Below are positions 1 to 64,000 of a stretch of DNA of 64,000 nt, one piece after another. A model generated the notes under the pieces. The model had not been told where the DNA came from. It saw only the letters and a list, made by a program, of their open reading frames with translations, and did not search any database. The translations under genes and the position numbers were made by a program. This stretch comes from Pseudolabrys sp. (GTDB lineage Bacteria > Pseudomonadota > Alphaproteobacteria > Rhizobiales > Xanthobacteraceae): NCBI GenBank assembly GCA_022843325.1, contig JALHNV010000008.1, forward strand, positions 5,665 to 69,664. Direction: 5' to 3'. Numbering within the stretch: position 1 is the first letter of the stretch; every line of letters starts with the position of its first letter.

Positions 1-733
1 CGGGACGCTGCGGCCCCTCGCCCGGCGAAATCCACACCAGCTTGCCGCCCGGCTTGAGGACCTTGTACGAGCGCGCCCGCACGTCGGCGCCGCCGACGGT
101 GTCGTAGACCACATCGCAGATCGGCCCGATCGCGGTGAAGTCCTCCTTGTTGTAGTCGATCACCTTGTCGGCGCCGAGGCCACGCACGTAGTCGTGGTTG
201 CCGGCGCTGGCGGTGGCGATGACGGTGGCGCCGAGATACTTGGCGAGTTGCACGGCGAAGCCGGCGACGCCGCCCGCGGCGCCCTGGACCAGGATCGTCT
301 GGCCGGCGCGGAGCTGGGCGCTGGTTTCGATGCCGGCAATCGCGGTGATGCTGATCAGGCCGAGCGCGGCCGCTTCCGCATGGCTCAGCGACGCGGGCTT
401 CAGCGCCACCAGGTCCGCTTGCACCGCCACCTTCTCGGCATAGGTGCCTTCGACGCCCTGCGCCAGCACGCCGAACACCGCGTCGCCGACCTTCAGATCG
501 GTCACGCCGGGGCCGACTTCGCTGACCAGGCCGGAAAAGTCGCGGCCGAGAATGTGCGGGAATTTGGTGAGCTTGTAGATGCCATTGCCGCGCCGGACCT
601 TGGGGTCGGCGCCATTGATGCTGGCGGCGTGAATGTCGACCACGACTTCGCCGGCACCGGCGACCGGGTCCGGCGCCTCGCCGTAGGTCATCAGTTCGGT
701 GCCGCCATGGCCGTTGAGGAGGATCGCCTTCAT
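1..733 (-). CDS. NADP-dependent oxidoreductase, zinc-free MDR/quinone oxidoreductase family (3' end runs off window)
   Basis: Manual translation from ATG at 733: MKAILLNGHGG...VHAASINGAD-like segment, GRDFSG, TILVQGAAGGV nucleotide-binding motif. Not in ORF track because it is truncated. Confidence 0.85.
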   Translation of the reverse strand, partial: MKAILLNGHGGTELMTYGEAPDPVAGAGEVVVDIHAASINGADPKVRRGNGIYKLTKFPHILGRDFSGLVSEVGPGVTDLKVGDAVFGVLAQGVEGTYAEKVAVQADLVALKPASLSHAEAAALGLISITAIAGIETSAQLRAGQTILVQGAAGGVAGFAVQLAKYLGATVIATASAGNHDYVRGLGADKVIDYNKEDFTAIGPICDVVYDTVGGADVRARSYKVLKPGGKLVWISPGEGPQRP

Positions 734-937
734 GAAAAGTACCTTTCTTGCGCTATTCGGGCGCGACTTAAACCCGCCTCGCACGCCGCGGTCCAGTGCC
801 GCGACGGCACAGGCACACGCGTGATACCGGCTTTGGTCTTAGGCGCCGGGCGCTTGAGGTTTGGAACCGCCCGCTTATGTGCGGTGTCTTACGGCCAATC
901 GACGCGTGGGGGAAGTTCACCCCCGAAAGGATCAGAA

Positions 938-2017
938 ATGTCGCTGTTGTTTTCCGAAGCCAAACTGGGCTCGCTGCCATTGCAAAACCATCTGGTGATG
1001 TCGCCGCTGACGCGCAGCCGCGCCATCGGCAATATCCCGAACGATCTCATGGTCGAGTACTACCGCCAGCGCGCCTCCGCCGGGCTGATCATCACCGAAG
1101 GCACATCGCCCTCGCCCAACGGCCTTGGCTATGCGCGCATCCCGGGCATTTTCTCGGACGAACAGGTCGCCGGCTGGAAGAAGGTTACCGACGCGGTTCA
1201 CGCCGGCGGCGCCAGGATATTCGTGCAGCTGATGCACACCGGCCGCATCGGCCATCCGCTCAACCTGCCGGCCGGCGCCCGCGTGCTGGCGCCGTCGGCC
1301 GTTGCCGCCGCCGGCCAGATGTTCACCGATGCCGAGGGCATGAAGCCGCATCCGACCCCGGTCGCCATGACGGAAGCCGATCTCGCCGCGACCAAGGCGG
1401 AATTCGTCACGGCGGCGACCAACGCCGTCAAAGCCGGCTTCGACGGCATCGAACTGCATGCCGCCAACGGCTATCTGCTGGAGCAGTTCATCCGGCCGAA
1501 TTCCAACACGCGCACCGATCAATACGGCGGCACCATCGAGAACCGCGCGCGTTTCGTTCTCGAAGTCGTCGAGGCGACCATCGCGGCCATCGGCAAGGAC
1601 AAGGTCGGCATCCGCCTGTCGCCGTTCGGCGTATTCAACGACATGCCGAGCTATCCCGAAATGGAATCGGACTACGCCTATCTGGCCGAGAAGCTGAACG
1701 CGTCGGGATTGGCCTACATCCATCTGGTCGATCACTCGGCGCAAGGCGCGCCGGTTGTACCCGACTCCATCAAGGCGACGTTCCGCAACACCTTCAAGCG
1801 CACGCTGATCCTGTCGGGCGGCTACGACGCCGCGCGCGCGGAGAAGGACCTGGCCGACGGCAAAGGCGATCTGGTCGCCTTCGGCAAGGCGTTTCTGGCC
1901 AACCCGGATCTGGTCGCGCGCTGGAAGAAAGGCGCGCCGCTGAACGCCTTCGACGCCAGCACCTTCTATACGCCGGGCCCGAAGGGCTATACCGATTACC
2001 CGACGATGGCCGCCTAG
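938..2017 (+). CDS. Alkene reductase, old yellow enzyme/NemA family
   Basis: MSPLTRSRA, IELHAANGYLLEQF, RTDQYGG and GYTDYP motifs; ATG at 938 after GAAAGGA. The 194 start in the ORF track is a spurious extension. Confidence 0.92.
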   Translation: MSLLFSEAKLGSLPLQNHLVMSPLTRSRAIGNIPNDLMVEYYRQRASAGLIITEGTSPSPNGLGYARIPGIFSDEQVAGWKKVTDAVHAGGARIFVQLMHTGRIGHPLNLPAGARVLAPSAVAAAGQMFTDAEGMKPHPTPVAMTEADLAATKAEFVTAATNAVKAGFDGIELHAANGYLLEQFIRPNSNTRTDQYGGTIENRARFVLEVVEATIAAIGKDKVGIRLSPFGVFNDMPSYPEMESDYAYLAEKLNASGLAYIHLVDHSAQGAPVVPDSIKATFRNTFKRTLILSGGYDAARAEKDLADGKGDLVAFGKAFLANPDLVARWKKGAPLNAFDASTFYTPGPKGYTDYPTMAA

Positions 2018-2023
2018 CGATAA

Positions 2024-2056
2024 CGCGTGGCGTGAGCTGCCCGCTCACGCCACGCG
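2024..2056. terminator. 14-bp perfect hairpin after the alkene reductase stop (terminator or mRNA stabiliser)
   Basis: CGCGTGGCGTGAGC-tgccc-GCTCACGCCACGCG; no U-tract. Confidence 0.4.
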
Positions 2057-2095
2057 ACCCTCAAAGAGGGCGGCCGCACGCGTTGGAAGGTCGCC

Positions 2096-2773
2096 ATGAT
2101 TCCCTGGATCCATCTCGATACCGCCCAAGTCCCCGGCGGCGGCGATCCGCTGCACCTGAAGCAGCGCGGGTCGGAGTTCAAGATTTCGCTCGGCACGCAG
2201 GAGCTGATGAGCAGCCGCCTGAGCGCGACCGAGCAGGCGCTGGCGACCATCGGCTGCGAGCCGATCCGCGGCCGCGACAAACCGCGCGTTCTGATCGGCG
2301 GCCTCGGCATGGGCTTCACCCTGCGCGCCGCGTTGATCGTTCTCGGCGAGAAGGCAGAGATCGTGGTTGCCGAACTGGTGCCGGCGGTGGTGGCCTGGGC
2401 GCGCGGCCCGATGGCCGACCTGTTCGGCACCAGCCTGACCGATCCGCGTGTCACCATCCGCGAAACCGATGTCGGCAAACTGATCCGGTCCGGCCGCGGC
2501 AAATACGACGCCATTCTGCTCGACGTCGATAACGGGCCCGAAGGGCTGACGCGCGAGGCCAACGATGCCCTCTACGATTTCGACGGCCTTGGCGCCGCCT
2601 ATGAGGCGCTGCGGCCCGGCGGCGTGCTGGCGGTGTGGTCGTCGGCGCCCGATCCGAAATTCACCGCGCGGCTGCACAAGACCGGCTTCGAGGTGAAGGA
2701 AATCCCGCTGCGCGCCAAGGGCCCGCGCGGCGGCGCCCGGCACTTCATCTGGACCGCGACCCGCGCGGCGTAA
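2096..2773 (+). CDS. Spermidine-synthase-like SAM-dependent methyltransferase-fold protein
   Basis: VLIGGLGMGFT (motif I), VAELVP, DAILLDVDNGP. Confidence 0.8.
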   Translation: MIPWIHLDTAQVPGGGDPLHLKQRGSEFKISLGTQELMSSRLSATEQALATIGCEPIRGRDKPRVLIGGLGMGFTLRAALIVLGEKAEIVVAELVPAVVAWARGPMADLFGTSLTDPRVTIRETDVGKLIRSGRGKYDAILLDVDNGPEGLTREANDALYDFDGLGAAYEALRPGGVLAVWSSAPDPKFTARLHKTGFEVKEIPLRAKGPRGGARHFIWTATRAA

Positions 2774-2790
2774 GACTTTCGTTCCGCGAT

Positions 2791-2815
2791 GGAACTCACT
2801 CCTCCCCCACGGGTT
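2791..2815 (+). promoter_or_regulatory. Putative EcfG (sigmaT/RpoE2) general-stress promoter
   Basis: GGAAC-N18-TT (GGAACtcactcctcccccacgggTT), 40 nt upstream of the 2856 ATG. Confidence 0.55.
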
Positions 2816-2855
2816 CATCCTGAGTTCCCGACAAGCAGGTGGTGGCGAGAGATCG

Positions 2856-3743
2856 ATGAAATTCGACTGTGTGATCATTGGCGGCGGGCCGGCGGGACTG
2901 ACCGCCGCCATTTATCTCGGGCGCTTCCGGCGCAAGGTGCTGGTGGTGGACGCCGGCCACAGCCGGGCGCTCTCCATCCCCACCAGCCACAATTATCCCG
3001 GCTTTGCCGATGGCATATCCGGGGCCGAACTGATGCGCGTGCTGCGCGAGCAGGCCGTCCAATACGGCGCGCAGCTCAAAACCGGACTGGTCTCACGGCT
3101 GACGCGGGACAACGATGGTTTTTCGCTCACCATCGACGGTGAGACGGTGACGTCGCCGCGCATTCTGCTGGCCACCGGCCTGAAGGATCACGCGCCGGAC
3201 ATGCCCGGTCTGCATCAGGCGGTGGCCGATACGTCGATCCGCTATTGCCCGGTCTGCGATGCCTATGAGGCGACCGACCTGAGTATTGCCGTGCACGGCT
3301 CGATCAAGGATGCCGAATCCAAGGCGCTGTTCATGCGCACCTACAGCCGCGACGTGACGCTGGTGCCGGATCACGATGACATCGACCGCGAGGCCCGCGC
3401 CCGGCTGGCGCAGGCCGGGGTTGCCGTCTCCGAGGCCGCCGCCGATATCCGGCCGATGGACGGCGGCATCCAGGTGGAACTGCGCAATGGCCACGCGTTG
3501 CAGTTCGACGTGCTGTATCCTGTGCTCGGCTGCGACGTTTATTCAGGCCTGGCGACGGGTCTCGGCGCGCGCAGCACCGATGTCGGCTGCGTGATCGTCG
3601 ACGACAAGCAGCAAACCAACATCGAGGGCCTCTACGCGGCCGGCGATGTGGTGTCCGACCTGCACCAGTTGAGCGTCGGCGCCGGACACGCCGCGATCGC
3701 CGCCACCGCGATCCACCGCAGCCTGCCGGCGAACTTCCGCTGA
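2856..3743 (+). CDS. NAD(P)/FAD-dependent oxidoreductase, thioredoxin-reductase-like
   Basis: [17 protein letters not shown] redox motif, GLYAAGD. Confidence 0.88.
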   Translation: MKFDCVIIGGGPAGLTAAIYLGRFRRKVLVVDAGHSRALSIPTSHNYPGFADGISGAELMRVLREQAVQYGAQLKTGLVSRLTRDNDGFSLTIDGETVTSPRILLATGLKDHAPDMPGLHQAVADTSIRYCPVCDAYEATDLSIAVHGSIKDAESKALFMRTYSRDVTLVPDHDDIDREARARLAQAGVAVSEAAADIRPMDGGIQVELRNGHALQFDVLYPVLGCDVYSGLATGLGARSTDVGCVIVDDKQQTNIEGLYAAGDVVSDLHQLSVGAGHAAIAATAIHRSLPANFR

Positions 3744-3754
3744 CACGGCGTCGC

Positions 3755-4570
3755 ATGAAGATCGCCACCTTCAACATCAACAACATCAACCGGCGGCTGC
3801 CAAACCTGCTGCACTGGCTGAAGACGGCGCGACCCGACATCGTCTGCCTGCAGGAATTGAAGGCGGCCGACGCCGCGTTTCCCGCAGCGGCGCTGACGAA
3901 GGCCGGCTACGCGGCTGTGTGGCGGGGGCAGCAGACCTGGAACGGCGTTGCCATTCTGTCGCGCGGCGCCGCGCCGATCGTCACCCGCACCGCTCTGCCG
4001 GGCGAACGCGACGACACCCAGAGCCGCTACATCGAGGCCGCGGTCGACGGCATCCTGGTTGGCTGCCTCTATCTGCCCAACGGCAATCCGCAGCCGGGAC
4101 CTAAATTCGATTACAAGCTCAAATGGTTCAAGCGCCTCGCGACGCATGCCAAGCGCCTGTTGCGCGAGGGCGTGCCGGTCGTGCTGGCCGGCGACTACAA
4201 CGTGGCACCGACCGAACTGGACATCTACGCCACCAAGTCGTGGAGCAACGATGCGCTGGTGCAGCCGGCGAGCCGCGCCGCTTACGCGAATCTGGTCAAG
4301 CAAGGCTGGACCGACGCCATCCGCACGCTGCATCCGGACGAACCCATGTTCACGTTCTGGCATTACATGCGCAACCGCTGGCCGCGCGACGCCGGCCTGC
4401 GGCTTGATCATCTGCTGCTGAGCCCGGCGCTTGCCGCACGCCTTGTCGACGCCGGCGTCGACCGGGCGGTGCGCGGCCGGCCAGACGCCAGCGATCACGC
4501 GCCGGCATGGGTGGAGCTGAGCGATGGCCGCCGCCCGCGAACCAAAAAAGCGGTGAAGAAGCGGCGTTAA
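3755..4570 (+). CDS. xth: Exodeoxyribonuclease III (AP endonuclease)
   Basis: MKIATFNIN, CLQELK, YLPNGNP, GDYN, RLDHLL, SDHAP. Confidence 0.93.
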   Translation: MKIATFNINNINRRLPNLLHWLKTARPDIVCLQELKAADAAFPAAALTKAGYAAVWRGQQTWNGVAILSRGAAPIVTRTALPGERDDTQSRYIEAAVDGILVGCLYLPNGNPQPGPKFDYKLKWFKRLATHAKRLLREGVPVVLAGDYNVAPTELDIYATKSWSNDALVQPASRAAYANLVKQGWTDAIRTLHPDEPMFTFWHYMRNRWPRDAGLRLDHLLLSPALAARLVDAGVDRAVRGRPDASDHAPAWVELSDGRRPRTKKAVKKRR

Positions 4571-6000
4571 CGTGCCGCGCTCAGGCGCTGCCGCAAGGCA
4601 TCGCGATCGACCTTGCCGGTGCGCCCGAGCGGCAACTCGGTGCCGAAGTGATAGACGTCCGGCCGCTTGTAGGCCTCGACGCGCTCGGTGACCCAGCGGC
4701 GCAATTCCTTTTCGTCGATGGCCTCGGCGCGCGGCACGATCAGCACGTGAATCCGTTCGCCCGCGATCTCGTCGGCGACACCGACGGTCAGCGCCGCCGC
4801 CACCGCCGGATGCTGTGCTAGTACGCCGTCGAGTTCGAGCGGCGACACCTTGGCGCCGGCGCGCGCGATCAGGTCCTTGCTGCGGCCGACCAGTTCCGGC
4901 GTACCGTCCGGCTTCAGCCGCGCCATATCGCCGGTGCGGAAATATCCGTCGGCGAAGGCGGCCGCGGTCAGCGCCGGCTGGTCGAGATAGCCGTTCATGA
5001 TAAAGGGCGTCAGGATCTGCAACTCCCCGGCCTCGCCCGCCGGCACTTCGCGGCCTTGCGCATCGGCAATGCGAAATTTTTCGCTTTGCGAGATGCGGCC
5101 GATGCCGCTGGCGAAGGCCCCACCTTTCGCGGTCGGCAGGAAGAAATCGGAACTGGCGGTCTCCGTGAGGCCGTAGATGTCGGTGATCGCCGCGGTCGGC
5201 AGCAGTTCGGCGATGCGCTGGCCGAGCGCCGGGCTGAACGGTTCGCCGCCGGTGTGGATGCGGGTCAGCGCGAGACCGCCGCGCAACGGCGAACGCACCG
5301 CCGCCTCGGTCGCCAGCAGCTTGCGCAACATGGTCGGCACGAACGCGGCGTCGGTGATGCGCTGCGCGGCGAGATCATCGATCAGCGTCGCCGCGTCGAA
5401 GCGCGCGCGCATGACGACGCTGCCGCCCGTCAGCAAAGTCAGCAGCGTGAACCAGATGCCGAAGATGAAGGTGATCTGGAGCACCAGCAGCGCCCGCGTC
5501 GCCGGCGTGAATTTCAGATGGCTGTCGATCTCCTGCAGCTTGCGGGCGAAGGCGTCGTGACCGATCACCACGCCCTTGGGCGCGCCGGTCGAGCCCGACG
5601 TGAAGATGATGAGCGCCGCGTCTTTCAGCAGCGGGCGCTCCGGCGGCGGCGGATGGTCGCCGATGCGCAGCGCCCGGCCGTCCAGCAGCATGATGCGCGC
5701 CTGCGCCGCGCTGCGCGTCACCTCGGTCGCCACCGGCGGCGCGTCGCGGCTGACGGGCACCACCACGCCGCCGGCGGCCCAGACGCCGAGAAAGGCGGCA
5801 ATGTCCGCCGGCGCATTGGCGATCGGCACCAGCACCGGCTCGTCGGCGCGCAGGCCCTGCACCCGCAGCGCTTCGGCGATCGTCCGCGCGCTGGCGGCGA
5901 GTTCGGCATAGCTGAGACAATACTCGCCGCCGTCGAGGGCGGCGGCATCGCCGAATGTCTCGCAAGCCGCGAACAGCCGCGCATCGAGCCGTTCGGTCAT
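4567..6000 (-). CDS. Class I adenylate-forming enzyme (acyl-CoA synthetase/AMP-binding)
   Basis: FTSGSTGAPKG, YGLTET, FRTGD, GRSKD motifs; ATGA overlap with upstream hydratase. Confidence 0.88.
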   Translation of the reverse strand: MTERLDARLFAACETFGDAAALDGGEYCLSYAELAASARTIAEALRVQGLRADEPVLVPIANAPADIAAFLGVWAAGGVVVPVSRDAPPVATEVTRSAAQARIMLLDGRALRIGDHPPPPERPLLKDAALIIFTSGSTGAPKGVVIGHDAFARKLQEIDSHLKFTPATRALLVLQITFIFGIWFTLLTLLTGGSVVMRARFDAATLIDDLAAQRITDAAFVPTMLRKLLATEAAVRSPLRGGLALTRIHTGGEPFSPALGQRIAELLPTAAITDIYGLTETASSDFFLPTAKGGAFASGIGRISQSEKFRIADAQGREVPAGEAGELQILTPFIMNGYLDQPALTAAAFADGYFRTGDMARLKPDGTPELVGRSKDLIARAGAKVSPLELDGVLAQHPAVAAALTVGVADEIAGERIHVLIVPRAEAIDEKELRRWVTERVEAYKRPDVYHFGTELPLGRTGKVDRDALRQRLSAAR

Positions 6001-6812
6001 GGCGCGAACCGCGCGTCGCGCCAGGCGATCGCCGCGCGCAAGCCATCGCGCCGCGCGATCTCCATGAAGCGCTGCTTGTCGGCGGAGCCTTCACCTTCGA
6101 TGGCGAGATCGATGTCGAGCGCTTCATCGAGGGCTTCGGTCAGCCCCATGATCTCGAACTGCCGGTTGATGGCGCGCTTGGTGTGCTGCACCAGCGACGG
6201 ATCTATCACAGCGATATGCTTGGCCATCGCCATCGCCGCCGCCTCGACTTCGGCCGGCGGCACCACACGATTGATCAGACCGATCGCATGCGCTTCCTTG
6301 GCCGGGATGCGGTCGGCACCGGTCAGGATGATTTCCTTGGCACGCTTGGGTCCGACCAGCCACGGCAGGATCATCACGACGATGCCGGCGCCGAACTTCA
6401 GCTCCGGCTCGCCGAAGGTCGCATCGTCGGCGGCGATGGTGATGTCGCAGCACAATGCCAGCTCGCAGCCGCCGGCCAGACAATAGCCGTTGACGGCGGC
6501 GATGGTCGGCTTCTTCAGCGACCAGAACCGCTTCACCGCCTGGAAGTCGCGGTCGAGAATCTCGCGCCATTGCGCGGCGCCAGAGGGCTGCGTCGCCATC
6601 TGCTCCTTGAGGTCGAAACCGGACGAGAAATTCCCGCCGGCGCCCTTGACCACCAGCACCCGCACGGCGGCGGCGGCCTCGACGATATCGAGGGCGTCCT
6701 GCAATTCCCCCAGCATCTGCTTGTTGATGGCGTTGAGGCGCTGCGGCCGGTTCAGTGTCAGCACCGCCACCGGCTGATCGGCTTGCAGTTCGATCGTCTG
6801 GAATTCCGCCAT
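5997..6812 (-). CDS. Enoyl-CoA hydratase/isomerase family protein
   Basis: LTLNRPQRLNA, FSSGFDL, GGCELALCCD, FGEPE. Confidence 0.9.
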   Translation of the reverse strand: MAEFQTIELQADQPVAVLTLNRPQRLNAINKQMLGELQDALDIVEAAAAVRVLVVKGAGGNFSSGFDLKEQMATQPSGAAQWREILDRDFQAVKRFWSLKKPTIAAVNGYCLAGGCELALCCDITIAADDATFGEPELKFGAGIVVMILPWLVGPKRAKEIILTGADRIPAKEAHAIGLINRVVPPAEVEAAAMAMAKHIAVIDPSLVQHTKRAINRQFEIMGLTEALDEALDIDLAIEGEGSADKQRFMEIARRDGLRAAIAWRDARFAP

Positions 6813-6966
6813 TCGTACAGCGCCCCGGCCTTGCGTGAGCGAGAACGATAGCAAGGGGCCCACCGGCTAACAATGCGGGCAAAACGCCCGGTCTTATTCG
6901 GGGGCCACCCTCGCCAAATCGCCGTAAAGACCCTATCTGATGAGGAACCCAAGCTGCGGAGCCGCC

Positions 6967-8391
6967 ATGACAGACCCTGCCCTCTCCTCCTTGATCGACC
7001 GCGCCGGTCTCGACAAAAGCAAGGTCCGCCAGATCATCGGCCGCGGCCTGGAAGGCGCCGACGATGGCGAGCTGTTCCTTGAATATCGGCAGGCGGAAGT
7101 GCTGGCTTTCGACAACGGCCGGCTCAAGCAGGCGACCTACGACACGGCGCAAGGTTTCGGTCTGCGCGCGGTCAAGGACGAAGCGGTTGGCTATGCGCAC
7201 GCCTCCGATTTGTCGGAAGGCGCGCTGGCCCGCGCCGCCGAAGCGGTGCGCGCCGTCAAAGGCGGCCACAGCGGCAAATATGCCGAGGCGCCCGGCCGCA
7301 CCAACCAGAAACTCTACAGCGATGAAAACCCGCTCGGCGAGCCGTCCTTCGAAACCAAGGTGAAGCTGCTGGAGCAGATCGACGCCTATGCGCGCGCCAA
7401 GGATCCGCGCGTACGGCAGGTCACCGCCAGCGTCGCCGCGACGTGGCAGGTCGTCGAAATCCTGCGCGCCGACGGCGAGAGCTATCGCGATGTGCGCCCG
7501 CTGGTTCGCCTGAACGTCTCGGTCGTGACCGGCGACGGCGACCGCCAGGAAAGCGGCAGTCATGGTTTTGGCGGCCGCGAAGGCTATGCGCGTTTCATCG
7601 AAACGCATTCATGGCAAGGTGCGGTCGACGAAGCCGTGCGTCAGGCGCTGGTCAATCTCGACGCGGTCGCCGCCCCGGCCGGCGAAATGGACGTGGTGCT
7701 CGGCGCCGGCTGGCCCGGCGTCATGCTGCACGAAGCGGTCGGGCACGGTCTCGAAGGCGACTTCAACCGCAAGAAGACATCGGCCTTTGCCGGCCTGATG
7801 GGCCAGCGCGTCGCCGCCAAGGGCGTCACCGTGGTCGACGACGGCACCATGCAGTCGCGGCGCGGCTCGCTCTCCATCGACGACGAAGGCACGCCCACCA
7901 ACCGCACGACGCTGATCGAGGACGGCATCCTGGTCGGCTACATGCAGGACCGCCAGAACGCGCGGCTGATGGGCATGAAGCCGACCGGCAACGGGCGTCG
8001 CGAATCTCACGCGCACGTGCCGATGCCGCGCATGACCAACACCTACATGCTGGCCGGCGGACACGAGCCGGCCGAGATCATCGCCTCGGTGAAGAACGGC
8101 CTCTACGCCGTCAGCTTCGGCGGCGGCCAGGTCGACATCACCTCGGGCAAATACGTGTTCCAGTGCACCGAGGCCTACAAGATCGAGAACGGCAAGGTCA
8201 CGGCGCCCGTCAAAGGCGCCATGCTGATCGGCAACGGGCCGACCGACCTGCACCGCATCTCGATGATCGGCAACGACTTCGCGCTCGACCCCGGCATCGG
8301 CACCTGCGGCAAGAACGGCCAGGGCGTGCCGGTCGGCGTCGGTCAGCCCAGCCTGCGCATGGACCGGATCACCGTCGGCGGCACGGCGTAG
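6967..8391 (+). CDS. tldD: Metalloprotease TldD
   Basis: HEAVGHGLEGDFNRK, PMPRMTNTYM, terminal CGKNGQGVPVGVGQPSLR. Confidence 0.95.
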   Translation: MTDPALSSLIDRAGLDKSKVRQIIGRGLEGADDGELFLEYRQAEVLAFDNGRLKQATYDTAQGFGLRAVKDEAVGYAHASDLSEGALARAAEAVRAVKGGHSGKYAEAPGRTNQKLYSDENPLGEPSFETKVKLLEQIDAYARAKDPRVRQVTASVAATWQVVEILRADGESYRDVRPLVRLNVSVVTGDGDRQESGSHGFGGREGYARFIETHSWQGAVDEAVRQALVNLDAVAAPAGEMDVVLGAGWPGVMLHEAVGHGLEGDFNRKKTSAFAGLMGQRVAAKGVTVVDDGTMQSRRGSLSIDDEGTPTNRTTLIEDGILVGYMQDRQNARLMGMKPTGNGRRESHAHVPMPRMTNTYMLAGGHEPAEIIASVKNGLYAVSFGGGQVDITSGKYVFQCTEAYKIENGKVTAPVKGAMLIGNGPTDLHRISMIGNDFALDPGIGTCGKNGQGVPVGVGQPSLRMDRITVGGTA

Positions 8392-8883
8392 CTAAAAATA
8401 CGCAATCGCCCGGCCGCAGATCGCCACCGCCAGCCAGATCGTCAGCGACAGGATGCCGGCCGTGCGCGCCGCCGCAGGCAGCGGCGCGAGTGGCGGCAGA
8501 TGACGTATCCGGGGCGCGGTGACCCATTCGAACACCGCGATGTTGATCAGCCCGAGCGCGATCAGGCCGAGCTTGATCAGGAAGACCGCGTTCATGATGA
8601 CGTGGCTGGCTTCGGCCGCGAACAGCACGAATCCGGACAGGACCAGGCCTGCGAAAGCCGCCATGGCGGCAGTGCGCGCGCCGCGCAACACGCGGCCCGG
8701 CGCGGTCGCGGCGAACAGCCCCGTCATGCGCAGGTCCATCACGGCGATGGCGCCGGCAAAGCAAACCAGCGCAACGATGTGGCCGACATTGGCCACTGGA
8801 TAGGCCCACAGCGACTGGCGGATACCCGCCGCGAAGTCCGATTGCTCGAGAGCGACGAAAACCGCGGGCGCGCTGTCCAGCAT
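8392..8883 (-). CDS. Four-TM membrane protein, DUF6644-like
   Basis: Hydrophobic segments, YPVANVGHIV and FLIKLGLI pattern; family assignment from memory. Confidence 0.65.
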   Translation of the reverse strand: MLDSAPAVFVALEQSDFAAGIRQSLWAYPVANVGHIVALVCFAGAIAVMDLRMTGLFAATAPGRVLRGARTAAMAAFAGLVLSGFVLFAAEASHVIMNAVFLIKLGLIALGLINIAVFEWVTAPRIRHLPPLAPLPAAARTAGILSLTIWLAVAICGRAIAYF

Positions 8884-8886
8884 CGG

Positions 8887-9249
8887 CTAGCGCATCTCGT
8901 AGGACTTGCCGTCGACGGTGATGCGCTCGGCCCGCATCTCGTCCTTCTCCACGGTCGACGGATAGCCGTAGACCGTCACCGTCTTGCCGACCGCAATCAG
9001 GGGCGCCATCGCTCCCCGGTTGTTCATGCGCGCCGTCGGCGCCAGCGTCGCGGTCCAGACCTTATCGCTGGCCTTGATCTGGATGGTGGCGTGCGGATTC
9101 TCGTACTTCGAGGTGACGATGGGTCCGGTCACCGTGACCGGCTTGCTGGCGTCATAGCTGCCCCAGCCGTGATGCGCGAGCGCCGGGCCGGCGGCCAGGC
9201 CGGCGGCGACCGCCAGCAGAACAATGCGTCTGGTGAGGGTCTTCGACAT
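8887..9249 (-). CDS. Secreted protein, DUF6152-like
   Basis: Signal peptide ending ALA|HHGWGSYD, NPH motif; ATG at 9249 after AGGAGA. Confidence 0.7.
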   Translation of the reverse strand: MSKTLTRRIVLLAVAAGLAAGPALAHHGWGSYDASKPVTVTGPIVTSKYENPHATIQIKASDKVWTATLAPTARMNNRGAMAPLIAVGKTVTVYGYPSTVEKDEMRAERITVDGKSYEMR

Positions 9250-9295
9250 TGACGTCTCCTGGCGTGACAGTGCCGATTGCACGGCGTGAATTGCG

Positions 9296-9844
9296 CTAGC
9301 GCACGACACCCGACAGGCAACATGGCTTGCGCCGGGGCGGCGTGATCCGGTCCTTGAGAAAGCAACGTGCGGTTTGGCCGATGTATCCGGGCCGGACATA
9401 GGTCCAGGCGCGACATTTGTTCTCACCCTCGCAGGCGGCCCTGCAGGCGGCTGCGGTCGGGTCAGGCGCCATGTCGAAATCGCGATAGTCGCCGCCGAGC
9501 CGGTCGATCGAGGATTCGATCGCGTTTGCGCGCGGCTCATCGACGGCGGCGCCGCGCACGCCGGAGACGCAGCATTTGGCGGCGACCGGTGGCGGCACGG
9601 ACGATTTCAGCCAGCAGGTGGCCTGCGCATTGGCGGTGCGCGGGTAGGAGAAGCTCCAGGCCCGGCAGCGCCCTTCGCGTTCGCAGCGCGATGCGCATTC
9701 CGCCGGATCGCCGCTCTTGACCGGGAAGCTGGCATAGTCACCGCCGCGGCGATCGAATCCCGATTGCGCGTGCGCGGAGCCGGTCAGCCCGACAACGGCA
9801 ACCGCCAGCAACCCGGCCAAAACATAAAAGAACCGCTTCCGCAT
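9296..9844 (-). CDS. Secreted tandem PAN/apple-domain protein
   Basis: Signal peptide, then two repeats of DRxGGDY...C...C...CRAW(S/T)...C(W/F)LK...CCxSGV. Confidence 0.85.
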   Translation of the reverse strand: MRKRFFYVLAGLLAVAVVGLTGSAHAQSGFDRRGGDYASFPVKSGDPAECASRCEREGRCRAWSFSYPRTANAQATCWLKSSVPPPVAAKCCVSGVRGAAVDEPRANAIESSIDRLGGDYRDFDMAPDPTAAACRAACEGENKCRAWTYVRPGYIGQTARCFLKDRITPPRRKPCCLSGVVR

Positions 9845-9943
9845 GCTTAACCGCCAGCCTGAGCCCAACGGCAGTATCGTAACGCAGGGGGACGATCCCG
9901 GCGCGCACATTCTCGGCATCGGTGATTGCAGGCGGAAAATTTT

Positions 9944-10037
9944 GCGCCCGCCGGAGGGGCCGGCGGGCGCTTGATCCGGCCGCGAGAGGGGATATTCGCG
10001 GCGGCGGATCGGGCGGCCGGCGAGAGGGCACCGGCCG
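9944..10037 (-). ncRNA. Candidate 3'-UTR-derived sRNA: three hairpins with C/U-rich loops (cuckoo/CcsR-like)
   Basis: Stems 10014-10037, 9973-10010 and 9944-9970 with minus-strand loops UGCCCUCUCG, AUAUCCCCUC and CCCCU, starting 11 nt after the DUF1127 stop. Confidence 0.5.
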
Positions 10038-10048
10038 TTTCGGTAAAC

Positions 10049-10420
10049 TCAGAAGGCGAGCCGCGCCGGCCGGTCGGTGGCCGGACGGCTGAAACCGCTC
10101 TCCGCCGCCGCGGGCTCCCGCGGCGCCAGCGCCGGGGCCGCCAGGACGCGGTTCATGCGGCGCTCGATGGCGCGCTCGCGCAACAGCGCGGTCGGGTCCT
10201 CCCAGAACGGTTCGGAGAAGGCATCCCGCACATCGGCGCGTGTCAGGCCGATGTCGGCGAGCATGTGGCGGTCCAGCGCCGCCAGCACCCGGGCATCGCG
10301 GCGGTTGCGCTGGGCCTGGGCCAGACGCTTGAGCCAGTGAGTCACCAGCGCGAGAACCGAGGCGAAGCCCCGCAGGAGAGTGCTGCCGGCGATCGGCAAA
10401 ACGGGAAAATGAACGGTCAT
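10049..10420 (-). CDS. DUF1127 (YjiS-like) domain protein
   Basis: RRDARVLAALDRHMLADIGLTRADV signature. Confidence 0.88.
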   Translation of the reverse strand: MTVHFPVLPIAGSTLLRGFASVLALVTHWLKRLAQAQRNRRDARVLAALDRHMLADIGLTRADVRDAFSEPFWEDPTALLRERAIERRMNRVLAAPALAPREPAAAESGFSRPATDRPARLAF

Positions 10421-10616
10421 GTCAGGCTCCATCAATCGCGGTTTGAAGCGGCAAATTCGCTGTGCCCGCCCACCGCAACCACCCGAAACCGGCACCCGAT
10501 TCCTGCGTGGTCGCGTCTGTATGCGCCGGGGCTATTGATTAGTGAAACGAATGTTTTTAATCTGATTGATCAGCAATAGTGATGCGGCGCCAAAGGCCGA
10601 AAATACGGATTTTCCC

Positions 10617-11495
10617 ATGACCGCCCTGCTCGACGTCGATCAGTTGCGCACCTTCATCGCCATCGCCGAAAGCGGCAGCTTCACGCGGGCCGCGGAGGTG
10701 GTGAACAAGACCCAGTCCGCCGTCTCGATGCAGATGAAGCGGCTGGAAGAGCGGCTGGAGCGGCCAATCTTTGCCCGCGACGGCCGCGCCTCGAAGCTCA
10801 CCGAAGACGGCCAACGCCTGCTCGATTACGCCCGCCGCATCGTCAAGCTGAACGTTGAAACCATCGCCGCCTTCTCCGACGCCGAACTGTCGGGCCGGGT
10901 GCGGCTGGGCGTGCCCGACGATTATGCCGACCGTTACCTGCCCGAGATCATGGCGCGCTTTTCCAGGGCCTACCCCGGCGTTGAACTGACCGTGATCTGC
11001 GAGCCGTCGGTCGATCTCCTGGAGCGCATCGACGCGCACGAGATCGATCTGGCCATCGTCACCAATTGCGACAGCAAGCGTCCGTCGGAGCCATTCCGCC
11101 GCGAGCGGCTGCTGTGGGTGACGTCGAACCGCCATCCGACCCATCTCGAAGAGCCGCTGCCGGTCGCACTGGGACGGCCGACCTGCAGCTGGCGGCGCAT
11201 TGCGATCGAGCGGCTGGAGGCGGTTGGACGGCCTCACCGCGTTTTGTATTCGAGTTCGAACGCCGGCGCGGTCGCGGCTGCAGTGCTGGCGGGCCTTGCG
11301 GTCTCGGTGCTGGCCGAATCCGGCTTGCGGCCCGGCATGCGCGTGCTGACGGCGGCGGAAGGTTTCCCCGAATTGCCGGCCTGCCGCGTCGGCCTGGTGC
11401 GCAGCCCGCACGAAGGCTCGACGCTGGCCGACGCCTTGGCCGAACACATCATCTCGTCGCTCGACAACCTGTCGGAAGCGCAGGCGGCGGAGTAG
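10617..11495 (+). CDS. LysR-family transcriptional regulator, divergent from DUF1127
   Basis: GSFTRAAEVVNKTQSAVSMQMKRLEE HTH plus substrate-binding domain; AT-rich intergenic segment 10530-10580 is a plausible operator region. Confidence 0.93.
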   Translation: MTALLDVDQLRTFIAIAESGSFTRAAEVVNKTQSAVSMQMKRLEERLERPIFARDGRASKLTEDGQRLLDYARRIVKLNVETIAAFSDAELSGRVRLGVPDDYADRYLPEIMARFSRAYPGVELTVICEPSVDLLERIDAHEIDLAIVTNCDSKRPSEPFRRERLLWVTSNRHPTHLEEPLPVALGRPTCSWRRIAIERLEAVGRPHRVLYSSSNAGAVAAAVLAGLAVSVLAESGLRPGMRVLTAAEGFPELPACRVGLVRSPHEGSTLADALAEHIISSLDNLSEAQAAE

Positions 11496-11499
11496 ACTC

Positions 11500-11531
11500 C
11501 TTCCCTCTCCCCGCAAGCGGGGAGAGGGAAG
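11500..11531. repeat. REP-like palindrome (family C) between convergent lysR and ybaK
   Basis: CTTCCCTCTCCCCGC-AA-GCGGGGAGAGGGAAG perfect inverted repeat. Confidence 0.8.
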
Positions 11532-11535
11532 TCAG

Positions 11536-12006
11536 TCAGCAAATCTCGGCCGCCTTGGCGTCCAGCACCCGCACCACATCCGCCGGCGCCAGTTCGACCT
11601 GCAAGCCGCGCCGGCCGCCGTTGACGACGATGCGCTCGAAGGCAAGCGTCGACTGCTCGATGAACACCCGCGCCCGCTTCTTCTGGCCGAAGGCCGATAT
11701 GCCGCCGACGTGATAGCCGGTAATGCGCTCGGCCTCCGCCGCACCGAGCATCGCCGCGCTCTTGGCGCCGGCTGCGGCGGCGAGCTTCTTCAGGTTCACC
11801 TCGCGATCGGACGGTGCCAGCACGCACACGACGTCATTGCCCGCCTTGGCCATCAAGGTTTTCAACAGCCGGGCCGGCTCGATGCCCAGCGCCTCGGCGG
11901 CCTGCATGCCGATGCGCTCGGCGTTCGGGTCGTAGTCATATTCGTGCAGACGGAAGGCGACTTTGGCCTTCTCGAGCGCGAGCGTGGCGGGCGTGGATTT
12001 GGCCAT
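11536..12006 (-). CDS. ybaK: Cys-tRNA(Pro) deacylase
   Basis: LLKTL, TGYHVGGISAFGQKK, NGGRRGLQVEL. Confidence 0.92.
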   Translation of the reverse strand: MAKSTPATLALEKAKVAFRLHEYDYDPNAERIGMQAAEALGIEPARLLKTLMAKAGNDVVCVLAPSDREVNLKKLAAAAGAKSAAMLGAAEAERITGYHVGGISAFGQKKRARVFIEQSTLAFERIVVNGGRRGLQVELAPADVVRVLDAKAAEIC

Positions 12007-12025
12007 TGGCGCTTACCCCGTATCT

Positions 12026-12110
12026 CGTCATGGCCGGCCTTGTCCCGGCCATCCATGACTTACTTCGGATCAGCAAGACGTGGATGCCCGGCACAAGGCC
12101 GGGCATGACG
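12026..12110. repeat. REP-like double-hairpin element (family A)
   Basis: CGTCATGGCCGGCCTTGTCCCGGCCATCCA...TGGATGCCCGGCACAAGGCCGGGCATGACG; related copies at 17456, 22499 and 48924. Confidence 0.88.
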
Positions 12111-12136
12111 GCGGAGAGACCGGCGCTCGCCGCCCC

Positions 12137-13507
12137 TCAATACATATAGTCTTCGTAAATGCGGTCGACATTGCCGCCCCACTCGCCGTGGTACTTCTCG
12201 AGCAATTCCTCGGCCGGCGTGATGCCGCGCGCGATCGATTCCTCCAGCGGCCGCAGATAGCGCGTCTCGTCGCGGCCGTTGCGGTCGAGATTCTTGCGCC
12301 GCGCCAAGCCGCGCGAGGCCAGCCGCAGCGTTTCCTGCGCCAGCGTCAGGACGTTGCGGCCGCGGATCTCGGCCTTGAAGCCGAGCTTCGGCACGTCGTC
12401 GCGCAACTTCTGCCGCTCTTCGGCGGTCCAGTCCTTGACCATGTCCCAGCAGGCGTTGAGCGCATCGTCGTCGTAGAACAGGCCGACCCAATAGGCCGAC
12501 AGCGACGGCAGCCGGCGCCACGGTCCGCCGTCGGCGCCGCGCATTTCCAGATACCGCTTCAGCCGCACCTCGGGAAAAATCGTGCTGAGGTGATTGGCCC
12601 AGTCGGAAATGGTCGGCCGCTCGCCCGGCAGTACGTCGAGCTTGCCGGCGAAGAAGTCCTTGAAGGACTTGCCCGAGACGTCGATGTAGCTGTCGCCGCG
12701 CTTGATGAAATACATCGGCACGCCGAGCGCGTAGTCGACATAGCGCTCGAAGCCCATGCCGTCTTCGAACGTCCACGGCAGCATGCCGGCGCGGTTGTTG
12801 TCGGTGTCGGTCCAGATCTGCGAGCGCATCGACAGGAAGCCGTTCGGCTTGCCTTCGGTGAACGGCGAATTGGCGAACAGCGCGGTGGCGACCGGCTGCA
12901 ACGCCAGTGACACGCGCAACTTTTTCACCATGTCGGCTTCGGAGGAGAAGTCGAGGTTCGCCTGCACCGTGCAGGTCCGGTACATCATGTCGAGGCCGTA
13001 GGAGCCGACCTTCGGCATGTAATTGGTCATGATCTTGTAGCGGCCTTTCGGCATGACCGGCATATCGTCCCGGCTCCAGTTCGGCGTCATGCCGAGGCCG
13101 AGAAAGCCGATGCCGAGCGGCTTGGCGACTTCGCGCACCTGCGCCAGATGGGCGAACAATTCGGACGCGGTCTGGTGCACGGTCTCGACCGGCGCGCCGG
13201 ACAGTTCGAACTGGCCGCCCGGCTCCAGCGAGATCGCGCCGCCGCCGGTGACGTCGAACATGCCGATGATGTTCTCGCCCTCCATGATCGGCTCCCAGCC
13301 GAGCAAGGTGTGCATGCCTTCCAGCAGCGCGTGGATGCTGCGCCGGCCTGAATAAGGCACGGGGCGATGGCCTTCGATGGTGAAGGCGAATTTCTCATGC
13401 TCGGTGCCGACGCGGAACTGCGCCTTCGGCTTGCAGCCCGCTGCGAGCCAGGCGACGAGTTCGTCGCGTGTCTCGATGGGGGTCATGTCGATCTGGTCGC
13501 GCGCCAT
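12137..13507 (-). CDS. gshA: Glutamate--cysteine ligase (alphaproteobacterial/plant type)
   Basis: GTEHEKF, SLEPGGQFELSG, TCTVQANLD, FPEVRLKRYLEMRGAD. Confidence 0.95.
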   Translation of the reverse strand: MARDQIDMTPIETRDELVAWLAAGCKPKAQFRVGTEHEKFAFTIEGHRPVPYSGRRSIHALLEGMHTLLGWEPIMEGENIIGMFDVTGGGAISLEPGGQFELSGAPVETVHQTASELFAHLAQVREVAKPLGIGFLGLGMTPNWSRDDMPVMPKGRYKIMTNYMPKVGSYGLDMMYRTCTVQANLDFSSEADMVKKLRVSLALQPVATALFANSPFTEGKPNGFLSMRSQIWTDTDNNRAGMLPWTFEDGMGFERYVDYALGVPMYFIKRGDSYIDVSGKSFKDFFAGKLDVLPGERPTISDWANHLSTIFPEVRLKRYLEMRGADGGPWRRLPSLSAYWVGLFYDDDALNACWDMVKDWTAEERQKLRDDVPKLGFKAEIRGRNVLTLAQETLRLASRGLARRKNLDRNGRDETRYLRPLEESIARGITPAEELLEKYHGEWGGNVDRIYEDYMY

Positions 13508-13575
13508 GCAGGGTCCGGCAAAATTTCGCCGCGACCTTAATCATGAGACGGCCGAAAGGGCAATGCGGGCAGGCG

Positions 13576-14283
13576 CTAGGCGGTCAAGGCGTTTTCGCGG
13601 GGCCACAGCAGCCGCGCGGCGGCGACCGCGACCAGCATGCCTGTCAGTTGGGCCAGGACGAAAGCCGGCACGCCGGCCGGCGCAATACCGGCAAAGGTGT
13701 CGGACAAGGCTCGCGCAATCGTGACCGCCGGATTGGCGAACGATGTCGAGGCGGTGAACCAGTAGGCCGCGGTGATGTAGAGGCCGACCGCATAGGGCGC
13801 GGCGAGCGGCGCCCGCGCAAGACAACCGAAGATCGTCAGCAGAAGCCCGAACGTGGCGATCGCCTCGGCGAACCATTGCGGCGGCCCGGAGCGCACCTTC
13901 ATCGACAGCTGCACCAGTGGCAGATCGAACATGGCATGCGCGGCCAGCACACCGACAATTCCGCCGGCGACCTGCGCGGCAATATAAGCCAACACATCGC
14001 CGCGGACGAACTCGCCGCGCAAGGCGAAGGCGAGCGTCACCGCGGGATTGAAATGCGCGCCCGACACCGGGCCGAAGATCAGGATCAGCACGACGAGCAT
14101 CGCACCGGTCGGCAACGTATTGCCGAGAAGGGCCAGTGCCACGTTTCCGCCGGCAAGATTGTCGGCCATGATGCCGGAGCCGACCACCGCCGCGAGCAGA
14201 AACGCCGTGCCGAGCGCTTCGGCGAACAGACGGCGTGGCAGAGGCGCTTCGCTCACGACACAATCCGGTTGCGGCTGCTGCAT
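13576..14283 (-). CDS. MIP/aquaporin, AqpS-like arsenite channel
   Basis: Two NPA boxes (HFNPAVT, FANPAVT); last gene of the ars operon. Start is ATG 14283 or GTG 14256. Confidence 0.88.
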   Translation of the reverse strand: MQQPQPDCVVSEAPLPRRLFAEALGTAFLLAAVVGSGIMADNLAGGNVALALLGNTLPTGAMLVVLILIFGPVSGAHFNPAVTLAFALRGEFVRGDVLAYIAAQVAGGIVGVLAAHAMFDLPLVQLSMKVRSGPPQWFAEAIATFGLLLTIFGCLARAPLAAPYAVGLYITAAYWFTASTSFANPAVTIARALSDTFAGIAPAGVPAFVLAQLTGMLVAVAAARLLWPRENALTA

Positions 14284-14290
14284 ACTCCGC

Positions 14291-14356
14291 TCATTCCCGC
14301 GCAAGCGGGAATCCAGCTTCGTTAGTCTGGGTCCCCGCTTTCGCGGGGACGAACGG
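14291..14356. repeat. REP-like element (family B) overlapping the arsC 3' end
   Basis: TCATTCCCGCGCAAGCGGGAATCCAG...CTGGGTCCCCGCTTTCGCGGGGACGA double hairpin. Confidence 0.85.
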
Positions 14357-14854
14357 AGACTGCGCAGCACCGATATCCTTGAGCCGTTTGTGAAGCACCA
14401 TCTTGTCGAGCCTGGCGAGTGGCAGCGCCAGAAACAATTCGATGCGGCGGCTGAGCATGCGATAGGCGTCCCTGAACGCCAGCGCGATTTCCGCCTCGGT
14501 ACCGGTCGCGGCCGCCGGATCCGGCACGCCCCAATGCGCCGTCATCGGCTGGCCCGGCCACACCGGGCAGGATTCGCCGGCCGCGTCGTCGCAAACGGTG
14601 AAGACGAAATCCATCTCCGGCGCATTCTGCTGCGCGAACTCAGCCCAGCTCTTGGAACGGAAGCCGGCCACGTCATACCCAAGACTGCGCAGCAGCTTGA
14701 GCGTGCCGGGATTGACCGCGCCTTTCGGCTGGCTGCCGGCGCTGAAAGCGCGGAAGCGGTCTTTGCCTTCGCGGTTGAGGATGGCTTCGGCGATCACCGA
14801 GCGCGCCGAATTGCCGGTGCAGAGGAACAGTACGTTATAGATGCGGTCCGACAT
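14291..14854 (-). CDS. arsC: Arsenate reductase, LMW-PTP fold
   Basis: FLCTGNSARS P-loop, TVCD...ESCP, HWGVPDP. Confidence 0.92.
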   Translation of the reverse strand: MSDRIYNVLFLCTGNSARSVIAEAILNREGKDRFRAFSAGSQPKGAVNPGTLKLLRSLGYDVAGFRSKSWAEFAQQNAPEMDFVFTVCDDAAGESCPVWPGQPMTAHWGVPDPAAATGTEAEIALAFRDAYRMLSRRIELFLALPLARLDKMVLHKRLKDIGAAQSPFVPAKAGTQTNEAGFPLARE

Positions 14855-14867
14855 CGAGATTTCCCGA

Positions 14868-15218
14868 TCACACGGTTTGCTTGCTGCGTTTGGCGGAAGG
14901 CTTGCAGGCCGCGACCGGCGCGCATTGTTCGGGCGCGCCGCCACAGCAATTATCGGTGAGATAGGCGACCAGCGCGTTCATCGTCTCGAAGCGCGCGGCG
15001 TAGATCATCGAGCGGCCGTCGCGGCGCACGGTGACCAGACCGGCCGCGCGCAGACGGTCGAAGTGAAAGGTCAGCGTGTTCGGCGCAAGTTCAAGCGTGT
15101 CGGCGATCGCGCCCGCGGACAGGCCGTCGGGGCCCGCCTGCACCAGCAGGCGATAGACGCCGAGACGATTGTCCTGCGCCAGGGCGGCAAGCGCCGCGAC
15201 CGCATCTGACTGTTCCAT
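14868..15218 (-). CDS. arsR: ArsR/SmtB-family As(III)-responsive repressor
   Basis: ALAQDNRL...HTH...LTDNCCGG C-terminal Cys pair; heads the ars operon. Confidence 0.92.
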   Translation of the reverse strand: MEQSDAVAALAALAQDNRLGVYRLLVQAGPDGLSAGAIADTLELAPNTLTFHFDRLRAAGLVTVRRDGRSMIYAARFETMNALVAYLTDNCCGGAPEQCAPVAACKPSAKRSKQTV

Positions 15219-15238
15219 ATTTCAACGAATATTGAAAT
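15219..15238. promoter_or_regulatory. Putative ArsR operator
   Basis: ATTTCAA-cgaata-TTGAAAT inverted repeat abutting the arsR ATG. Confidence 0.65.
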
Positions 15239-15358
15239 GAAAACGGTGAGTCAAGCGCTCGAATGAACCGGACAGGTCCGAGGCGGCCATGCGCGCGCGG
15301 CCCTGTTGTTTGAAAGGCCCGGGCCGGCCTGCCCCCTTTTTCCTTCCCTTGCAGGGAA

Positions 15359-15509
15359 TGGAGCGCCGGGAGGCGCCAGGGGTTTGCGAGACCCCTTCTG
15401 GCGAGGCTTGCGAGGCCCCGCCGCACGCCGGACCGGAACAGGTTTGCGAGACCTGTTCCGGAGGCGCGCGCCGGCCCGCGCCGAGTTGGCGAGACCCGAG
15501 GCGGCGGCG
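15359..15509. repeat. 151-bp multibranched palindromic element (family D, MITE/REPIN-like or structured RNA)
   Basis: 18-bp perfect terminal inverted repeat TGGAGCGCCGGGAGGCGC enclosing four hairpins with (T/G)GCGA loops. Confidence 0.75.
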
Positions 15510-15768
15510 CTGCGCCTCCCGGCGCTCCACCATCGAACCGGCCACCGGCCGGCCCTAAATCACGAGGCGCATTGTCGGCACCCCGCCCTGTCCCGCCGCC
15601 CGGTGCGTCATGACACGCCGGTCGCACGGCAAAGAGACTGGGAATATATGCAGGAACGCCGCGGACAGTCACGACTATAATCCTTTCGACGGTCCGGCCC
15701 CACCGGGCAGCCTGCGCGCCGCCGGCGTGGCAATGGTGCTGGGCAAAACCGTCATGAAAGCCCGCATG

Positions 15769-15783
15769 GTTCCCATTTCGTTC
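15769..15783 (+). promoter_or_regulatory. Alphaproteobacterial LexA (SOS) box
   Basis: GTTC-ccatttc-GTTC, an exact GTTC-N7-GTTC match ending 36 nt before the helicase ATG. Confidence 0.7.
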
Positions 15784-15819
15784 TTTTGCAATCGACCGCT
15801 TTCGTCTATTGATCGGCCC

Positions 15820-16926
15820 ATGGAATTCTCACCGCACCAAGACGCCGCGCTCGAAGCGGTCGCCCGCTGGCTCAAGGACAAGCCGGGCAGCAACGGCACC
15901 CCGGCCATCTTCCGGCTGTTCGGCTATGCCGGCACCGGCAAGACCACGCTGGCGAAGCACCTGGCCGAACATGTCGACGGCGAGGTCAAGTTCGCCGCCT
16001 TCACCGGCAAGGCCGCCTCGGTGATGCGCGGCAAGGGCTGCCACGGCGCCTCGACCATCCACAGCCTGATCTACCGCGCCCGCGAGAGCGGCGAGGAAGT
16101 GCCGAACTTCGACCTGTGGGACGAGGCGCCCGCCTCCAAGGCCGAACTGATCATCATCGACGAATGCTCCATGGTCGACGCCGAACTCGGCCGCGACCTG
16201 CTGTCGTTCGGCGTGCCGCTTTTGGTGCTGGGCGATCCGGCGCAGTTGCCGCCGATCCAGGGCGGCGGCTTTTTCACCGAGGCCGAGCCCGACGTGATGC
16301 TGACCGAAGTGCATCGCCAGGCCAAGGACGACCCGATCATCCGGCTGTCCATGGACATCCGCGCCGGCGAGTATCTCGAGCCCGGCCGTTATGGCGAGAC
16401 CGAGGTCGTGCGCAAGGCGGACCTCGATCCGCAGCGCGTGCTGGAAGCCGACCAGGTGCTGGTCGGCCGCAACGCCACGCGGCGCGCCTACAACAACCGC
16501 ATGCGCGAGCGGCGCGGCTTCGAAGGCGACATGCCATCGGCCGGCGACAAGCTGGTCTGCCTGCGCAATAACCGCAAGAAGGGCCTGTTCAACGGCGGCC
16601 TGTGGTCGGTGAAGGATCGCGGCGGCCGCAAGACCGGCATCATGACCATGCGGCTGCTGCCGGACGACGAAACGGCGACGCGCGGCGTCAAGGTGTCGGT
16701 GCGGCCGGAATGCTTCACCGGCGGCATCGAGCAGATCGACTGGCAGCGCCGCAAACCCTATGACGAGTTCGACTACGGCTATGTGCTGACGGTGCACAAG
16801 GCGCAAGGCTCGCAGTGGGACGACGTGGTGCTGTTCGACGAGAGCTTCGCGTTTCAGGAGAGTCGCGAGCGCTGGCTCTATACCGGCGTCACCCGCGCGG
16901 CGAAGAAGCTCACGGTGGTGATGTAG
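15820..16926 (+). CDS. Stand-alone RecD-like SF1B ATP-dependent DNA helicase
   Basis: GYAGTGKT Walker A, IIDECSM, LGDPAQLPP, YVLTVHKAQGSQW, LYTGVTRA. Confidence 0.9.
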   Translation: MEFSPHQDAALEAVARWLKDKPGSNGTPAIFRLFGYAGTGKTTLAKHLAEHVDGEVKFAAFTGKAASVMRGKGCHGASTIHSLIYRARESGEEVPNFDLWDEAPASKAELIIIDECSMVDAELGRDLLSFGVPLLVLGDPAQLPPIQGGGFFTEAEPDVMLTEVHRQAKDDPIIRLSMDIRAGEYLEPGRYGETEVVRKADLDPQRVLEADQVLVGRNATRRAYNNRMRERRGFEGDMPSAGDKLVCLRNNRKKGLFNGGLWSVKDRGGRKTGIMTMRLLPDDETATRGVKVSVRPECFTGGIEQIDWQRRKPYDEFDYGYVLTVHKAQGSQWDDVVLFDESFAFQESRERWLYTGVTRAAKKLTVVM

Positions 16927-16938
16927 CCGGCCGTCGGG

Positions 16939-17346
16939 CTAATCCAGCCCGACGCGGTCGAAATGCCCGCGCAGCAGCTTCATGTTGCGCTTGTTGGCGC
17001 GCCACAGCACGTCGAAGGCGTCGCCGACCAGCGGCACGGCGCCGAACACAGCATCCACCGCAACATTGCCAGCCATGCGCACGACGAGATGGCGCGGCGC
17101 GCCGAGCTCGCGCGCCTGCTTGACGATGTAGAGCGACACCGCCGCGGTCGCCAGATCGCCGATGCCGGGCACCAGGCCGAACACCGCGTCGAGACCGACG
17201 GTGCGGCGTGTGCCGGGGATAACCAGCGCGGCATCCATCAAATTGGCCAGCCAGTCGAGCCGCGCCAGCGCGGCCTCGCGCGAGGCGCGGGTGTGGCGGC
17301 GCGGGCGAAACTCGTCGTCGAGGGGCATGGTGCGGCTATTGGGCAT
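16939..17346 (-). CDS. DUF4112 membrane protein
   Basis: LMDAALVIPGT...GLDAVFGLVPGIGD...GDAFDVLWRANKRN; start 17346 or 17328. Confidence 0.85.
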   Translation of the reverse strand: MPNSRTMPLDDEFRPRRHTRASREAALARLDWLANLMDAALVIPGTRRTVGLDAVFGLVPGIGDLATAAVSLYIVKQARELGAPRHLVVRMAGNVAVDAVFGAVPLVGDAFDVLWRANKRNMKLLRGHFDRVGLD

Positions 17347-17455
17347 GCCGACGCACATAGGCATGCGGCACGCCGCCGCAAGTGTTTTATGTAAAATGAC
17401 ATAAGGAGACACACATTCTGACGTCATCACCCAGTAAACGCAGGCAGTAGACTTG

Positions 17456-17572
17456 GTCATGGCCGGGCTTGACCCGGCCATCCATGAGGCCGCGCGTCAG
17501 ATGCGGGACTTTCAGCACGTCTTTGCCGCGTCGCGCTTCATCATGGATGCGCGGGTCGAGCCCGCGCATGAC
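17456..17572. repeat. REP-like element (family A, long spacer)
   Basis: GTCATGGCCGGGCTTGACCCGGCCATCCA...TGGATGCGCGGGTCGAGCCCGCGCATGAC. Confidence 0.85.
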
Positions 17573-17633
17573 GGAGAATGACGCACGCCTTACATGAGCG
17601 GCGGATAACCGAATTTTCCGGACGCAAGCGGCG

Positions 17634-19841
17634 CTACGCCGCCTTCTTCGTCTTTGGCGGCGCGAAGCGGCCGTAGAAGGTCTCGTTCTTCTCGGCCATC
17701 TCCAGCAGCAACTTGTTGGGCGCAAAGCGGGCGCCGAACTTCGCCTCGAGCCGCCGGCAGAGCTCGACGAACTTCTTCGTCCCCATCATGTCGATGAAGG
17801 ACAGCGTGCCGCCGGTGAAGGGGGCAAAGCCGAAACCGAGGATGGAGCCGACATCGGCCTCGCGCACGTCGGTCAGCACCTGCTCTTCGAAGCAGCGCGC
17901 GGTCTCCAGCGCCTGAATGCCGAGCAGCCGCATCTTCAACTCGGCGACGTCGATCGAGTCGGGATTGAGTTTGACCGTCTGCAACTCGGCCAGGCCCGGC
18001 CACAGTTTCTTCGGGCCATTGGCGGGATAATCATAGAAACCCTTGCCGTTCTTGCGGCCAAAACGGCCCCGTTTCTCGACCAGTTCCTCCAGCAGGGTCT
18101 TCTGGCGCGGCTCGATGGCGTCCGGTCCGAGATCGGCTTCGGTCGCCTTCAGAATCTTCCACGCCAGGTCAACCGCCACTTCGTCGTTCAGCGACAACGG
18201 GCCGACCGGCATCCCGGCCATGCGGCCGACATTCTCGATCATCGCCGCCGGCACGCCGTCGGCCAGCATCAGATGACCCTCGCGGATATAGGTTCCGACC
18301 ACGCGCGAGGTGTAGAAGCCGCGCGCGTCATTGACCACGATCGGCGTCTTGCGGATGGCGCGGACATAGTCGAGCGCCACCGCCAGCGCCTTGTCGCCGG
18401 TGTCCTTGCCGAGGATGATCTCGACCAGCATCATGCGGTCGACCGGCGAGAAGAAGTGAATGCCGACAAAGCGCGGCGGGTCCTTGAACTCGGATGCCAG
18501 CGACGAGATCGGCAGCGTCGAGGTGTTGGACGCGAACACGGTGTTGTCGCCGATCGCCGCCTGGATTTTGGCAATGACCTCGGACTTGACCTTGCGGTCC
18601 TCGAACACCGCCTCGATCACCAGGTCGCAGCCCTTCAGCGCGCCATAATCGGCGCTCGGCGTGATCAGCGCCAGCAGCCCGTCGCGCTCGGCGCTTTTCA
18701 TGCGGCCCTTGGCGACGCGGTCGCTCAATGACTTGTGCAGCGCCGCCTTGCCCTTCTCGGCCGTCTCTTGGTCGCGATCGATCAGCACGACATTGAGGCC
18801 GGCCGCGGCGCTGACCTGCGCAATGCCGGCGCCCATGAAACCGGCGCCGACCACGCCGACGGTCTTGATGGCCGATGCCGGCGCGCCAGCGGGGCGGCGC
18901 GCGCCCTTGTTGAGGTCCTGCATCGACACGAACAGCGTGCGGATCATCGCGGCCGCTTCCGGGGAGCGCAGGATCTTGGCAAACCAGCGCGACTCGACGC
19001 GCAAGGCAACGTCCATCGGCAATTGCAAGCCTTCATAGACGACCTGCATGATGGCGCGCGCGGCCGGATAATTGTCGTAGGTCTCGCGCCGGTAGATCGC
19101 GTTCGCCGCCGGGAACGTCATCATGCCGGCCTTGGAATAGACCAGCCCGCCGGGAAACTTGAACCCCTTCACATCCCACGGCGCCTCGGCCTTGCCGCCG
19201 GCCTTGATCCACTCCTTCGCCGTCTTTACCAGATCGTCTTGCGGCACCACGGCGTCGATCAGCTTCATCGCCTTGGCGCGGTCGGTCTTGAGCTGGTCGC
19301 CCTTGAGCAGGAATTGCAGCGCATCGGCCGGCTGCAGCATGCGCGCGATGCGCTGCGTACCGCCGGCCCCGGGGAACAGGCCGATCTTGATTTCCGGCAG
19401 CCCCAGCCTTGTCTTCGGATTGTCGGCGGCAACGCGGTGATGACAGGCCAATGCCAGTTCGAAGCCGCCGCCCATCGCCGTGCCGTTGATGGCGCAAACG
19501 AACGGCTTGCCGCAGGTCTCCAGCCGCCGGTAGAGCTGCGACAGCTTGCGGCTTTCCTCGAATACGAAGGCGGCCGCGGCCTCCTCGCCCTGGCTGCGCA
19601 CCTTCTCGGCGTAGATCGCGCCCATGCGCTCCAGCATGGTCAGATCGGCGCCGCCGCAGAACGTATCCTTGCCCGAGGTGATGACCGCGCCCTTGATGGC
19701 GGCGTCACCGGCCACTTTCTCGACGATGCCGGACAGTTCCTCGATCACCTCCATGGTGATGACGTTCATCGACCGGTCGGGCATGTCCCAGGTGACCAGC
19801 GCGATGCCGTCGGCGTCGGTGTCGACTTTGAAATTGGCCAT
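17634..19841 (-). CDS. fadJ: Fatty-acid oxidation complex alpha subunit (enoyl-CoA hydratase/3-hydroxyacyl-CoA dehydrogenase)
   Basis: N-terminal crotonase fold (GGGFELAL, GLPE), VVGAGFMGAGIA, SNTSTLPI, GIHFFSP. Confidence 0.92.
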   Translation of the reverse strand: MANFKVDTDADGIALVTWDMPDRSMNVITMEVIEELSGIVEKVAGDAAIKGAVITSGKDTFCGGADLTMLERMGAIYAEKVRSQGEEAAAAFVFEESRKLSQLYRRLETCGKPFVCAINGTAMGGGFELALACHHRVAADNPKTRLGLPEIKIGLFPGAGGTQRIARMLQPADALQFLLKGDQLKTDRAKAMKLIDAVVPQDDLVKTAKEWIKAGGKAEAPWDVKGFKFPGGLVYSKAGMMTFPAANAIYRRETYDNYPAARAIMQVVYEGLQLPMDVALRVESRWFAKILRSPEAAAMIRTLFVSMQDLNKGARRPAGAPASAIKTVGVVGAGFMGAGIAQVSAAAGLNVVLIDRDQETAEKGKAALHKSLSDRVAKGRMKSAERDGLLALITPSADYGALKGCDLVIEAVFEDRKVKSEVIAKIQAAIGDNTVFASNTSTLPISSLASEFKDPPRFVGIHFFSPVDRMMLVEIILGKDTGDKALAVALDYVRAIRKTPIVVNDARGFYTSRVVGTYIREGHLMLADGVPAAMIENVGRMAGMPVGPLSLNDEVAVDLAWKILKATEADLGPDAIEPRQKTLLEELVEKRGRFGRKNGKGFYDYPANGPKKLWPGLAELQTVKLNPDSIDVAELKMRLLGIQALETARCFEEQVLTDVREADVGSILGFGFAPFTGGTLSFIDMMGTKKFVELCRRLEAKFGARFAPNKLLLEMAEKNETFYGRFAPPKTKKAA

Positions 19842-19856
19842 AACCGTTTCCTTTCT

Positions 19857-19904
19857 ACACCTCCCCCATGGGGCGAGGGCGGCGCACGGCGTGCGCCGGG
19901 TGAG
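19857..19904. repeat. Degenerate family C palindromic element between cupin and fadJ
   Basis: CACCTCCCCCATGGGGCGAGGGCGGCGCACGGCGTGCGCCGGGTGAG resembles the left half of the 39979-40099 element. Confidence 0.55.
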
Positions 19905-19909
19905 TTAGC

Positions 19910-20368
19910 TCAATACGGCTCGCCGTTATTGTGCAGATAGCGGCGGCTCTGTCCGTCACGCACCAGCATCAGATCGACATCCGGATAACGCACGTGTTCG
20001 GTCACCGAGCGCGTGCCGACTTCGAGATAGACCGCGTCACGGGCGCTGCGGTTGAGCAGCCGGTGGGCAATGCCGCTGCCGGCCTTGAAGCCGGCGGCAT
20101 CGCCGGGCTTCAGCACCGTCTCGCCGTCGTTTTCGACGAGCACCAGCTCGCCTTCCAGCATCAGGATGAACTCGTCCTCCTCGGCGTGGCAGTGGCGCAG
20201 CGACGACGCCTGCCCCGGCTCGATGCGGGTGATGTTGACGCCGAACTGCGTGAGCCCCACGGCGTCGCCCAGCGCCTGGCGGTGACGGCCGCGGCATTCG
20301 GATTGGAACTCCGCGGGATACAGGCTGCCGCTTTTGACTGGAACTTTTGTGACGTCGATCTTCGGCAT
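19910..20368 (-). CDS. Cupin-domain protein
   Basis: RHCHAEEDEFILMLEGE and AHRLLN cupin motifs. Confidence 0.88.
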   Translation of the reverse strand: MPKIDVTKVPVKSGSLYPAEFQSECRGRHRQALGDAVGLTQFGVNITRIEPGQASSLRHCHAEEDEFILMLEGELVLVENDGETVLKPGDAAGFKAGSGIAHRLLNRSARDAVYLEVGTRSVTEHVRYPDVDLMLVRDGQSRRYLHNNGEPY

Positions 20369-20461
20369 GTTTCCTCAGCTTTGCGCAGACAAAATTTACA
20401 CAACGGCAACGCATACGGGAGACAGTGTCACCTCGGACTTCCAGAACCGGACGGAAATACC

Positions 20462-21241
20462 ATGCCATCTCCCCAGCATTGCGCGGCTTGCAAAGACGGC
20501 GAGCCGCTCGGCTTCGATTTCGTGATGGCGTTCCAGCCGATCGTGGACATGAGCACGCGCCGGGTGTGGGGCTATGAGGCGCTGGTGCGCGGCACCAATG
20601 GCGAAGGCGCCTTCTCGGTCCTGAGCCGCGTCACCGACGACAACCGCTACCGCTTCGACCAGTTGTGCCGCGTCAAGGCGATCACCGCGGCCAGCGAATT
20701 GTTCCGCGACCCGGAGCTGAAGCTGTCGATCAACTTCATGCCCAACGCGGTCTATGAGCCGGCGGCCTGCATCCGCACCTCGCTCGCCGCCGCCCAGAAA
20801 ACCGGCTTTGCCCGCGAGCGCATCGTTTTCGAGTTCACCGAGAACGAAAAGGTCGACGTGGCGCACGTCAACCGCATCATCGCGGAATACAAGCGGCACG
20901 GTTTCAGCGTGGCGCTGGACGACTTCGGATCCGGTTTCAACGGGCTCGGACTGCTCGCCGATTTCCGCCCCGACTCCATCAAGATCGATATGCACCTGGT
21001 GCGCGGCATCCATTTGTCCCCGACCCGCCAGGCGATCGTCCGCGGCATCCTCGGCATTGCCCGCGAACTCGATATTGCCATCACCGCCGAAGGCGTCGAG
21101 ACCGAAGCCGAACTGACGGTGTTGATGGCGGCCGGCATCACCCGGTTTCAGGGATACTTCTTCGCCAAGCCGGCGATCGGCCAGTTGCCGGCGGTGCCAT
21201 GCCTCGACAGCGCCATGACGGCCGATCGCCTGACCGCCTAG
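20462..21241 (+). CDS. Stand-alone EAL-domain c-di-GMP phosphodiesterase
   Basis: YEALVR, INFMPN, FEFTE, ALDDFGSG, IKID, AEGVET and FQGY all present; N-terminal CAAC. Confidence 0.9.
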   Translation: MPSPQHCAACKDGEPLGFDFVMAFQPIVDMSTRRVWGYEALVRGTNGEGAFSVLSRVTDDNRYRFDQLCRVKAITAASELFRDPELKLSINFMPNAVYEPAACIRTSLAAAQKTGFARERIVFEFTENEKVDVAHVNRIIAEYKRHGFSVALDDFGSGFNGLGLLADFRPDSIKIDMHLVRGIHLSPTRQAIVRGILGIARELDIAITAEGVETEAELTVLMAAGITRFQGYFFAKPAIGQLPAVPCLDSAMTADRLTA

Positions 21242-21264
21242 ACGCCGCTGCGGCCGCATCGCGG

Positions 21265-22473
21265 TCACACCCGCTCGATGATCGTCGCCGTGCCCATGCC
21301 GACGCCGATGCACAGCGTGATCAGGGCGGTCGACTTGCCGGTGCGCTCGAGTTCGTCGAGCACGGTGCCGAGGATCATGGCGCCGGTCGCCCCAAGCGGA
21401 TGACCCATGGCGATGGCACCGCCGTTGACGTTGATCTTGTCGTGCGGAATGTCCAGCGCCTGCATGTAGCGCAGCACGACCGAGGCAAAGGCCTCGTTCA
21501 ATTCCCACAGGTCGATGTCCTTCGTGGTCATGCCGGCTTTCTTTAGCACCTTTTCGGTCACCGGGATCGGCCCGGTCAGCATGATCGACGGCTCGGAGCC
21601 GATATTGGCAAACTGGCGGATGCGGGCACGAGGCTTCAAGCCGTTGCGTTCACCGGCTTCCTTGCTGCCGATCAGCACCGCGGCGGCGCCGTCGACAATG
21701 CCGGAGGAATTGCCCGGCGTGTGCACGTGGTTGATCGCCTCGACTTCAGGATAGCGCTGCACCGCGACCGCGTCGAAGCCGGCCATCTCGCCCATCTGCA
21801 CGAATGACGGCTGCAGTCCGGCCAGCGACTGCATGGTCGTCGACGGCCGCATGTGCTCGTCCTTGGCGAGGATGGTGAGCCCGTTGATGTCCTTGACGGG
21901 CATCACCGAATTCTTGAACCGCCCCTCGTCCCACGAGCGCGCGGCGCGCTGCTGGCTTTCCACCGCATAGGCGTCGACGTCATCGCGCGAGAAGCCATAC
22001 TTGGTGGCGATCAGGTCGGCCGAGATGCCTTGCGGCAGGAAATAGGTCGCCACCGCGATCGACGGATCGACCGGCCAGGCGCCGCCGGCGGCGCCGATGC
22101 CGACGCGGCTCATCGATTCGACACCACCGCCGATAGTCATCTCATGCTGGCCGGACATGACCTCGGCGGCGGCGAAATTCACAGCATCGAGACCCGACGC
22201 ACAGAAGCGGTTGATCTGGATGCCGGGCACGTGGTCGCCGAGACCCGCCACCAGTGCCGCGGCGCGGGCGATGTCGCCGCCGGCCTCGCCGACCGGATCG
22301 ACGCAGCCCAGCACCACGTCGTCGAGTTCGCGCGAGTCGAGCTTGTTGCGGTCGCGGATCGCCGCCAGCGTCTGCGCCGCCAGATTGAGCGCGGTGACCT
22401 CATGCAGCGCGCCGTCGGCCTTGCCGCGTCCGCGCGGTGTACGCACGTGGTCGTAAATGAATGCATCGGCCAT
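21265..22473 (-). CDS. Acetyl-CoA C-acyltransferase (thiolase)
   Basis: [29 protein letters not shown]. Confidence 0.93.
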
Positions 22474-22498
22474 GTCGTGCCTCTCCAATCTATCGATT

Positions 22499-22581
22499 GT
22501 CATGCCCGGCTTCATGCCGGGCATCCACGCCTTACTTGCCGAGATGAAGTCGTGGATGGCCGGGACAAGCCCGGCCATGAC
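22499..22581. repeat. REP-like element (family A) inside the acyl-CoA dehydrogenase-thiolase operon
   Basis: GTCATGCCCGGCTTCATGCCGGGCATCCAC...GTGGATGGCCGGGACAAGCCCGGCCATGAC. Confidence 0.88.
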
Positions 22582-22608
22582 GCAGAAAATGACGCACGTC
22601 CGTTTCCA

Positions 22609-23766
22609 TCACAAGCTTCTCGCAATAAGCAGCTTCATGATCTCGTTTGTTCCCGCGTAAATGCGCAGCACGCGCGCATCGCGATACATCCGCGAGATCG
22701 GATATTCGTCCATATAACCATAGCCGCCGAACAATTGCAGACAGCGGTCGATCACTTTGCCTTGCGTGTCGGTGAGCCGGTATTTCGCCATCGACGCCGT
22801 GACGGTGTCGAGTCTGCCCTCGACATGCAGGCCGATGCAATGGTCGAGAAACACTTTGGCGATGGTCGCGTCGGTCTTGCATTCCGCCAGTTCGAATTGC
22901 GTATTCTGGAACTCGATGATGGCCTTGCCGAAAGCCTGACGCTGCTTGGTGTAATCGATGGTGAGTGCCACGGCGCGCTCCATCATCGCCACCGCGTTGA
23001 CGGCGACAATCAGCCGCTCCTGCGGCAATTCCTTCATCAACTGGTAGAAGCCCTGCCCCTCCTCGCTGCCCAGCAGGCTGGTGGCGGGAAGCGGCACGTC
23101 CTCGAAGAACAGCTCCGAGGTGTCGGCCGAATCCATGCCGAGCTTCTTCAGCTTGCGGCCGCGGCGGAAGCCCGGCGCGTCGTCGGTCTCGACCACGAAC
23201 AGCGAGGTGCCCTTGGCGCCGGCTTTCGGATCGGTCTTGGCAACGACGATGACCAGGTTGGCGTGCTGGCCGTTGGTGATGAAGGTCTTTGAGCCGTTCA
23301 GCACATAGCCGTTGCCGGACTTCTTGGCGCTGGCGCGCACGCCCTGCAGATCGGAGCCGGTGCCGGGCTCGGTCATGGCAATGGCGCCGACCATCTCGCC
23401 GGTGGCAAGCTTCGGCAGCCAGCGCTGCTTCTGCTCCTCGGTGCCGTAATGCAGGATATAGGGAGCGACGATGCCCGAGTGCAGCGGTGCACCGAAGGTA
23501 TCGAAACCGGCCAGTGACAGTTCGCGATTGATCACCGCCTCGTGGGCGAAGCTGCCGCCGGCGCCGCCGTATTCTTCCGGCATCGCCGCGCACAGCAGGC
23601 CGGCGGCGCCGGCCTTCGTCCAGACGTCGCGGTCATAGATGCCGGCCTCATGCCAGCGGTCGAGATGCGGCACGAACGTGTCGGCGATGAAGCGCCGCGC
23701 CTGCTCTTCGAGCAGGACGAGGTCCTCGGTCATCCACCCCGGCCGTGGGACGTTGAGGGCATTCAT
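22609..23766 (-). CDS. Acyl-CoA dehydrogenase
   Basis: AMTEPGTGSDL, NGSKTFITNG, FGGYGYMDEYPISRMYRDARVLRIYAGTNE. Confidence 0.93.
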   Translation of the reverse strand: MNALNVPRPGWMTEDLVLLEEQARRFIADTFVPHLDRWHEAGIYDRDVWTKAGAAGLLCAAMPEEYGGAGGSFAHEAVINRELSLAGFDTFGAPLHSGIVAPYILHYGTEEQKQRWLPKLATGEMVGAIAMTEPGTGSDLQGVRASAKKSGNGYVLNGSKTFITNGQHANLVIVVAKTDPKAGAKGTSLFVVETDDAPGFRRGRKLKKLGMDSADTSELFFEDVPLPATSLLGSEEGQGFYQLMKELPQERLIVAVNAVAMMERAVALTIDYTKQRQAFGKAIIEFQNTQFELAECKTDATIAKVFLDHCIGLHVEGRLDTVTASMAKYRLTDTQGKVIDRCLQLFGGYGYMDEYPISRMYRDARVLRIYAGTNEIMKLLIARSL

Positions 23767-23919
23767 CGGCACGCCCTTATTGAATCGAATCGCCGCCGAC
23801 AGCACCATAAAGCCCGTCAGCCCGCCAAGCGAGAGGCCCCCATTGCGGCCGTCGCGGTAAGCGATGGATTGCCCGGGCCGTCGGTGTTACGACCGGTGCT
23901 GCCAGCCGGGTTTTTCATC

Positions 23920-25161
23920 ATGACCCCACCAGCGGATATCAATTCCGGCCGTCCGACCGACTCCGCCGCCGCCTGGCTGCGGCTGAGCATTGCCATGGCG
24001 CTCAGCACCATCGGCGGCGTCGGCATGTGGTCGTTCATGGTGGCGCTGCCGGCGATCCAGACCGATTTCGGCATCGGCCGCGCCGAGGCCTCATTGCCTT
24101 TCACCTTCGCCATGATCGGCTTTGCCTGCGGCGGCGTGGCGATGGGCCGGCTGGCCGACCGGTTCGGCATCGCGGTGCCGCTTGCGCTCGGCACGCTGCT
24201 GCTCGGCCTCGGCTACCTCGCCGTCGGTCAGGCCTCGAGCCTGTGGCAGGTGGCGCTGGCGCACGGACTGCTGATTGGTGTCGGCAGTTCGGCCACCTTC
24301 GGCCCGCTGATGGCCGACATTTCGCACTGGTTCGTCCGCCGCCGCGGCATTGCCGTCGCCATCGCCGCCTCCGGCAACTATCTCGCCGGCACAATCTGGC
24401 CTCCGGTGGTGCAGCATTTCATTGCCAGCGATGGCTGGCGCACCACCCACACTGGCATCGGCCTGCTGCTTGTCGTCACCATGCTGCCGCTGGTGTTCCT
24501 GCTGCGCAAACGGATCGACACCGGTCACACGGTGATCGACAGCGCCGCCGCGGCGCGGCGCCAGGCGGCGATGCCGTTCTCGCCCGGCACACTCCAGGTG
24601 CTGCTGTGCATCGCCGGTGTCGCCTGCTGCGTGGCGATGGCGATGCCGCAGGTGCACATCGTCGCCTACTGCGGCGACCTCGGTTACGGCGTGGCGCGCG
24701 GCGCCGAGATGCTGTCGCTGATGCTCGGCTTCGGCATCATCAGCCGCGTCGCCTCCGGCTTCATCGCCGACCGCATCGGCGGCGTGCGCACGCTGCTGCT
24801 CGGCTCGGTGCTACAGGGCGCAGCGCTGGTGCTGTACCTGACGTTCGACGGGCTGTTCTCGCTCTATGTGATCTCGGCGCTGTTCGGCCTGTTTCAGGGC
24901 GGCATCGTTCCGAGCTACGCCATCATCGTGCGCGAGTATTTTCCGCCCAGCCAGGCCGGAACCCGCGTCGGGCTGGTGCTGATGGCAACGCTGCTGGGCA
25001 TGGCCCTGGGCGGCTGGATGTCAGGTGCGATCTTTGATTTTTCCGGCTCGTATCAGGCCGCTTTCCTGAACGGCATCGCCTGGAATTTGGTCAACGTCAT
25101 GATCATGACATGGATGCTGATGCGCTCGCGCCGGCGGCCGGCATTTGTCCCTGCTGCATGA
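23920..25161 (+). CDS. MFS transporter
   Basis: About 12 hydrophobic segments; GRLADRFG and GFIADRIG MFS motif A. Confidence 0.88.
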   Translation: MTPPADINSGRPTDSAAAWLRLSIAMALSTIGGVGMWSFMVALPAIQTDFGIGRAEASLPFTFAMIGFACGGVAMGRLADRFGIAVPLALGTLLLGLGYLAVGQASSLWQVALAHGLLIGVGSSATFGPLMADISHWFVRRRGIAVAIAASGNYLAGTIWPPVVQHFIASDGWRTTHTGIGLLLVVTMLPLVFLLRKRIDTGHTVIDSAAAARRQAAMPFSPGTLQVLLCIAGVACCVAMAMPQVHIVAYCGDLGYGVARGAEMLSLMLGFGIISRVASGFIADRIGGVRTLLLGSVLQGAALVLYLTFDGLFSLYVISALFGLFQGGIVPSYAIIVREYFPPSQAGTRVGLVLMATLLGMALGGWMSGAIFDFSGSYQAAFLNGIAWNLVNVMIMTWMLMRSRRRPAFVPAA

Positions 25162-25357
25162 TATTCGGCATGGCGGCAAAAAGACCTTCTGCAAACTTCG
25201 TGTGCACCAGATCGATCACATGCAACCAAGAATTGATGGTGCCCGATCTTGACAAATCGGCTGTAAACCGAAAAACGCATGTGGGAACTTAAGTGCGCAT
25301 GAACGCTATCCGAAAACTGGCACCCATTCGGGATCATGCGCTGAGCGGGGGCTCGGT

Positions 25358-25915
25358 ATGGAATTCAAAGTGGCCCGGCCGGACGTAGTCCGGGCGATCA
25401 ATCAGCGCTGGCTGCTCAAATTCTGGCAGCGCAGCCTTGGCGGCTGTCGCATCCCGGCATGGCAGGCGGTCGAGAGTGAAGATCTCAGCCGCGTATTGAC
25501 CAATGTGAGTTTTATCGAGGTCAGCGGCACCGGCGACAGCACGCGCTACCGGATAGCATTTCACGGCACCACGGTCGGCTTGGTCTATGGCTCGGACGAC
25601 TGCCGCGGCAAATATCTCGACGAGGTCATCCCGGCGCACAACGCCAGCGCGTTCGCTGCCTACCGGCAGGCGATCGACAGCGCCTCTCCGGTCTATACCA
25701 TCCACGACATCGCCGACCGCAACGGTCGTGTGGTCGCCTACGAGCGGCTGCTGCTGCCTTTTGCGACGACCGGTGAAACCGTCAACCGCATCCTGGTGGC
25801 TTTTGAGTTCATCTGTGAAGACGGCGGCTTCGAACGCCACGAACTGATGAAGTCGCAGGCGGCGCCGCCGGTCTTGCGGCTGTCGGCAACCATCCAGATC
25901 CGGGCCATGGCTTAA
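25358..25915 (+). CDS. Single PAS-like (PAS_5-type) domain protein
   Basis: FHGTTVGLVYG...GKYLDE, YERLLLPF pattern; no output domain. Confidence 0.65.
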   Translation: MEFKVARPDVVRAINQRWLLKFWQRSLGGCRIPAWQAVESEDLSRVLTNVSFIEVSGTGDSTRYRIAFHGTTVGLVYGSDDCRGKYLDEVIPAHNASAFAAYRQAIDSASPVYTIHDIADRNGRVVAYERLLLPFATTGETVNRILVAFEFICEDGGFERHELMKSQAAPPVLRLSATIQIRAMA

Positions 25916-25936
25916 GCCGCCGCGCCCGGCGCCGGC

Positions 25937-28900
25937 TTAAGCCGTCGGTGGCGATGGGTTCGGCATCGCAGCCGGTGCTTGATCAGCCGCAGGCCTGCGG
26001 GCAAACATCCGCCTGACCGCCACATAGAGCAGCGGGATGAAGAAAATCCCGAGCACTGTGGCGGCGATCATGCCGCCCATGACGCCGATGCCGATCGAGT
26101 TCTGCGCGCCTGAGCCGGCGCCGCTGGCAATCGCCAGCGGCGTGACGCCGAGGATAAAGGCGAACGACGTCATCAGGATCGGCCGCAAGCGCTGGCGGGC
26201 CGCTTCCAGCGTCGCATCGACCAGACTCATGCCGGACGCCTGCTTTTCAATAGCGAACTCGACGATCAGAATGGCGTTCTTGGCCGTCAAACCGATGGTC
26301 GTCAGCAATCCAACCTTGAAGTAGACGTCGTTGGTCTGGCCGAACAAAAGCGCGGCCAGCAAAGCGCCGAAAATACCGATCGGCACCGACAGCATCACCG
26401 CCAACGGGATCGACCAGCTTTCGTACAACGCCGCCAGACACAGAAAAACGACGAGGATCGAGATGGCGTAAAGCGCGGTCGCCTGATTGCCCGACAATCG
26501 TTCCTGCGCCGACAGACCGGTCCATGCCAGCCCGTAGCCGGGGGGCAGTTGCGCCACAAGCCGATCGATCTCCTCCATGCCGGCGCCGGACGACACGCCC
26601 GGTGCGGCCTGACCCTGGATTTCAACCGCGGCCGAGCCGTTATAGCGCTCGAGCCGAGGCGAGCCGAAGGTCCAGCGGCCGGTGGCGAAGGCCGAGAACG
26701 GCACCATGACGCCGGACGCGTTGCGCACGTGCCACCGCTCCAGATCCTGCGGCTGCATGCGGAAGTCCATGTCGGACTGCAGATAGACTCGTTTGACGCG
26801 GCCGCGATCGATGAAGTCGTTGACGTAATTGCTGCCCCAGGCCGTCGACAGCGTGGTGTTGATGTCGAGCAGGTTGATGCCAAGCGCGCTCGCCTTTTCC
26901 TGGTCGATCTCGACCGAATACTGCGGCTGGTCCTCCTGGCCGTTCGGCCGGGTATTGGCGATCACCGTGCTCTTGCTGGCCAGACCGAGCAACTGATTGC
27001 GCGTTTCGATCAGCTTGGCGTGGCCGGCGTTGTTGATATCCTGCAGGTAAAAGACAAAGCCGCTGGTATTGCCCATGCCCTGGATCGCGGGCGGCGCCAG
27101 CGCGAAGGCCATGCCGTCCTTGATGGCGCGGAACGCCCCCATCGCCCTCCCGGCGACCGCCGAAGCGGACAGATTCGGGTCGCTGCGCTCGTCGAACGGT
27201 TTCAGCGGCATGAAGGCGAGGCCGACGTTCTGTCCCTGCCCGCCGAAGCTGAAGCCCGCCACCGTGAACACGCCTTCGACGGCGTCCTTCTCCTGCGTCA
27301 TGAAGTGGTCCCGGACCTGATCCAGCGTCCGCAGCGTGCGATCCTGGGTGGCCCCGACCGGAAGCTGGACGATGGCGATCAAAATGCCCTGGTCTTCCTG
27401 CGGCAGAAATGAATCCGGCAGCCGCACGAACATCACGCCCATGACGGCGACGAGCGCCACGAACATCAGCAGGAAACGCTTCGACCGGCCGATGATGCCG
27501 CCGGTGCCGCTGCGATAGGCGCGCGTGCCGCGGTCGAAATTGCGGTTGAACCAGCCGAACAGACCCTTGCGCGCGGTGTGGTCCTTGGCGGGCCGCAGCA
27601 AGGTCGCGCACAGCGCCGGCGTCAGGATCAGCGCGACGATGACCGACAGCACCATGGCCGTCACGATCGTGATCGAGAACTGCCGGTAGATGACGCCGAC
27701 CGAGCCGCCGAAGAACGCCATCGGCACGAACACCGCGGACAGCACGGTCGTGATGCCGATCAGGGCGCCGGTGATCTCGTCCATCGATTTGCGCGTCGCC
27801 TCCTTGGGCGGCAGCCCCTCCTCCTGCATGACGCGTTCGACGTTCTCGACCACGACGATGGCGTCGTCGACCAGAAGGCCGATCGCCAGCACCATGGCGA
27901 ACATGGTCAGTGTATTGATCGAGTAGCCGAGCACCGCCAGCACGCCAAAGGTGCCGAGCAGAACCACCGGGATCGCCAGCGTCGGGATCAGCGTGGCACG
28001 GAAGTTCTGCAGAAAAACAAACATCACGATGAAGACGAGGATGACCGCTTCAATCAGGGTCTGCACCACGCCTTTGATCGACAGCACCACGAAAGGAGTC
28101 GTGTCGTAGGGATAGATCGCCTCGACGCCGGGCGGGAAGGTCGCGGACAGGCGGGCAACCGTCGCTTTCACGGCTTCGGCGGTACTGATGGCGTTGGCGC
28201 CGGTGGCCAGATTGATGGCGAGACCAGCCGCCGGCATGCCGTTATAGGCGGCGCGCGTGGTGTAGGTTTCGGCGCCGAGTTCGACCGTGGCGACATCGTT
28301 CAGCCGCACCAGCGAGCCGTCCTCCGCGCTCTTGAGAATGATGTTGCGGAACTGCTCCGGCGTCTGCAGCCGGCTTTGCGCTGTGACCGTAGCGTTGAGC
28401 TGTTGTCCGGGACGCGCCGGCAGCCCGCCAAGCTGGCCGGCGGACACCTGTGTGTTCTGCGCCTGGATCGCGTTGGCAACGTCGCTCGGCATCAGCGCGT
28501 ATTTGGACAGCCGGTCGGGATCCATCCAGATACGCATCGCGTAGTTGGAGCCGAACAACTGGGTGTCGCCGACGCCCGGCACCCGCCGGATGGTATCGTT
28601 GAGGACGCTGCCGACATAATCGGCCAGATCGGTCGATGACAGTTTGCCGTCGGTCGAGACGAAGCCGATCACCATCAGAAAGCCGGTGGAGGACTTGGTC
28701 GCGGACAATCCGGTCGCCTGCACGATCTGCGGCAGCAGCGGCGTCACCAGTTGCAGCTTGTTCTGCACCTGCATCTGCGCGATGTCGGGATTGGCGGCGC
28801 TGGTGAAAGTCAGCGTTGTCTGCGCCTGCCCCGTCGAGGTCGACGTCGACGTCATGTAGTCGAGATTGTCGATGCCGGTCATGCCCTGCTCGATGACCTT

Positions 28901-29086
28901 GGTCACCGAGTTTTCGACAGTCTGCGCGTCCGCGCCGGGATAGTTTGCTGTTATGCTCACCGTGGTCGGCGCAATCTGCGGGTATTGCGAGATCGGCAGG
29001 ATGGTCAGCGCCAGCAGGCCACCGAGCATGATCGTGATAGCGATCACCCAGGCAAAAATCGGCCGGTCGATGAAAAAACGCGACAT
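25937..29086 (-). CDS. RND efflux permease, AcrB/MexB (HAE1) family
   Basis: [49 protein letters not shown]. Confidence 0.96.
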
Positions 29087-29089
29087 CGC

Positions 29090-30358
29090 CTACTTCCCCG
29101 CCTTGGCATCGGGCTCATCCGTGCGCCCGGCCACGCGGGTTGTATCGCTGCCCGGCGCCGCGCCCTGTTGCCGGGACCGCACCTCGCCGGTGGTTTCGTC
29201 GAGTGTGACCTCTACCGCCGTCACTTGCTGGCCGGGGCGTGTCATCATCCCGCCTTCAACGACAACACGATCGCCATCCTTGATTCCGGAGGTCGCAAGC
29301 CAGTTATTGCCGACGCTGCGGCCAACCTCCACCACGCGCTGTTCCAGCTTGCCGTCCGCGGCAACGAACATCGCCACCGCCTCGCCCTTGGTGTTGCGCG
29401 TCACCGCGCGCTGCGGCACCAGAAAGCTGTTTTCCGCGACGCCTTCTTCGATCACGGCGCGGACATACATGCCGGGCAGCAGCAGCCGGTCGGGGTTGGG
29501 GAATGAGGCGCGCACGGCGAACGTCCCCGTGCTCTGGCTCACATGAGATTCTCCGAACGACAGCGTGCCGGTGTAATTAAAGACCGTGCCGTTTTCGAGC
29601 TTCAGCTTGACGCTGACGTCAGGGCCGTTGAACTTCAGGCGGCCATCGGCGATCGCCTGACGCCAGGTCAAAAGGCTGGTGGCCGACTGGGTGACATCGA
29701 CATTGATGGGATCGAGCGTGCGGATGGTGGCCAACGCCACCGCCTGACTCGCCGTCACCAGCGCGCCTTCGGTCAACTCCGACTTGTCGATGCGGCCGCT
29801 GATCGGCGCCGTGATCTTGGTATTGGCGAGGTTGATGCGGGCGGTCTCGAGGCTGGCTTTGGCGGACGCCACGTCGGCCCGCGCCTGCGCCAGGGCCGCG
29901 GCGGCGTCGTCGAGCTCCTGCCGCGAGATGGCATTCTGTTTTGAAAGGCCCTGATACCGCTCGGCCCTGGCCTCGGCCGAGGGTATGGCCGACTCGGCCT
30001 TCTGCAGAGCGGCAGCTGCGCTCTCGTATGCGGCCTGATAGCTGGCAGGATCGATCTGGTAAAGCGGATCGCCGGCCGAGACCTCACTGCCTTCCTTGAA
30101 CAGACGCTGCTTGATGATGCCGTTGACCTGCGGCCTCACCTCCGCGACCAGAGACGCCGTCGTGCGCCCCGGCAATTCCGCAGTAATCGCGACGGACCGC
30201 GGCCGAAGCGTAACAACGCTGACCTGCGGCGGCGGCGCGGCGGCGGGCTGCTGCGGGGCTTGCTCCTGTCCGCAGCCGGCCAGCGCCAGCCCCGACAACA
30301 GCACAAGCGCCGCGACGCCAGGGCGGCGCCGCGCGCGAAGCGAAATTTGCGAATGCAA
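29090..30358 (-). CDS. RND periplasmic adaptor (AcrA-like lipoprotein)
   Basis: LAGC lipobox, AEVRPQVNGII, APISGRI, LLPGMYV. Start placed at TTG 30358 (AGGG upstream); GTG 30367 is an alternative, and the track start 30424 would span the operator. Confidence 0.9.
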   Translation of the reverse strand: MHSQISLRARRRPGVAALVLLSGLALAGCGQEQAPQQPAAAPPPQVSVVTLRPRSVAITAELPGRTTASLVAEVRPQVNGIIKQRLFKEGSEVSAGDPLYQIDPASYQAAYESAAAALQKAESAIPSAEARAERYQGLSKQNAISRQELDDAAAALAQARADVASAKASLETARINLANTKITAPISGRIDKSELTEGALVTASQAVALATIRTLDPINVDVTQSATSLLTWRQAIADGRLKFNGPDVSVKLKLENGTVFNYTGTLSFGESHVSQSTGTFAVRASFPNPDRLLLPGMYVRAVIEEGVAENSFLVPQRAVTRNTKGEAVAMFVAADGKLEQRVVEVGRSVGNNWLATSGIKDGDRVVVEGGMMTRPGQQVTAVEVTLDETTGEVRSRQQGAAPGSDTTRVAGRTDEPDAKAGK

Positions 30359-30370
30359 GTGGGCCACCCT

Positions 30371-30399
30371 ATTTACAGTACCTGTCGGTACCAATAAAT
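30371..30399. promoter_or_regulatory. Putative TetR operator in the divergent acrA/tetR region
   Basis: ATTTA-ca-GTACC-tgtc-GGTAC-caa-TAAAT nested inverted repeat. Confidence 0.6.
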
Positions 30400-30538
30400 T
30401 AAGCTGGCGCGGTGTCAACTGCAACGGGCCCGCCGGGGTGCACGAAAAGTTGAAGCAGACGAGGATGAGACAATTTTAAACAAGACTGCAGCAGCGCGCC
30501 CGGTTGCCGCCATCCGTCAGCGCGGCCGCCCAAAAGTT

Positions 30539-31129
30539 ATGCCGGACGCCGATCAACGAGCGCATATCCTTGATTGCGCGACCAAACTTTTTTTGACCAA
30601 AGGGTATGCGCGCACCAAGACAGAGGATGTCGCGGCGCGCTGCCGCATTTCCAAGCAGACCCTATACCGTTTGTTTCCCGGCAAGCACGCCCTGTTCGCG
30701 GCGATTGTCGATCAGCACCGGCAGAGCATGCTGGGTTTACCTGGCGATTATGACGATCTGCCGCTCGACCTCGCGCTCGAGAAAATATTGCGGACAGATA
30801 TCGATCCGGCATCCGACCGGGCGCGAGTCGCCATGCTCCGCATGTTTATCCAGGAGGCGCACCAGTTTCCCGAACTGGAGGACCTTCTGCAGCGCCACGC
30901 CGGCGACAGGGCGCGCGCGGAGTTGGCAACGTGGCTCAACGCCCAGGCCGCGCGCGGGCGCATCAAGATCGACGACGCCCACGCTGTGGCGCGGGCGCTG
31001 CTCGATATGGTATTCGGCGCTGTCTGCTCGAAAACGAGCGGTCGCGTAACCTGGCCAAGTCAGAAAGAGCGCAAGATTCAGATCCAGCGCTGCGTGTCGA
31101 TCTTCCTCAACGGTGTTGTGCCGCGATGA
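30539..31129 (+). CDS. TetR/AcrR-family regulator
   Basis: LFLTKGYARTKTEDVAARCRISKQTLYRLF HTH; divergent from the RND pump. True start may be upstream. Confidence 0.9.
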   Translation: MPDADQRAHILDCATKLFLTKGYARTKTEDVAARCRISKQTLYRLFPGKHALFAAIVDQHRQSMLGLPGDYDDLPLDLALEKILRTDIDPASDRARVAMLRMFIQEAHQFPELEDLLQRHAGDRARAELATWLNAQAARGRIKIDDAHAVARALLDMVFGAVCSKTSGRVTWPSQKERKIQIQRCVSIFLNGVVPR

Positions 31130-31145
31130 TGACAGGTCCGTTCAT

Positions 31146-31445
31146 ATGAAAGCCCTCGGCCGCTTGTGGCGCGGTGAGCTGCCGCTGTCGCAGGCGTTCT
31201 GGAATTGGGCGGTGATCGGCGCCTTTATCGTCAACCTGAGCACGTCGGTACTGTTCCTGGCGCTGCTGATGAACGACTACACGGCCGCCGCCTTTATCGC
31301 CGGATACGCATTTTCGGTGCCCTACAACATCCTCGTCGCCGTCGGCGTCTGGCGCTCGGCCGGTCGCTACAAAGGCGAGCAGCGCTGGGCTAACCTCGCC
31401 CGCATCGTCACGACGGCAGGGATGGTGATCTTGAGTCTGACCTGA
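31146..31445 (+). CDS. Small membrane protein
   Basis: LWRGELPLSQAFW, three hydrophobic segments, VGVWRSA. Confidence 0.7.
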   Translation: MKALGRLWRGELPLSQAFWNWAVIGAFIVNLSTSVLFLALLMNDYTAAAFIAGYAFSVPYNILVAVGVWRSAGRYKGEQRWANLARIVTTAGMVILSLT

Positions 31446-31454
31446 GGCGACCCG

Positions 31455-33248
31455 CTAGAACGCCTCCGCGGGCAGCTCCATCATGCTGGCCGCGCCGGAC
31501 TGGATGCGCGCGAGATGCGCAGCCGTTTCCGGCAACATCCGCTCCATGAAGAAGCGCGCGGTGACGAGCTTGGCGTTGTAGTGCGCCGCCGCACCATTGG
31601 CGTCCGGCAATTTGGTCTGCGCCGCCGCCGCGATCCGGCACCACATGTAACCGAGCGCCACGAGGCCGAACATGTGCATGTAGTCGGTCGCCCCGGCGCC
31701 GGCATTGTCGGGCTTGGCCATGGCGTTCTGCATGAACCACATCGACGCCTGCTGCAGATGGCCGAGCGCGACGCCGAGCGGCGTTACCAGCGGCTTCATT
31801 TTCTCGTCGGCACCCTGCTCCTTGATGTAGACGCCGACTTCGTTGAGGAACGCCATCAATGCCCGGCCGCCGTCCTTGCCGAGCTTGCGGCCGACCAGAT
31901 CGAGCGCCTGGATGCCGTTGGCGCCTTCGTAAATCTGCGCGATGCGGGCGTCGCGCACGAACTGCTCCATGCCGTGCTCGGCAATGTAGCCGTGGCCGCC
32001 GAACACCTGTTGCGCCATCACCGTGTTGGCGAAGCCAGTATCGGTCAGCACGCCTTTGACCACTGGCGTCAGCAGACCCATGGCATCGTCGGCGGTCTGG
32101 CGCTGCTTGGCGTCCTCGGAGCGATGGGCGATATCGCCCTGGAGCGCGGTCCAGATCACCAGCGCACGCGCGGCCTCGTTGAAGGCGCGCATCGTCATCA
32201 GCATGCGCCGCACGTCCGGATGCACGATGATCGGATCGGCCGCCTTGTCGGGGAATTTCACGCCGGAAATAGCGCGGCCCTGCAGCCGCTCCTTGGCGTA
32301 CCGCGCGGCGTTCTGATAGGCGACCTCGGATTGCGCCAGGCCCTGGATGCCGACGCCGAGGCGCGCCTCGTTCATCATCGTGAACATCGCCGGCAGTCCG
32401 CGGTTTTCCTCGCCGACCAGCCAGCCGACTGCGCCATCGTAATTCATCACGCAGGTGGCGTTGCCGTGAATGCCCATCTTCTCTTCGAGCGAGCCGCAGC
32501 TGACGCCATTGCGCGCGCCGGGCGTGCCGTCGTCGCCGACCATGAATTTCGGCACCACGAACAGCGAGATGCCTTTGGTGCCGGTCGGCGCGCCCTCGAT
32601 CCGCGCCAGCACCAGATGAATGATGTTGTGCGCCAGATCGTGCTCGCCGGCGGAGATGAAGATCTTGGTGCCGCTGATTTTGTAGCTGCCGTCGGCCTGT
32701 TTCACCGCCTTGGCGCGCAGCAGGCCGAGGTCGGTGCCGCAATGCGGCTCGGTCAGGTTCATGGTGCCCGTCCACTCGCCGGTCACCATCTTGGGCAGAT
32801 ATTTTTGTTTAAGCTCGGGCGCGGCATGGGCCAGCAGCGCGGCGATGGCGCCTTGCGTGAGGCCCGGATACATGGCGAAGGCCATGTTGGCGGAGCAGAG
32901 ATATTCGTTGACGATCGCCGTCATGGTCGCCGGCAGGCCCTGACCGCCGAACTCCTCCGGCACCGAGATGCCGATCCAGCCGCCATCGACCAGTTGCTTG
33001 TAAGCGTCCTTAAATCCGGCCGGCGTGGTGACGCTGCCGTCGCTGGCGCGGGTGCAACCCTCGGTGTCGCCGATGCGGTTGAGCGGCGCGATCACCTGCT
33101 CGCTGTACTTGCCCGCCTCGCGCAGCACCGCCTCGATCACGTCCGGCGAGGCGTCGGCAAAGCCTGGCAGATTGCCGTAACGGTCAATATGAAAAACATC
33201 GTTGAGCAGAAACAGCGCCTCGTCCACGGGCGCTTTGTAGATCGGCAT
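31455..33248 (-). CDS. Long acyl-CoA dehydrogenase with C-terminal extension (DmdC/FadE-like)
   Basis: GTMNLTEPHCGTDL, GTKIFIS, EEKMGIHG, IYEGANGIQALDLVGRK. Confidence 0.93.
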   Translation of the reverse strand: MPIYKAPVDEALFLLNDVFHIDRYGNLPGFADASPDVIEAVLREAGKYSEQVIAPLNRIGDTEGCTRASDGSVTTPAGFKDAYKQLVDGGWIGISVPEEFGGQGLPATMTAIVNEYLCSANMAFAMYPGLTQGAIAALLAHAAPELKQKYLPKMVTGEWTGTMNLTEPHCGTDLGLLRAKAVKQADGSYKISGTKIFISAGEHDLAHNIIHLVLARIEGAPTGTKGISLFVVPKFMVGDDGTPGARNGVSCGSLEEKMGIHGNATCVMNYDGAVGWLVGEENRGLPAMFTMMNEARLGVGIQGLAQSEVAYQNAARYAKERLQGRAISGVKFPDKAADPIIVHPDVRRMLMTMRAFNEAARALVIWTALQGDIAHRSEDAKQRQTADDAMGLLTPVVKGVLTDTGFANTVMAQQVFGGHGYIAEHGMEQFVRDARIAQIYEGANGIQALDLVGRKLGKDGGRALMAFLNEVGVYIKEQGADEKMKPLVTPLGVALGHLQQASMWFMQNAMAKPDNAGAGATDYMHMFGLVALGYMWCRIAAAAQTKLPDANGAAAHYNAKLVTARFFMERMLPETAAHLARIQSGAASMMELPAEAF

Positions 33249-33663
33249 GGCGATTCCCCCCGGCGGCAGCCCCCCGATGCACCCGGCACCGGCATCGGGA
33301 TACAGTATGACCGACCCGGTTTACGCCTGTGTTAAAGCCGCAGACCGCTGAAGCCGCCGCGTCCCGGGGTGTTTGCCGCCGTTTAGCAGGCGTTTCGCGC
33401 CGTTTCCGGAGCGACGAACCTGTGCGTGCAAATCTGCCGCAGGCCGGCCAGCGCCAGTTTCAGAACGTTCGCTGCCGTTCCAGGAGTGCGGGCTGTTCGA
33501 CGCATTTCCGTCGGGGGACCGGCAGCATGCTGGCGCGGTTGCGAGCGCGCGCCAGCATGTCGGGGTGACGTCAGCGTCCCGGCCCCAATCGGGCACGACG
33601 GCGTCCGGTAAGGGCCCGCCGCTGATGCAAATTCTCGGGGAAAGTCCGGCACTTCGCCGGAAG

Positions 33664-33679
33664 TTAACCGCTTGTTTAC
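33664..33679 (+). promoter_or_regulatory. CtrA-binding site upstream of podJ
   Basis: TTAA-ccgcttg-TTTAC, one mismatch to TTAA-N7-TTAAC. Confidence 0.6.
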
Positions 33680-33806
33680 CGCGACCGGCAAAAAGTCAGG
33701 GGGTGGACTGAGGACCGAGCTCGCATTTACCCGCCCTTAACGCGCGCCGGTTCCACGAGAGTCATGCTGGCTCTTTGCGTCTCCACCTCGAATGCAGGTG
33801 CGAGCT

Positions 33807-36800
33807 ATGAAATTTGGCGTTCCGTGGAGTGTTAAAGGCATCCGGCCGGAAGCCCGCGAGACCGCTCGCGAGGCCGCGCGGCGGTCCGGCATGTCATTGG
33901 GCGAATGGCTCAATGCCACGATCCTGCACCAGGCGGCACAGGACGATGATGATTCGCCCGACCACGGCTACGATGACGAGGATGAGGGTGAGATCGCGGC
34001 CGTGCATCAGCGGCTCGACGAACTCACCAAGCGTATCGAGAAATTCGGCCGGACCGGCCCTGCCGTCCACGTGCAAAAGCGCAGCCGCCGCGAATCGCAG
34101 GACAGCCGGAACCACGCCGAGAGTCAGAGCCAGAATCAGATTGCCGAACTGATCGCCCGGCTCGACCGCCGGCTCGAGCAGGTGGTGAACAATGCCACCC
34201 CGGTCGCACCGCCGCTGGTGCCGGCGATGCCCCCGCAGGCCTACGTCGCGCAATACGCGCCCGCCCCTGTCATTCCGCCGCCGCTGCCGTATGTGCCGCC
34301 GCAGGTTCAGGCCCTGCAGCCCGCACCGCAAGCGCCGCCGCACCCGCTTCGATCCCCGCAGGCCTATGCGCCGCGCGCTTATGCGCCGCCGCCGCCTTTA
34401 CCGTCTTATGCGCCGCCGAAGGCGCCCACCGTGGCAATGCCACCCTCGCTCGAGCGGGCGATCGCTGAAATTGCCGCGCGCCAGCGCACCCTGAACGATC
34501 AGGGCAAGCCGGCGCGCCCCATGACGCAGGCCCGGATGCCGGAGCCGGAGCCCGCGCTCGAGATGCCGCAGCCCGCGATGGCCGCCGCGCCGGTGCCGCC
34601 CTCGCCCGTATTCGCCCCGGTGCCGACCCAGGACCTGTCCGGGCTCGAAGACCAGTTGCGCAAGATCACCAACCAGATCGAGACCCTGCGCCGTCCTGGC
34701 GTCGAGGAAGCCATCAACGCGCTGCGCGCCGAACTCGGCGAGATCGGCAATGCGCTGACCGAGGCGATGCCGCGGCACGTTATCGACACCATCGAAAACC
34801 AGATCGCCGGATTGTCGCAGCGCATCGCCGAAGGCCGCCAGGCCGGCGTCGATGCCGGCGCCCTGTCGGGCATTGAACTGGGCCTCGCCGAAGTGCGCGA
34901 TGCCTTGCGCGGCCTGACGCCGGCCGAAAATCTTGTCGGCTTCAACGAGGCGGTCAATGCGCTGGCGCACAAGATCGACCTGATCGTCGCCCAGAAGGAT
35001 CCGGCGACGCTTCAGCAGCTCGAACACGCCATCACCACGCTGCGCGAAATGGCCGGCAATGTCGCTTCCGATGCCGCGGTGAACGGCATCGCCGCGCAGG
35101 TGCAGATGCTGGCCGAGCGGGTCGAGCAGATTGCCGCCGCAAGCGGCGCCAGCGATGCGCTCAACAGCCTGGAACACCGGATCTCGGCGCTGGCCGACGC
35201 GCTGGAACAGCGTGCCCGCAGCGGCGATACCGTACCGCCGATGCTGGAAGCGCTGGTCGGCTCGTTGTCCGACAAGATCGAGTTGATTCAGCAGTCGCGC
35301 GGCGGCGACAATGTCGCCTTCGATCATCTCGAAGACCGCATCGTCAAGCTGGTCGAGCGGCTCGACGCCTCGGATTCCCGCCTCGGTCACCTCGAGGCGA
35401 TCGAGCGCGGTCTGGCCGACCTTCTGGTGCACATGCAGGAGATGCGCGCCAACAAGGAGCCCAGCGGACTGCGCGCGGAAAATTCAGGCGTCGTCGAACT
35501 CAAGCACGACATCGCCCGCACGCACGATGTGCTCGACGCGTTGCGCGGCACGCTCGGCCATGTGGTCGATCGTCTCGGCTCGATCGAGAAAGATATCCGC
35601 GGCGATGGCCGCGCCCGCCAGGCCTTCGACGACGAGGACGGCAGCATCAGGATGCCGGTCGGCAAGGTTGCCGCGCGCGTGGTCCAGGAGGCGCCGCCGG
35701 AACCCGCGCCGCGGCCGACCGTGCAGGCCTACACCCAGGCTCAGACCCAGGCACTGGCGCAGGCCGCACAGGCGCTGGCCCAAGCCCAGTACCAACCGGC
35801 GCCGCCCCAACAGGCCGCTCCGCCGCCGCCACCCGCACCGCAAGCGCCACCGCAGCCGCATCAGCCGGCTCAGCGGCGGCTGCCGCCCGCCGGCCGGATG
35901 CCCCTCAATCCGGATCTGCCACCCGATCAGCCGCTTGAACCGGGCTCGGGCCCGCCGCAAGTGCGCGTTAACCCGGCCGCACGGATCGCCGACTCCGAAG
36001 CCGCTCTCGGTGGCACCGGACCGCAAGGGTCCGACGCGACGGCCAGCAAGTCCGGCTTCATTGCCGCTGCCCGCCGCGCCGCCAAGGCGGCGGTGGAAAC
36101 GGCGCCGGCGGCCCGCGCCGCCCGCATCGAACCCGCCGAACTTATCGACATCGACGCCTATGAGGATGCCGCGAGCCCGTCGCTGCGCGGCCGCATCACC
36201 AAGCGCGTCAAGTCGCTGTTTATCGCCGCCAGCATCGTCGCCGTGGTCGTCGGATCGGTCCATATCGCCGGAAACATCATCGGCTTCGGCAACTCCGGGA
36301 AAACTGGCGTCGAGACCGCCAGCGCGCCGGCATCCGAACCTGACTCGACGGACGCCGCCGAGACCGCAGCCGAGCCAGCGAAAGCGGACGCCGCCAATCG
36401 AGGCACCAGCACGCCCGATCCCGCAAGGCCCGACCCGTCATGGGCCAACAGCCTGCTTCAGCCGCCGCCGGCACCCGGCGCGACGCCAACGGCCGCGGGT
36501 GTCGCGCAGACGCCACCCGCCGCCACCCCAAGGCCGATACAGGCCTATCCGTCGCTCCTGAGCCCACCGGCACTCAACACGCCGCCGCAGACCGCAGCCG
36601 CCGACGTCACCGGCTCGATCGGTCAACCGTCCACCACCGCTGCGCGGCCCGCCAGCCCGGTTGCGGCTGACCTGCCGTCAGCCCGGCCGTCGGCCGGCAC
36701 CCTGACGGCCGCCATTGGCGGGCCTCGCCTGCGCAGCGCCGCTGCCGCCGGCGATGCCGCCGCCGCCCACGAAGTCGCCGTCCGCTTCGCGGAAGGCCGC

Positions 36801-37421
36801 GGCGTCCCGGTAAGCCTGCAGGAAGCGGCGTTCTGGTTTGAGCGCGCGTCCAGCAAGGGGCTGGCGCCGGCGCAATTCCGCTACGCCAGCATGCTGGAAA
36901 AGGGCCAGGGCGTGAAAAAGGACCTGGCCCATGCGCGGCGGCTGTATGTCGCCGCTGCCGGCAATGGCAACGCCAAGGCGATGCATAACCTGGCGGTGCT
37001 TTATGCCGAGGGCATAGAGGGCAAGCCCGACTACCGCACCGCAGCCCAGTGGTTCCGCAAGGCAGCACTGCGCGGGGTCGCCGACAGTCAGTTCAATCTC
37101 GGTGTGCTCGCGGCGCGCGGGCTCGGCACCGAGAAAAATCTGCTCGACGCCTACAAGTGGTTTGCACTGGCCGCCAACCAAGGCGACCGCGAAGCGGTCA
37201 AGAAGCGCGACGAACTCGCCGTCCACCTGGATGCGACCACGCTGGCCGCTGCCGCTCAGGACGTCAAAGCGTTCGTCGCCGAGCCGCAGCCGCCGGAAGC
37301 CACCACCGTTTCGGAACCGAAAGGCGGTTGGGACAATGCCACCGCGACGCCCGCGACACAAAACAGGCCGCGACCGGGGATGCCCATGGCGCTCGGCGCA
37401 CTCGAGACGAAGAAGAAATGA
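33807..37421 (+). CDS. podJ: Polar localisation factor PodJ-like (coiled coil, Pro-rich linker, TM, SEL1 repeats)
   Basis: N-terminal PWSVKGIRPEARETAREAARRSGMSLGEWLN, TM around FIAASIVAVVV, C-terminal Sel1 repeats (AMHNLAVLYAEG, SQFNLGVL). Confidence 0.85.
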   Translation: MKFGVPWSVKGIRPEARETAREAARRSGMSLGEWLNATILHQAAQDDDDSPDHGYDDEDEGEIAAVHQRLDELTKRIEKFGRTGPAVHVQKRSRRESQDSRNHAESQSQNQIAELIARLDRRLEQVVNNATPVAPPLVPAMPPQAYVAQYAPAPVIPPPLPYVPPQVQALQPAPQAPPHPLRSPQAYAPRAYAPPPPLPSYAPPKAPTVAMPPSLERAIAEIAARQRTLNDQGKPARPMTQARMPEPEPALEMPQPAMAAAPVPPSPVFAPVPTQDLSGLEDQLRKITNQIETLRRPGVEEAINALRAELGEIGNALTEAMPRHVIDTIENQIAGLSQRIAEGRQAGVDAGALSGIELGLAEVRDALRGLTPAENLVGFNEAVNALAHKIDLIVAQKDPATLQQLEHAITTLREMAGNVASDAAVNGIAAQVQMLAERVEQIAAASGASDALNSLEHRISALADALEQRARSGDTVPPMLEALVGSLSDKIELIQQSRGGDNVAFDHLEDRIVKLVERLDASDSRLGHLEAIERGLADLLVHMQEMRANKEPSGLRAENSGVVELKHDIARTHDVLDALRGTLGHVVDRLGSIEKDIRGDGRARQAFDDEDGSIRMPVGKVAARVVQEAPPEPAPRPTVQAYTQAQTQALAQAAQALAQAQYQPAPPQQAAPPPPPAPQAPPQPHQPAQRRLPPAGRMPLNPDLPPDQPLEPGSGPPQVRVNPAARIADSEAALGGTGPQGSDATASKSGFIAAARRAAKAAVETAPAARAARIEPAELIDIDAYEDAASPSLRGRITKRVKSLFIAASIVAVVVGSVHIAGNIIGFGNSGKTGVETASAPASEPDSTDAAETAAEPAKADAANRGTSTPDPARPDPSWANSLLQPPPAPGATPTAAGVAQTPPAATPRPIQAYPSLLSPPALNTPPQTAAADVTGSIGQPSTTAARPASPVAADLPSARPSAGTLTAAIGGPRLRSAAAAGDAAAAHEVAVRFAEGRGVPVSLQEAAFWFERASSKGLAPAQFRYASMLEKGQGVKKDLAHARRLYVAAAGNGNAKAMHNLAVLYAEGIEGKPDYRTAAQWFRKAALRGVADSQFNLGVLAARGLGTEKNLLDAYKWFALAANQGDREAVKKRDELAVHLDATTLAAAAQDVKAFVAEPQPPEATTVSEPKGGWDNATATPATQNRPRPGMPMALGALETKKK

Positions 37422-37600
37422 TCCCGCGCCGTAAAATGCGCAAAGTCACCCAGTATCTCTTTGACCGGTATCGATTGAACTCGTATCTGAAAGTCTCGCG
37501 CGCGACGGTTTAGCCGAGTTGCGGCCGTTCGGCCCGCGGACAAGAAACAGCCGAGGCCTTTCCAGCCCGAGGCCAAGATTCGAACGCCGGACGCCGCCGC

Positions 37601-38524
37601 TTGCAGTTTTACCTTCCGATCGCCGACATGCCCGTCAACATCTTTCTGGTGCTGGCGATGGGCGTTGCGGTCGGGTTCATCTCCGGCATGTTCGGCATTG
37701 GCGGCGGTTTCCTGATGACGCCGCTGCTGATCTTCGTCGGCATCCCGCCGGCGGTGGCGGTGGCCAGCGTCGCCAGCCACATTGCCGCCTCCTCGTTCAG
37801 CGGCGCCATCAGTTACTGGCGCAAGCGCGCGCTCGATATGCCGCTGGCATTAACGTTGCTCAGCGCCGGCATTATCGGTACCGCCAGCGGCGTCTGGCTG
37901 TTCACGATGCTGCGCTCGCTCGATCAGCTCGATCTGATGATCGGCCTGTCTTACGTCACGCTGCTCACGATCGTCGGCGGCATGATGATCAACGAGAGCG
38001 TGCGGGCAGAATTGCGCACCCGCAAGGGACAGCCGGCGACGCTGCGGCGGCCCGGCAGCCACACCTGGCTGCACGGCCTGCCGTTCAAGATGCGGTTCAA
38101 ACGCTCCAAGATCTACGTATCGGCGATTCCGGTCCTGGCGATCGGCTTCATCATCGGCTTCATCGGCGCCATCATGGGCATCGGCGGCGGCTTCATCCTG
38201 GTACCGATGCTGATCTATTTCCTGCGCGTACCGACCGCCACCGTCATCGGCACCTCGATGGTGCTGACGCTGGTCACCATGGCGTCGGCCACCGTCATGC
38301 ACGCCGTCACCAACCATCTGGTCGATGCCGTCCTGGCGCTGATCCTGATGATCGGCGGCGTGATCGGCGCGCAATTCGGCGCCCGCACCGGCCAGAAAAT
38401 GCGTGGCGAGCGGCTGCGCCTGCTGCTCGGCCTGCTGGTGTTCTCGGTCGGTCTGCGCTTTGCGTGGCAACTGGTGGTGCAACCGGACGATCTTTACTCA
38501 CTGCGTCTGGTGGGGGCCGTATGA
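37601..38524 (+). CDS. TauE/SafE sulfite-exporter-family permease
   Basis: GMFGIGGGFLMTP and GIGGGFILVP repeats; TTG start. Confidence 0.9.
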   Translation: MQFYLPIADMPVNIFLVLAMGVAVGFISGMFGIGGGFLMTPLLIFVGIPPAVAVASVASHIAASSFSGAISYWRKRALDMPLALTLLSAGIIGTASGVWLFTMLRSLDQLDLMIGLSYVTLLTIVGGMMINESVRAELRTRKGQPATLRRPGSHTWLHGLPFKMRFKRSKIYVSAIPVLAIGFIIGFIGAIMGIGGGFILVPMLIYFLRVPTATVIGTSMVLTLVTMASATVMHAVTNHLVDAVLALILMIGGVIGAQFGARTGQKMRGERLRLLLGLLVFSVGLRFAWQLVVQPDDLYSLRLVGAV

Positions 38525-39300
38525 TGCGCCGCATCGCCGCCGCTATCGCATTCGTACTGACGGCGTGCGCCGCCGCGCCTGCCGCCGCCGAGCGGCTGGT
38601 GGTGTCGCTGTCCAACCACCGGGTGGCGATCACCTCGAACTTCGACGGCGAGAATCTGGTTCTGTTCGGCACCATCGAGCCGACCGACAGCAAGACCACA
38701 CTGCGTCAGAGCTACGATCTGGTGGTCACCGTGACAGGGCCGCGACATACGTTGCGCACCCGGCGCAAGGAACGCGTGCTCGGCATCTGGGTCAACGTCG
38801 ATGCGCGCGAATTTGTCCGGGTGCCGTCCTATCTGGCGGTGCTGAGCAACCGTCCGGTCGCCGAAATTGCGCCGCCGGATATACTCCGCGTCAACCAGGT
38901 CGGAATCGATAATTTCCTGCTGCCGCAGCGCATCGGACCGGATGTCGCCGATACCGTGCCGGACGATCCCTACCGCGTTGCCTTTGTCCGGCTGTCCAGC
39001 CAGCAGGGGCTGTACCGGGAATCCGGCGCCGGCGTAACGTTCCTGACACCGACGGTTTTCCGCGCCGCCGTTCCGCTGCCCGCGGTCGTTCCGACCGGCG
39101 CCTACGCCATCGACGTCAAGCTCTTCGCCGACGGCGCACTGGTTGCGCGCACCAGCTCGGCGCTGGAGGTTGTAAAAGCCGGTTTCGAGCAATTCATTGC
39201 CGAGGCCGCGCGCGAGTACGGCTTCCTCTACGGTCTCGCCACCGCGTTGATGGCGCTCCTCACCGGCTGGCTGGCCAGCGTGATATTCCGGCGCGACTAG
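38521..39300 (+). CDS. TIGR02186-family membrane-anchored protein
   Basis: ATGA overlap with tauE; signal peptide, ITSNFDGENLVLFG, RKERVLGIWVN, C-terminal TM. Lies in the frame of the 37519-39300 track ORF. Confidence 0.85.
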   Translation: MMRRIAAAIAFVLTACAAAPAAAERLVVSLSNHRVAITSNFDGENLVLFGTIEPTDSKTTLRQSYDLVVTVTGPRHTLRTRRKERVLGIWVNVDAREFVRVPSYLAVLSNRPVAEIAPPDILRVNQVGIDNFLLPQRIGPDVADTVPDDPYRVAFVRLSSQQGLYRESGAGVTFLTPTVFRAAVPLPAVVPTGAYAIDVKLFADGALVARTSSALEVVKAGFEQFIAEAAREYGFLYGLATALMALLTGWLASVIFRRD

Positions 39301-40139
39301 TCCACCAAACAACGTCCGGCGTGGAAGGCATAAAGCCGATCCTGCCCCAGCATATGGGCGGTGAAGGCCAGCGTGCCGAACAGATCGGCGAAGGCAGCCG
39401 ACCGCACATTCAGCCCGCCGGTAAAAGCGCCGAAAGCCGGCATCACCATGCGCGTGCCGTCGGCGGCAAAGCAGCGGCGGCGGACGGCGCGGCCACGCTG
39501 CGATATGCGCGCCACCGGATGGAGGTGGCCGCAGACATCGCCGGCGGCGCCGGTCGGCAGATGGCGAAACGTCAGGGCACCGAGCGTCAGCGTGTCGTGG
39601 AATTCACCGCCAATGCCGGCGGCCGGTTCCGGGTCGTGATTGCCGGTGATCCAGATCCAGTCGCGGCCGCGCTGCAGACCATGGAGGCTGTCGCGGTCGG
39701 CCGCCGAAAGTCTTGCCGGCCCGCCGCCGTCGTGGAAGCTGTCGCCGAGCGCGACCACGCAACGCGGCGCGTAATGCGCGATCAGCCCCGCCAGCCGGGC
39801 CAGCGTCGCAGCGGTGTCGTAAGGCGGCAAGAACTGGCCGCGCGCGGCGTAGCTCGAGCCCTTCTCCAGATGCAGGTCGGCCACCACGAGCAGCCCGTGT
39901 TCGGGCCAATACAGCGCACCGGACGGGTCGGCGGCGAGCGCGATGGCCGCGACGACGATATCGCCTCGGTTGCTTCCTTCACCTCCCCCCTTGCGGGGGA
40001 GGTCGACCGGCGCAGCCGGTCGGGAGGGGGGTGAAAAAACATGCGCTGAAGTGGCAGCATGCCCCCCTCCCCAACCCTCCCCCGCAAGGCGGGAGGGAGA
40101 AGAAAGGCAGGCGCTTTGATTCAGCACAAAGCGTTTCAA
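39297..40139 (-). CDS. pdeM: Ligase-associated DNA damage response endonuclease (metallophosphoesterase)
   Basis: VADLHLEKGS, LGDSFHD, ITGNHD, GHLHP, MPAFG; TTG start overlaps the lhr TGA. Confidence 0.9.
   Translation of the reverse strand: MKRFVLNQSACLSSPSRLAGEGWGGGHAATSAHVFSPPSRPAAPVDLPRKGGGEGSNRGDIVVAAIALAADPSGALYWPEHGLLVVADLHLEKGSSYAARGQFLPPYDTAATLARLAGLIAHYAPRCVVALGDSFHDGGGPARLSAADRDSLHGLQRGRDWIWITGNHDPEPAAGIGGEFHDTLTLGALTFRHLPTGAAGDVCGHLHPVARISQRGRAVRRRCFAADGTRMVMPAFGAFTGGLNVRSAAFADLFGTLAFTAHMLGQDRLYAFHAGRCLVD
39979..40099. repeat. Family C palindromic element lying in frame within the pdeM 5' end
   Basis: ACCTCCCCC-cttgc-GGGGGAGGT, GACCGG-cgcag-CCGGTC and CCCTCC-cccgcaaggcg-GGAGGG hairpins. 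Confidence 0.85.
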
Positions 40140-42682
40140 CGCATCGCTTCCTTGATCAACTCGTCGGCGGCTTCCGCGAGCAAGACATCCGAGGCCTCGC
40201 CATAGACCGTTTCGCGGCCGATCTCCAGCATCACCGGAACCGCCAGCGGCGTGACGTGGTCGAGCGCTTTATGGACGATTCGCCTCCGCACGCGCGACAG
40301 CATTTCGCCGAGCCGCTTGATGTCGAGAAGGCCGGTGGCGGCGTCGGCGCGCGCCGCCCGCAGCAGAATATGGTCGGGCTGGTGTTTGCGCAGCACGTCG
40401 TAGACGAGGTCTGTGGACATCGTGAGCTGGCGGCGGGATTTTTCCTCGCCGGGGAACCGGCGTTCAATCAGCCCGGCGATGATGGCGCAACTGCGGAAGG
40501 TGCGCTTCATCAGCGCCGATTCGGCCAGCCATTCCTCCAGATCGTCGCCAAGCATGTCCTCGTCGAACAGCGCGCCGAGCGACAGCTCGCCGCGCGCGAT
40601 GCGCAGGCCGAGATCGCCGACGCCCCAAACTGCCAGCGCGTATTCATTGGCGACAAAACCGAGCGGCTTCATGCGCAGCCGCTCCAGCCGGCGCGTCAGC
40701 AACATGCCGAGCGTCTGGTGCGCCAGCCGCCCCTCGAACGGATAACAGACGAGGTAGTATTTCGCTGCGCGCGGAAACGTCTCGACCAGGAGATCGCCGG
40801 CCGGCGGCAGCAGCGAACGCCATTGCTGGATTTCCAGCCATTCGCGCACCTGGTCGGGCAGCGCGCGCCAGGCGCGCGGATCGGCCAGGATGCCGCGCAC
40901 GCGCGCGGCGAGATAGGTCGACAGCGGAAACTTGCCGCCCTCGTAGGCCGGCACTTTCGGATCGGTCGCCGTCGAGCGCGAGACATAGACCTCGTCCTCG
41001 ACCAGCGCCTCGTATTTCAGGATCTCGCCGGCGAACACGAAGGTATCGCCGACGCTGAGCATCTCGACGAAATATTCCTCGACCTGACCGAGCAGCCGGC
41101 CGCCGCGCGGGATCATCGACGTGTTGCGGCGTGACCGCACCAGCCGCACCTTCAGCATGTCGGCCTCGACGATGGTGCCGATATTCATGCGGTAGCGTTG
41201 CGCGACCCGCGGATGGGTGACGCGCCACTTGCTGTCCTTGCCCTGACGGATCTTGGCGAAGCGCTCATAAGCCTTCAGGGCATAACCGCCGGTGGCGACG
41301 AAATCGACCGCGGCGTCGAAGTCGGCGCGCGTGAGCGTCGCGTAAGGTGCCGCGGCCCGCACCTCGGCGAACAAGTCGTCGGACAAAAACGGCTCGCCGC
41401 AGGCGCGGCCGAGCACATGCTGGCACAGCACGTCGAGCGCGCCGGTGCGCAGCGGCGGCGTGTCCTGCGCATTGTCGGCCACGGCATCGATGGCGGCGCT
41501 GCATTCCAGCACCTCGAATCGATTGGCCGGTACCAGCACCGCCTTGGAAGGTTCGTCGAGCCGGTGATTGGATCGGCCGACCCGCTGCATCAGCCTCGAC
41601 GAGCCTTTCGGCGCGCCTATATTGATCACCAGATCGACGTCGCCCCAGTCGACGCCGAGATCGAGCGACGAGGTACACACCACCGCGCGCAATTTACCGG
41701 CGGTCATGGCGTCCTCGACCTTGCGGCGCTGCGCCACGTCGAGCGAACCGTGATGCAGCGCGATGGCGAGGTTGTCGTCGTTGACCCGCCACAGTTCCTG
41801 AAACATGAACTCGGCCTGGCTGCGCGTATTCACGAACACCAGCGTCGTGGTGTGGCGCTTGATCAGGTCGTAGATTTCGGTGAGCGCGTGGCGTGCCGAG
41901 TGGCCGGCCCAAGGCAGCCGCGCCTCGGTCTCCAGCATGGTCACCTGCGGCTGCGCGCCGGCCTGGGCGATCACCAGATCAGCCGCGTTTTCACCTTCGA
42001 GCGGCTGCGGCACCAGAAAGCGGCACAGTTCATTGGGTTCGGCGACGGTCGCCGACAGTCCGACGGTCGTCAGCCCGGGCACCAGCGCGAACAACCGCGC
42101 CAGCCCGAGCGACAACAGGTCCCCGCGCTTCGACGTGGTCAGCGAATGCAGTTCGTCCAGCACCACGCGCTTGAGCGTGCCGAACAGAAACGGCGCGTCG
42201 GCGGTCGCCAGCAGCAGCGCCAGTTGCTCGGGCGTGGTCAGCATGATGTCAGGCGGGTCGCGGCGCTGGCGCATGCGTTTTGATGCCGGCGTGTCGCCGG
42301 TGCGTGTTTCCAGCCGGATCGGCAGTCCCATGTCCCGGACCGGCGTTTCCAGGTTGCGGGCGATGTCGACCGCCAGCGCTTTCAGCGGCGAGATGTAGAG
42401 GGTGTGGAGACCCTGGCTGCGCCGGACATCGCGCCCCGCCGAGACCAGCGCCTTCGGTTGCGCCTGACGCGTGCTCAGCTCCACCAGCGTCGGCAGGAAC
42501 CCGGCCAGCGTCTTGCCCCCGCCGGTCGGGGCGATCAGCAGCACCGAGCGGCCCTGCTTGGCCTTCGCCAACAGCTCAAGCTGATGCGCCCGCGGTTCCC
42601 AGCCGCGGCCGGCGAACCAGCGAGCGAAAATGTCCGGCAGTAAATCGGGGGGCTCGGGCGGCGACAATCGCAGGGCTCTCAT
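40136..42682 (-). CDS. lhr: Ligase-associated DEXH-box helicase (Lhr-core)
   Basis: APTGGGKT, YISPLKALAVD, LDELH, GLSAT, SLDLGVD, QRVGRSNH. Confidence 0.93.
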   Translation of the reverse strand: MRALRLSPPEPPDLLPDIFARWFAGRGWEPRAHQLELLAKAKQGRSVLLIAPTGGGKTLAGFLPTLVELSTRQAQPKALVSAGRDVRRSQGLHTLYISPLKALAVDIARNLETPVRDMGLPIRLETRTGDTPASKRMRQRRDPPDIMLTTPEQLALLLATADAPFLFGTLKRVVLDELHSLTTSKRGDLLSLGLARLFALVPGLTTVGLSATVAEPNELCRFLVPQPLEGENAADLVIAQAGAQPQVTMLETEARLPWAGHSARHALTEIYDLIKRHTTTLVFVNTRSQAEFMFQELWRVNDDNLAIALHHGSLDVAQRRKVEDAMTAGKLRAVVCTSSLDLGVDWGDVDLVINIGAPKGSSRLMQRVGRSNHRLDEPSKAVLVPANRFEVLECSAAIDAVADNAQDTPPLRTGALDVLCQHVLGRACGEPFLSDDLFAEVRAAAPYATLTRADFDAAVDFVATGGYALKAYERFAKIRQGKDSKWRVTHPRVAQRYRMNIGTIVEADMLKVRLVRSRRNTSMIPRGGRLLGQVEEYFVEMLSVGDTFVFAGEILKYEALVEDEVYVSRSTATDPKVPAYEGGKFPLSTYLAARVRGILADPRAWRALPDQVREWLEIQQWRSLLPPAGDLLVETFPRAAKYYLVCYPFEGRLAHQTLGMLLTRRLERLRMKPLGFVANEYALAVWGVGDLGLRIARGELSLGALFDEDMLGDDLEEWLAESALMKRTFRSCAIIAGLIERRFPGEEKSRRQLTMSTDLVYDVLRKHQPDHILLRAARADAATGLLDIKRLGEMLSRVRRRIVHKALDHVTPLAVPVMLEIGRETVYGEASDVLLAEAADELIKEAMR

Positions 42683-42755
42683 TGATGGGGCCGGTTCCCT
42701 TCCGGGACGCACACCGTCACGATGACAATGACGGCCGGCGTACTATCTAAGCACG

Positions 42756-43787
42756 ATGCGCGCAGAAGACATCCTGGTTCCCGACCCCTCCGGCATTTGC
42801 TGCAAACCGGGCGGATTTCACATCGATCCGACCCGGCCGGTGGCGCGGGCGCTGATCACGCACGGTCATTCCGACCATGCGCGCGCCGGCCATGGCGCCG
42901 TGCTGGCGACGCAGGAAACGCTCGACATCATGCGGCTCCGCTATGGCGAGAACTTTGCCGGCTCAATGCAGGCGATCGGCTATGGCGAGTCGCTCGATAT
43001 CGGCGGCGTGCGCGTCAGCTTTCATCCGGCCGGTCATGTGCTCGGCTCGGCGCAGATCAAGGTCGAGGCCAAAGGCCTGCGCGTCGTCGCGGCCGGCGAC
43101 TACAAGGATGCCCCCGACCCGACCTGCGCGCCGTTCGAAACGGTCCCGTGCGACGTGTTCATCACCGAGGCGACGTTCGGCCTGCCAGTGTTCCGCCATC
43201 CTGACGCGCAGGACGAGGTCGCAAAATTATTGCACTCGGTGGCGCTGTTTCCCGAGCGCGCGCATCTGGTCGGCGCCTACTCGCTCGGCAAGGCGCAGCG
43301 CGTCATCGCGCTGCTGCGCGCCGCCGGTTACGACAAGACCATCTATCTGCACGGCGCGATGGAGAAGATCACCGCCTATTACCAGAGCCGCGGCATCGAC
43401 CTCGGCCCGGTTGAACTGGTGCGCGCGGCCAAGAAGGCGGAATTGGCCGGCACCATCACGCTGTCGCCGCCGAGCGCGATCGGCGATCTGTGGTCACGGC
43501 GATTCCCCGATCCGGTCGCGGCCTTTGCCTCCGGCTGGATGCGGGTGCGGGCACGCGCCCGGCAGCGCGGCGTCACGCTGCCGCTGGTGATCTCCGATCA
43601 CGCCGATTGGGACGGCCTCACCGCCACCATCGCCGCCACCGGCGCGCCGGAAATCTGGGTGACGCATGGCCAGGAGGACGCGCTGGTGCACTGGTGCCGG
43701 GCGCGCGGGTTGAAGGCGAGGCCGCTCGACATTATTGGATACGAAGACGAGGACGAACTATCATCTTCGACGATTGAAAATTTCTGA
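42756..43787 (+). CDS. Ligase-associated DNA damage response exonuclease (MBL/beta-CASP)
   Basis: ITHGHSDHA, AGHVLGS, TEATFGLP, SDHADW, THG. Confidence 0.92.
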   Translation: MRAEDILVPDPSGICCKPGGFHIDPTRPVARALITHGHSDHARAGHGAVLATQETLDIMRLRYGENFAGSMQAIGYGESLDIGGVRVSFHPAGHVLGSAQIKVEAKGLRVVAAGDYKDAPDPTCAPFETVPCDVFITEATFGLPVFRHPDAQDEVAKLLHSVALFPERAHLVGAYSLGKAQRVIALLRAAGYDKTIYLHGAMEKITAYYQSRGIDLGPVELVRAAKKAELAGTITLSPPSAIGDLWSRRFPDPVAAFASGWMRVRARARQRGVTLPLVISDHADWDGLTATIAATGAPEIWVTHGQEDALVHWCRARGLKARPLDIIGYEDEDELSSSTIENF

Positions 43788-43796
43788 GAGGAAACA

Positions 43797-44303
43797 ATGT
43801 TCGGCATCATGCGGCGGAGAGCTACCAACGATGCAATCCAAGCAACGTACCCAATAGTAAGAACTCTTGAGATGAGAGGCCCGCTGCCTTCTATATTTTG
43901 GCTCGACCCGTATATTCTAGGATACTTTTATATGACCATTGGCCTCTTCGCTAAAACTTCAAGCTCAAATAAGCTTGTGGGCGCAGATATGGGTCGATGC
44001 TTAATCGAGACTTTCACAACGATTTCGCAAAAGAACGGCGGAGAGATAGTCGAACATTGCAACAATTTAGTCATGGGCGGAGATAAAGACTTTCAAGCCG
44101 GCATTAGAGATGCTCAGAAAGTTGTTAATCTAACATTTGGCTCTCGTGAATTCGACCACGATTCCGACGTGCTTGAAGCCACGAAGCTAGCCGATGCGAT
44201 GGCAAATCCACAAGATCCGTTGGTGCCAAAAGATCGGCTGACAAGAATCGTCTCATGCCTGCAAATGAAAATTTACGAACGCATGAGAGGTCGATTCCGC
44301 TGA
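43797..44303 (+). CDS. Low-GC orphan protein inserted between exonuclease and ligase
   Basis: 168-aa ORF, GAGGA RBS, stop overlaps the ligase 5' end; about 40-50% GC by hand count of several lines, against strongly GC-rich flanks. Confidence 0.75.
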   Translation: MFGIMRRRATNDAIQATYPIVRTLEMRGPLPSIFWLDPYILGYFYMTIGLFAKTSSSNKLVGADMGRCLIETFTTISQKNGGEIVEHCNNLVMGGDKDFQAGIRDAQKVVNLTFGSREFDHDSDVLEATKLADAMANPQDPLVPKDRLTRIVSCLQMKIYERMRGRFR

Positions 44304-45988
44304 ACCGCTTCGCCGAACTGCTCGACCGCCTCGCCTATGAGCCGGCCCGCAACAACAAGCTGCGGCTGATCGCCGACTATCTGCGCCACACCGCCGATCC
44401 GGAGCGCGGCTGGGCCCTGGCAGCGCTGACCGGCGCGCTGACCTTCAAGCACGCCAAAGGCGGCATGATCCGCGCACTGATTGCCGAGCGCACCGATCCC
44501 GTCCTGTTCGCGCTGTCCTACGATTACGTCGGCGACCTGTCGGAGACGGTGGCGCTGATGTGGCCGGCCGATCCGGCGCACCGGCCCAATGCCGCGCCGA
44601 CGCTGACCGATGTCGTTGAAACCTTGTCGACCATCGGCAAGGCGCAGATGCCGGCGCAGATCGCGCGCTGGCTCGACGGCCTCGACGAGACCGGCCGCTG
44701 GGCGCTGCTCAAGCTGGTGACCGGCGGCCTGCGCATCGGCGTGTCGGCGCGCCTGGCCAAGACGGCGGCGGCGGCGCTCGGCGACAAGGCGCCGGACGAG
44801 ATCGAACTGGTGTGGCCGGGGCTGGCTCCACCCTACGCCGAGCTGTTTGCCTGGCTGGAGGGGCGCGCCGAGCGGCCGCTCAACACCGATCCCGCGCCGT
44901 TCCGGCCGGCGATGCTGGCACACGCGGTCGACGAGGCCGACATGGCAACGCTCGATCCGGCCGACTTCATGGCCGAGTGGAAGTGGGACGGCATCCGCAT
45001 CCAGGCGGTCAGCGGACTCGATGCCGATGGCCAGATGGTGGCGCGGCTCTACTCCCGCACCGGCGAGGACATCTCGAAAAGCTTTCCCGAACTGCTGACG
45101 GCGCTGCGCCGCCCCGGCGCCATCGACGGCGAACTGCTGATCCTGCGCGAGGGCCGCGTGCAGTCGTTCAACGTCCTGCAGCAGCGGCTGAACCGCAAAG
45201 CGGTGACGCCGAAGCTGCTGGCGGAATTCCCGGCCCATCTGCGCGCCTACGACCTGCTGGCCGAAGACGGCGACGACCTGCGCGCTTTGCCCTTCGTCGA
45301 ACGCCGCGCCCGGCTGACGCAATTCGTCGCCCAGCTCGACGACCCGCGCGTCGACCTGTCGCCGCTGGTGCCGTTCGCCACCTGGCCGGAACTGACCGCG
45401 GCGCGCGCCGATCCGGCCACCGCCGGCGCGGGCGCCGATGCCGCCGCGGTCGAAGGCGTCATGATCAAGCGCCGCGACGCGGCCTACGTGCCCGGCCGCC
45501 CCAAAGGTCCGTGGTGGAAATGGAAACGCGACCCGATGATCGTCGACGCCGTGCTGATGTATGCGCAGCGCGGCCACGGCAAGCGCTCGTCGTATTATTC
45601 CGACTACACCTTCGGCGTCTGGAGCAAAGGCGAGACCGGTGACGAACTGGTGCCGGTCGGCAAGGCCTATTTCGGCTTCACCGACGAGGAACTGATCCAG
45701 ATCGACCGCTTTGTCCGCCGCCACACGGTCAACAAGTTCGGCCCGGTGCGCGAGGTTTCGCACGAGGCGGCGCTCGGGCTGGTGCTGGAGGTTGCTTTCG
45801 AAGGGCTGCAACGCTCGACCCGGCACAAGTCCGGCATCGCCATGCGCTTTCCGCGCATCAGCCGGCTGCGCTGGGACAAGCCGCCCGGCGAAGCCGACCG
45901 GCTGGAAACGCTGGAAAAGATGCTGGCGCGGGACGCCATCGATGCAACGCCGGTACCGTCATCCCCCGCGCCGGCGAAGATCGCTTGA
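44300..45988 (+). CDS. ATP-dependent DNA ligase (cisplatin-damage-response type)
   Basis: EWKWDGIR (motif I Lys), IDGEL, EGVMIK, WWKWK, RFPRI. The conserved-looking N-terminus xNRFAELLDRL begins with CTG at 44300; alternative ATG at 44255. Confidence 0.92.
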   Translation: MNRFAELLDRLAYEPARNNKLRLIADYLRHTADPERGWALAALTGALTFKHAKGGMIRALIAERTDPVLFALSYDYVGDLSETVALMWPADPAHRPNAAPTLTDVVETLSTIGKAQMPAQIARWLDGLDETGRWALLKLVTGGLRIGVSARLAKTAAAALGDKAPDEIELVWPGLAPPYAELFAWLEGRAERPLNTDPAPFRPAMLAHAVDEADMATLDPADFMAEWKWDGIRIQAVSGLDADGQMVARLYSRTGEDISKSFPELLTALRRPGAIDGELLILREGRVQSFNVLQQRLNRKAVTPKLLAEFPAHLRAYDLLAEDGDDLRALPFVERRARLTQFVAQLDDPRVDLSPLVPFATWPELTAARADPATAGAGADAAAVEGVMIKRRDAAYVPGRPKGPWWKWKRDPMIVDAVLMYAQRGHGKRSSYYSDYTFGVWSKGETGDELVPVGKAYFGFTDEELIQIDRFVRRHTVNKFGPVREVSHEAALGLVLEVAFEGLQRSTRHKSGIAMRFPRISRLRWDKPPGEADRLETLEKMLARDAIDATPVPSSPAPAKIA

Positions 45989-46019
45989 CCGCCTTGACCT
46001 CTTTGCCACAGGTGATCAC

Positions 46020-46331
46020 ATGACAAACGACATCGACCGGACGGAGCGCCCCGTGGCCACCAACAACACCGTCAACCGCTTTTTCGGCGGCTCGCCGCTG
46101 GCGGTGATCGCGCGCCTGTTTTTGGTGTCGATCCTGGTCGGCGTGATCCTGCACGCGCTCGGACTGAACCCGTTCGATATTTTCTACAGCCTCGAGCGCC
46201 TGCTATTGTCGATCTGGCACATGGGCTTCGACGCCTTCAATTGGCTGTGGCGCTACTTCCTGCTCGGCGCGGTGATCGTCATTCCGATCTGGCTGCTGAT
46301 GCGGCTGGTGAACGCGCCCAGAGGCAAGTAG
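46020..46331 (+). CDS. Small membrane protein, DUF6460-like
   Basis: RFFGGSPLAVIARL...YFLLGAVIVIPIWL. Confidence 0.75.
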   Translation: MTNDIDRTERPVATNNTVNRFFGGSPLAVIARLFLVSILVGVILHALGLNPFDIFYSLERLLLSIWHMGFDAFNWLWRYFLLGAVIVIPIWLLMRLVNAPRGK

Positions 46332-46353
46332 CACGCCGCGTCCGTGGCACGAC

Positions 46354-47448
46354 CTACGTCGGCCAAGGCTCCGCCGTGATATCGGCGGCGTCAGTACCGA
46401 CCATCGAGGCGAGCGTCTCGCGCCGGCCGCGCTGCACCGCCGCGGTGAGGTCGGCCTTGATCTCCGACACCAGCCCGATGCCGCGATAGACCAGCGCCGA
46501 ATAGAGCTGCAGCAGCGTGGCGCCGGCCTTGATCTTGGCGATGGCAGTGGCGCCGGAATCGATGCCGCCGACGCCAATCAGCGGGAATATGCCCTCGGCG
46601 CGCACAAAGGTCTCCGCCAGCATCCGCGTCGAGAGCTTGAACAGCGGCTTGCCAGACAGACCGCCCGCCTGCTTGGCCGTCTCACGGTCGCGCAGCGACG
46701 GCGGCCGTGAAATCGTGGTGTTGCCGACGATCATGCCGTCGACGCGATGCTTGCGGGCGATGCCGACGACGTCGTCGAGATCGTTCAGCGTCAGGTCGGG
46801 GGCGATCTTCAGCAGCACCGGCGTCGGGCCGGCCCGTGGGCGCACCCGTTCACGGGCGTCGATGACCCGCCCAAGCAATTCGTCGAGCGCCGAAGCCTGT
46901 TGCAAATCGCGCAGACCCGGTGTGTTGGGAGACGACACGTTGACCGTGAAATAGCTGGCGACCGGCGCGAAGGTTTCGATCAGCCGCACGTAATCTTCGG
47001 TGCGGTCGGCCGAATCCTTGTTGGCGCCGATGTTGACGCCGACAATGCCGCCCGCCTGCGCACGCGCGGCCAGCCGGGACAGCACCACTGGGGCACCTTC
47101 GCCGTTGAAACCGAGCCGGTTGATGACACCGCCATCGGCGGCGAGCCGGAAGACCCGCGGCCGCGGATTGCCGGCCTGGGGGCGCGGCGTCACGGTCCCG
47201 ACCTCGACGAAACCGAAGCCGAGCCGCAGCAGCGCGTCGGGGGCCTGGGCGTTCTTGTCGAAACCCGCGGCGATCCCCACCGGATTGGGGAAGTTAAGCC
47301 CGAAAGCCCGCACCCCGATTTCGCTGGCGTCGGCCGTGGCCTGCGGCAGCGGCATGAAGCGCAGCGCTTTGACGGCCAGACCGTGGGCGTCCTCGGGGTC
47401 GAGGAAACGCAGCAGCGGACGCGACAGGCTCTCGAACAGTCCAAGCAC
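46354..47448 (-). CDS. pyrD: Quinone-dependent dihydroorotate dehydrogenase
   Basis: AAGFDK, INRLGFN, NVSSPNTPGLR, LLKIAPD, GGLSG. Confidence 0.95.
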   Translation of the reverse strand: MLGLFESLSRPLLRFLDPEDAHGLAVKALRFMPLPQATADASEIGVRAFGLNFPNPVGIAAGFDKNAQAPDALLRLGFGFVEVGTVTPRPQAGNPRPRVFRLAADGGVINRLGFNGEGAPVVLSRLAARAQAGGIVGVNIGANKDSADRTEDYVRLIETFAPVASYFTVNVSSPNTPGLRDLQQASALDELLGRVIDARERVRPRAGPTPVLLKIAPDLTLNDLDDVVGIARKHRVDGMIVGNTTISRPPSLRDRETAKQAGGLSGKPLFKLSTRMLAETFVRAEGIFPLIGVGGIDSGATAIAKIKAGATLLQLYSALVYRGIGLVSEIKADLTAAVQRGRRETLASMVGTDAADITAEPWPT

Positions 47449-47625
47449 GAATGGTAACTCCGGGGGCCGGCGAAACGGCCTGTATGAGACCCTAGCGGCG
47501 CGGCGACGGAATATTCAAGGCTCGCCGCAGGAAACAGTTGCATTCGGGGGGCGACTCGAGGGTATCATTCCTAATGGTGGATATCAGTCTCAAAACGGTG
47601 GCGCCCCGGCGCTACGGAGAAACCC

Positions 47626-48255
47626 ATGCTGACACATAGCCAAATCTGGAATGCCATTGACCGGCTCGCCGCCCGATCGGGACTGACGGCATCCGGCCTC
47701 GCCAAGAAGGCAGGCCTCGATCCTACCACCTTCAACAAGTCCAAGCGCATCACGCCGGAAGGCCGGCCGCGCTGGCCCTCCACCGAGTCGGTCGCCAAGT
47801 CGCTGGCGGCAACCGGCACCAAGGTCGAAATCTTCGTCGGCCTGATCGGCGACGGCGCCAAGCCCTCGCTCTCCAGCGTGCCACTGATCGGGCTGGCAGA
47901 GGCCGGTGCCGGCGGCTTTTTCGACGATGGCGGCTTCCCGGTCGGCAAAGGCTGGGAGGACGTCCCCTTCCCCTCCGTGTCCGACGAACATGCGTATGCA
48001 CTGGAGATTTCCGGCGACTCGATGAAGCCGGCCTATCGCGACGGCGACGTGATCATCGTTTCGCCGGGCACGCCGGTGCGCAAAGGCGACCGGGTGGTGG
48101 TCAAGACCAAAAATGAAGAGGTCATGGTCAAGGAGCTGAAGCGCAAGTCCACCAAGCACATCGAGCTCAAGTCGCTGAATTCCGAACACCGGGATCGGAC
48201 GATCCAGATGTCGGACGTGCTGTGGATCGCCCGCATCGTCTGGGCCAGCCAATAG
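47626..48255 (+). CDS. XRE-HTH plus S24 peptidase-like transcriptional regulator
   Basis: GLAKKAGLDPTTFNKSKR HTH; ISGDSMKP (Ser) and VKEL (Lys) dyad. Confidence 0.88.
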   Translation: MLTHSQIWNAIDRLAARSGLTASGLAKKAGLDPTTFNKSKRITPEGRPRWPSTESVAKSLAATGTKVEIFVGLIGDGAKPSLSSVPLIGLAEAGAGGFFDDGGFPVGKGWEDVPFPSVSDEHAYALEISGDSMKPAYRDGDVIIVSPGTPVRKGDRVVVKTKNEEVMVKELKRKSTKHIELKSLNSEHRDRTIQMSDVLWIARIVWASQ

Positions 48256-48344
48256 GCCAGCCGCCCGGCCGGCCGGATGGAACTTTTCTGGCCGGCGATG
48301 GAACTTCGCGCTATGATTGTCCCCTCACAACGCAGGGGCGTTCC

Positions 48345-48905
48345 ATGCCAAGCCAGACCATCGCACAGGCGCACGGCTGTGCCTGTTGCGGCGACGTATT
48401 GCGCGCGCGCTTTGACCGGCGGCGCGTCCTCCACCTCGGTGCCGGCGCCGGACTGATGGCGGCTTTCCCGTCGCTCGCTCTCGGTGCCGAGGGAAATTAC
48501 GATGCCATGCTGCTCACTTGCATCGATCCCCGGTTTCCGCTGCCGACCCTGGAATACATGAAGGGCCGCGGCATGCTCGGCAAATACAGTCAGTTCTCGA
48601 TTGCCGGCGCGGCCATCGGCGTGGTCGCGCCGGCGTTCAAGGACTGGGCGCCGGCGTTCTGGGACAATCTCGGCGCCTCGATTCAGTTGCACCGCATTCC
48701 CAAGGTGATCGCTATCAACCACCGCGACTGCGGCGCCGCCAGGATCGCCTATGGTGCCGACGCGGTGAAGGACAATGCCGCAGAGACCGAAACGCACAAG
48801 GCGTCGCTGATGCTGCTCCGCCAGCAGATGGCGCAGCGCCAGCCAAAGCTTCAGGTCGAGACCGGATTGATGGCGATCGATGGCAAGGTGGAAGTGTTCG
48901 GCTGA
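48345..48905 (+). CDS. Beta-carbonic-anhydrase-like protein with putative Tat signal
   Basis: CIDPR and HRDCGAA Zn-ligand motifs; DRRRVL plus hydrophobic stretch. Confidence 0.72.
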   Translation: MPSQTIAQAHGCACCGDVLRARFDRRRVLHLGAGAGLMAAFPSLALGAEGNYDAMLLTCIDPRFPLPTLEYMKGRGMLGKYSQFSIAGAAIGVVAPAFKDWAPAFWDNLGASIQLHRIPKVIAINHRDCGAARIAYGADAVKDNAAETETHKASLMLLRQQMAQRQPKLQVETGLMAIDGKVEVFG

Positions 48906-48923
48906 ACTGCACGAGTTACGTTT

Positions 48924-49009
48924 GTCGTCACCGGGCTTGTCCCGGTGACCCCGCTTGGGAGGGCAGTGCGCCCCCGAGCGGGATGGCCGGGTCGAGCCCG
49001 GCCATGACA
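48924..49009. repeat. REP-like element (family A variant) between convergent genes
   Basis: GTCACCGGGCTTGTCCCGGTGAC...GATGGCCGGGTCGAGCCCGGCCATGAC. Confidence 0.82.
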
Positions 49010-49019
49010 CGCCAATTTG

Positions 49020-50657
49020 CTACGCGCTCCTTGCCAGCGCGCCGTCGATCATGTCGACGGTGTTCTGCAAGCCATAGACCGCGACGAAGGAGCCGAAGCG
49101 CGGGCCCTTCTCCTGGCCGAGCAGGACCTGGTACAGCATGTTGAACCAGTCGAGCGACACGCCCGGCTTGCCGTCCTTGGCCTTCTTCTTCTCGTCGAGG
49201 AACGGCTCACGGCGGCCGATCTCGTAGACCACGTCCTGGATCGCTTCCGCGGTCGCATCCGCCGGCATCTGTCCGAGCGCATCGCGCAGATCGGTCAGCG
49301 CCGCGCGCTCGGCCTCGGTCGGCTGCCGGAACTTCTTCGTCGGCATCACGAAGTCGCGGAAATAGTGGATGGCGTATTCGACCTGCGCATTCAGCTTCGG
49401 ATGCGTCTGCGGCGTCACGCCGGGCCGGTAGCGGCCGATGAAGCCCCACAGCGTCTCGGCATTCTCCGCATTCGATGACGACACCAGCGTCAGCAGCATC
49501 GAGAACGTCACCGGCATCTCGACCTGCGGCGGCGCGCCGGAATGAATGTGCCAGACCGGGTTCGACAGTTGCTGCTTGCCGTCCTGCCGCTTGTAGCCGT
49601 CGAGATGCTGCTGGTACTCGTCGACGGTGCGCGGGATCACGTCGAAATACAGACGCTTGGCCGCCTTCGGCTCGCGGTACATGAACAGCGACAGGCTCTC
49701 CGGCGCGGCATAGCGCAGCCATTCGTCGATGGTCAGCCCGTTGCCCTTCGACTTTGAAATCTTCTGGCCGTTCTCGTCGAGGAACAGCTCGTAATTGAAG
49801 CCTTCCGGCGCGGTGCCGCCGAGCGCGCGGCAGATCTCACCCGACAACTTGACCGAGTCGATCAGGTCCTTGCCGGCCATTTCGTAATCGACGCCGAGCG
49901 CCACCCAGCGCATCGCCCAGTCCGGCTTCCACTGCAGCTTGCAGCGGCCGCCGGTGACCGGCACCGTGAAACGTTCCTGCGTCTCCGGCTCTTCATAGGT
50001 AATGGTGCCGCGCTTGGCGTCATGCGCCACAATCGGCACCTGCAGCACCACGCCGCTGCGCAAATCGATCGGCAGAAACGGCGAATAGGTCGCGGCGCGC
50101 TCCTCGCGCAGCGACGGCAACATGATGGCCATCACCTTGTCGAGCCGCTCCAGGACCGTGAGCAGCGTCGCGTCGAAGCGACCGGACTTGTAGCAGTCGG
50201 TCGAGGACATGAATTCGTAGTCAAAGCCGAAATGGTCGAGGAAGGCGCGCAGGCGCGCATTGTTGTGCTCGCCGAAGCTCGGATGGGTGCCAAACGGGTC
50301 CGGCACCTTGGTCAGCGGCTTGCCGAGATGCTGCGTCAGCATCTCCTTGTTCGGCACGTTGTCCGGCACCTTGCGCAGGCCGTCCATGTCGTCGGAGAAG
50401 GCGATCAGCCGGGTCTTGATCTTGTCGTCGGTCAGCGTGCGGAAGGCGTGGCGCACCATGGTGGTGCGCGCGACCTCGCCGAAGGTCCCGATATGCGGCA
50501 GGCCGGACGGGCCGTAGCCGGTCTCGAAGATGACTTCGTCCTTGGGGTGCTTCTTCAGCCGGGCGACGATCTTGCGCGCCTCCTCGAAAGGCCAGGCATT
50601 TGACTGCTCGGCCAGTGACCGCAGATCCGGCACGCTTTCAACAGTAGGCATCGACAT
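49020..50657 (-). CDS. lysS: Lysine--tRNA ligase, class I
   Basis: [13 protein letters not shown] (HIGH-like), [17 protein letters not shown] (KMSKS-like). Confidence 0.95.
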
Positions 50658-50735
50658 CGTGAGACTCCGGGCGCACACATAAGGAAACCGCCCCACCCCG
50701 TCAAATCCGAACGTTGCCGAAGGAAAAGCGCGCCC

Positions 50736-51992
50736 GTGCCCGATTCAAGCGATATACGCCTGCCCGCGACCCGCACCGTTGCCGTCATCGGCGGCGGCCC
50801 GGCCGGCCTGATGGCGGCGGAAGTGCTGGCGCGGGCCGGCGCGACGGTGACGGTTTACGACCGGATGCCCTCGCTCGGCCGCAAGTTTCTGCTGGCCGGC
50901 CGCGGCGGCCTCAATCTAACCCACAGCGAGGACCTCAAGCCGTTTCTCGGCCGCTATGGCGACGACATCGATCCGAAACTGCGCGCCGCGATCGAAGCCT
51001 ATCCGCCGCAGGCCTTGCGCGCCTGGAGCGACAGCCTTGGTCAGGAGACCTTCATCGGCTCCAGCGGCCGGGTGTTTCCGGTCGCGCTGAAGACCTCGCC
51101 GCTGCTGCGGACCTGGCTGCTGCGGCTCGGCAATCTCGGCGTCACCGTCAAGCTGCGCCATCGCTGGGACGGCTGGGACGACGAAGGCCGGCTGCGCTTT
51201 GCCGGGCCCGATGGCGAACAGGTCGTGGCGCCCGATGCGACCGTGCTGGCGCTTGGCGGCGCCAGCTGGCCGCGGCTCGGCTCCGATGGCGCCTGGGTCG
51301 AGACGCTGGCCGCGCACGGCGTGAAGGTGACGCCGCTGCAGCCGGCCAATTGCGGCTTCACCGCCGCCTGGTCCGAGGTCTTCCGGAAATTTGAAGGCCA
51401 GCCGCTGAAACGCATCGCCGTCGCACTGGCCAGCCGCAGCGTGCGCGGCGAAGCCGTCGTCACCCGCGACGGGCTCGAAGGCGGCGCCATCTATGCGCTG
51501 TCGTCGGCGATCCGCGACGCCATCCTGCGCAACGGCAAGGCCACGATCATGGTCGATCTGCTGCCGGACGTGAGCGTGACGAAGTTGCGCGAACGCCTGT
51601 CGGGCGCGCGCGGCAAGCAGTCGCTGTCGAACTTCCTGCGCAAAGCGACGCATCTGTCGCCGGTGGCGCTCGGGCTGGTGCGCGAGGCGGCCTTGCCGGC
51701 CGGCCGTTCGCTGTCGACCATGGACGCCAAGGATCTGGCCGGTCTGATCAAGGCGGTGCCGGTGACTCTCACCGGCGTGCAGCCGATCGCCACCGCCATT
51801 TCGACTGCCGGCGGCGTCAGCTTTGACGAACTCAATGCGCAGCTCATGCTGCGGCGGCGGCCGGGCCTGTTCATCGCCGGCGAAATGCTGGATTGGGACG
51901 CGCCGACCGGCGGCTATCTGTTGCAGGCCTCGTTCGCCACCGGCGCCGCTGCCGGGCACGGCGCCGCAGCCTGGCTGTCGAAGCGGCGCTAG
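50736..51992 (+). CDS. HI0933/BaiN-like flavoprotein (TIGR03862 type)
   Basis: [42 protein letters not shown]. Confidence 0.88.
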
Positions 51993-51995
51993 GCC

Positions 51996-52032
51996 AAAAC
52001 AAAGAAGGGCCGCCCACACGGGGCAGCCCTTC
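51996..52032 (-). terminator. Intrinsic terminator of a minus-strand small transcript
   Basis: Minus strand GAAGGGCTGCCC-cgtgt-GGGCGGCCCTTC followed by TTTGTTTT. Confidence 0.75.
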
Positions 52033-52071
52033 CATTGTCGAACCGCAGTCCGTGGACCGGACTGAAATGGC

Positions 52072-52149
52072 TTACGCCACGCTAAGTCCCACCGAGGCGA
52101 GAACCCAGGTCACGGATGCCGACGGCTGCGGCGATAGACAATGAGACAC
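52072..52149 (-). CDS. 25-aa small ORF (fM-SHCLSPQPSASVTWVLASVGLSVA) with an extreme Shine-Dalgarno
   Basis: GTG preceded by AGAAAGGAGGTGATCCA; GGAGG is 7 nt from the start; terminator downstream. Confidence 0.6.
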   Translation of the reverse strand: MSHCLSPQPSASVTWVLASVGLSVA

Positions 52150-52244
52150 TGGATCACCTCCTTTCTGAATGTTGACGACACAATCAAGGTAAGGTGTTCG
52201 CCGCGATTTGGAAGTGGCAAATTGCGGCAGGCGCACCGGAATTT

Positions 52245-53195
52245 TCAGAACGGGCTGACCGGAAAATAGCGCAGCCAGAGATCGGTAAAGCGGCCTTTTT
52301 CCCACAGCCGGAACAGCGCCCAGTTGAACGCCTGCCGCATCAGGTTATTGCCGCGCTTGACGGCGATGCCGACGCCCTCGCCGAAGTACCGGCTTTCGAT
52401 ATAGGGCCCGCCGCGGAACTCGCAGCAATTGGCCGAGTCGGTACCGTTGAGCCAGAACGCCAGCGCGATGCCGTCGCCAAACAGGAGATCGGCCTCGCCC
52501 TTTCTCAGGGCGGCGCGGGCGTCCTCGGCATTCGGGAAAGGTTTCAGCGTGGCTTCGGTGAACAGCATCTTGAGATAGGCTTCATGCGCGGTGCCGGCGA
52601 CCACCGCGACGGTGCGGCCCTCCATCGCTTCCGGCCGCACATCGTCGAAGGCGAAGTCGCGCCGCGCCACGAAGCGCGCCGGCGTGCGGTAATACGGGTC
52701 GCTGAAGTCGACCTGTTTGCGCATTTCCGCGGTCTGTGCAAACGACGCGATCACCGCGTCGCCCTGGTTGGTGTCGAGCGAACTGATCAGCGTATCGAAG
52801 CGGCGCATCTGCACCGTACAGGCGACGTTGATCTCCTCGCAGATCAGCCGCGCCAGGTCGACGTTGAACCCGGCCGGCGCGCCGTCGGGCCCGGCATAGT
52901 TGAAGGGCGGGTAATCGGTCTCGGTCAGAAAGCGGATGACGGTGATGCGCGACAGGTCCGGCCGCTCCGGGCGCCGCCGCGGATCCCAGAACCCCGGCAC
53001 CGCCAGCGGATCGGCCGACGGCCGCACCACCGGCTTGACGCTCGGCGCCGGCGGGGTGATGGCGGGCGGCGCCGGCTTGTCGGGCACCACAATCGGCGGC
53101 GGCGTCGCCGGCTTCACCGCCGGTTGCGCACCGGCCCCGGCGACCGCGAATGCGGCGAGCGCAACAGCAAGCATCACCGTCACGCCGCCGCGCAT
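52245..53195 (-). CDS. Amino-acid ABC-type substrate-binding protein (orphan)
   Basis: Signal peptide, Pro-rich linker, TETDYPPFNY, GFNVDLAR, FSDPYY; no permease nearby. Confidence 0.88.
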   Translation of the reverse strand: MRGGVTVMLAVALAAFAVAGAGAQPAVKPATPPPIVVPDKPAPPAITPPAPSVKPVVRPSADPLAVPGFWDPRRRPERPDLSRITVIRFLTETDYPPFNYAGPDGAPAGFNVDLARLICEEINVACTVQMRRFDTLISSLDTNQGDAVIASFAQTAEMRKQVDFSDPYYRTPARFVARRDFAFDDVRPEAMEGRTVAVVAGTAHEAYLKMLFTEATLKPFPNAEDARAALRKGEADLLFGDGIALAFWLNGTDSANCCEFRGGPYIESRYFGEGVGIAVKRGNNLMRQAFNWALFRLWEKGRFTDLWLRYFPVSPF

Positions 53196-53310
53196 GCCTT
53201 GACCGCCGTTACAGGACATCCGCCATCTCAAATCAGGATTCGCCCGGACCATAGCATCGCCATGGCAGCGGACCAGCCTTATTCGAAACGGCGCGCCAAA
53301 CCGTTAACGG

Positions 53311-53763
53311 CTACGCCGCGCCGGTCAGTTGCTTCTCGATCTGATGAACCGGCATCTTGACGAAATCCTTATCGACCTCGGCGCGGATGGCACTCTTGAG
53401 CGCCGGCGAATAGGCCGCGCGCAACATGCCGAGCGCGCGCGGCGGCGCCACCATGATCATGGTTTTGGTCTTGCCTTCGGTCAGCGCAACATCGAGGTAC
53501 TTGGTCAGTTCGACGAGAAAACTCCGCTCCGCCTGGTCGTGCCAGTCGGTCTGCTCGACCGCACTGCGGCCGGTGCCGACCGAACTGAAACTGCGACCGG
53601 GTGCGCCGGTGCCGAGATCGCGCGTCGCCAGATTCTCCTGCTCAAACACTTCGATGGTTTTGAGATTGGGAAACTTCAAATCGCCGGCATTCTCCAGCAC
53701 CAGCGCCTTGGCACCATCGCAGACAACAACCCATTCGCCCCTGCGGATCAAAAGATCGGACAT
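53311..53763 (-). CDS. Host attachment protein (AtsE/baeRF12-like)
   Basis: WVVVCDGAKAL, APGRSF, MVAPPRALG, DKDFVKMP; AGGAGG RBS. Confidence 0.88.
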   Translation of the reverse strand: MSDLLIRRGEWVVVCDGAKALVLENAGDLKFPNLKTIEVFEQENLATRDLGTGAPGRSFSSVGTGRSAVEQTDWHDQAERSFLVELTKYLDVALTEGKTKTMIMVAPPRALGMLRAAYSPALKSAIRAEVDKDFVKMPVHQIEKQLTGAA

Positions 53764-53826
53764 GAAATTCCTCCTGAACTGCATCAAGTCTAGAGCTGCC
53801 GCGTGGTCGCGGTTTACTCCAAATCA

Positions 53827-53851
53827 AACGCGTCAGGAAGAGATCGGTTGC
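53827..53851 (-). promoter_or_regulatory. Putative EcfG promoter for the host attachment gene
   Basis: Minus strand GCAAC-N16-CGTT, one mismatch to GGAAC-N16-CGTT. Confidence 0.5.
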
Positions 53852-53863
53852 CTCGCGGAAGCG

Positions 53864-55540
53864 CTAGTTGGTCCCGTCCAGCAACCGGCGGGCGATGACC
53901 TGGGCCTGAATTTCGGCGGCGCCCTCGAAAATGTTGAGAATGCGCGCGTCGCACAGAATACGCGAGATCGGGAATTCGAGCGCGAAGCCGTTGCCGCCGT
54001 GAATCTGCACGGCGTTGTCGGCATTGGCCCAGGCGATGCGCGCACCGAGCAGTTTGGCCATGCCGGCCTCGAGATCGCAGCGGCGGCCGGAGTCTTTTTC
54101 GCGCGCCGCATGATAGGTGAGCTGGCGCGCGATCATGATCTCCACCGCCATCATCGCGATCTTGTCGGCGACACGCGGGAATTCGATAATCGGCTTGCCG
54201 AACTGCATGCGGCTCTGCCCGTACTCGATCGCCGTTTCCATCGCCGATTGCGCCACGCCGATGGCGCGGGCGGCGGTCTGGATGCGCGCCGACTCGAACG
54301 TCTGCATCAACTGCTTGAAGCCGAGCCCCTCGACGCCGCCGAGCAGATTTTCCGCCTTGACCTCGAAGCCGTCGAAGGCGATCTCGTATTCCTTCATGCC
54401 GCGATAGCCGAGTACTTCGATCTCGGTGCCGGTCATGCCCTTGGCGGGGAACGGATTTGCGTCGTCGCCGCGCGGCTTTTCCGCCAGCAGCATCGACAGA
54501 CCGCGATGGCCAGCCTCTTTCGGATTGGTGCGAACCAGCAGCGTCATCAGGTCGGCGCGGACCGGATGGGTGATCCAGGTCTTGTTGCCATAGACTTTGT
54601 AGACGTCGCCTTCGCGTACGGCGCGCGTCTTCAGCGAGGCGAGGTCGGAACCGGTGTTGGGCTCGGTGAAAACCGCGGTCGGCAGCACCTCGCCGGACGC
54701 GAGCCTTGCCAGCCATTTTTCCTTCTGCGCGGGGGTGCCGCTGCCGAGGATCAGTTCGGCCGCGATCTCGGAACGGGTGCCGAGCGAACCGACGCCGATA
54801 TAGCCGCGCGACAGTTCTTCGGAGACGACGCACATCGACTCCTTGCCGAGCCCCATGCCGCCGAACTCTTCCGGAATGGTCAGGCCGAACACGCCGAGGT
54901 CGGACATCTGCGCGATGATGTCCATCGGGATATAGCTGTTGGTGCGGTGCCAGCTTTGGGCATGGCCGATCACCTCGCTGTCGGCGAATTTGCGCATCTC
55001 CTCGCGGATCGATTCCAGCGTCTCGTCGAGGCCGCAGGCGCCGACCGTGGCGCCGTGGCTGGCGCGCAACAGTTCAACGAGGCGGGCGCGCCGCGCCGCC
55101 GTGTTGCCATCGGCGATAAGACTCTCGACCGCGGGCGTGATGCGGGCCGCCACCTGAGCCATGGTCAGGCCCATATCGCTGGGGCGGACGATCTCGCCCT
55201 GGCTCATCGGAATGCCGCCGGCGATCTGCGCCAGGTATTCCCCGAGCCCGATCCGGACCAGCAGTTCTTCGAGCTCGCCGAAGGTCCCGGCGCGCGACAT
55301 ACGGTCCGTGTAATCGGCGAGTTGCCGCACCGCTTCCACGTAAGTGGCGAGCCAGGCCAGCCCGTGGGTCGCCCGCTGCTCGCGATCGAACAAACGGCTG
55401 ACGGCATGGCCTTCGACCACGACCCGCGTCCGCACCTTGGCCAGTGCGTCGGCCAGCAGCGCGTCAAGCGCGGCGGTCGCCTCGCGGCTCAATTCGACCA
55501 GATCTTGTTCGGCAACGGCGCGGGAGGCTGCGGTCGGCAT
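53864..55540 (-). CDS. mcd: (2S)-methylsuccinyl-CoA dehydrogenase (ethylmalonyl-CoA pathway)
   Basis: ACAD core ([19 protein letters not shown]) with the long N-terminal extension containing [12 protein letters not shown]; ccr lies 7 kb away. Confidence 0.82.
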
Positions 55541-55639
55541 GGGGCCCTCGATCGGACAATGCCGCAAACCTACGCGTGCACTGCACAAAAGCAAAGTGGA
55601 TATCTGGGTAAGTGTCAGTGATCGGGCAGACCTTTGCAA

Positions 55640-55658
55640 TTGCTACAAAATTAACCAT
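55640..55658 (+). promoter_or_regulatory. CtrA-like site upstream of the MCP gene
   Basis: TTGC-tacaaaa-TTAACCAT. Confidence 0.5.
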
Positions 55659-55718
55659 TTCAGTCTCTTATGGGGAGTCGCTGCGTACTGGCCCCCCGTG
55701 AAAACCCGAAACGACCGC

Positions 55719-57737
55719 ATGCGGGTTAAAAAAGAAGTCCTTAATTTCGGCGGAGCAACCCGGCTTCTGACCAGGCTGAAGGTGCGGACCCGTATCGTCG
55801 TGCTGGCGTTAATCCCGGTGTTCGGCTTTCTCGCCTTGGGGCTGACCTACCATTCCGGCGAAGGCGGCGTCAGCGGCGCCTTCGATACCGTCAAGCGTTC
55901 GTCCAGCCACGCCGACGCCAGCCGCAACTTCCAGAGTTCGGTCACCACCATGCGGATCCTGGCCAAGGACTTCGGCGCCGCGCCATCGACCGCCCTGGTG
56001 AACGACTTCAGCCTCGCGCATGGGCTGGCGCTGAACAGTCTTGATACAATCGGCGCCGGCGACAACCGTCGCATCGCCGAGAATGTCGCGACCCTGCGCG
56101 CCGACATGATCGAGTTGCGCGGCCATTTCAACGATCTGGTGGACGAGCAGAGGCTGCTCGGCTTCAACGATGAAAGCGGCTTGCGGCATAGCCTCATTAT
56201 GGCCGGCAACGCCGTCGAGCGAATCCTCAACACCAACATGAACTGGCTCTCCGAAGCGGACGCCAACAAGTTGATGATGATGCTGCTGTTGATGCGGCAT
56301 CAAGAAAGTCAGTACCGGCTGAACCGGACCGAACTGGCCAAGCTTGAATTTCTCGCTGGCTATCGGCGCTTCACCGAAGCGTTTGCGGAAATCGCGGGTG
56401 CCCCGGAAATGAAGGCTCCGCTTTATCAGCAGGTGAAAGCCTATGCCGACACCTTCGCACAATGGGTCGAGGGTTTCGACCGGGTCTACGCGCTCCGTGC
56501 AGTGATCGACATCGACACACAGCGGGTGCTGCCGCACGCCGACGAAGTCATCTATCTGGCGCGCCAGACGGCCGACGCCGCGACGGCAGCACTTGCCGTG
56601 TCGCAGGGACGCACCCGCAACGGGATCATTGCGGTGGGTCTAGCCATGGTGCTGCTGTGTGTCGGTTTCAGTTGGATGATCGGCCGCAGCATTGTCAATC
56701 CACTGATCGGACTTGGCGGTGCGATGCAGCGGCTTGCTGCTGGCGACACCAACGTCCGAATTCCGGCGACCCGGGCGCACGACGAAATCGGCGAAATGGC
56801 GCGCACCGTCATCGTGTTCCGCGACACGATGGTCGAGCGGAAGGCGCTGGCGCAGGCGGAATCAGATTCGGCGCTCGCACGCGAGCGTCGCAGCGATGCG
56901 ATCGGCAAGACGATTGCCCAGTTCAACGACTCGGCTGGCAGCGCGCTGGCGGGCTTGCGCGCCGCATCGTCGAAACTGGAGACGAGCTCGCGCGACCTCA
57001 ACACGTCGGCGGACGCGATGTCGGCTGAAGCGCTGGCAGCCGAGCGGCGCGTCGCCGCCGCGTCGGAAAACGTCACCTCGGCCGCCAGCTCGGTCGAGGA
57101 ACTGGCTGCATCGATCGGCGAAATCGCCTCGCAGGCGGAAAAATCGACCGGCGTGGCCAGCCGCGCCGTGGCGGAAGCCGAGCGCACCGTCGTCACCATG
57201 GCGGAACTGGGTCAGGCGGCGACCCGCATCGGCGAGGTCGTCAGCCTGATCCAGGCCATCGCGGGGCAGACCAATTTGCTGGCGCTTAACGCGACCATAG
57301 AGGCGGCACGGGCGGGCGACGCAGGACGCGGCTTTGCGGTGGTCGCCGCCGAAGTGAAGTCACTGGCAAGCCAGACCGCGAAAGCAACCGAAGAAATCGC
57401 CGAGCAGATCGGCTCTATCCAGAATGCCGCAGCCGATGCGGCGCAGGGCATCGAGCAAGTCAATGTCATCATCCGCGACATGTCGGCCATCGCAACCATG
57501 GTGGCGGCGACGGTCGATCAGCAAAGTTCGGCCGTCGCCGCGATCGCTGAGGGCGTGACCCTTGCCTCCGGCGAGGCGAGAGGCGGCGCCGCTGCGATGA
57601 GCAGGGTCGCCGTGGTCACGACCGCCGCCCGCGCGACTGCGGCAGACGTAGAAATTATCGCCGACACGCTCGCCGCCGAAGCCGGCCGCCTCGAAGCCGA
57701 GGTGCGGCGTTTCCTGGCGGATGTTCAGGCGGCGTAA
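55719..57737 (+). CDS. Methyl-accepting chemotaxis protein
   Basis: Two TMs, HAMP (DEIGEMAR), [31 protein letters not shown] hairpin. Start approximate. Confidence 0.93.
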
Positions 57738-57830
57738 GTTCCGTCCTTGCAACCCTTGCAAACCAGGCGGCGATAGCCGATCTCAAAGAAAGACCGGTTT
57801 TTTGGCGAAGCTGAGTTTGGGGCTAGCGCA

Positions 57831-58694
57831 TTGCGCATAATCTTTTGGTCATTGCGGATCGCGCGCGACGCGGTACGCAATTTTACCGCCGATGACGGCT
57901 GGGCCATCGCCAGCCATATCGCGCTGTCGACATTAATGGCGATGTTCCCGTTCCTGATCATTGTCACCGCGCTGGCCGGCTTTTTCTTCGGCTCGCGGGA
58001 GTTGGCCGACGAGGCGGCGCAAATCCTCCTGGAGGCTTGGCCCGAGGCCGTCGCCGGCCCGATCGCGATGGATATCGCCGGCGTTCTGACCGACCGCCGC
58101 GGCGGCGTGCTGACCTTCGGCGTCCTGTTCGCGCTTTATTTCGCGTCCAGCGGCGTCGAAAGCTTGCGCATCGGGCTGAACCGCGCCTACGGCGTGGTCG
58201 AACAGCGGCCCTGGTGGCTGCTGCGCCTGGAGTCGGTCGCCTACGTTCTGGTCGCCGCGGTGGCGATCCTGGCGTTCTCGTTTCTCGTGGTGCTGGCACC
58301 GCTGATCATCAACAAACTGGTGCACATTGTCCCGGCTCTTGAGCCGCTGAGCGAAGTCATCACCTTCGCGCGCTATGCAGTCGCCGTCATCGTCCTCGTG
58401 ATGGCCCTGCTGATCCTGCACAGTTGGCTGCCGTCGGGCCGCCGCAACTTCGTCGAAATCGCGCCCGGCATCGTCGCCACGCTGCTGCTGTGGCTGATCA
58501 GCGGCGCTGCCTTTGGCCGTTATCTGGCCTATTACGCCTTCGCCTATGTCTCGATGTATGCCGGCCTCGCCTCGGCGATGATCGCGCTGGTCTTCCTCTA
58601 TGTCTGCGCCTCAATCTTCATTTTCGGCGGCGAGTTGAACTCGGTCATCGCCAAGGACCGGGAAGCACAACAAGCGGACCAGCCTGCGGCTTAG
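57831..58694 (+). CDS. YihY/BrkB-family membrane protein
   Basis: ASHIALSTLMAMFPFL, LNRAYG, YAGLASAMIALVFLY. Confidence 0.88.
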   Translation: MRIIFWSLRIARDAVRNFTADDGWAIASHIALSTLMAMFPFLIIVTALAGFFFGSRELADEAAQILLEAWPEAVAGPIAMDIAGVLTDRRGGVLTFGVLFALYFASSGVESLRIGLNRAYGVVEQRPWWLLRLESVAYVLVAAVAILAFSFLVVLAPLIINKLVHIVPALEPLSEVITFARYAVAVIVLVMALLILHSWLPSGRRNFVEIAPGIVATLLLWLISGAAFGRYLAYYAFAYVSMYAGLASAMIALVFLYVCASIFIFGGELNSVIAKDREAQQADQPAA

Positions 58695-58821
58695 ATTCCT
58701 GGATTGTCGATACGGTATCGGGCTGCGGCAAATGGCATTCGCCAGCATCCGCGTCAGGATGTCGCGGCTCTCCGTCACAGTGGCGTTTTCTCAACCAATT
58801 GCGGCCAAAACGGAGGTCGCT

Positions 58822-59700
58822 GTGCCGCTATCTGCAGCAGGAACCCGCTTGCCCATGCTTCGCCCGATCGACCGCCGATCTCTGGACGAAACGCTGCCGC
58901 TGCTGCAGCGCGGGTTCGCGCACGCGCCGGCGTTCTGGGCGGCGGCGCTTGAACGCCTGAAACGCTATCAATCGGCCGCCCCGGACACACCCGCCGCCTA
59001 TCTGCTCGACGTCAAAGGGGCCCCCGTCGGCGTCATTCTCACCATTGCCAGCGCGCGCACCGCGGCCGATGGCGCGACGCGCAGCGTGGTCAACCTGTCG
59101 AGCTGGTTTGTCGATGAAGCCCATCGCTGGCGGGCGCCGCGCATGCTGCAACAGCTTACCGCCAGCAACGACACGCTCTACACCGACCTGACACCTACCG
59201 TTCCGGTGCAATCGATGATTGGGCGCCTCGGCTTTAGCCGCTGGACCGAAGGAACGCTGCTGTTCCCGCTGCCGCTGCATGCCATCGGCCGCGCCGGCGA
59301 CACGCATGTGGTGCGTTTCGATAACCTGCCGGCCGATGCCTTGCCGGCGCCGGTGCAGCGGATCATGACCGATCATGCGGCACTGGGCTGTCTGACCGCC
59401 GCCTTGTGGGACGGCGCGCGCCTGCACCCGCTGATCTTCTCACGGATGAGCCGCAAGGGATTGCCGATAGCGCGCCTGCTCTACGCCGAGGACCGTTCGG
59501 TCGTCAGAGGCCACATGGCCGCGATTGCCCGCTATTTGCTGCGGGAAAAGGCGGTGCTGCTGGCGATGAGCGCCGATCGCAGCGAGCGGGTCCCCGGCAG
59601 CTTCTTTACCCAACGTGCACCGCCGGCCTTTTATAAAGGCACGATGAACACCGCGGCGATCGATCACGCCTATTCCGAATTCGTTTTCCTGCAAATCTGA
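58822..59700 (+). CDS. GNAT-fold acyltransferase-like protein
   Basis: NLSSWFVDEAHRWRA (motif A-like) and YTDLTP...RLGF (motif B-like); GGAGG before GTG 58822. Confidence 0.65.
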   Translation: MPLSAAGTRLPMLRPIDRRSLDETLPLLQRGFAHAPAFWAAALERLKRYQSAAPDTPAAYLLDVKGAPVGVILTIASARTAADGATRSVVNLSSWFVDEAHRWRAPRMLQQLTASNDTLYTDLTPTVPVQSMIGRLGFSRWTEGTLLFPLPLHAIGRAGDTHVVRFDNLPADALPAPVQRIMTDHAALGCLTAALWDGARLHPLIFSRMSRKGLPIARLLYAEDRSVVRGHMAAIARYLLREKAVLLAMSADRSERVPGSFFTQRAPPAFYKGTMNTAAIDHAYSEFVFLQI

Positions 59701-59703
59701 CGC

Positions 59704-59979
59704 ATGGCGGCCGATAACATGCTTTCACCGACGAACCAGAATGTCAGAGCCGACATTACGGATTATCTCCGGCAACGATTCCCCGCTCTGTCGAGCCACG
59801 CGCTCAACGATGACACGCCGCTTCTGGCCGGCGGCGCCATCGATTCGCTCGGAATTCTGGACCTCATGGCCTTCGTCGGCGAACGCCTCGGCATCGAGAT
59901 ACAGGACGAGGATTTCGAGCCGGAGAATTTCGAAACCCTCGGTCACCTGGTCGCCTTCGCGGAGCGAAAGAAGGCGTGA
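59704..59979 (+). CDS. Acyl carrier protein
   Basis: GAIDSLGILDL phosphopantetheine site, acidic tail PENFETL. Confidence 0.9.
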   Translation: MAADNMLSPTNQNVRADITDYLRQRFPALSSHALNDDTPLLAGGAIDSLGILDLMAFVGERLGIEIQDEDFEPENFETLGHLVAFAERKKA

Positions 59980-61511
59980 TGGCGGCGCCGTATCTCGTCC
60001 ATCATCTGCTTCAGCACAGCGGCGACACCGGTGCGCGGACTGCGTTGATCGATGGCCCGAGGACGCTGACCTATGGCGATTTCCGCCGTCAGATCGATGA
60101 TGGCGCGCGGCGCCTGCAAGCGGCCGGTGTGACGCGCGGCGACCGTGTCGCGATCCTGCTGCCGAAAAGCATCGAGGAATGCCGCGCGATTTTCAGCACC
60201 AGCCGCGCCGGCGGCGTGTTCGTGCCGGTCAATCCGCTGCTGCGTCCGGCGCAGATCAAGCACATCGTCGAGGACTGCACGGCGCGGGTGCTGATCACCA
60301 ACGCGGCGCTCTTGAAGACTCTGGGCAACACCTTTGACGACACTGCCGGCCTCTCGATCGTCACCGTCGATGACGACACCGGCAGCAGTGGCGCATCGCC
60401 CCCGCCGTCCGCCGCCATTGGCGAGGACCTGGCGGCCATCCTCTACACATCGGGATCGACCGGCCGGCCCAAGGGCGTGATGCTCAGCCACCGCAATCTG
60501 GTGGCCGGAACGCGGATCGTGCGCACCTATCTCGGCATCTCGGGCTCAGACCGCATTCTGTCGGTGCTGCCGTTCAGCTTCGACTACGGTCTCAACCAGT
60601 TGCTGACCGCGGTCGAGCAATCGGCCACCACCGTGCTGCTGACGTTCCGGTTTGGCGACGACATCGTGCGCGCCATCCGCGACCATGAATGCACAGGGCT
60701 GGCCGGCGTCCCGACCATCTGGTCGATCCTGACGCGGGCGTCGCCGCTGCTGGCCAAGACCCCGCTGCCGTCATTGCGGTACATCACCAATTCCGGCGGC
60801 GCCGTGCCGTCCGACACGGTGCGCAAGCTGCGTGACATGCTGCCCGACACCCGCATCTTCCTGATGTACGGGCTGACCGAAGCGTTCCGCTCGACGTTTC
60901 TGCCGCCCGATGAAATCGACAAGCGGCCGACCTCGATCGGCAAGGCCATTCCCGAATGCGAGGTCTTCGCCGTCACCGCCGACGGACGCCGCACCAAGCC
61001 CGGCGAGCCCGGCATTCTCGTGCACCGCGGCCCGACCGTCTCGCTCGGCTACTGGAACAGGCCCGAGGATACCGCGCGCGTGCTGCGCCAGAACCCCTTG
61101 CTGCCGGCGACACATGGCGGCGAGATCGTCTGCTTCTCCGGCGATCTGGTTACCGAGGACGAAGAAGGCTTCCTGTATTTCGTCGGCCGCGACGACGCCA
61201 TGATCAAGTCGTCCGGCTACCGCATCAGCCCGACGGAGGTCGAGGAAGTGCTGATGTCGACCGGGCATTTCCGCCAGGTCGCCGTGATCGGCCTGCCGGA
61301 TCCGATGGCCGGGCAGAAAGTGCACGCCGTCGGCGTCGCCCGCGATGGCGCCATCGACGTGCCGGTGACGCTGAAGGCCGCCGCCGACCGGCTGCCGCCG
61401 TTCATGCTGCCGCGCGACATCGAACTGGTCGACGAACTGCCGGTCACCGCCAACGGCAAGGTCGACTACAAGACGCTGGTCGCGCAACGGACAAGCCATG
61501 CCGGCCACTGA
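59976..61511 (+). CDS. Acyl-AMP ligase resembling the exosortase-A-associated family
   Basis: YTSGSTGRPKG, LPFSFDYG, MYGLTEAFRST, FSGD, NGKVD; overlaps the ACP stop. Confidence 0.88.
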   Translation: MMAAPYLVHHLLQHSGDTGARTALIDGPRTLTYGDFRRQIDDGARRLQAAGVTRGDRVAILLPKSIEECRAIFSTSRAGGVFVPVNPLLRPAQIKHIVEDCTARVLITNAALLKTLGNTFDDTAGLSIVTVDDDTGSSGASPPPSAAIGEDLAAILYTSGSTGRPKGVMLSHRNLVAGTRIVRTYLGISGSDRILSVLPFSFDYGLNQLLTAVEQSATTVLLTFRFGDDIVRAIRDHECTGLAGVPTIWSILTRASPLLAKTPLPSLRYITNSGGAVPSDTVRKLRDMLPDTRIFLMYGLTEAFRSTFLPPDEIDKRPTSIGKAIPECEVFAVTADGRRTKPGEPGILVHRGPTVSLGYWNRPEDTARVLRQNPLLPATHGGEIVCFSGDLVTEDEEGFLYFVGRDDAMIKSSGYRISPTEVEEVLMSTGHFRQVAVIGLPDPMAGQKVHAVGVARDGAIDVPVTLKAAADRLPPFMLPRDIELVDELPVTANGKVDYKTLVAQRTSHAGH

Positions 61512-62811
61512 TGAAAAATCCGCTTTGGCCGACACGCTGGTCGCCGAACATTTCGCGGTGCGCGACGGCCGGCTGATCGCCGGCGGCATTGCCGTCGACG
61601 AACTGGCCGAGCGGTTTGGCACACCGCTGTTCGTCTACGACGCCGGCGTGATGAAGAAGAGCTTCGCGCGCCTGTCGGAAGCGGTCGCCGGCTTCGCCGA
61701 GATCTACTTCTCCATCAAGGCCAATCCCAATCCGGCGGTCGCCGCGATTTTCGTCGCGCAAGGCGCCGGCATCGAGATCGCCTCGGCCGGCGAATATGCC
61801 CGCGCCCGCCGCGCCGGCGCCGATCCAATGCGCATTCTGTTTGCCGGCCCCGGCAAGCGCGACGACGAACTCGATTACGCCATTGCCGGCGGTATCGGCG
61901 AAATCCATCTCGAGAGCTTCGAGGAAATCGCGCAGGTCGAGGCGATCGCGCGCAAGCGCGGCCAAAAGGTCCCGGTGTCGATCCGCATCAATCCGGTGGC
62001 GGCGGCGCAGGGCGGCGCCATGCGCATGGGCGGCAAGCCGGCGCCGTTCGGCTTCGACGAGGAGCAGGTCGGCGAGGTCCTGCAGGCATTGGCCGCGACC
62101 GCGCATCTCGATTTCTGCGGCGTCCATTTGTTCGCCGGCACGCAGATCCTCGACGCCGACGTGCTGCTGGCGCAGTGGAGCCATGGCATCGGCGTCGCGG
62201 CAAGCGTCGCGCGGCAGGCGCAGCGCCCGCTGCGGTCGATCGACCTCGGCGGCGGACTCGGCATTCCCTATTACAGCGGCGACGGCGTGCTCGATCTCGA
62301 CCGCGTGCGCGCCGGCATCCCCGCGCTTCAGCAGGCGCTGCGGGACGAACCGCTGATCCGCGACGCCCGCGTCGTGGTCGAGCCGGGGCGCTATCTCACC
62401 GGTCCATCCGGGCTTTATGTCGCGCGCGTCATCGCCAGCAAGCAATCGCGCGGCCAGCGCTTTCTGATCACCGACGGCGGCATGCATCATCACCTCGCCG
62501 CCTCCGGCAATCTCGGCCAGGTGATCAAGCGCGATTATCCGGTGGTTGCACCGGCTCACATGAATGCAACGGAACTGTCACCCTGTTCGGTGGTCGGCCC
62601 GCTGTGCACGCCGCTCGACACGCTGGCGCGCAAGACCGACATGCCGGACCTGAAGGCCGGCGACCTGATCGCGGTGATGCAATCCGGCGCCTACGGATTA
62701 TCCGCCAGCCCGTCCGGCTTTCTCAGCCATCCGCAGCCGGCCGAAATCGTGGTCGGCGACGGCCAGGCCATTGTCGTGCGCGAGCGCGAAAAGCTGGAGC
62801 CGCTGCCGTAA
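61498..62811 (+). CDS. Fold-type III PLP-dependent decarboxylase (LysA/BtrK-like)
   Basis: FSIKANP (PLP Lys), HLFAG, DLGGG, EPGRY, GPLCTPLD, GAYG. Confidence 0.88.
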   Translation: MPATDEKSALADTLVAEHFAVRDGRLIAGGIAVDELAERFGTPLFVYDAGVMKKSFARLSEAVAGFAEIYFSIKANPNPAVAAIFVAQGAGIEIASAGEYARARRAGADPMRILFAGPGKRDDELDYAIAGGIGEIHLESFEEIAQVEAIARKRGQKVPVSIRINPVAAAQGGAMRMGGKPAPFGFDEEQVGEVLQALAATAHLDFCGVHLFAGTQILDADVLLAQWSHGIGVAASVARQAQRPLRSIDLGGGLGIPYYSGDGVLDLDRVRAGIPALQQALRDEPLIRDARVVVEPGRYLTGPSGLYVARVIASKQSRGQRFLITDGGMHHHLAASGNLGQVIKRDYPVVAPAHMNATELSPCSVVGPLCTPLDTLARKTDMPDLKAGDLIAVMQSGAYGLSASPSGFLSHPQPAEIVVGDGQAIVVREREKLEPLP

Positions 62812-62813
62812 CG

Positions 62814-64000
62814 TCAGCCGCCGGCTGCCTCGACCGTATCCTCGAAGTTCCTGAGACCCTCGCGCGGCGCCGACACCAGCACCGACATATTGCCGGGCGG
62901 ATGCTGGTTCTTCCACATCATGGTGTGCGCTTTGGGAATTTCCATCCACGGGAAGGTCTTGGACAGGCACGGGTCGATGCGGCGCTCCAGCACGAAGCGG
63001 TTGGCTTGGCTAGCCTGCTTCAGGTGCGCGAAGTGCGAGCCCTGGATGCGCTTCTGCCGCATCCAGACATAGCGCGCGTCGAAAGTGATGTTGAAGCCCG
63101 TGGTACCGGCGCAGAACACCACCATGCCGCCGCGCTTGACGACCATGCACGACACCGGGAACGTCGCCTCGCCCGGATGTTCGAAGACGATATCGACGTC
63201 GCGCTTGCCGGTGATATCCCAGATCGCCTTGCCGAAGCGGCGCGCTTCCTTGGCCCAGTCGTTGAACTCGGCCGAGTTCACCTGCGGCAGTTGACCCCAG
63301 CAGTTGAATTCCTTGCGGTTGATCGCCCCCTTGGCGCCAAGATTGAAGACGTATTCCATCTTCGATTCATCGGACACGACCGCGATGGCATTGGCGCCGG
63401 ACGCCGCGACGAGCTGCAGGCCGAACACGCCGAGACCGCCGGAGGCGCCCCAGACCAACACGTTGTCGCCAGGCTTTAGAGTGTGCGGCGAATGGCCGAA
63501 CAGCATGCGGTAGGCGGTCGCCAGCGTCAGCGTGTAACAGGCCGATTCCTCCCAGGTGAGATGCGCCGGCTTCTGCATCAGTTGCCGCGACTGCACACGG
63601 CAGAACTGCGCGAACGAACCGTCCGGCGTCTCGTAACCCCAGATGCGCTGCGACGGCGACAGCAGCGGATCCCCGCCATTGCAGTCCTCGTCGTCGCCGT
63701 CGTCCTGGTTACAGTGGACGATGACCTCATCGCCGACTTTCCAGCGCTTCACCTTGGAGCCGACGGCCCAGACGATGCCCGAAGCATCCGACCCGGCGAT
63801 GTGAAAGGGCTGCTTGTGCACATTGAACGGCGTGATCGGCTGGCCGAGGCCGGCCCAGATGCCGTTGTAATTGACGCCGGCCGCCATCACGAGAACGAGT
63901 ACGTCCTCTTCACCGATGGGCCAGGTCGGCACCTGCTCGATCTGGAATGATTTTTCCGGCGGCCCGTGACGGTCCTGCCGGATCACCCAGGCATGCATCT
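62814..64000 (-). CDS. ccr: Crotonyl-CoA carboxylase/reductase (5' end outside window)
   Basis: AAGVNYNGIWA, WGYETPDGSFAQF, WGASGGLG, FDARYVWMRQKRIQGSHFA. Confidence 0.93.
   Translation of the reverse strand, partial: MHAWVIRQDRHGPPEKSFQIEQVPTWPIGEEDVLVLVMAAGVNYNGIWAGLGQPITPFNVHKQPFHIAGSDASGIVWAVGSKVKRWKVGDEVIVHCNQDDGDDEDCNGGDPLLSPSQRIWGYETPDGSFAQFCRVQSRQLMQKPAHLTWEESACYTLTLATAYRMLFGHSPHTLKPGDNVLVWGASGGLGVFGLQLVAASGANAIAVVSDESKMEYVFNLGAKGAINRKEFNCWGQLPQVNSAEFNDWAKEARRFGKAIWDITGKRDVDIVFEHPGEATFPVSCMVVKRGGMVVFCAGTTGFNITFDARYVWMRQKRIQGSHFAHLKQASQANRFVLERRIDPCLSKTFPWMEIPKAHTMMWKNQHPPGNMSVLVSAPREGLRNFEDTVEAAGG

Follow-up and report, generated by a model that had tools for sequence, protein, structure and literature searches.

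A conserved three-hairpin RNA behind a long DUF1127 gene of Pseudolabrys and its likely relation to the ar14/cuckoo RNAs

Introduction

Directly behind a gene for a DUF1127 protein in Pseudolabrys sp., a soil bacterium of the Xanthobacteraceae, three GC-rich hairpins follow one another on the strand of that gene. This raises the question of whether the hairpins form a functional RNA and, if so, whether that RNA belongs with the small RNAs with C-rich loops that accompany DUF1127 genes in other alpha proteobacteria. The locus is part of a window of 64,000 nucleotides, which is the whole stretch of DNA that was analysed (contig JALHNV010000008.1). An initial annotation read the hairpins as a divergent member of the cuckoo/CcsR-like RNAs, placed under the control of a divergently oriented LysR-type gene. 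The genes that frame the element are as follows, with positions in the window:

9296..9844, minus strand: gene of a PAN-domain secreted protein (Pfam PAN_4, E = 6e-35), a frequent, non-obligatory neighbour
10049..10420 (stop codon included), minus strand: gene of the long DUF1127 protein, 123 aa (Pfam PF06568, E = 1.5e-8; domain at residues 32-65)
10617..11495 (ATG at 10617), plus strand: gene of a LysR-type regulator, LrhA-like, 292 aa (Pfam HTH_1 and LysR_substrate)

Pfam bears out the earlier identification of the upstream gene as DUF1127 and of the divergent gene as LysR-type.

Anatomy and predicted fold of the element

In the order in which they are read on the minus strand, the parts of the element are:

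10051-10049, minus strand: stop codon TGA of the DUF1127 gene
10038..10048, minus strand: single-stranded linker GUUUACCGAAA, 11 nt, between the DUF1127 stop codon and hairpin 1
10014..10037, minus strand: hairpin 1 (H1) of the predicted fold, 7-bp stem CGGCCGG/CCGGCCG, loop UGCCCUCUCG with the core CCCUCUC
9973..10010, minus strand: hairpin 2 (H2) of the predicted fold, outer helix GAUCCG/CGGAUC and inner helix GCCGCGA/UCGCGGC, 6+7 bp, loop AUAUCCCCUC
9944..9970, minus strand: hairpin 3 (H3) of the predicted fold, 11 perfect GC-rich base pairs, loop CCCCU
9934..9943, minus strand: tail AAAAUUUUCC, a weak U-tract in the Pseudolabrys source genome

The predicted fold of a 136-nt stretch consists of these three hairpins alone. 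The minimum free energy is -67.7 kcal/mol compared with -49.2 +/- 3.7 for 200 dinucleotide shuffles, none of which folds as well (0/200; z = -5.0). The lengths of H1, H2 and H3 are 24, 38 and 27 nt, and their loops measure 10, 10 and 5 nt, respectively; the linkers between hairpins are 3 and 2 nt. The minimum-energy fold adds two pairs to H1 beyond its 7-bp stem, and the H1 loop is 7-9 nt in most congeners. The initial annotation had put the hairpins at 10037-9944 on the minus strand, 11 nt past the DUF1127 stop codon, and this placement is correct. Its stem lengths agree for H1 (7 bp) and H3 (11 perfect bp), but the H2 stem is composed of 6+7 bp and not 7+5 bp. The label 'anti-SD' for the loops is best taken as approximate, as those of Pseudolabrys differ from the 16S-like sequence CCUCC.

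H3 is likely an intrinsic terminator stem. The U-tract 3' of H3 is short in the source genome, where 4 U residues come after 4 A residues, and a strict terminator scan made no call; U-tracts are richer behind H3 in most orthologues. At the other end of the element, the AAAC immediately 5' of H1 is at least 90% conserved, and the linker that contains it may be where the RNA is processed or where its 5' end lies.

At 34 of the examined loci, a PAN-domain gene follows the element on the same strand. With the weak U-tract of the source genome, this brings up the possibility that the element is a regulated terminator or leader that governs read-through from the DUF1127 gene into the PAN-domain gene. 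Yet the element is kept unchanged at loci without the PAN-domain gene, which have another gene or a convergent gene downstream (L021, L028 and L048), and many congeners have, between H3 and the PAN gene, a separate promoter-like sequence, TGCACA-N17-TAnCAT. Nor is there, in the predicted fold of the 136-nt stretch, an evident alternative pairing of the anti-terminator type. Control of read-through is considered very improbable.

Conservation, copy number and strand

A BLAST search with the element against its own 3.88-Mb assembly returns the element itself as a single copy, and a covariance model of the Pseudolabrys elements, termed R1, gives one match in the source genome at E <= 0.001, which is the element locus. 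The orthologous long DUF1127 gene is present in 35 of the 36 congeners searched. The element is located directly behind it at all 36 Pseudolabrys loci examined (35 congeners plus the source genome). That the element might be a dispersed genomic repeat was a concern from the outset. Palindromic mobile elements are present in the genome and MITE-like inserts are found beside the element in congeners, but a dispersed palindromic repeat of the REP or MITE kind, or a chance cluster of GC-rich palindromes, does not agree with a single copy or with the presence of the same locus in 36 Pseudolabrys species and in other genera. The single-copy, syntenic distribution refutes the dispersed repeat, and the probability left to this type of explanation is negligible.

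Among the Pseudolabrys loci, the element has a mean pairwise nucleotide identity of 84.8%, as against 32% in the upstream 110 nt and 28% in the downstream 110 nt, while the DUF1127 proteins encoded at the same loci are 52.7% identical. Thus, the RNA stands out as a conserved island. Six congeners have a MITE-like palindrome inserted between the DUF1127 stop codon and the element, and the element is left intact. The length of the element differs by 1-2 nt between congeners; this, together with covarying stems, rules out a coding role. The G-U pairs and the U-rich tail are compatible with the DUF1127 strand only.

Outside Pseudolabrys, the long DUF1127 gene is found in 34 of 62 genera of the Xanthobacteraceae. 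R1 matches the element behind this gene at about 25 of 26 non-Pseudolabrys loci, with scores of 26-66 bits, and diverged forms of the element are found behind the same gene in many other genera of the family. A two-loop pattern scan found the motif pair in at least 119 genome stretches.

Covariation of stems and retention of loops

Within Pseudolabrys the stems are nearly invariant and covariation is modest (5 of 28 pairs); it includes an A-U to G-C exchange at the closing pair of H1. At the family level, an alignment of 32 sequences that had been fitted to the covariance model, a caveat that applies to all values drawn from it, has standard pairs in 97.5% of cells, compared with 34-44% after a shift of the partners by 1-3 columns. 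Compensatory changes are found in 18 of 28 pairs of this model-fitted alignment and in 8.0 +/- 1.6 in shuffles. Across the family they involve 5 of the 7 pairs of H1 and, in both helices of H2, 10 of 10 pairs. The H3 stem is almost invariant, and its C-G to U-A and U-G changes fit the minus strand only.

The loops behave differently from the stems. The core of the H2 loop, UCCCCUC, is retained in 29-32 of the 32 aligned sequences. In Pseudolabrys the H1 loop reads CCCUCUC, while most other genera have CUCCC(A), and the H3 loop is C-rich, although variable outside Pseudolabrys. The consensus of the three loops at the 36 Pseudolabrys loci is CCCUCUC / UCCCCUC / CCCCU. C/U-rich loops had been noticed in the single sequence; they prove to be conserved across genera (UCCCCUC, CUCCC) on the DUF1127 strand. 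Free variation of stems under unconserved loops would have spoken against the initial annotation; the pattern found is the opposite, with loops that stay while stems change. On this comparative evidence, the element is a real, selected, single-copy structured RNA.

The DUF1127 partner

The source genome has two DUF1127 genes. The long DUF1127 protein encoded next to the element is about 30-39% identical, over ~40 aa, to the CcaF1-like or cuckoo-linked small DUF1127 proteins. The second gene is CcaF1-like, is found on another contig, and its product is 44-54% identical to cuckoo-linked DUF1127 proteins. It was considered as the host of a cuckoo RNA and set aside, as a plain terminator alone is found behind it. 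By sequence comparison, the DUF1127 partner of the element appears to be a long paralogue and not the CcaF1-type orthologue.

Relationship to ar14 and other small RNAs

A permissive Rfam scan of the window (E <= 10) gave one meaningful match, to ar14 (RF02344). The match is full-length and on the same strand, at 30.5 bits and E = 0.0032, and it misses the gathering threshold of 58.8 bits; the covariance-model search proposed in the initial annotation therefore succeeds in alignment but falls below the cut-off. With 25 relatives, comprising congeners and sister genera, the ar14 model aligns full-length and in the same register in every orthologue tested, at sub-threshold scores of 26-45 bits. 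In the source genome no further ar14 copy was found above 25 bits, in a search whose pre-filter missed the 30.5-bit element as well. CcsR1 (RF02791), ar15/AbcR and mmgR/suhB (RF00519) gave no match in the window region in the Rfam scan at E <= 10, and on that ground the element is not identified with CcsR1, ar15/AbcR or mmgR. Bona fide mmgR is located elsewhere in Pseudolabrys genomes (69-74 bits).

The comparison was also made in the other direction. R1 and a family-wide model, R2, neither of which contains an outgroup sequence, were each used to search 400 genomes of the order. R1 has four outgroup matches, all directly behind small CcaF1-like DUF1127 open reading frames; in two of the four, every one of the three loops contains CCUCCUCCC and a trmFO-like gene follows downstream, as in the CIN1 context known from the literature. 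R2 has 21 matches outside the element locus. Seven of these, at 59-78 bits, exceed the gathering score of ar14, several others are ar14-like but sub-threshold, and nine are at most 54 nt behind a small DUF1127 open reading frame. Two are in the source genome, where a weak match of 40.9 bits corresponds to a plain terminator on another contig. Judging from the positions of the matches, the enrichment behind DUF1127 open reading frames cannot be chance, because there are few DUF1127 genes per genome, two in the case of the source genome.

The ar14 scores are about half the gathering score, and the question arises whether the element represents an independent RNA family, with cuckoo-like action and no ar14 ancestry, whose matches reflect C-rich loops, GC-rich hairpins and a terminator generic to alphaproteobacteria. 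Such GCCCGCCGG-type terminators occur commonly (L001 and the C23 terminator are examples), and the DUF1127 partner is a different paralogue. Moreover, the orthologues by position at outgroup LysR-DUF1127 loci do not resemble ar14. In the outgroup genome G344, a canonical ar14 locus coexists with a pair of LysR and long DUF1127 genes; the RNA behind this long DUF1127 gene has C-rich loops, but scores 14-17 bits with R1 and 37-38 bits with the mmgR model, for which the cut-off is 41. In view of these low R1 scores, part of the likeness to ar14 could be due to convergence and generic GC-rich terminators. Against wholly independent origin are the full-length alignment in one register, the placement of nine R2 matches directly behind DUF1127 genes with seven true ar14 among the 21, and a continuum of ar14 scores across lineages, from 78 down to 26 bits. 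The inner stem of H2, CGCGA/UCGCG, is also found in the ar14 of L174. Independent convergence is thought possible, though on the doubtful side. Most likely, by sequence and structural similarity, the element is a diverged, Xanthobacteraceae-wide offshoot or relative of the ar14/cuckoo kind and not a canonical member.

How far the element departs from the canonical form can be seen from the definition of cuckoo RNAs, as given in the accessible part of the original description (PMC4615179). There, 2-4 adjacent hairpins have no multiloops, linkers of <=10 nt and helices of >=6 bp; each hairpin is 24-50 nt with a loop of 9-27 nt, and CCUCCUCCC or a listed variant is present in every loop. The architecture of the element agrees with this, in that its three hairpins are joined by linkers of 3 and 2 nt and the helices measure 7, 6+7 and 11 bp. 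However, its loops are UGCCCUCUCG, AUAUCCCCUC and CCCCU in place of CCUCCUCCC, and the 5-nt loop of H3 is shorter than the 9-27 nt described. In the accessible parts of the two reports that describe it, the CIN1 neighbourhood adjoins an orthologous DUF1127 gene, OG1, of CcaF1 type (PMC4615179, PMC8034643). The element adjoins a DUF1127 gene on the same strand, which is that of the long paralogue with its 30-39% identity. The same parts of these reports, in which 2,680 genomes were screened, give the range of cuckoo RNAs as Rhodobacteraceae, Rhizobiaceae, Brucellaceae, Phyllobacteriaceae and one Hyphomicrobiaceae genome (PMC4615179, PMC8034643).

The closest resemblance is to ar14/NfeR1 (RF02344), the HP3 cuckoo RNAs of Rhizobiaceae, Brucellaceae and Phyllobacteriaceae. 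These share with the element three adjacent hairpins, a length of ~100-120 nt, C-rich loops throughout, and a third hairpin that is a terminator with a C-rich loop. The element differs in scoring about half the ar14 gathering threshold and in having the loops CCCUCUC / UCCCCUC / CCCCU instead of CCUCCUCCC. It is present as one copy per genome and is found in Xanthobacteraceae, outside the range reported in the accessible part of the description (PMC4615179). NfeR1 has a promoter of its own (PMC7143759), whereas no conserved promoter is visible for the element.

CcsR1-4 of Rhodobacter (Cereibacter) sphaeroides, encoded with ccaF1 (RF02791, CIN1), likewise have C-rich-loop hairpins in a DUF1127 3' UTR, on the same strand and with a terminator at the end. 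The element is one three-hairpin unit and CcsR comprises four two-hairpin units; the partner of the element is the 123-aa paralogue and not a CcaF1-like protein, and the CcaF1-like gene of the source genome has no such RNA. CcsR is controlled by RpoHI/HII, the element presumably by a LysR-type transcriptional regulator (LTTR). MmgR/suhB (ar8, RF00519), another small RNA of alphaproteobacteria, resembles the element in its aSD-like loop and its terminator.

Thus, the proposal of a divergent cuckoo/CcsR-like RNA stands in so far as ar14 is the nearest family and R1 and R2 retrieve true ar14. It does not carry over to the CCUCCUCCC motif, the gathering score, the rule on loop size, the CcaF1-type partner or a match to CcsR1.

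The divergent LysR regulator and its putative operator

A LysR protein of 73-93% identity is encoded divergently to the DUF1127 gene at 64 of 65 loci, which is every locus with enough flanking sequence, and an orthologue outside the family, 63% identical, is likewise divergent to a long DUF1127 gene. The intergenic region has the following features:

10518..10585, minus strand: conserved intergenic block, putative operator/promoter
10583-10569, minus strand: ATC-N9-GAT, conserved
10562-10537, minus strand: dyad GATTAAAAACATTCGTTTCACTAATC
10547-10542 and 10523-10518, minus strand: candidate -35 TTTCAC and candidate -10 CATACA, respectively, with a spacer of 18 nt

The core AAACATTCGTT and its flanks are nearly invariant at 63 of 65 family loci and are recognisable at four outgroup loci. 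An ATC-N9-GAT block has the classic layout of an LTTR operator. A strict sigma-70 consensus scan of 10518..10585 gave no match, and the LTTR box and promoter are putative assignments modelled on the known ATC-N9-GAT / T-N11-A architecture. Control of the DUF1127 gene and the RNA by the divergent LysR, as the initial annotation had it, is plausible because the regulator is co-conserved and the conserved block has the layout of an LTTR operator.

Which LysR regulator this is deserves comment, since VtlR/LsrB is an LTTR that activates DUF1127 genes and AbcR small RNAs (PMC7486931, PMC12595884). AbcR1/2 (ar15) with VtlR/LsrB, a regulator that in Brucella and Agrobacterium also switches on small DUF1127 genes, resembles the present system in that a LysR regulator is tied to DUF1127 genes and to a small RNA with C-rich seeds, and the AbcR seed CUCCCA (PMC5461406) is found in the H1 loop of most relatives outside Pseudolabrys. 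But lsrB is in an operon with trxB (PMC11975290), and the neighbours of the LysR gene are DUF1127 and ybaK-like genes with no trxB. The VtlR/LsrB box is GCAT-N3-TG-N3-T (PMC7486931) and not ATC-N9-GAT. The best NCBIfam and PDB relatives of the regulator are LrhA (1e-43), while LsrB of A. tumefaciens (PDB 9HH1, PMC11975290) is at E = 2.8e-12, a match of the generic LTTR kind. The regulator is therefore LrhA-like and is not VtlR/LsrB.

Possible expression and function

A sigma-70 scan found no promoter belonging to the element itself, and the 110 nt upstream are unconserved. With inserts tolerated in this upstream region, the RNA is most likely the 3' end of the DUF1127 mRNA. By likeness to CcsR, co-transcription with the DUF1127 gene and processing are suggested: RNase E cuts CcsR from the ccaF1 3' UTR, and CcaF1 modulates the process (PMC8034643). 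Stable accumulation as a small RNA, release from the mRNA by RNase E, association with Hfq and repression by way of aSD loops are the functional marks of CcsR and ar14.

The best explanation as a whole, held with moderate confidence, is that the element is a 3'-end three-hairpin RNA, driven by the LysR regulator, released from the mRNA and acting in trans through its C-rich loops. It would form the ~100-nt 3' end of the long-DUF1127 mRNA, with the C/U-rich seeds CCCUCUC, UCCCCUC and CCCCU displayed in the loops. The LrhA-like LysR, bound to the ATC-N9-GAT operator, would drive the DUF1127 promoter, and the transcript would terminate at H3. The hairpin block would probably then be released by an endonuclease at the conserved A-rich linker, as with CcsR, and persist. 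Possibly the co-encoded DUF1127 protein helps the maturation or stability of the RNA. The C-rich loops would pair in trans with G-rich, SD-like sequences (GAGGG, AGGGGA) of selected mRNAs; a precedent is NfeR1/ar14, which uses its three aSD loops to pair with translation-initiation regions (PMC7143759).

Perhaps, instead, the element is a purely cis-acting 3' UTR, in which a terminator and hairpins guard the DUF1127 mRNA from 3' exonucleases and may serve as a platform for the DUF1127 protein in autoregulation, with no targets in trans. It would account for an element that is always attached to the DUF1127 gene, shows no sign of a separate promoter and has as its most invariant part the terminator-like H3, and RNA binding by DUF1127 proteins has been described (PMC8034643). 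But simple stabilisers need no conservation of loops across genera amid covarying stems, and the architecture and context are those of trans-acting RNAs (ar14/NfeR1, CcsR). The MITE inserts tolerated between coding sequence and element also argue against a tight functional coupling of the element to the coding part. A purely cis-acting role is regarded as unlikely.

If the RNA is released and acts in trans, SD regions are the predicted sites of action. GAGGG and GGGGA peak at SD positions in the source genome. A crude target scan listed 47 sites proximal to ribosome-binding sites with complementarity of >=8 nt, among them sites of two genes for LivK-like solute-binding proteins, one of which keeps an AGGGGA SD in ~19 of 22 orthologues. 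These predicted sites are anecdotal: they fit the hypothesis but do not discriminate, and are too weak for a target claim. By eye, no convincing complementarity of the loops to the ribosome-binding sites of the DUF1127 or LysR genes was found.

Significance

Tentatively, a wider reading can be put forward, although it is considered rather unlikely. The LrhA-like LysR, the long DUF1127 protein and the 3'-UTR RNA may be an ancient cassette, Hyphomicrobiales-wide and distinct from CcaF1-CcsR/ar14, in which one LTTR-controlled transcript gives an RNA-binding DUF1127 protein and the C-rich-loop RNA that it matures or chaperones. If so, DUF1127 paralogues would have repeatedly co-evolved with private anti-SD RNAs, and the seed would have been retargeted in Pseudolabrys, where the CUCCC(A) of the H1 loop of sister genera has become CCCUCUC.

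In the accessible parts of the published surveys, no RNA of the cuckoo/ar14/CcsR kind is reported from the Xanthobacteraceae (PMC4615179, PMC8034643). The element family is missed both by the Rfam ar14 threshold and by a matcher based on CCUCCUCCC. The present findings extend the pairing of a DUF1127 gene with a C-rich-hairpin RNA to this family, with a different DUF1127 paralogue, an altered loop motif and a highly conserved LrhA-like regulator that has a clear putative operator. A second, independent example suggests that the DUF1127-RNA pairing is functional rather than accidental. The locus also offers a compact system of regulator, protein and RNA for studying how DUF1127 proteins deal with the RNAs encoded next to them.

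Sequences flanking the three-hairpin element

The linker between the stop codon of the long DUF1127 gene and the three-hairpin RNA element carries palindromic MITE-like inserts of ∼55–65 nt in several Pseudolabrys species, and the element itself is undisturbed by these insertions into its short linker. An example of an insert sequence is GCGCATGATC...GATCATGCGC.

Features flanking the element
Linker from DUF1127 stop codon to element: MITE-like inserts in the congener loci L016, L017 (two copies), L018, L022, L023 and L040
L193 (another genus of the family), ∼957–1246: group II intron (RF02001, 132 bits; RF01998, 63 bits)
Window 9845–9943 and the equivalent in congeners: spacer between the third hairpin (H3) and the PAN-domain gene

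At L193 the element is followed, ∼80 nt downstream, by the group II intron. In bacteria, some introns of this group insert just past terminator hairpins, and the placement of the intron would fit H3 being a terminator. The PAN-domain gene is found downstream in 34 loci. In many congeners the interval between H3 and this gene holds a common promoter-like motif, TGCACA-N17-TA(G/A/C)CAT, within ...GTGCGTTAnCATG; of this stretch the window's own spacer retains only the CTGCGTTACGAT part.

RNAs at other loci

Other RNA and DUF1127 loci
L208 3011–3190, outgroup genome G344: a distinct RNA of three hairpins, its loops of the CCCUC type
Contig C23:15307–15411 of the window's own genome: second DUF1127 gene (L176), short and CcaF1-like
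Window 52006–52173, minus strand: CC2171 sRNA (Rfam match, 82.3 bits; threshold 75)

The L208 RNA is positioned behind the orthologous long DUF1127 gene in a genome of another bacterial family. It scores 37.9 bits against the mmgR model, just under the threshold of 41, and G344 has a bona fide mmgR at a separate locus. No C-rich hairpins are present behind the second DUF1127 gene of the window's genome; a plain terminator with a 14-bp stem stands there instead.

The CC2171-matching RNA starts at its 5′ end with AGAAAGGAGGUGAUCCAG, 18 nt perfectly complementary to the 3′ end of 16S rRNA; the 16S gene is absent from the window's own assembly. Immediately after AGAAAGGAGGUGAUCCAG come a GUG codon and ∼25 codons of open reading frame. 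This arrangement resembles small mRNAs described from Bradyrhizobiaceae that have an extended Shine-Dalgarno sequence.

Neighbours of the LysR gene

Two open reading frames, assigned from their translations by eye, adjoin the divergent LysR gene.

Window 11536–13507, minus strand: YbaK/EbsC-type deacylase-like and plant-type glutamate-cysteine ligase-like open reading frames

Given the LysR-type regulator, a redox-related open reading frame beside its gene may be of interest.

Follow-up and report, generated by a model that had tools for sequence, protein, structure and literature searches.

Known Relatives of the Unit

The small mRNAs designated rre are transcribed from a promoter of their own and carry a 17-nt stretch complementary to the 16S rRNA 3′ end, with the G of the GTG start codon as its last base, a tiny open reading frame (sORF), and a terminator (PMC5711450). 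The rreB mRNA of Bradyrhizobium is 165 nt in length and has an RpoD-like promoter, a terminator, and a 14-aa sORF, and the GTG's initial base is included in its 17-nt Shine-Dalgarno (SD) complement (PMC5711450); homologs have been examined by Northern blotting in B. japonicum (PMC5711450). The rreB RNA is found mostly in the ribosomal P100 fraction and co-sediments with the 30S subunit, a localization for which the SD's 5′ extension is needed, and partial sequestration of the SD in a hairpin has already been proposed (PMC5711450). Translation of rreB is weak, and its RNA becomes more stable when the start codon is exchanged (PMC5711450). The RNA sequences designated CC2171 were first discovered in C. 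crescentus, according to a preprint on M. extorquens in which the RNA was validated by Northern blotting and treated as an sRNA of unknown function. In the literature searched, no paper naming both CC2171 and rre was found, and Hahn et al. 2016 (PMC5711450) make no mention of CC2171 or Rfam. No statement on the CC2171 RNA was found in the Caulobacter ribosome-profiling paper.

A CC2171/rre Unit in Pseudolabrys

The locus analyzed here lies within a 64,000-nt stretch of a Pseudolabrys sp. contig (the window), taken from a metagenome-assembled genome that originated in water-treatment metagenomes; features are on the minus strand of the window unless otherwise stated. A scan of the whole window against Rfam at gathering thresholds returned exactly one match, RF01867 (CC2171), at 52173 to 52006 on the minus strand, scoring 82.3 bits (gathering score, 75; model positions 1 to 159 of 159; E value, 2.5e−15). 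Both the closing helix (CAUUGUC/GACAAUG) and the 3′ terminator hairpin of RF01867 were present, and both covary in 73 homologs. The first-pass annotation did not recognize the unit as a described family and had named a match to one as grounds for giving that view up; with a score above the RF01867 gathering threshold and the published rre layout (PMC5711450), such a match was found. The element is already known as a family, of which this is an ordinary member. Taken together, the unit is very probably the host genome's single copy of the alphaproteobacterial CC2171/rre small-mRNA family, with an rreB-like mechanism.

The 5′ block, the closing helix (P1), the 3′ UUCGACAAUGGA sequence, and the terminator are common to RF01867 and the window copy. 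However, in Rfam the family is filed under non-coding sRNAs, with no annotation of the sORF or of the 16S complementarity; the window copy agrees poorly with the Caulobacter-centered consensus in its middle part (many non-canonical marks); and an additional long-range helix, P1b, was supported in the alignment made here. The unit and rreB have in common an identical 17-nt tract, GAAAGGAGGUGAUCCAG, whose final base is the G of GUG, as well as initial codons specifying Met-Ser-His/Gln, a similar promoter, a terminator, and a small size (about 180 nt and 165 nt, respectively) (PMC5711450). An rreB-type locus of Bradyrhizobium (14-aa sORF, MSQSKRCHLAGIAR) gave a weak but significant match to RF01867, with 36.4 bits (E value, 4e−6), which places rreB on a diverged branch below Rfam's threshold, whereas the window copy is a typical CC2171 member. 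Judged by sequence comparison, Rfam's CC2171 sRNA belongs to the same family as the rre small mRNAs.

Several features separate the two branches. The rreB peptide has 14 aa (MSQSKRCHLAGIAR type; MS(H/Q)SKRCHLA) rather than 25 aa of the MSHCLSP..W type; the part of the 16S tail copied within rreB is UCACCUC and not CUGG(A/G)U(C/U); and the rreB SD is proposed to lie partly within a hairpin. The context also differs, with a conserved tRNA-Gly and hybrid sensor gene at rreB and SBP_bac_3 and HI0933-like genes next to the window unit. Neither the 14-aa RreB peptide nor the tRNA-Gly/hybrid-sensor context of rreB in the strict sense was found at the window locus. The rreR gene of Rhodobacterales likewise combines a 16- to 17-nt 16S complement ending in the GTG start with a tiny sORF, but its peptide has 18 aa and is reported to be without similarity to RreB (PMC5711450). 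More distant parallels are type I toxin, leader-peptide, and dual-function small mRNAs (rnTrpL of S. meliloti being a dual-function sRNA), which also are small transcripts with a tiny ORF in which translation and structure are coupled. The 17-nt SD, in contrast, is unique to rre genes; unlike leader-peptide mRNAs, the window unit has no downstream gene to attenuate, only its own terminator with a convergent gene beyond, and unlike type I toxin mRNAs, no toxicity has been reported for the CC2171/rre family (PMC5711450).

An Extended Shine-Dalgarno Tract

On the plus strand, positions 52149 to 52166 read CTGGATCACCTCCTTTCT, an 18-mer identical in 18 of 18 positions to the 16S rDNA 3′ end of the same genus. 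The reference was an rrn operon taken from a complete genome of the same genus (...CTGCGGCTGGATCACCTCCTTTCTAAGG; in a longer reading, ...GGGGAACCTGCGGCTGGATCACCTCCTTTCTAAGGATG); no 16S gene was present in the host assembly (137 contigs, 3.88 Mb, 94% complete), and the Rfam SSU model terminates at ...CCTTT. With up to three mismatches allowed, the 18-mer matched the window once, compared with 0.01 matches expected, and it occurs as one copy in the entire 3.88-Mb, 137-contig assembly.

Read on the minus strand, the tract (52149 to 52166; AGAAAGGAGGUGAUCCAG) is an extended SD, AGAAAGGAGGTGATCCAG, whose final base is the G of a GTG start codon (52149 to 52147). The rre layout has at least 16 nt of perfect complement to the 16S 3′ end upstream of an sORF, with the last nucleotide serving as the first base of the start codon; here the complement was 18/18 and the G at 52149 opens a 25-codon sORF. 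Thus, the perfect 18-nt complement and its direct run into a GTG, both described in the first-pass annotation, were confirmed, with the refinement that family-wide conservation extends to only 17 of the 18 nt. This core, GAAAGGAGGTGATCCAG (52165 to 52149), formed invariant columns in 73 homologs and likewise terminates on the G of the GTG, as in the published rre layout, while the 5′ A varies (A/C/T/G). Depending on the mature 16S 3′ end, the last 1 to 3 nt of the rDNA end may or may not pair, and the duplex could be 14 to 18 bp. Only one Caulobacter gene in about four is preceded by an SD of any kind (ribosome-profiling paper), which makes clear how exceptional such a tract is in its class.

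An 18/18 identity to the rDNA end could also be left by a decayed rrn operon with the 16S 3′ end on the opposite strand. This origin was given almost no weight: the identity stops at the 18-mer (upstream, the window reads GACAATGAGACA and the rDNA GGGAACCTGCGG), no SSU or ITS match was identified in the window, and hundreds of genomes share the architecture, in every case with its own promoter and terminator. The alignment of the flanks to rrn or ITS sequence, raised in the first-pass annotation as a result that would overturn its reading, was looked for, and the flanks had no rrn similarity; on this comparison, an rrn-operon remnant was rejected as a candidate.

Promoter, Terminator, and Transcript

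No promoter was called by a simple σ70 scan. However, when the 60 nt upstream of the tract were aligned in homologs, a conserved motif, CTTCCGAA...CCTATATTG, was apparent, and the hexamers TTCCAA (52208 to 52213) and TACCTT (52186 to 52191), separated by a 16-nt spacer and suggested as a possible promoter in the first-pass annotation, occupy its positions. The −35-like hexamer aligned with the CTTCC(G/A)AA block conserved upstream of homologs and the −10-like hexamer with their CCTATATTG or CTTAC(C/G)TT block. In the family, CTTCC(G/A)AA-N(about 13 to 15)-CCTATATTG lies about 20 nt ahead of GAAAGG, followed by (A/G)TCGTCAACAAC. The suggested promoter is thus retained as a conserved promoter-like block, although the scan itself found none. 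Between this block and the tract lies a 5′ leader (52167 to 52179; ..CGUCAACAUUC), which reads (A/G)UCGUCAACAAC in relatives; the Rfam model starts within it, at 52173.

At the opposite end, a predicted intrinsic terminator (51996 to 52033) consists of a 13-bp G+C-rich stem (52033 to 52003) that covaries, a 5-nt loop, and an UUUGUUUU tail, in agreement with the U-tailed terminator noted earlier. The terminator hairpin lies 4 to 11 nt past the stop codon of the convergent HI0933-like flavoprotein gene, which ends at 51992 on the plus strand. Read on that strand the hairpin lacks a T-tract, and it may or may not also terminate the HI0933-like gene.

The unit is most likely autonomous, with transcription starting near 52179, and the transcript would run from about 52179 to about 51997. 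The separate small transcription unit of ~190 nt put forward in the first-pass annotation is supported at a length of about 180 nt. At the sequence level, the unit has a conserved promoter-like block and a terminator, as would suit the independent small transcript expected of an rre gene, and homologs were present in RNA runs. None of the RNA runs searched contained the locus of the host organism, only homologs of relatives; the host locus itself was found in DNA metagenomes from drinking water, activated carbon, and soil. One RNA-run contig spans the whole unit (52001 to 52165, 17 differences), and a plant metatranscriptome carries the conserved 5′ block at a summed depth of about 300. These contigs place relatives' copies in RNA libraries, nothing more. 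Overall, the sequence comparison made here establishes the unit's family membership and the conservation of its tract, frame, helices, promoter, and terminator.

Long-Range Helices Enclosing the sORF

Two long-range helices connect the start of the sORF with the 3′ part of the RNA. The 5′ strand of P1, CAUUGUC (52137 to 52143), comprises codons His3 and Cys4 and the C of codon 5 and pairs with GACAAUG (52039 to 52033); P1 is also part of the Rfam consensus and of the minimum free energy fold. The 5′ strand of P1b, CCGCAG (52126 to 52131), covers codons 7 and 8 and pairs with CUGCGG (52048 to 52043), so that the two 3′ strands together occupy 52033 to 52048. The perfect 7-bp hairpin reported in the first-pass annotation was also located (CAGUCCG-GUCCA-CGGACUG, 52046 to 52064; CAGTCCG/CGGACTG in the DNA). 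Its 3′ arm overlaps the 3′ strand of P1b, and the two structures are therefore alternatives.

For the comparative analysis, the long-range helices were specified by hand and counted across the alignment; RNAalifold run on the MAFFT alignment recovered only the terminator and trivial GGA/UCC pairing. P1 was paired in 97% of cells, with compensatory variants including CAUAGUU/GACUAUG, CAAGGUC/GACCUUG, and CAAUGUC/GACAUUG. P1b has the family consensus CCGCGG/CCGCGG and was about 80% paired, and the window copy carries a double change in it (CCGCAG/CUGCGG) that restores pairing as a compensatory A-U. For P1, P1b, and the terminator jointly, 90% of cells paired, compared with 30 to 59% when the partner was slid, and double-change cells numbered 120 versus 36 ± 5 in shuffles (73 homologs). 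The folding z-score of the unit RNA was −3.9 relative to shuffles, and the SD tract was mostly unpaired in the centroid fold. These counts argue that P1 and P1b are two long-range helices that enclose the body of the sORF and are conserved as RNA structure. Because the first codons of the sORF form one strand of covarying helices, translation and RNA structure would necessarily be coupled.

A Reading Frame Kept without Protein-Like Constraint

The 25-aa ORF described in the first-pass annotation was found as a 25-codon, GTG-started frame (MSHCLSPQPSASVTWVLASVGLSVA; 52072 to 52149, with GTG at 52149 to 52147 and TAA at 52074 to 52072), and its frame and length are kept in 137 homologs. In these GTG-class homologs, frame 0 invariably ends in a stop codon (TGA in 63, TAA in 42, and TAG in 32) after 14 to 33 codons (median, 24; 10 to 90% range, 21 to 25), while frames 1 and 2 have scattered lengths or no stop. 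The UGG of the conserved C(C/U)UGG is in frame 0, encoding Trp, in 83/87 homologs, lying 33, 36, 39, 42, 45, or 48 nt from the start and 24, 27, 30, 33, or 36 nt from the stop; indels within the sORF are thus multiples of three. No such rule holds for the segment between the stop codon and the 3′ hairpin, which is hypervariable (0 to ~70 nt; alignment columns about 125 to 200) and almost without an insert in the window copy (about 52071 to 52065). Copies of the unit within the genus range from 157 to 210 nt. The tight length in frame 0, the indels in threes, and the use of three stop codons indicate selection on both the reading frame and its length.

The amino acid sequence behaves differently. 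When conservation of peptide and RNA was compared over about 140 homologs, as had been proposed at the outset, the RNA helices covaried and frame and length were kept, but the amino acid sequence drifted. Codon positions 1 to 3 were equally variable, with no codon-position bias or periodicity. Over codons 6 to 25, pN/pS was about 1.0, a ratio confounded by the constraint of RNA structure on synonymous sites and drawn from sequence pairs that are non-independent. The invariant N terminus of homologs, Met-Ser-His-Cys, has an explanation in the RNA, where the 16S complement includes the G of GUG and one strand of P1 is CAUUGUC. No family match to the window peptide was identified in Pfam or NCBIfam. 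No protein-level constraint was detectable in the peptide sequence, and calling this unit a "small protein gene" may misplace the emphasis.

These observations bear on whether the RNA is purely non-coding, a trans-acting base-pairing sRNA in which the ORF is incidental, as implied by the Rfam type for CC2171 ("Gene; sRNA"). The covarying helices, the lack of codon-position bias, the pN/pS of about 1, and the peptide without a protein family would all suit this explanation. It does not account for an sORF of tight length in frame 0 only, with three different stops, indels in threes, and Trp in 83/87, nor for a start codon that is always at the end of the 16S complement, and the rreB fusion is translated and its RNA stability is start-codon dependent (PMC5711450). 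A purely non-coding role is accordingly considered unlikely, and the small-mRNA reading is preferred.

A second, ATG-started class of elements was noted in other families of the same order (L020 and L022 to L026), with peptides of 24 to 31 aa of the form MSS...(V/A/M)EQP(P/S)... Its Ser codons vary synonymously (TCT/TCG/TCA, AGT/AGC) while the EQP motif is kept, and, unlike the GTG class, this class looks like it is under amino acid-level constraint.

Proposed Mechanism and Earlier Suggestions of Function

Experimental data on 30S binding, weak translation, and start-codon-dependent stability come from the work of others on rreB only. By homology, we infer that these properties transfer to the window's member of the family, from which rreB, the experimental subject, is diverged (14-aa sORF; 36 bits against the RF01867 model). 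In the mechanism proposed, the single-stranded 5′ end would offer a 17-nt (here 18-nt) complement of the entire single-stranded 16S 3′ tail, and the tract, which contains the SD core, would anchor the RNA very tightly to the 30S subunit. The over-long duplex together with GUG would slow initiation and escape and so lead to weak translation, while ribosome engagement at the start codon would control the decay of the RNA itself. A ribosome translating the sORF would have to unzip P1 and P1b, as the first 11 codons form their 5′ strands.

Three roles had been suggested from the sequence in the first-pass annotation. The first, a decoy or sponge that sequesters 30S subunits by titrating 16S 3′ tails and so lowers global translation, draws on the 17- to 18-nt complementarity and on the co-sedimentation of rreB with 30S (PMC5711450). 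Nevertheless, overexpression of the 17c-rreB RNA has no effect on growth, ribosomes greatly exceed the RNA (PMC5711450), there is one copy per genome, and a pure decoy leaves the kept sORF frame unexplained, making this role very improbable. The second, a highly translated regulatory peptide, is at odds with the weak translation of rreB (PMC5711450).

The third, a type I toxin-like membrane peptide made from an mRNA with a very strong SD, has in its favor the small ORF and the hydrophobic stretch VTWVLASVGLSVA encoded in the host genome. The hydrophobic C-terminal half reported earlier is real in the window peptide but specific to its subclade and not conserved in the family: the stretch has 13 aa, and in most homologs it is replaced by sequence bearing E, R, or K, the common C terminus being ...WILASAEVRAA. 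A 13-aa helix is too short to span a lipid bilayer. The pN/pS of about 1 also speaks against a toxin, no antisense partner has been described for the CC2171/rre family, and probable overproduction of RreB causes no growth defect (PMC5711450), so that a toxin is regarded as highly improbable, and the account preferred here remains that of an rreB-like small mRNA.

Internal Copies of the 16S Tail

An internal tract of the unit (GACCUGGGUUCUCGCCUC; family consensus, GACCUGGAUCCUCGCCUC; 52094 to 52111), which includes the in-frame codon for Trp15 and is conserved in homologs, partly copies the 16S tail and is a hypothetical pairing partner of the GAUCCAG and GAGG in the same unit. An exact internal copy of at least 7 nt of the 16S tail was present in 44% of units but in only 7.5% of shuffles, and the energy of the duplex between the SD and the body was −16.8 kcal/mol, compared with −13.6 kcal/mol in shuffles. 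The piece copied differs by lineage, being CUGGAUC in 48 CC2171-type units, UCACCUC in the rreB type, and GGAUCACCUCC in two Caulobacteraceae. The CUGGAUC..CCUC of the CC2171 type lies within the sORF, and the GGAUCACCUCC of Caulobacteraceae lies past the stop codon. The two Caulobacteraceae units are copies in metagenome-assembled genomes (L044, 3612 to 3808, and L054, 814 to 1013) with a post-stop insert containing GGGATCACCTCCCT; in this insert, the 11-nt exact 16S-tail copy (GGAUCACCUCC) is a perfect complement of the unit's own SD tract.

In the window, the internal sequence is CUGGGUU..CCUC, which would pair via G-U wobbles. Across the alignment, 86% of cells would allow the SD elements GAUCCAG and GAGG to pair with the CUGGAUC..CCUC of the internal tract, where most changes were wobble compatible. 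Covariation cannot test this pairing, as the SD side is invariant; in terms of codons, too, the substitutions in the internal tract are conservative (Ile/Val or synonymous), and the folding model gives pairing of the SD with the internal tract at only about 15%. It is conceivable, if rather doubtful, that the internal 16S-tail copies compete with the ribosome for the SD and that, with an sORF kept in frame but free in sequence, the unit is a self-inhibited switch opened by the ribosome and not a small-protein gene. If true, such a switch might serve, for instance, to detect 30S subunits that are free or 16S tails that are accessible.

Distribution and Genomic Context

RF01867 was present in 13/37 same-genus genomes and in 12/24 other families of the order; the same-genus count includes some incomplete metagenome-assembled genomes and was made with strict filters. 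Absence from about two thirds of same-genus genomes marks the element as dispensable. The genome search for the motif recommended in the first-pass annotation revealed wide conservation in relatives. The core GAAAGGAGGTGATCCNRTG was found in 64/401 evenly drawn alphaproteobacterial genomes (52/295 genera), almost always as a single copy, and a reversed-pattern control gave 0 matches. The exact 24-mer GAAAGGAGGTGATCCAGTGTCTCA occurred in at least 120 named species-representative records, and among the matches listed were Caulobacter, Brevundimonas, Phenylobacterium, Pseudolabrys, Bosea, Methylobacterium, Roseiarcus, Rhodoblastus, Bradyrhizobium, Acetobacteraceae, Stellaceae, Dongiaceae, and Rhizomicrobium. 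Typical CC2171 units were also seen in two non-alphaproteobacterial metagenome-assembled records, Hydrogenophaga intermedia (L069; MSHCHHSRSQQGWVLSAKRLGV) and a Parcubacteria bacterium (L073; MSHCLSPQADTVTWASAIEVRA), which are most likely alphaproteobacterial contigs that were mis-binned and not a sign that the family has truly spread.

The sORFs closest to that of the window came from Pseudolabrys records (e.g., MSHCLSPQPPASVTWILASVGVCVA), and Pseudolabrys strain Root1462 has a unit nearly identical to that of the window (L085). The Pseudolabrys records with the closest sORFs have the gene order ACAD, baeRF12, SBP_bac_3, rre, HI0933-like, and LysK in common with the window, at 64 to 88% protein identity. 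Gene context was not conserved beyond this Pseudolabrys-like subclade, and variability in the context of rre genes was noted also by Hahn et al. (PMC5711450). A baeRF_family12/Host_attach gene (Pfam; bacterial release factor-like; 158 aa; 53311 to 53787, minus strand) is located two genes upstream of the unit and is encoded on the same strand. A functional link to this gene was rejected, the adjacency being confined to close Pseudolabrys-like relatives.

Implications for the Family

For the locus itself, the appropriate annotation is an ncRNA/small mRNA of RF01867, rre type. In roughly 1/6 of the alphaproteobacterial genomes sampled, a single-copy RNA has a tract predicted to pair with the entire 16S tail, far beyond a normal SD, and linking CC2171 and rre as the same family may help work on it. 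Two aspects emerge here as new for the family. The sORF appears to be kept as a frame, with indels in threes and interchangeable stops, in the absence of protein-like sequence constraint, and translation would have to open P1 and P1b, the first codons of the sORF being strands of these helices.

Follow-up and report, generated by a model that had tools for sequence, protein, structure and literature searches.

A four-gene cassette in the 64,000-nucleotide stretch of Pseudolabrys sp. DNA analysed here (the window) may build a beta-alanyl group on a carrier protein and then transfer it to an amine made elsewhere, a scheme that we give an even chance as a whole. The earlier note had described the genes as an uncharacterised pathway that loads, decarboxylates and transfers an ACP-bound residue; this logic fits all the evidence, but the loading and decarboxylation half appears, by analogy, to be already known antibiotic chemistry. 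In the Burkholderia cepacia complex, AfcQ, AfcK and AfcP convert L-Asp to beta-Ala on a carrier in vitro (PMC12186527). For the hand-over step we found no description in the literature. The cassette and its flanks are as follows:

57831..58694, + strand: yihY/BrkB membrane protein (PF03631), left flank, outside the cassette
58855..59700, + strand: tandem GNAT-fold protein of an unnamed family, 281 aa, proposed carrier-protein-dependent aminoacyl transferase
59704..59979, + strand: stand-alone acyl/aminoacyl carrier protein (ACP), 91 aa, phosphopantetheine Ser48 (DSL)
59976..61511, + strand: AfcQ/VinN-type adenylation enzyme (putative beta-aminoacyl-ACP ligase), 511 aa
61498..62811, + strand: fold-type III PLP decarboxylase, BtrK/BolN type, 437 aa, proposed substrate iso-aspartyl-ACP
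62814..63998, - strand: ccr (crotonyl-CoA carboxylase/reductase; TIGR01751, 612 bits), right flank, convergent, outside the cassette, start probably beyond the window end

The four coupled reading frames claimed earlier are all intact on the plus strand. The first gene (stop at 59700) is separated by 3 nt from the ACP ATG at 59704, ACP and ligase genes overlap by 4 nt at GTGA (59976-59979), ligase and decarboxylase genes overlap by 14 nt (61498-61511), and 2 nt separate the stop of the decarboxylase gene (62811) from that of ccr, which converges on it. The motifs were borne out too, with DSL in the ACP, adenylation motifs in the ligase and the PLP lysine in the decarboxylase. For the first gene, the proposed GTG start at 58822 is possible (GGAGG 5 nt upstream; 292 aa), but the ATG at 58855 is preferred because the homologues are 281-282 aa long and can be aligned from it. 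As stated before, no gene for a KS, a condensation enzyme, an exosortase or a glycosyltransferase adjoins the cassette: upstream lie an MCP gene and yihY/BrkB, and downstream lies ccr. PKS/NRPS, FAAL and KAS III genes are likewise absent from the locus with these flanks, which argues against a macrolactam or lipopeptide cluster.

The cassette is a self-contained unit inserted between yihY and ccr. Among genus relatives, yihY was present in 30 of 30 searched, yihY and ccr are directly convergent (gap <100 nt) in 18 of 24, and the cassette GNAT was found in none of 60. The identical gene order recurs in Pseudorhodoplanes, Phreatobacter and Shinella, the flanking genes differ between the relatives' cassettes, and the ACP is translationally coupled within every four-gene copy examined. 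A co-occurrence survey, which the earlier note had proposed, found linkage and gene order far beyond chance: of 401 sampled genomes of the order, 19 carry this decarboxylase clade, and 16 of the 19 have a homologue of the GNAT gene within about 4 kb of it. Three-gene and decarboxylase-only versions with no adjacent GNAT exist (L079-L082), and split arrangements occur as well, since genome G325 carries the loading triad on one contig and the GNAT beside GT2 and deacetylase genes on another.

Its sequence marks the ligase as an enzyme that adenylates amino acids rather than one that makes fatty acyl-CoA. It carries YTSGSTGRPKG at 157, YGLTE at 298, GRDD at 404 and the catalytic Lys495, has VinN as its best single-domain PDB match (227 bits) and is 42.5% identical (E 8e-109) to the AfcQ ortholog of the afc cluster on a B. 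arboris replicon. Its pocket loops align to AfcQ/VinN-type enzymes without gaps. We compared its pocket residues (D203 Y204 N207 A243 T271 S273 M297 F304 R305 K495; position A4 read off an alignment) with the reference codes in Table S8 of PMC12186527. The ligase code, D Y N A T S M F R K, has D, M, F, R and K in common with AfcQ (D A S T A T M F R K); when VinN (D F Y P T S M K R K) and FlvN (D Y Y P T T M K R K) are included, 8 of the 10 residues match at least one of the three enzymes and only A3 and A4 match none. Lys330 of VinN is replaced by Phe, as in AfcQ. The alpha-Asp activator DptA3 has just D and K in common with this code; AfcQ, VinN and FlvN are enzymes that activate aspartate or methylaspartate at the side-chain carboxyl. 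Residues named diagnostic in PMC7756342, Asp230 (for the amino group) and Ser299 (Ser or Thr) and Arg331 (both for the alpha-carboxyl), are all retained as D203, S273 and R305, together with M297 (Met323) and K495, and the pocket is conserved throughout the ligase clade. Loading of some amino acid onto this ACP is thus predicted with high confidence. The route from L-Asp to beta-alanyl-ACP is likely, given the beta-aspartate pocket, the identity to AfcQ and a BtrK-type decarboxylase in a genome with a separate lysA.

The ACP scores 22.6 bits with PF00550 (cut-off 20.8) and is 33% identical to the AfcK ortholog; D47 and S48 are invariant across 17 orthologues, and its best PDB matches, PigG and PltL among them, are peptidyl carriers of type II. 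The decarboxylase contains FSIKAN at 71 (the PLP lysine), DLGGG, EPGRY and GPLCT. We propose that it is of the BtrK/BolN/AfcP type and acts on a carrier-bound substrate, as it matches BtrK with 285 bits versus 195 bits for the best LysA, and a separate lysA-like gene (contig C58) is 32% identical to it. If the database labels were correct, the pair would instead be a fatty or aromatic acyl-CoA ligase and a decarboxylase of free DAP or ornithine, neighbours by chance, a case that the earlier note had set against its own reading. Many acyl-CoA ligase models do match the ligase, every one below cut-off, and the lysA model falls just short on the decarboxylase (291.9, cut-off 297.9). Even so, the labels are very improbable in view of the beta-aspartate pocket, the separate lysA-like gene, the coupling of the ACP, and the amino-binding Asp203 and Arg305, which are invariant in decarboxylase-linked ligases and missing from true acyl-CoA ligases of the same loci.

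The substrate could also be L-glutamate, activated at its gamma-carboxyl and converted to 4-aminobutyryl (GABA)-ACP as with BtrK, or a different amino acid with two carboxyl groups, without any change to the remaining steps. The decarboxylase indeed resembles BtrK, an enzyme that works on glutamyl-ACP, more than it does the AfcP ortholog (25% identity), and Asn207 and Ala243 at A3 and A4 are smaller than the Tyr and Pro of VinN. We consider this unlikely: AfcQ takes L-Asp with likewise small residues (Ser and Thr), the BtrK relatives BolN and AfcP are proposed or shown to act on Asp, and butirosin synthesis loads Glu by an ATP-grasp enzyme, BtrJ, not by an adenylation domain. The butirosin precedent invoked earlier holds in part: of the BtrI/BtrJ/BtrK/BtrH set, BtrK is the closest relative of our decarboxylase with a solved structure, and in both systems carrier-bound decarboxylation would precede transfer, in butirosin to a sugar amine. 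The cassette differs in its ANL-type loader, in its predicted substrate (Asp, not Glu) and in having a GNAT instead of BtrH, which is papain-like (PMC2922099). AfcQ/AfcK/AfcP, BolO/BolC/BolN and VinN/VinL/VinO are closer precedents, and for that reason L-Asp and beta-alanyl-ACP are indicated.

Like the cassette, the AFC-BC11 cluster combines a stand-alone adenylation enzyme, a carrier and a fold-III PLP decarboxylase (PMC12186527), but it has 25 genes rather than four, including FAAL, KAS III, citrate synthase and desaturase genes that the cassette lacks, and AfcA/AfcL/AfcO where the cassette has the tandem GNAT. VinN/VinL/VinO (vicenistatin), FlvN/L/O (fluvirucin) and BolO/BolC/BolN (bolagladin) activate the beta-carboxyl of Asp or methyl-Asp and decarboxylate only on the carrier (PMC11284099, PMC7756342); unlike them, the cassette comes without PKS/NRPS and without the protecting-group enzymes VinM/VinK/VinJ. 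In one relative of gammaproteobacterial range, a glutamate-mutase S/E fusion lies between ligase and decarboxylase, followed by a PIG-L de-N-acetylase domain and then the GNAT; the fusion recalls the methylaspartate supply of vicenistatin.

By a wide margin, the best family matches of the pair are TIGR03098 and TIGR03099 (exosortase A system-associated), which have the same gene pair and pocket. Neither the ligase (583.2 bits, cut-off 592.35) nor the decarboxylase (436.5 bits, cut-off 478.45) reaches the curated cut-off, and the same holds for the Shinella and Phreatobacter orthologues, so we place them in a sister clade. The B. arboris AfcQ ortholog scores above the TIGR03098 cut-off (630.7). 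No TIGR03109 or PF09721 match was found in the genome, which is 94% complete and may have an unassembled exosortase copy, and the cassette lacks the hydrolase 1/2 and AsnB genes of exosortase A loci.

The first gene product gave no match in Pfam, NCBIfam or PDB sequence searches, and the earlier GNAT call was confirmed by its predicted fold. The AF2 model (pLDDT 93.5) shows two GNAT folds in one chain and aligns near full length to the tandem GNATs 2ozg, 3ddd, 7q3a and 5kf1. Foldseek ranked 2ozg best (E 2.7e-9), followed by Eis proteins, and comparison with 3ddd gave a VIA Z of 13.2 and an rmsd of 4.5 over 243 residues; Atlas neighbours of the protein carry PF00583. The family comprises 1962 clusters at 50% identity (E<=0.001). 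Arg91 is 97% conserved and followed by W-R-A-P-R, the Gly-rich CoA loop is replaced, and the canonical motif-A Gly (position 94) occurs in 29 of 295 members. The Q/R-x-x-G-x-G/A pyrophosphate loop after strand beta4, expected of an acyl-CoA-using enzyme, is absent. GNATs that depend on a carrier, SbzI and FeeM among them, are characterised by loss of the CoA-binding loop (PMC11685415).

Relatives of the GNAT adjoin at least two other carrier-loading systems, one consisting of an aa:[carrier protein] ligase (NF005479), an ACP and an acyl-CoA dehydrogenase, and another of an ACP, an AMP ligase and an SDR. These neighbourhoods suggest that the GNAT is probably the off-loading transferase; it is also the sole candidate, since the cassette contains no thioesterase, KAS or condensation enzyme. 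SbzI with SbzL/SbzG, and FeeM, similarly combine an adenylation enzyme, a carrier and an amide-forming GNAT with an altered CoA-binding loop (PMC11685415). SbzI itself has a single GNAT domain, acts on an azaindane dinucleotide and is not among the fold matches listed for the cassette GNAT, which is tandem and of a separate family. In rhizobial aa:[carrier protein] ligase clusters, where the acceptor is predicted to be a cell-surface sugar amine (PMC2922099), a GNAT relative lies within 8 kb of the ligase in 10 loci and directly after it in 4, and was 27% identical to the cassette GNAT in the one pair tested; the loading enzyme there differs in being a seryl-tRNA synthetase paralogue. Equating the cassette GNAT with the Atu2574-position gene was rejected, as its profile gave a best E of 0.37 on 30 such loci and the following gene is DUF1839 (Rhizobiaceae).

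It is the gene neighbourhoods of relatives that favour a polysaccharide over a lipid or protein, and by this analogy the chances that the acceptor is a glycan are balanced. About half of the cassette-bearing lineages are placed in polysaccharide loci, often with de-N-acetylases, a figure from a partly circular screen whose queries came in part from the same loci and whose related genomes are not independent. Four-gene cassettes lie in glycan loci in Shinella HZN7, Shinella WSC3-e, Rhizobium CC-CFT758, 27 S. meliloti pSymB records and genomes G260 and G582; most glycan-locus cassettes are accompanied by a polysaccharide deacetylase, and lone GNAT relatives are also placed in EPS loci. The window copy is not so placed, and in its subclade (Pseudolabrys, Pseudorhodoplanes, Phreatobacter; 14 tree rows) no glycan genes are adjacent. 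In this genome, the Wzy/Wzc locus (contig C30) shows no obvious deacetylase in the genes that were scanned, nor does it contain clear equivalents of the Wzx/VpsF genes that border the Shinella cassette.

The position of this subclade away from glycan genes would suit a GNAT that adds an acyl group from acetyl-CoA or a fatty acyl-ACP to the amine of the tethered beta-alanyl residue, or joins this residue to a small amine, giving an N-acyl-beta-alanine-type lipid, signal or metabolite. N-acylation of the tethered amine is what follows decarboxylation with VinM, AfcA and the Bol KAS III enzymes, a step that a GNAT could perform just as well, and some tandem GNAT folds, Eis and N-myristoyltransferase for example, belong to N-acyltransferases of small molecules. 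Such a product seems rather unlikely here, as the cassette encodes no release enzyme, the CoA loop is replaced, and deeper branches of the GNAT clade sit in glycan loci with de-N-acetylases. Much less probable still is that the cassette replaces PanD as a source of free beta-alanine for pantothenate and CoA, or that it attaches beta-alanine to a protein. Although no panD turned up in this genome and five others that bear the cassette, it was found in just 24 of 151 genomes of the order; the cassette is too patchy among genus relatives for a core cofactor route, has no hydrolase, and would make the precursor of CoA on a carrier that itself bears phosphopantetheine, which is circular. For protein beta-alanylation, no conserved candidate target-protein gene was found near the cassette.

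In the carrier-to-amine scheme that we favour, the ligase would adenylate the side-chain carboxyl of L-aspartate and load it onto the Ser48 phosphopantetheine, and the PLP enzyme would strip the free alpha-carboxyl from the tethered residue to give beta-alanyl-S-ACP, both steps by homology to enzymes tested in vitro. From its fold, anatomy and neighbourhoods, the tandem GNAT would draw on the loaded ACP rather than acetyl-CoA as its donor, forming an amide with the acceptor. In the weakest step, this acceptor would be a de-N-acetylated amino sugar, either in a surface polysaccharide of the Wzx/Wzy type or in the lipid-linked or nucleotide form from which that polymer is made. The amine would be made elsewhere in the cell, with the glycan genes of this genome acting in trans, and beta-alanylation would bring in a positively charged amine.

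More tentatively, and with doubt, the tandem-GNAT family may consist of all-purpose glycan N-aminoacyl transferases that depend on carrier proteins and work with exchangeable loading modules: beta-alanyl (the AfcQ/BtrK-type pair), glycyl or alanyl (the seryl-tRNA-synthetase-like ligases) and other acyls (ACP/AMP-ligase/SDR). The cassette would then be a portable unit for surface-polysaccharide beta-alanylation and a cytoplasmic counterpart of Dlt and AlmEFG.

We found no paper that gives TIGR03098/TIGR03099-like genes a chemistry, as they are catalogued only through their association with exosortase loci, and no description of beta-alanine glycan decoration of the kind proposed. The AfcQ ortholog above the TIGR03098 cut-off ties this family to a reaction proven in vitro. 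Lacking exosortase, hydrolase and AsnB genes, the cassette is the smallest set for rebuilding the whole route, with four soluble proteins. A GNAT family beside aa:[carrier protein] ligases is a lead on what those carriers feed, and the general-family reading, if true, would explain the destination of aminoacylated carriers in some bradyrhizobial clusters. If the GNAT hands beta-alanine to a polysaccharide, the cassette would be a glycan decoration that changes surface charge.

The cassette consists of four genes, all intact and on one strand:

58855-59700 (+), orf1, GNAT, intact ORF
59704-59979 (+), ACP, intact ORF
59976-61511 (+), ligase, intact ORF
61498-62811 (+), decarboxylase, intact ORF

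The junctions (3-nt gap, 4-nt overlap and 14-nt overlap) bore out the coupling described in the earlier note. The GTG at 58822 that it gave as the start of orf1 is possible, but the homologues (281-282 aa) start at ATG 58855. The cassette is flanked by yihY/BrkB on one side and by ccr, in convergent orientation, on the other. Of 24 genus relatives, 18 have yihY directly next to ccr, and an orf1 homologue turned up in none of the 60 genus genomes searched; thus, the cassette behaves there as an accessory 4.1-kb block. Its base composition (GC and GC3) is like that of the host, so a recent foreign origin is not evident. Homologues point to a Pseudolabrys-like host within the Hyphomicrobiales. 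A promoter/terminator scan gave nothing exceeding shuffles. Pseudorhodoplanes sinuspersici has the same neighbourhood (L072:7362-13968) with the cassette across ccr (order yihY, ccr, cassette). The region is flanked by an acyl-CoA dehydrogenase-like gene (53864-55639, -) and ccr (62814-63998, -), and a methylmalonyl-CoA mutase-family gene lies just past them in relatives; these three probably belong to the ethylmalonyl-CoA pathway and have no relation to the cassette.

The best-matching family of the ligase was TIGR03098, at a score just below the cut-off (583.2 versus 592.35), while the ortholog of AfcQ from Burkholderia arboris scored 630.7, above it. By cut-offs, the ligase and decarboxylase are not members of TIGR03098 and TIGR03099, the cassette stands outside the exosortase A system, and no exosortase was found in the genome (assembly 94% complete); it is extremely improbable that the database labels of the two enzymes are correct. 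Among solved single-domain relatives, the ligase was closest to VinN, and the next matches were likewise adenylation enzymes for beta-amino acids. Aligned to VinN, its pocket reads D203 Y204 N207 A243 T271 S273 M297 F304 R305 K495. The codes of AfcQ (D A S T A T M F R K), FlvN (D Y Y P T T M K R K) and VinN (D F Y P T S M K R K; PMC12186527 Table S8) belong to beta-carboxyl activators of Asp or methyl-Asp (PMC12186527), and 8 of the 10 pocket positions equal the residue of one of the three. The alpha-Asp activator DptA3 has only the D and K in common with the ligase (PMC12186527 Table S8). The diagnostic Asp, Ser and Arg named in PMC7756342 are all kept, and the pocket, which ordinary acyl-CoA ligases of the same loci lack, is near-invariant among decarboxylase-linked ligases.

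For direct comparison, the afc cluster of a B. arboris replicon was picked out by its AfcP-like N-terminus and Ser40 carrier. Identity to its orthologs was 42.5% for the ligase (AfcQ), 33% for the carrier (AfcK) and only 25% for the decarboxylase (AfcP). In vitro, AfcQ, AfcK and AfcP load L-Asp and then turn it, still carrier-bound, into beta-alanine by decarboxylation (PMC12186527). By close homology to these tested enzymes, the same two steps are most likely for the cassette proteins: L-Asp would be activated at its beta-carboxyl and loaded onto the Ser48-phosphopantetheine of the ACP, and the tethered residue would be decarboxylated to beta-alanyl-ACP. By pocket and gene set the cassette belongs with the beta-aminoacyl-carrier modules of the AfcQ/VinN kind and would work alike. 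It is neither a macrolactam nor a lipopeptide cluster. An ornithine-lipid reading of the ACP, from its OlsH/OlsI match, was rejected (37.5 versus a cut-off of 130; the Ols pathway uses a GH3-like enzyme).

The decarboxylase carries the PLP lysine and fold-III motifs and scored higher against BtrK (285 bits) than against the best LysA (195 bits); a separate lysA-like gene lies elsewhere in the genome. With only 25% identity to the AfcP ortholog, it does not by itself separate Asp from Glu. The Asp series is favoured by one distant relative in which a fused glutamate mutase is encoded between the ligase and the decarboxylase, and Glu as substrate, yielding GABA, is improbable. That relative (L088:4625-12959) encodes a ligase, a fused glutamate mutase S/E, a decarboxylase, a methyltransferase/PIG-L deacetylase, a GNAT relative and a convergent GT4, with no ACP detected in the 20-kb locus. 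Glutamate mutase supplies methylaspartate in vicenistatin synthesis, and L088 is probably a 3-aminoisobutyryl version of the cassette pathway.

Pfam, NCBIfam and PDB sequence searches gave no name for orf1. The earlier GNAT call was upheld by fold alone: a confident predicted model (pLDDT 93.5) aligns near full length to tandem GNATs. Past strand beta4, Arg91 is kept and the CoA-pyrophosphate-binding Gly-rich loop is absent; an altered CoA loop marks carrier-dependent GNATs such as SbzI (PMC11685415). Neither SbzI nor FeeM was among the fold matches listed for orf1, which may nevertheless be kin to them. Complex prediction for the GNAT with the ACP gave a score of 0.24 (mark, 0.32). The family is large (1962 clusters) and includes two fusions, P0197 (540 aa) and P0276 (562 aa), in which the GNAT forms residues 261-536 after an N-terminal domain of ~260 aa; this domain might hint at the acceptor.

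Copies in P. sinuspersici, Phreatobacter, Shinella and others keep the GNAT-ACP-ligase-decarboxylase order between flanks that are unrelated. A co-occurrence survey, proposed in the earlier note and run on a 401-genome sample of the order, linked orf1 to the decarboxylase clade: 19 genomes had the clade, 17 of them with orf1 and 16 within ~4 kb, counts that are non-independent since 12 of these genomes are from a single genus. In the GNAT tree, the window protein fell in a 21-row clade (support 99/97), and 20 of the 21 adjoin ligase and decarboxylase. A pattern scan of genome contigs with orf1 returned one locus and was too insensitive for use. Four loci of one genus (L079:8191-9528, L080:10437-11780, L081:8328-11580 and L082:8067-11125) hold the decarboxylase alone or an ACP-ligase-decarboxylase triad with no adjacent GNAT; in genome G325 the GNAT is on a separate contig, next to GT2/deacetylase genes (L042). 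Two loci are frameshifted, L078:11011-13958 of a close relative (decarboxylase split, ACP call short) and L138:10001-11527 of Rhizobium CC-CFT758 (ligase split), through either assembly errors or decay.

Distant GNAT members (27% identity in the one pair tested) adjoin other carrier-loading genes. In some loci these are an ACP, an acyl-CoA dehydrogenase and an amino acid:[carrier protein] (aa:CP) ligase; in others, a divergent AMP ligase and an SDR accompany an ACP. The slot immediately 3' of the aa:CP ligase, filled by DUF1839 in Rhizobiaceae loci, is taken by the GNAT in four Bradyrhizobium-like genomes; L043, L044, L047 and L048 (e.g. L047:7274-10417, +) hold ACP, acyl-CoA dehydrogenase, NF005479 ligase and then the GNAT relative. 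No GNAT was nearby in 30 Rhizobiaceae-type aa:CP ligase loci, and no DUF1839 was present in 10 GNAT-linked ones. Identity of orf1 with the Atu2574 family, which PMC2922099 had predicted, was ruled out, the Atu2574 position being DUF1839. As the GNAT family stays constant while the loading enzymes vary, we infer that the tandem GNAT most plausibly works on the acceptor side. Judging from its anatomy, it would most likely move the beta-alanyl group to an amine. The main rival, in which the GNAT would put an acyl group on the tethered amine or form a small N-acyl amide, is rather unlikely.

Other GNAT relatives have different company. In Rhizobium sp. T136 pT136b (L102:9475-17098) one shares its locus with genes for an SDR and an adenylate-forming enzyme and with a third whose annotation is CmlS-type halogenase; this set, which we take to resemble the dichloroacetyl genes of chloramphenicol synthesis, is possibly a halo-acyl donor module. 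In L058-L065, very distant relatives (E 1e-14 to 1e-17) lie 3' of a conserved 270-aa gene with no Pfam family, and no carrier genes were found near them.

Polysaccharide loci house ~6 of the 11 lineages with the full gene set, in a screen that is partly circular as its queries were drawn from some of the loci counted. The cassette loci, and one locus of the window's own genome, contain:

Shinella HZN7: Wzx, GumC, glycosyltransferase, VpsF
Shinella WSC3-e and Rhizobium CC-CFT758: deacetylase, flippase, glycosyltransferases
S. meliloti pSymB and genome G260: GT4, GT2, deacetylase
Genome G582: deacetylase, GT2, Wzy, Wzx
Genome G193: divergent Wzx
Genome G420: PIG-L deacetylase domain, GT4
Own genome, contig C30:8000-27900 (L133): Wzy-dependent locus with two Wzy_C, Wzc, methyltransferase, GT4s, AT3 acyltransferase, GT2, priming sugar transferase

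Lone GNAT relatives also occur within EPS loci. A de-N-acetylase in the locus would expose the amine for an amide, and a similar acceptor prediction was made for aa:CP ligase clusters (PMC2922099). These neighbourhoods of relatives point to a surface polysaccharide, with one of its amino sugars as the probable acceptor; the polysaccharide genes would lie elsewhere in the genome. A PanD bypass or a protein target is very unlikely; panD is rare throughout the order anyway, which speaks against the bypass. The window's own GNAT subclade has no neighbouring glycan genes. A search of the window's genome for an acceptor locus returned the C30 locus with its Wzy and Wzc genes and, on contig C14, a Wzx by itself, neither tied to the cassette; deacetylase-domain genes on contigs C4 and C5 were outside glycan loci, judged by their ORFs. 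L133 is a candidate source of the acceptor.

On S. meliloti pSymB (27 records), L136:7588-14692 is a glycan island that varies between strains, with GNAT, TIGR03098, TIGR03099, ACP, GT2 and deacetylase, carried by Rm41, SM11 and RU11/001. It adjoins a type I secretion system and a sulfotransferase, and the 21-kb stretch contained no exosortase.

The loading chemistry is already known. Our literature searches found neither a stand-alone four-gene unit pairing it with an orf1-type tandem GNAT nor this GNAT family adjoining several carrier-loading systems, and nothing relevant on a beta-alanylated polysaccharide or the cassette families. A specialist would be expected to be surprised only if the GNAT family proved to be a general glycan transferase. 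The Bradyrhizobium-like GNAT loci offer a lead on where the aminoacylated carriers of aa:CP ligase clusters go, and the cassette turns orphan families into directly testable ones.
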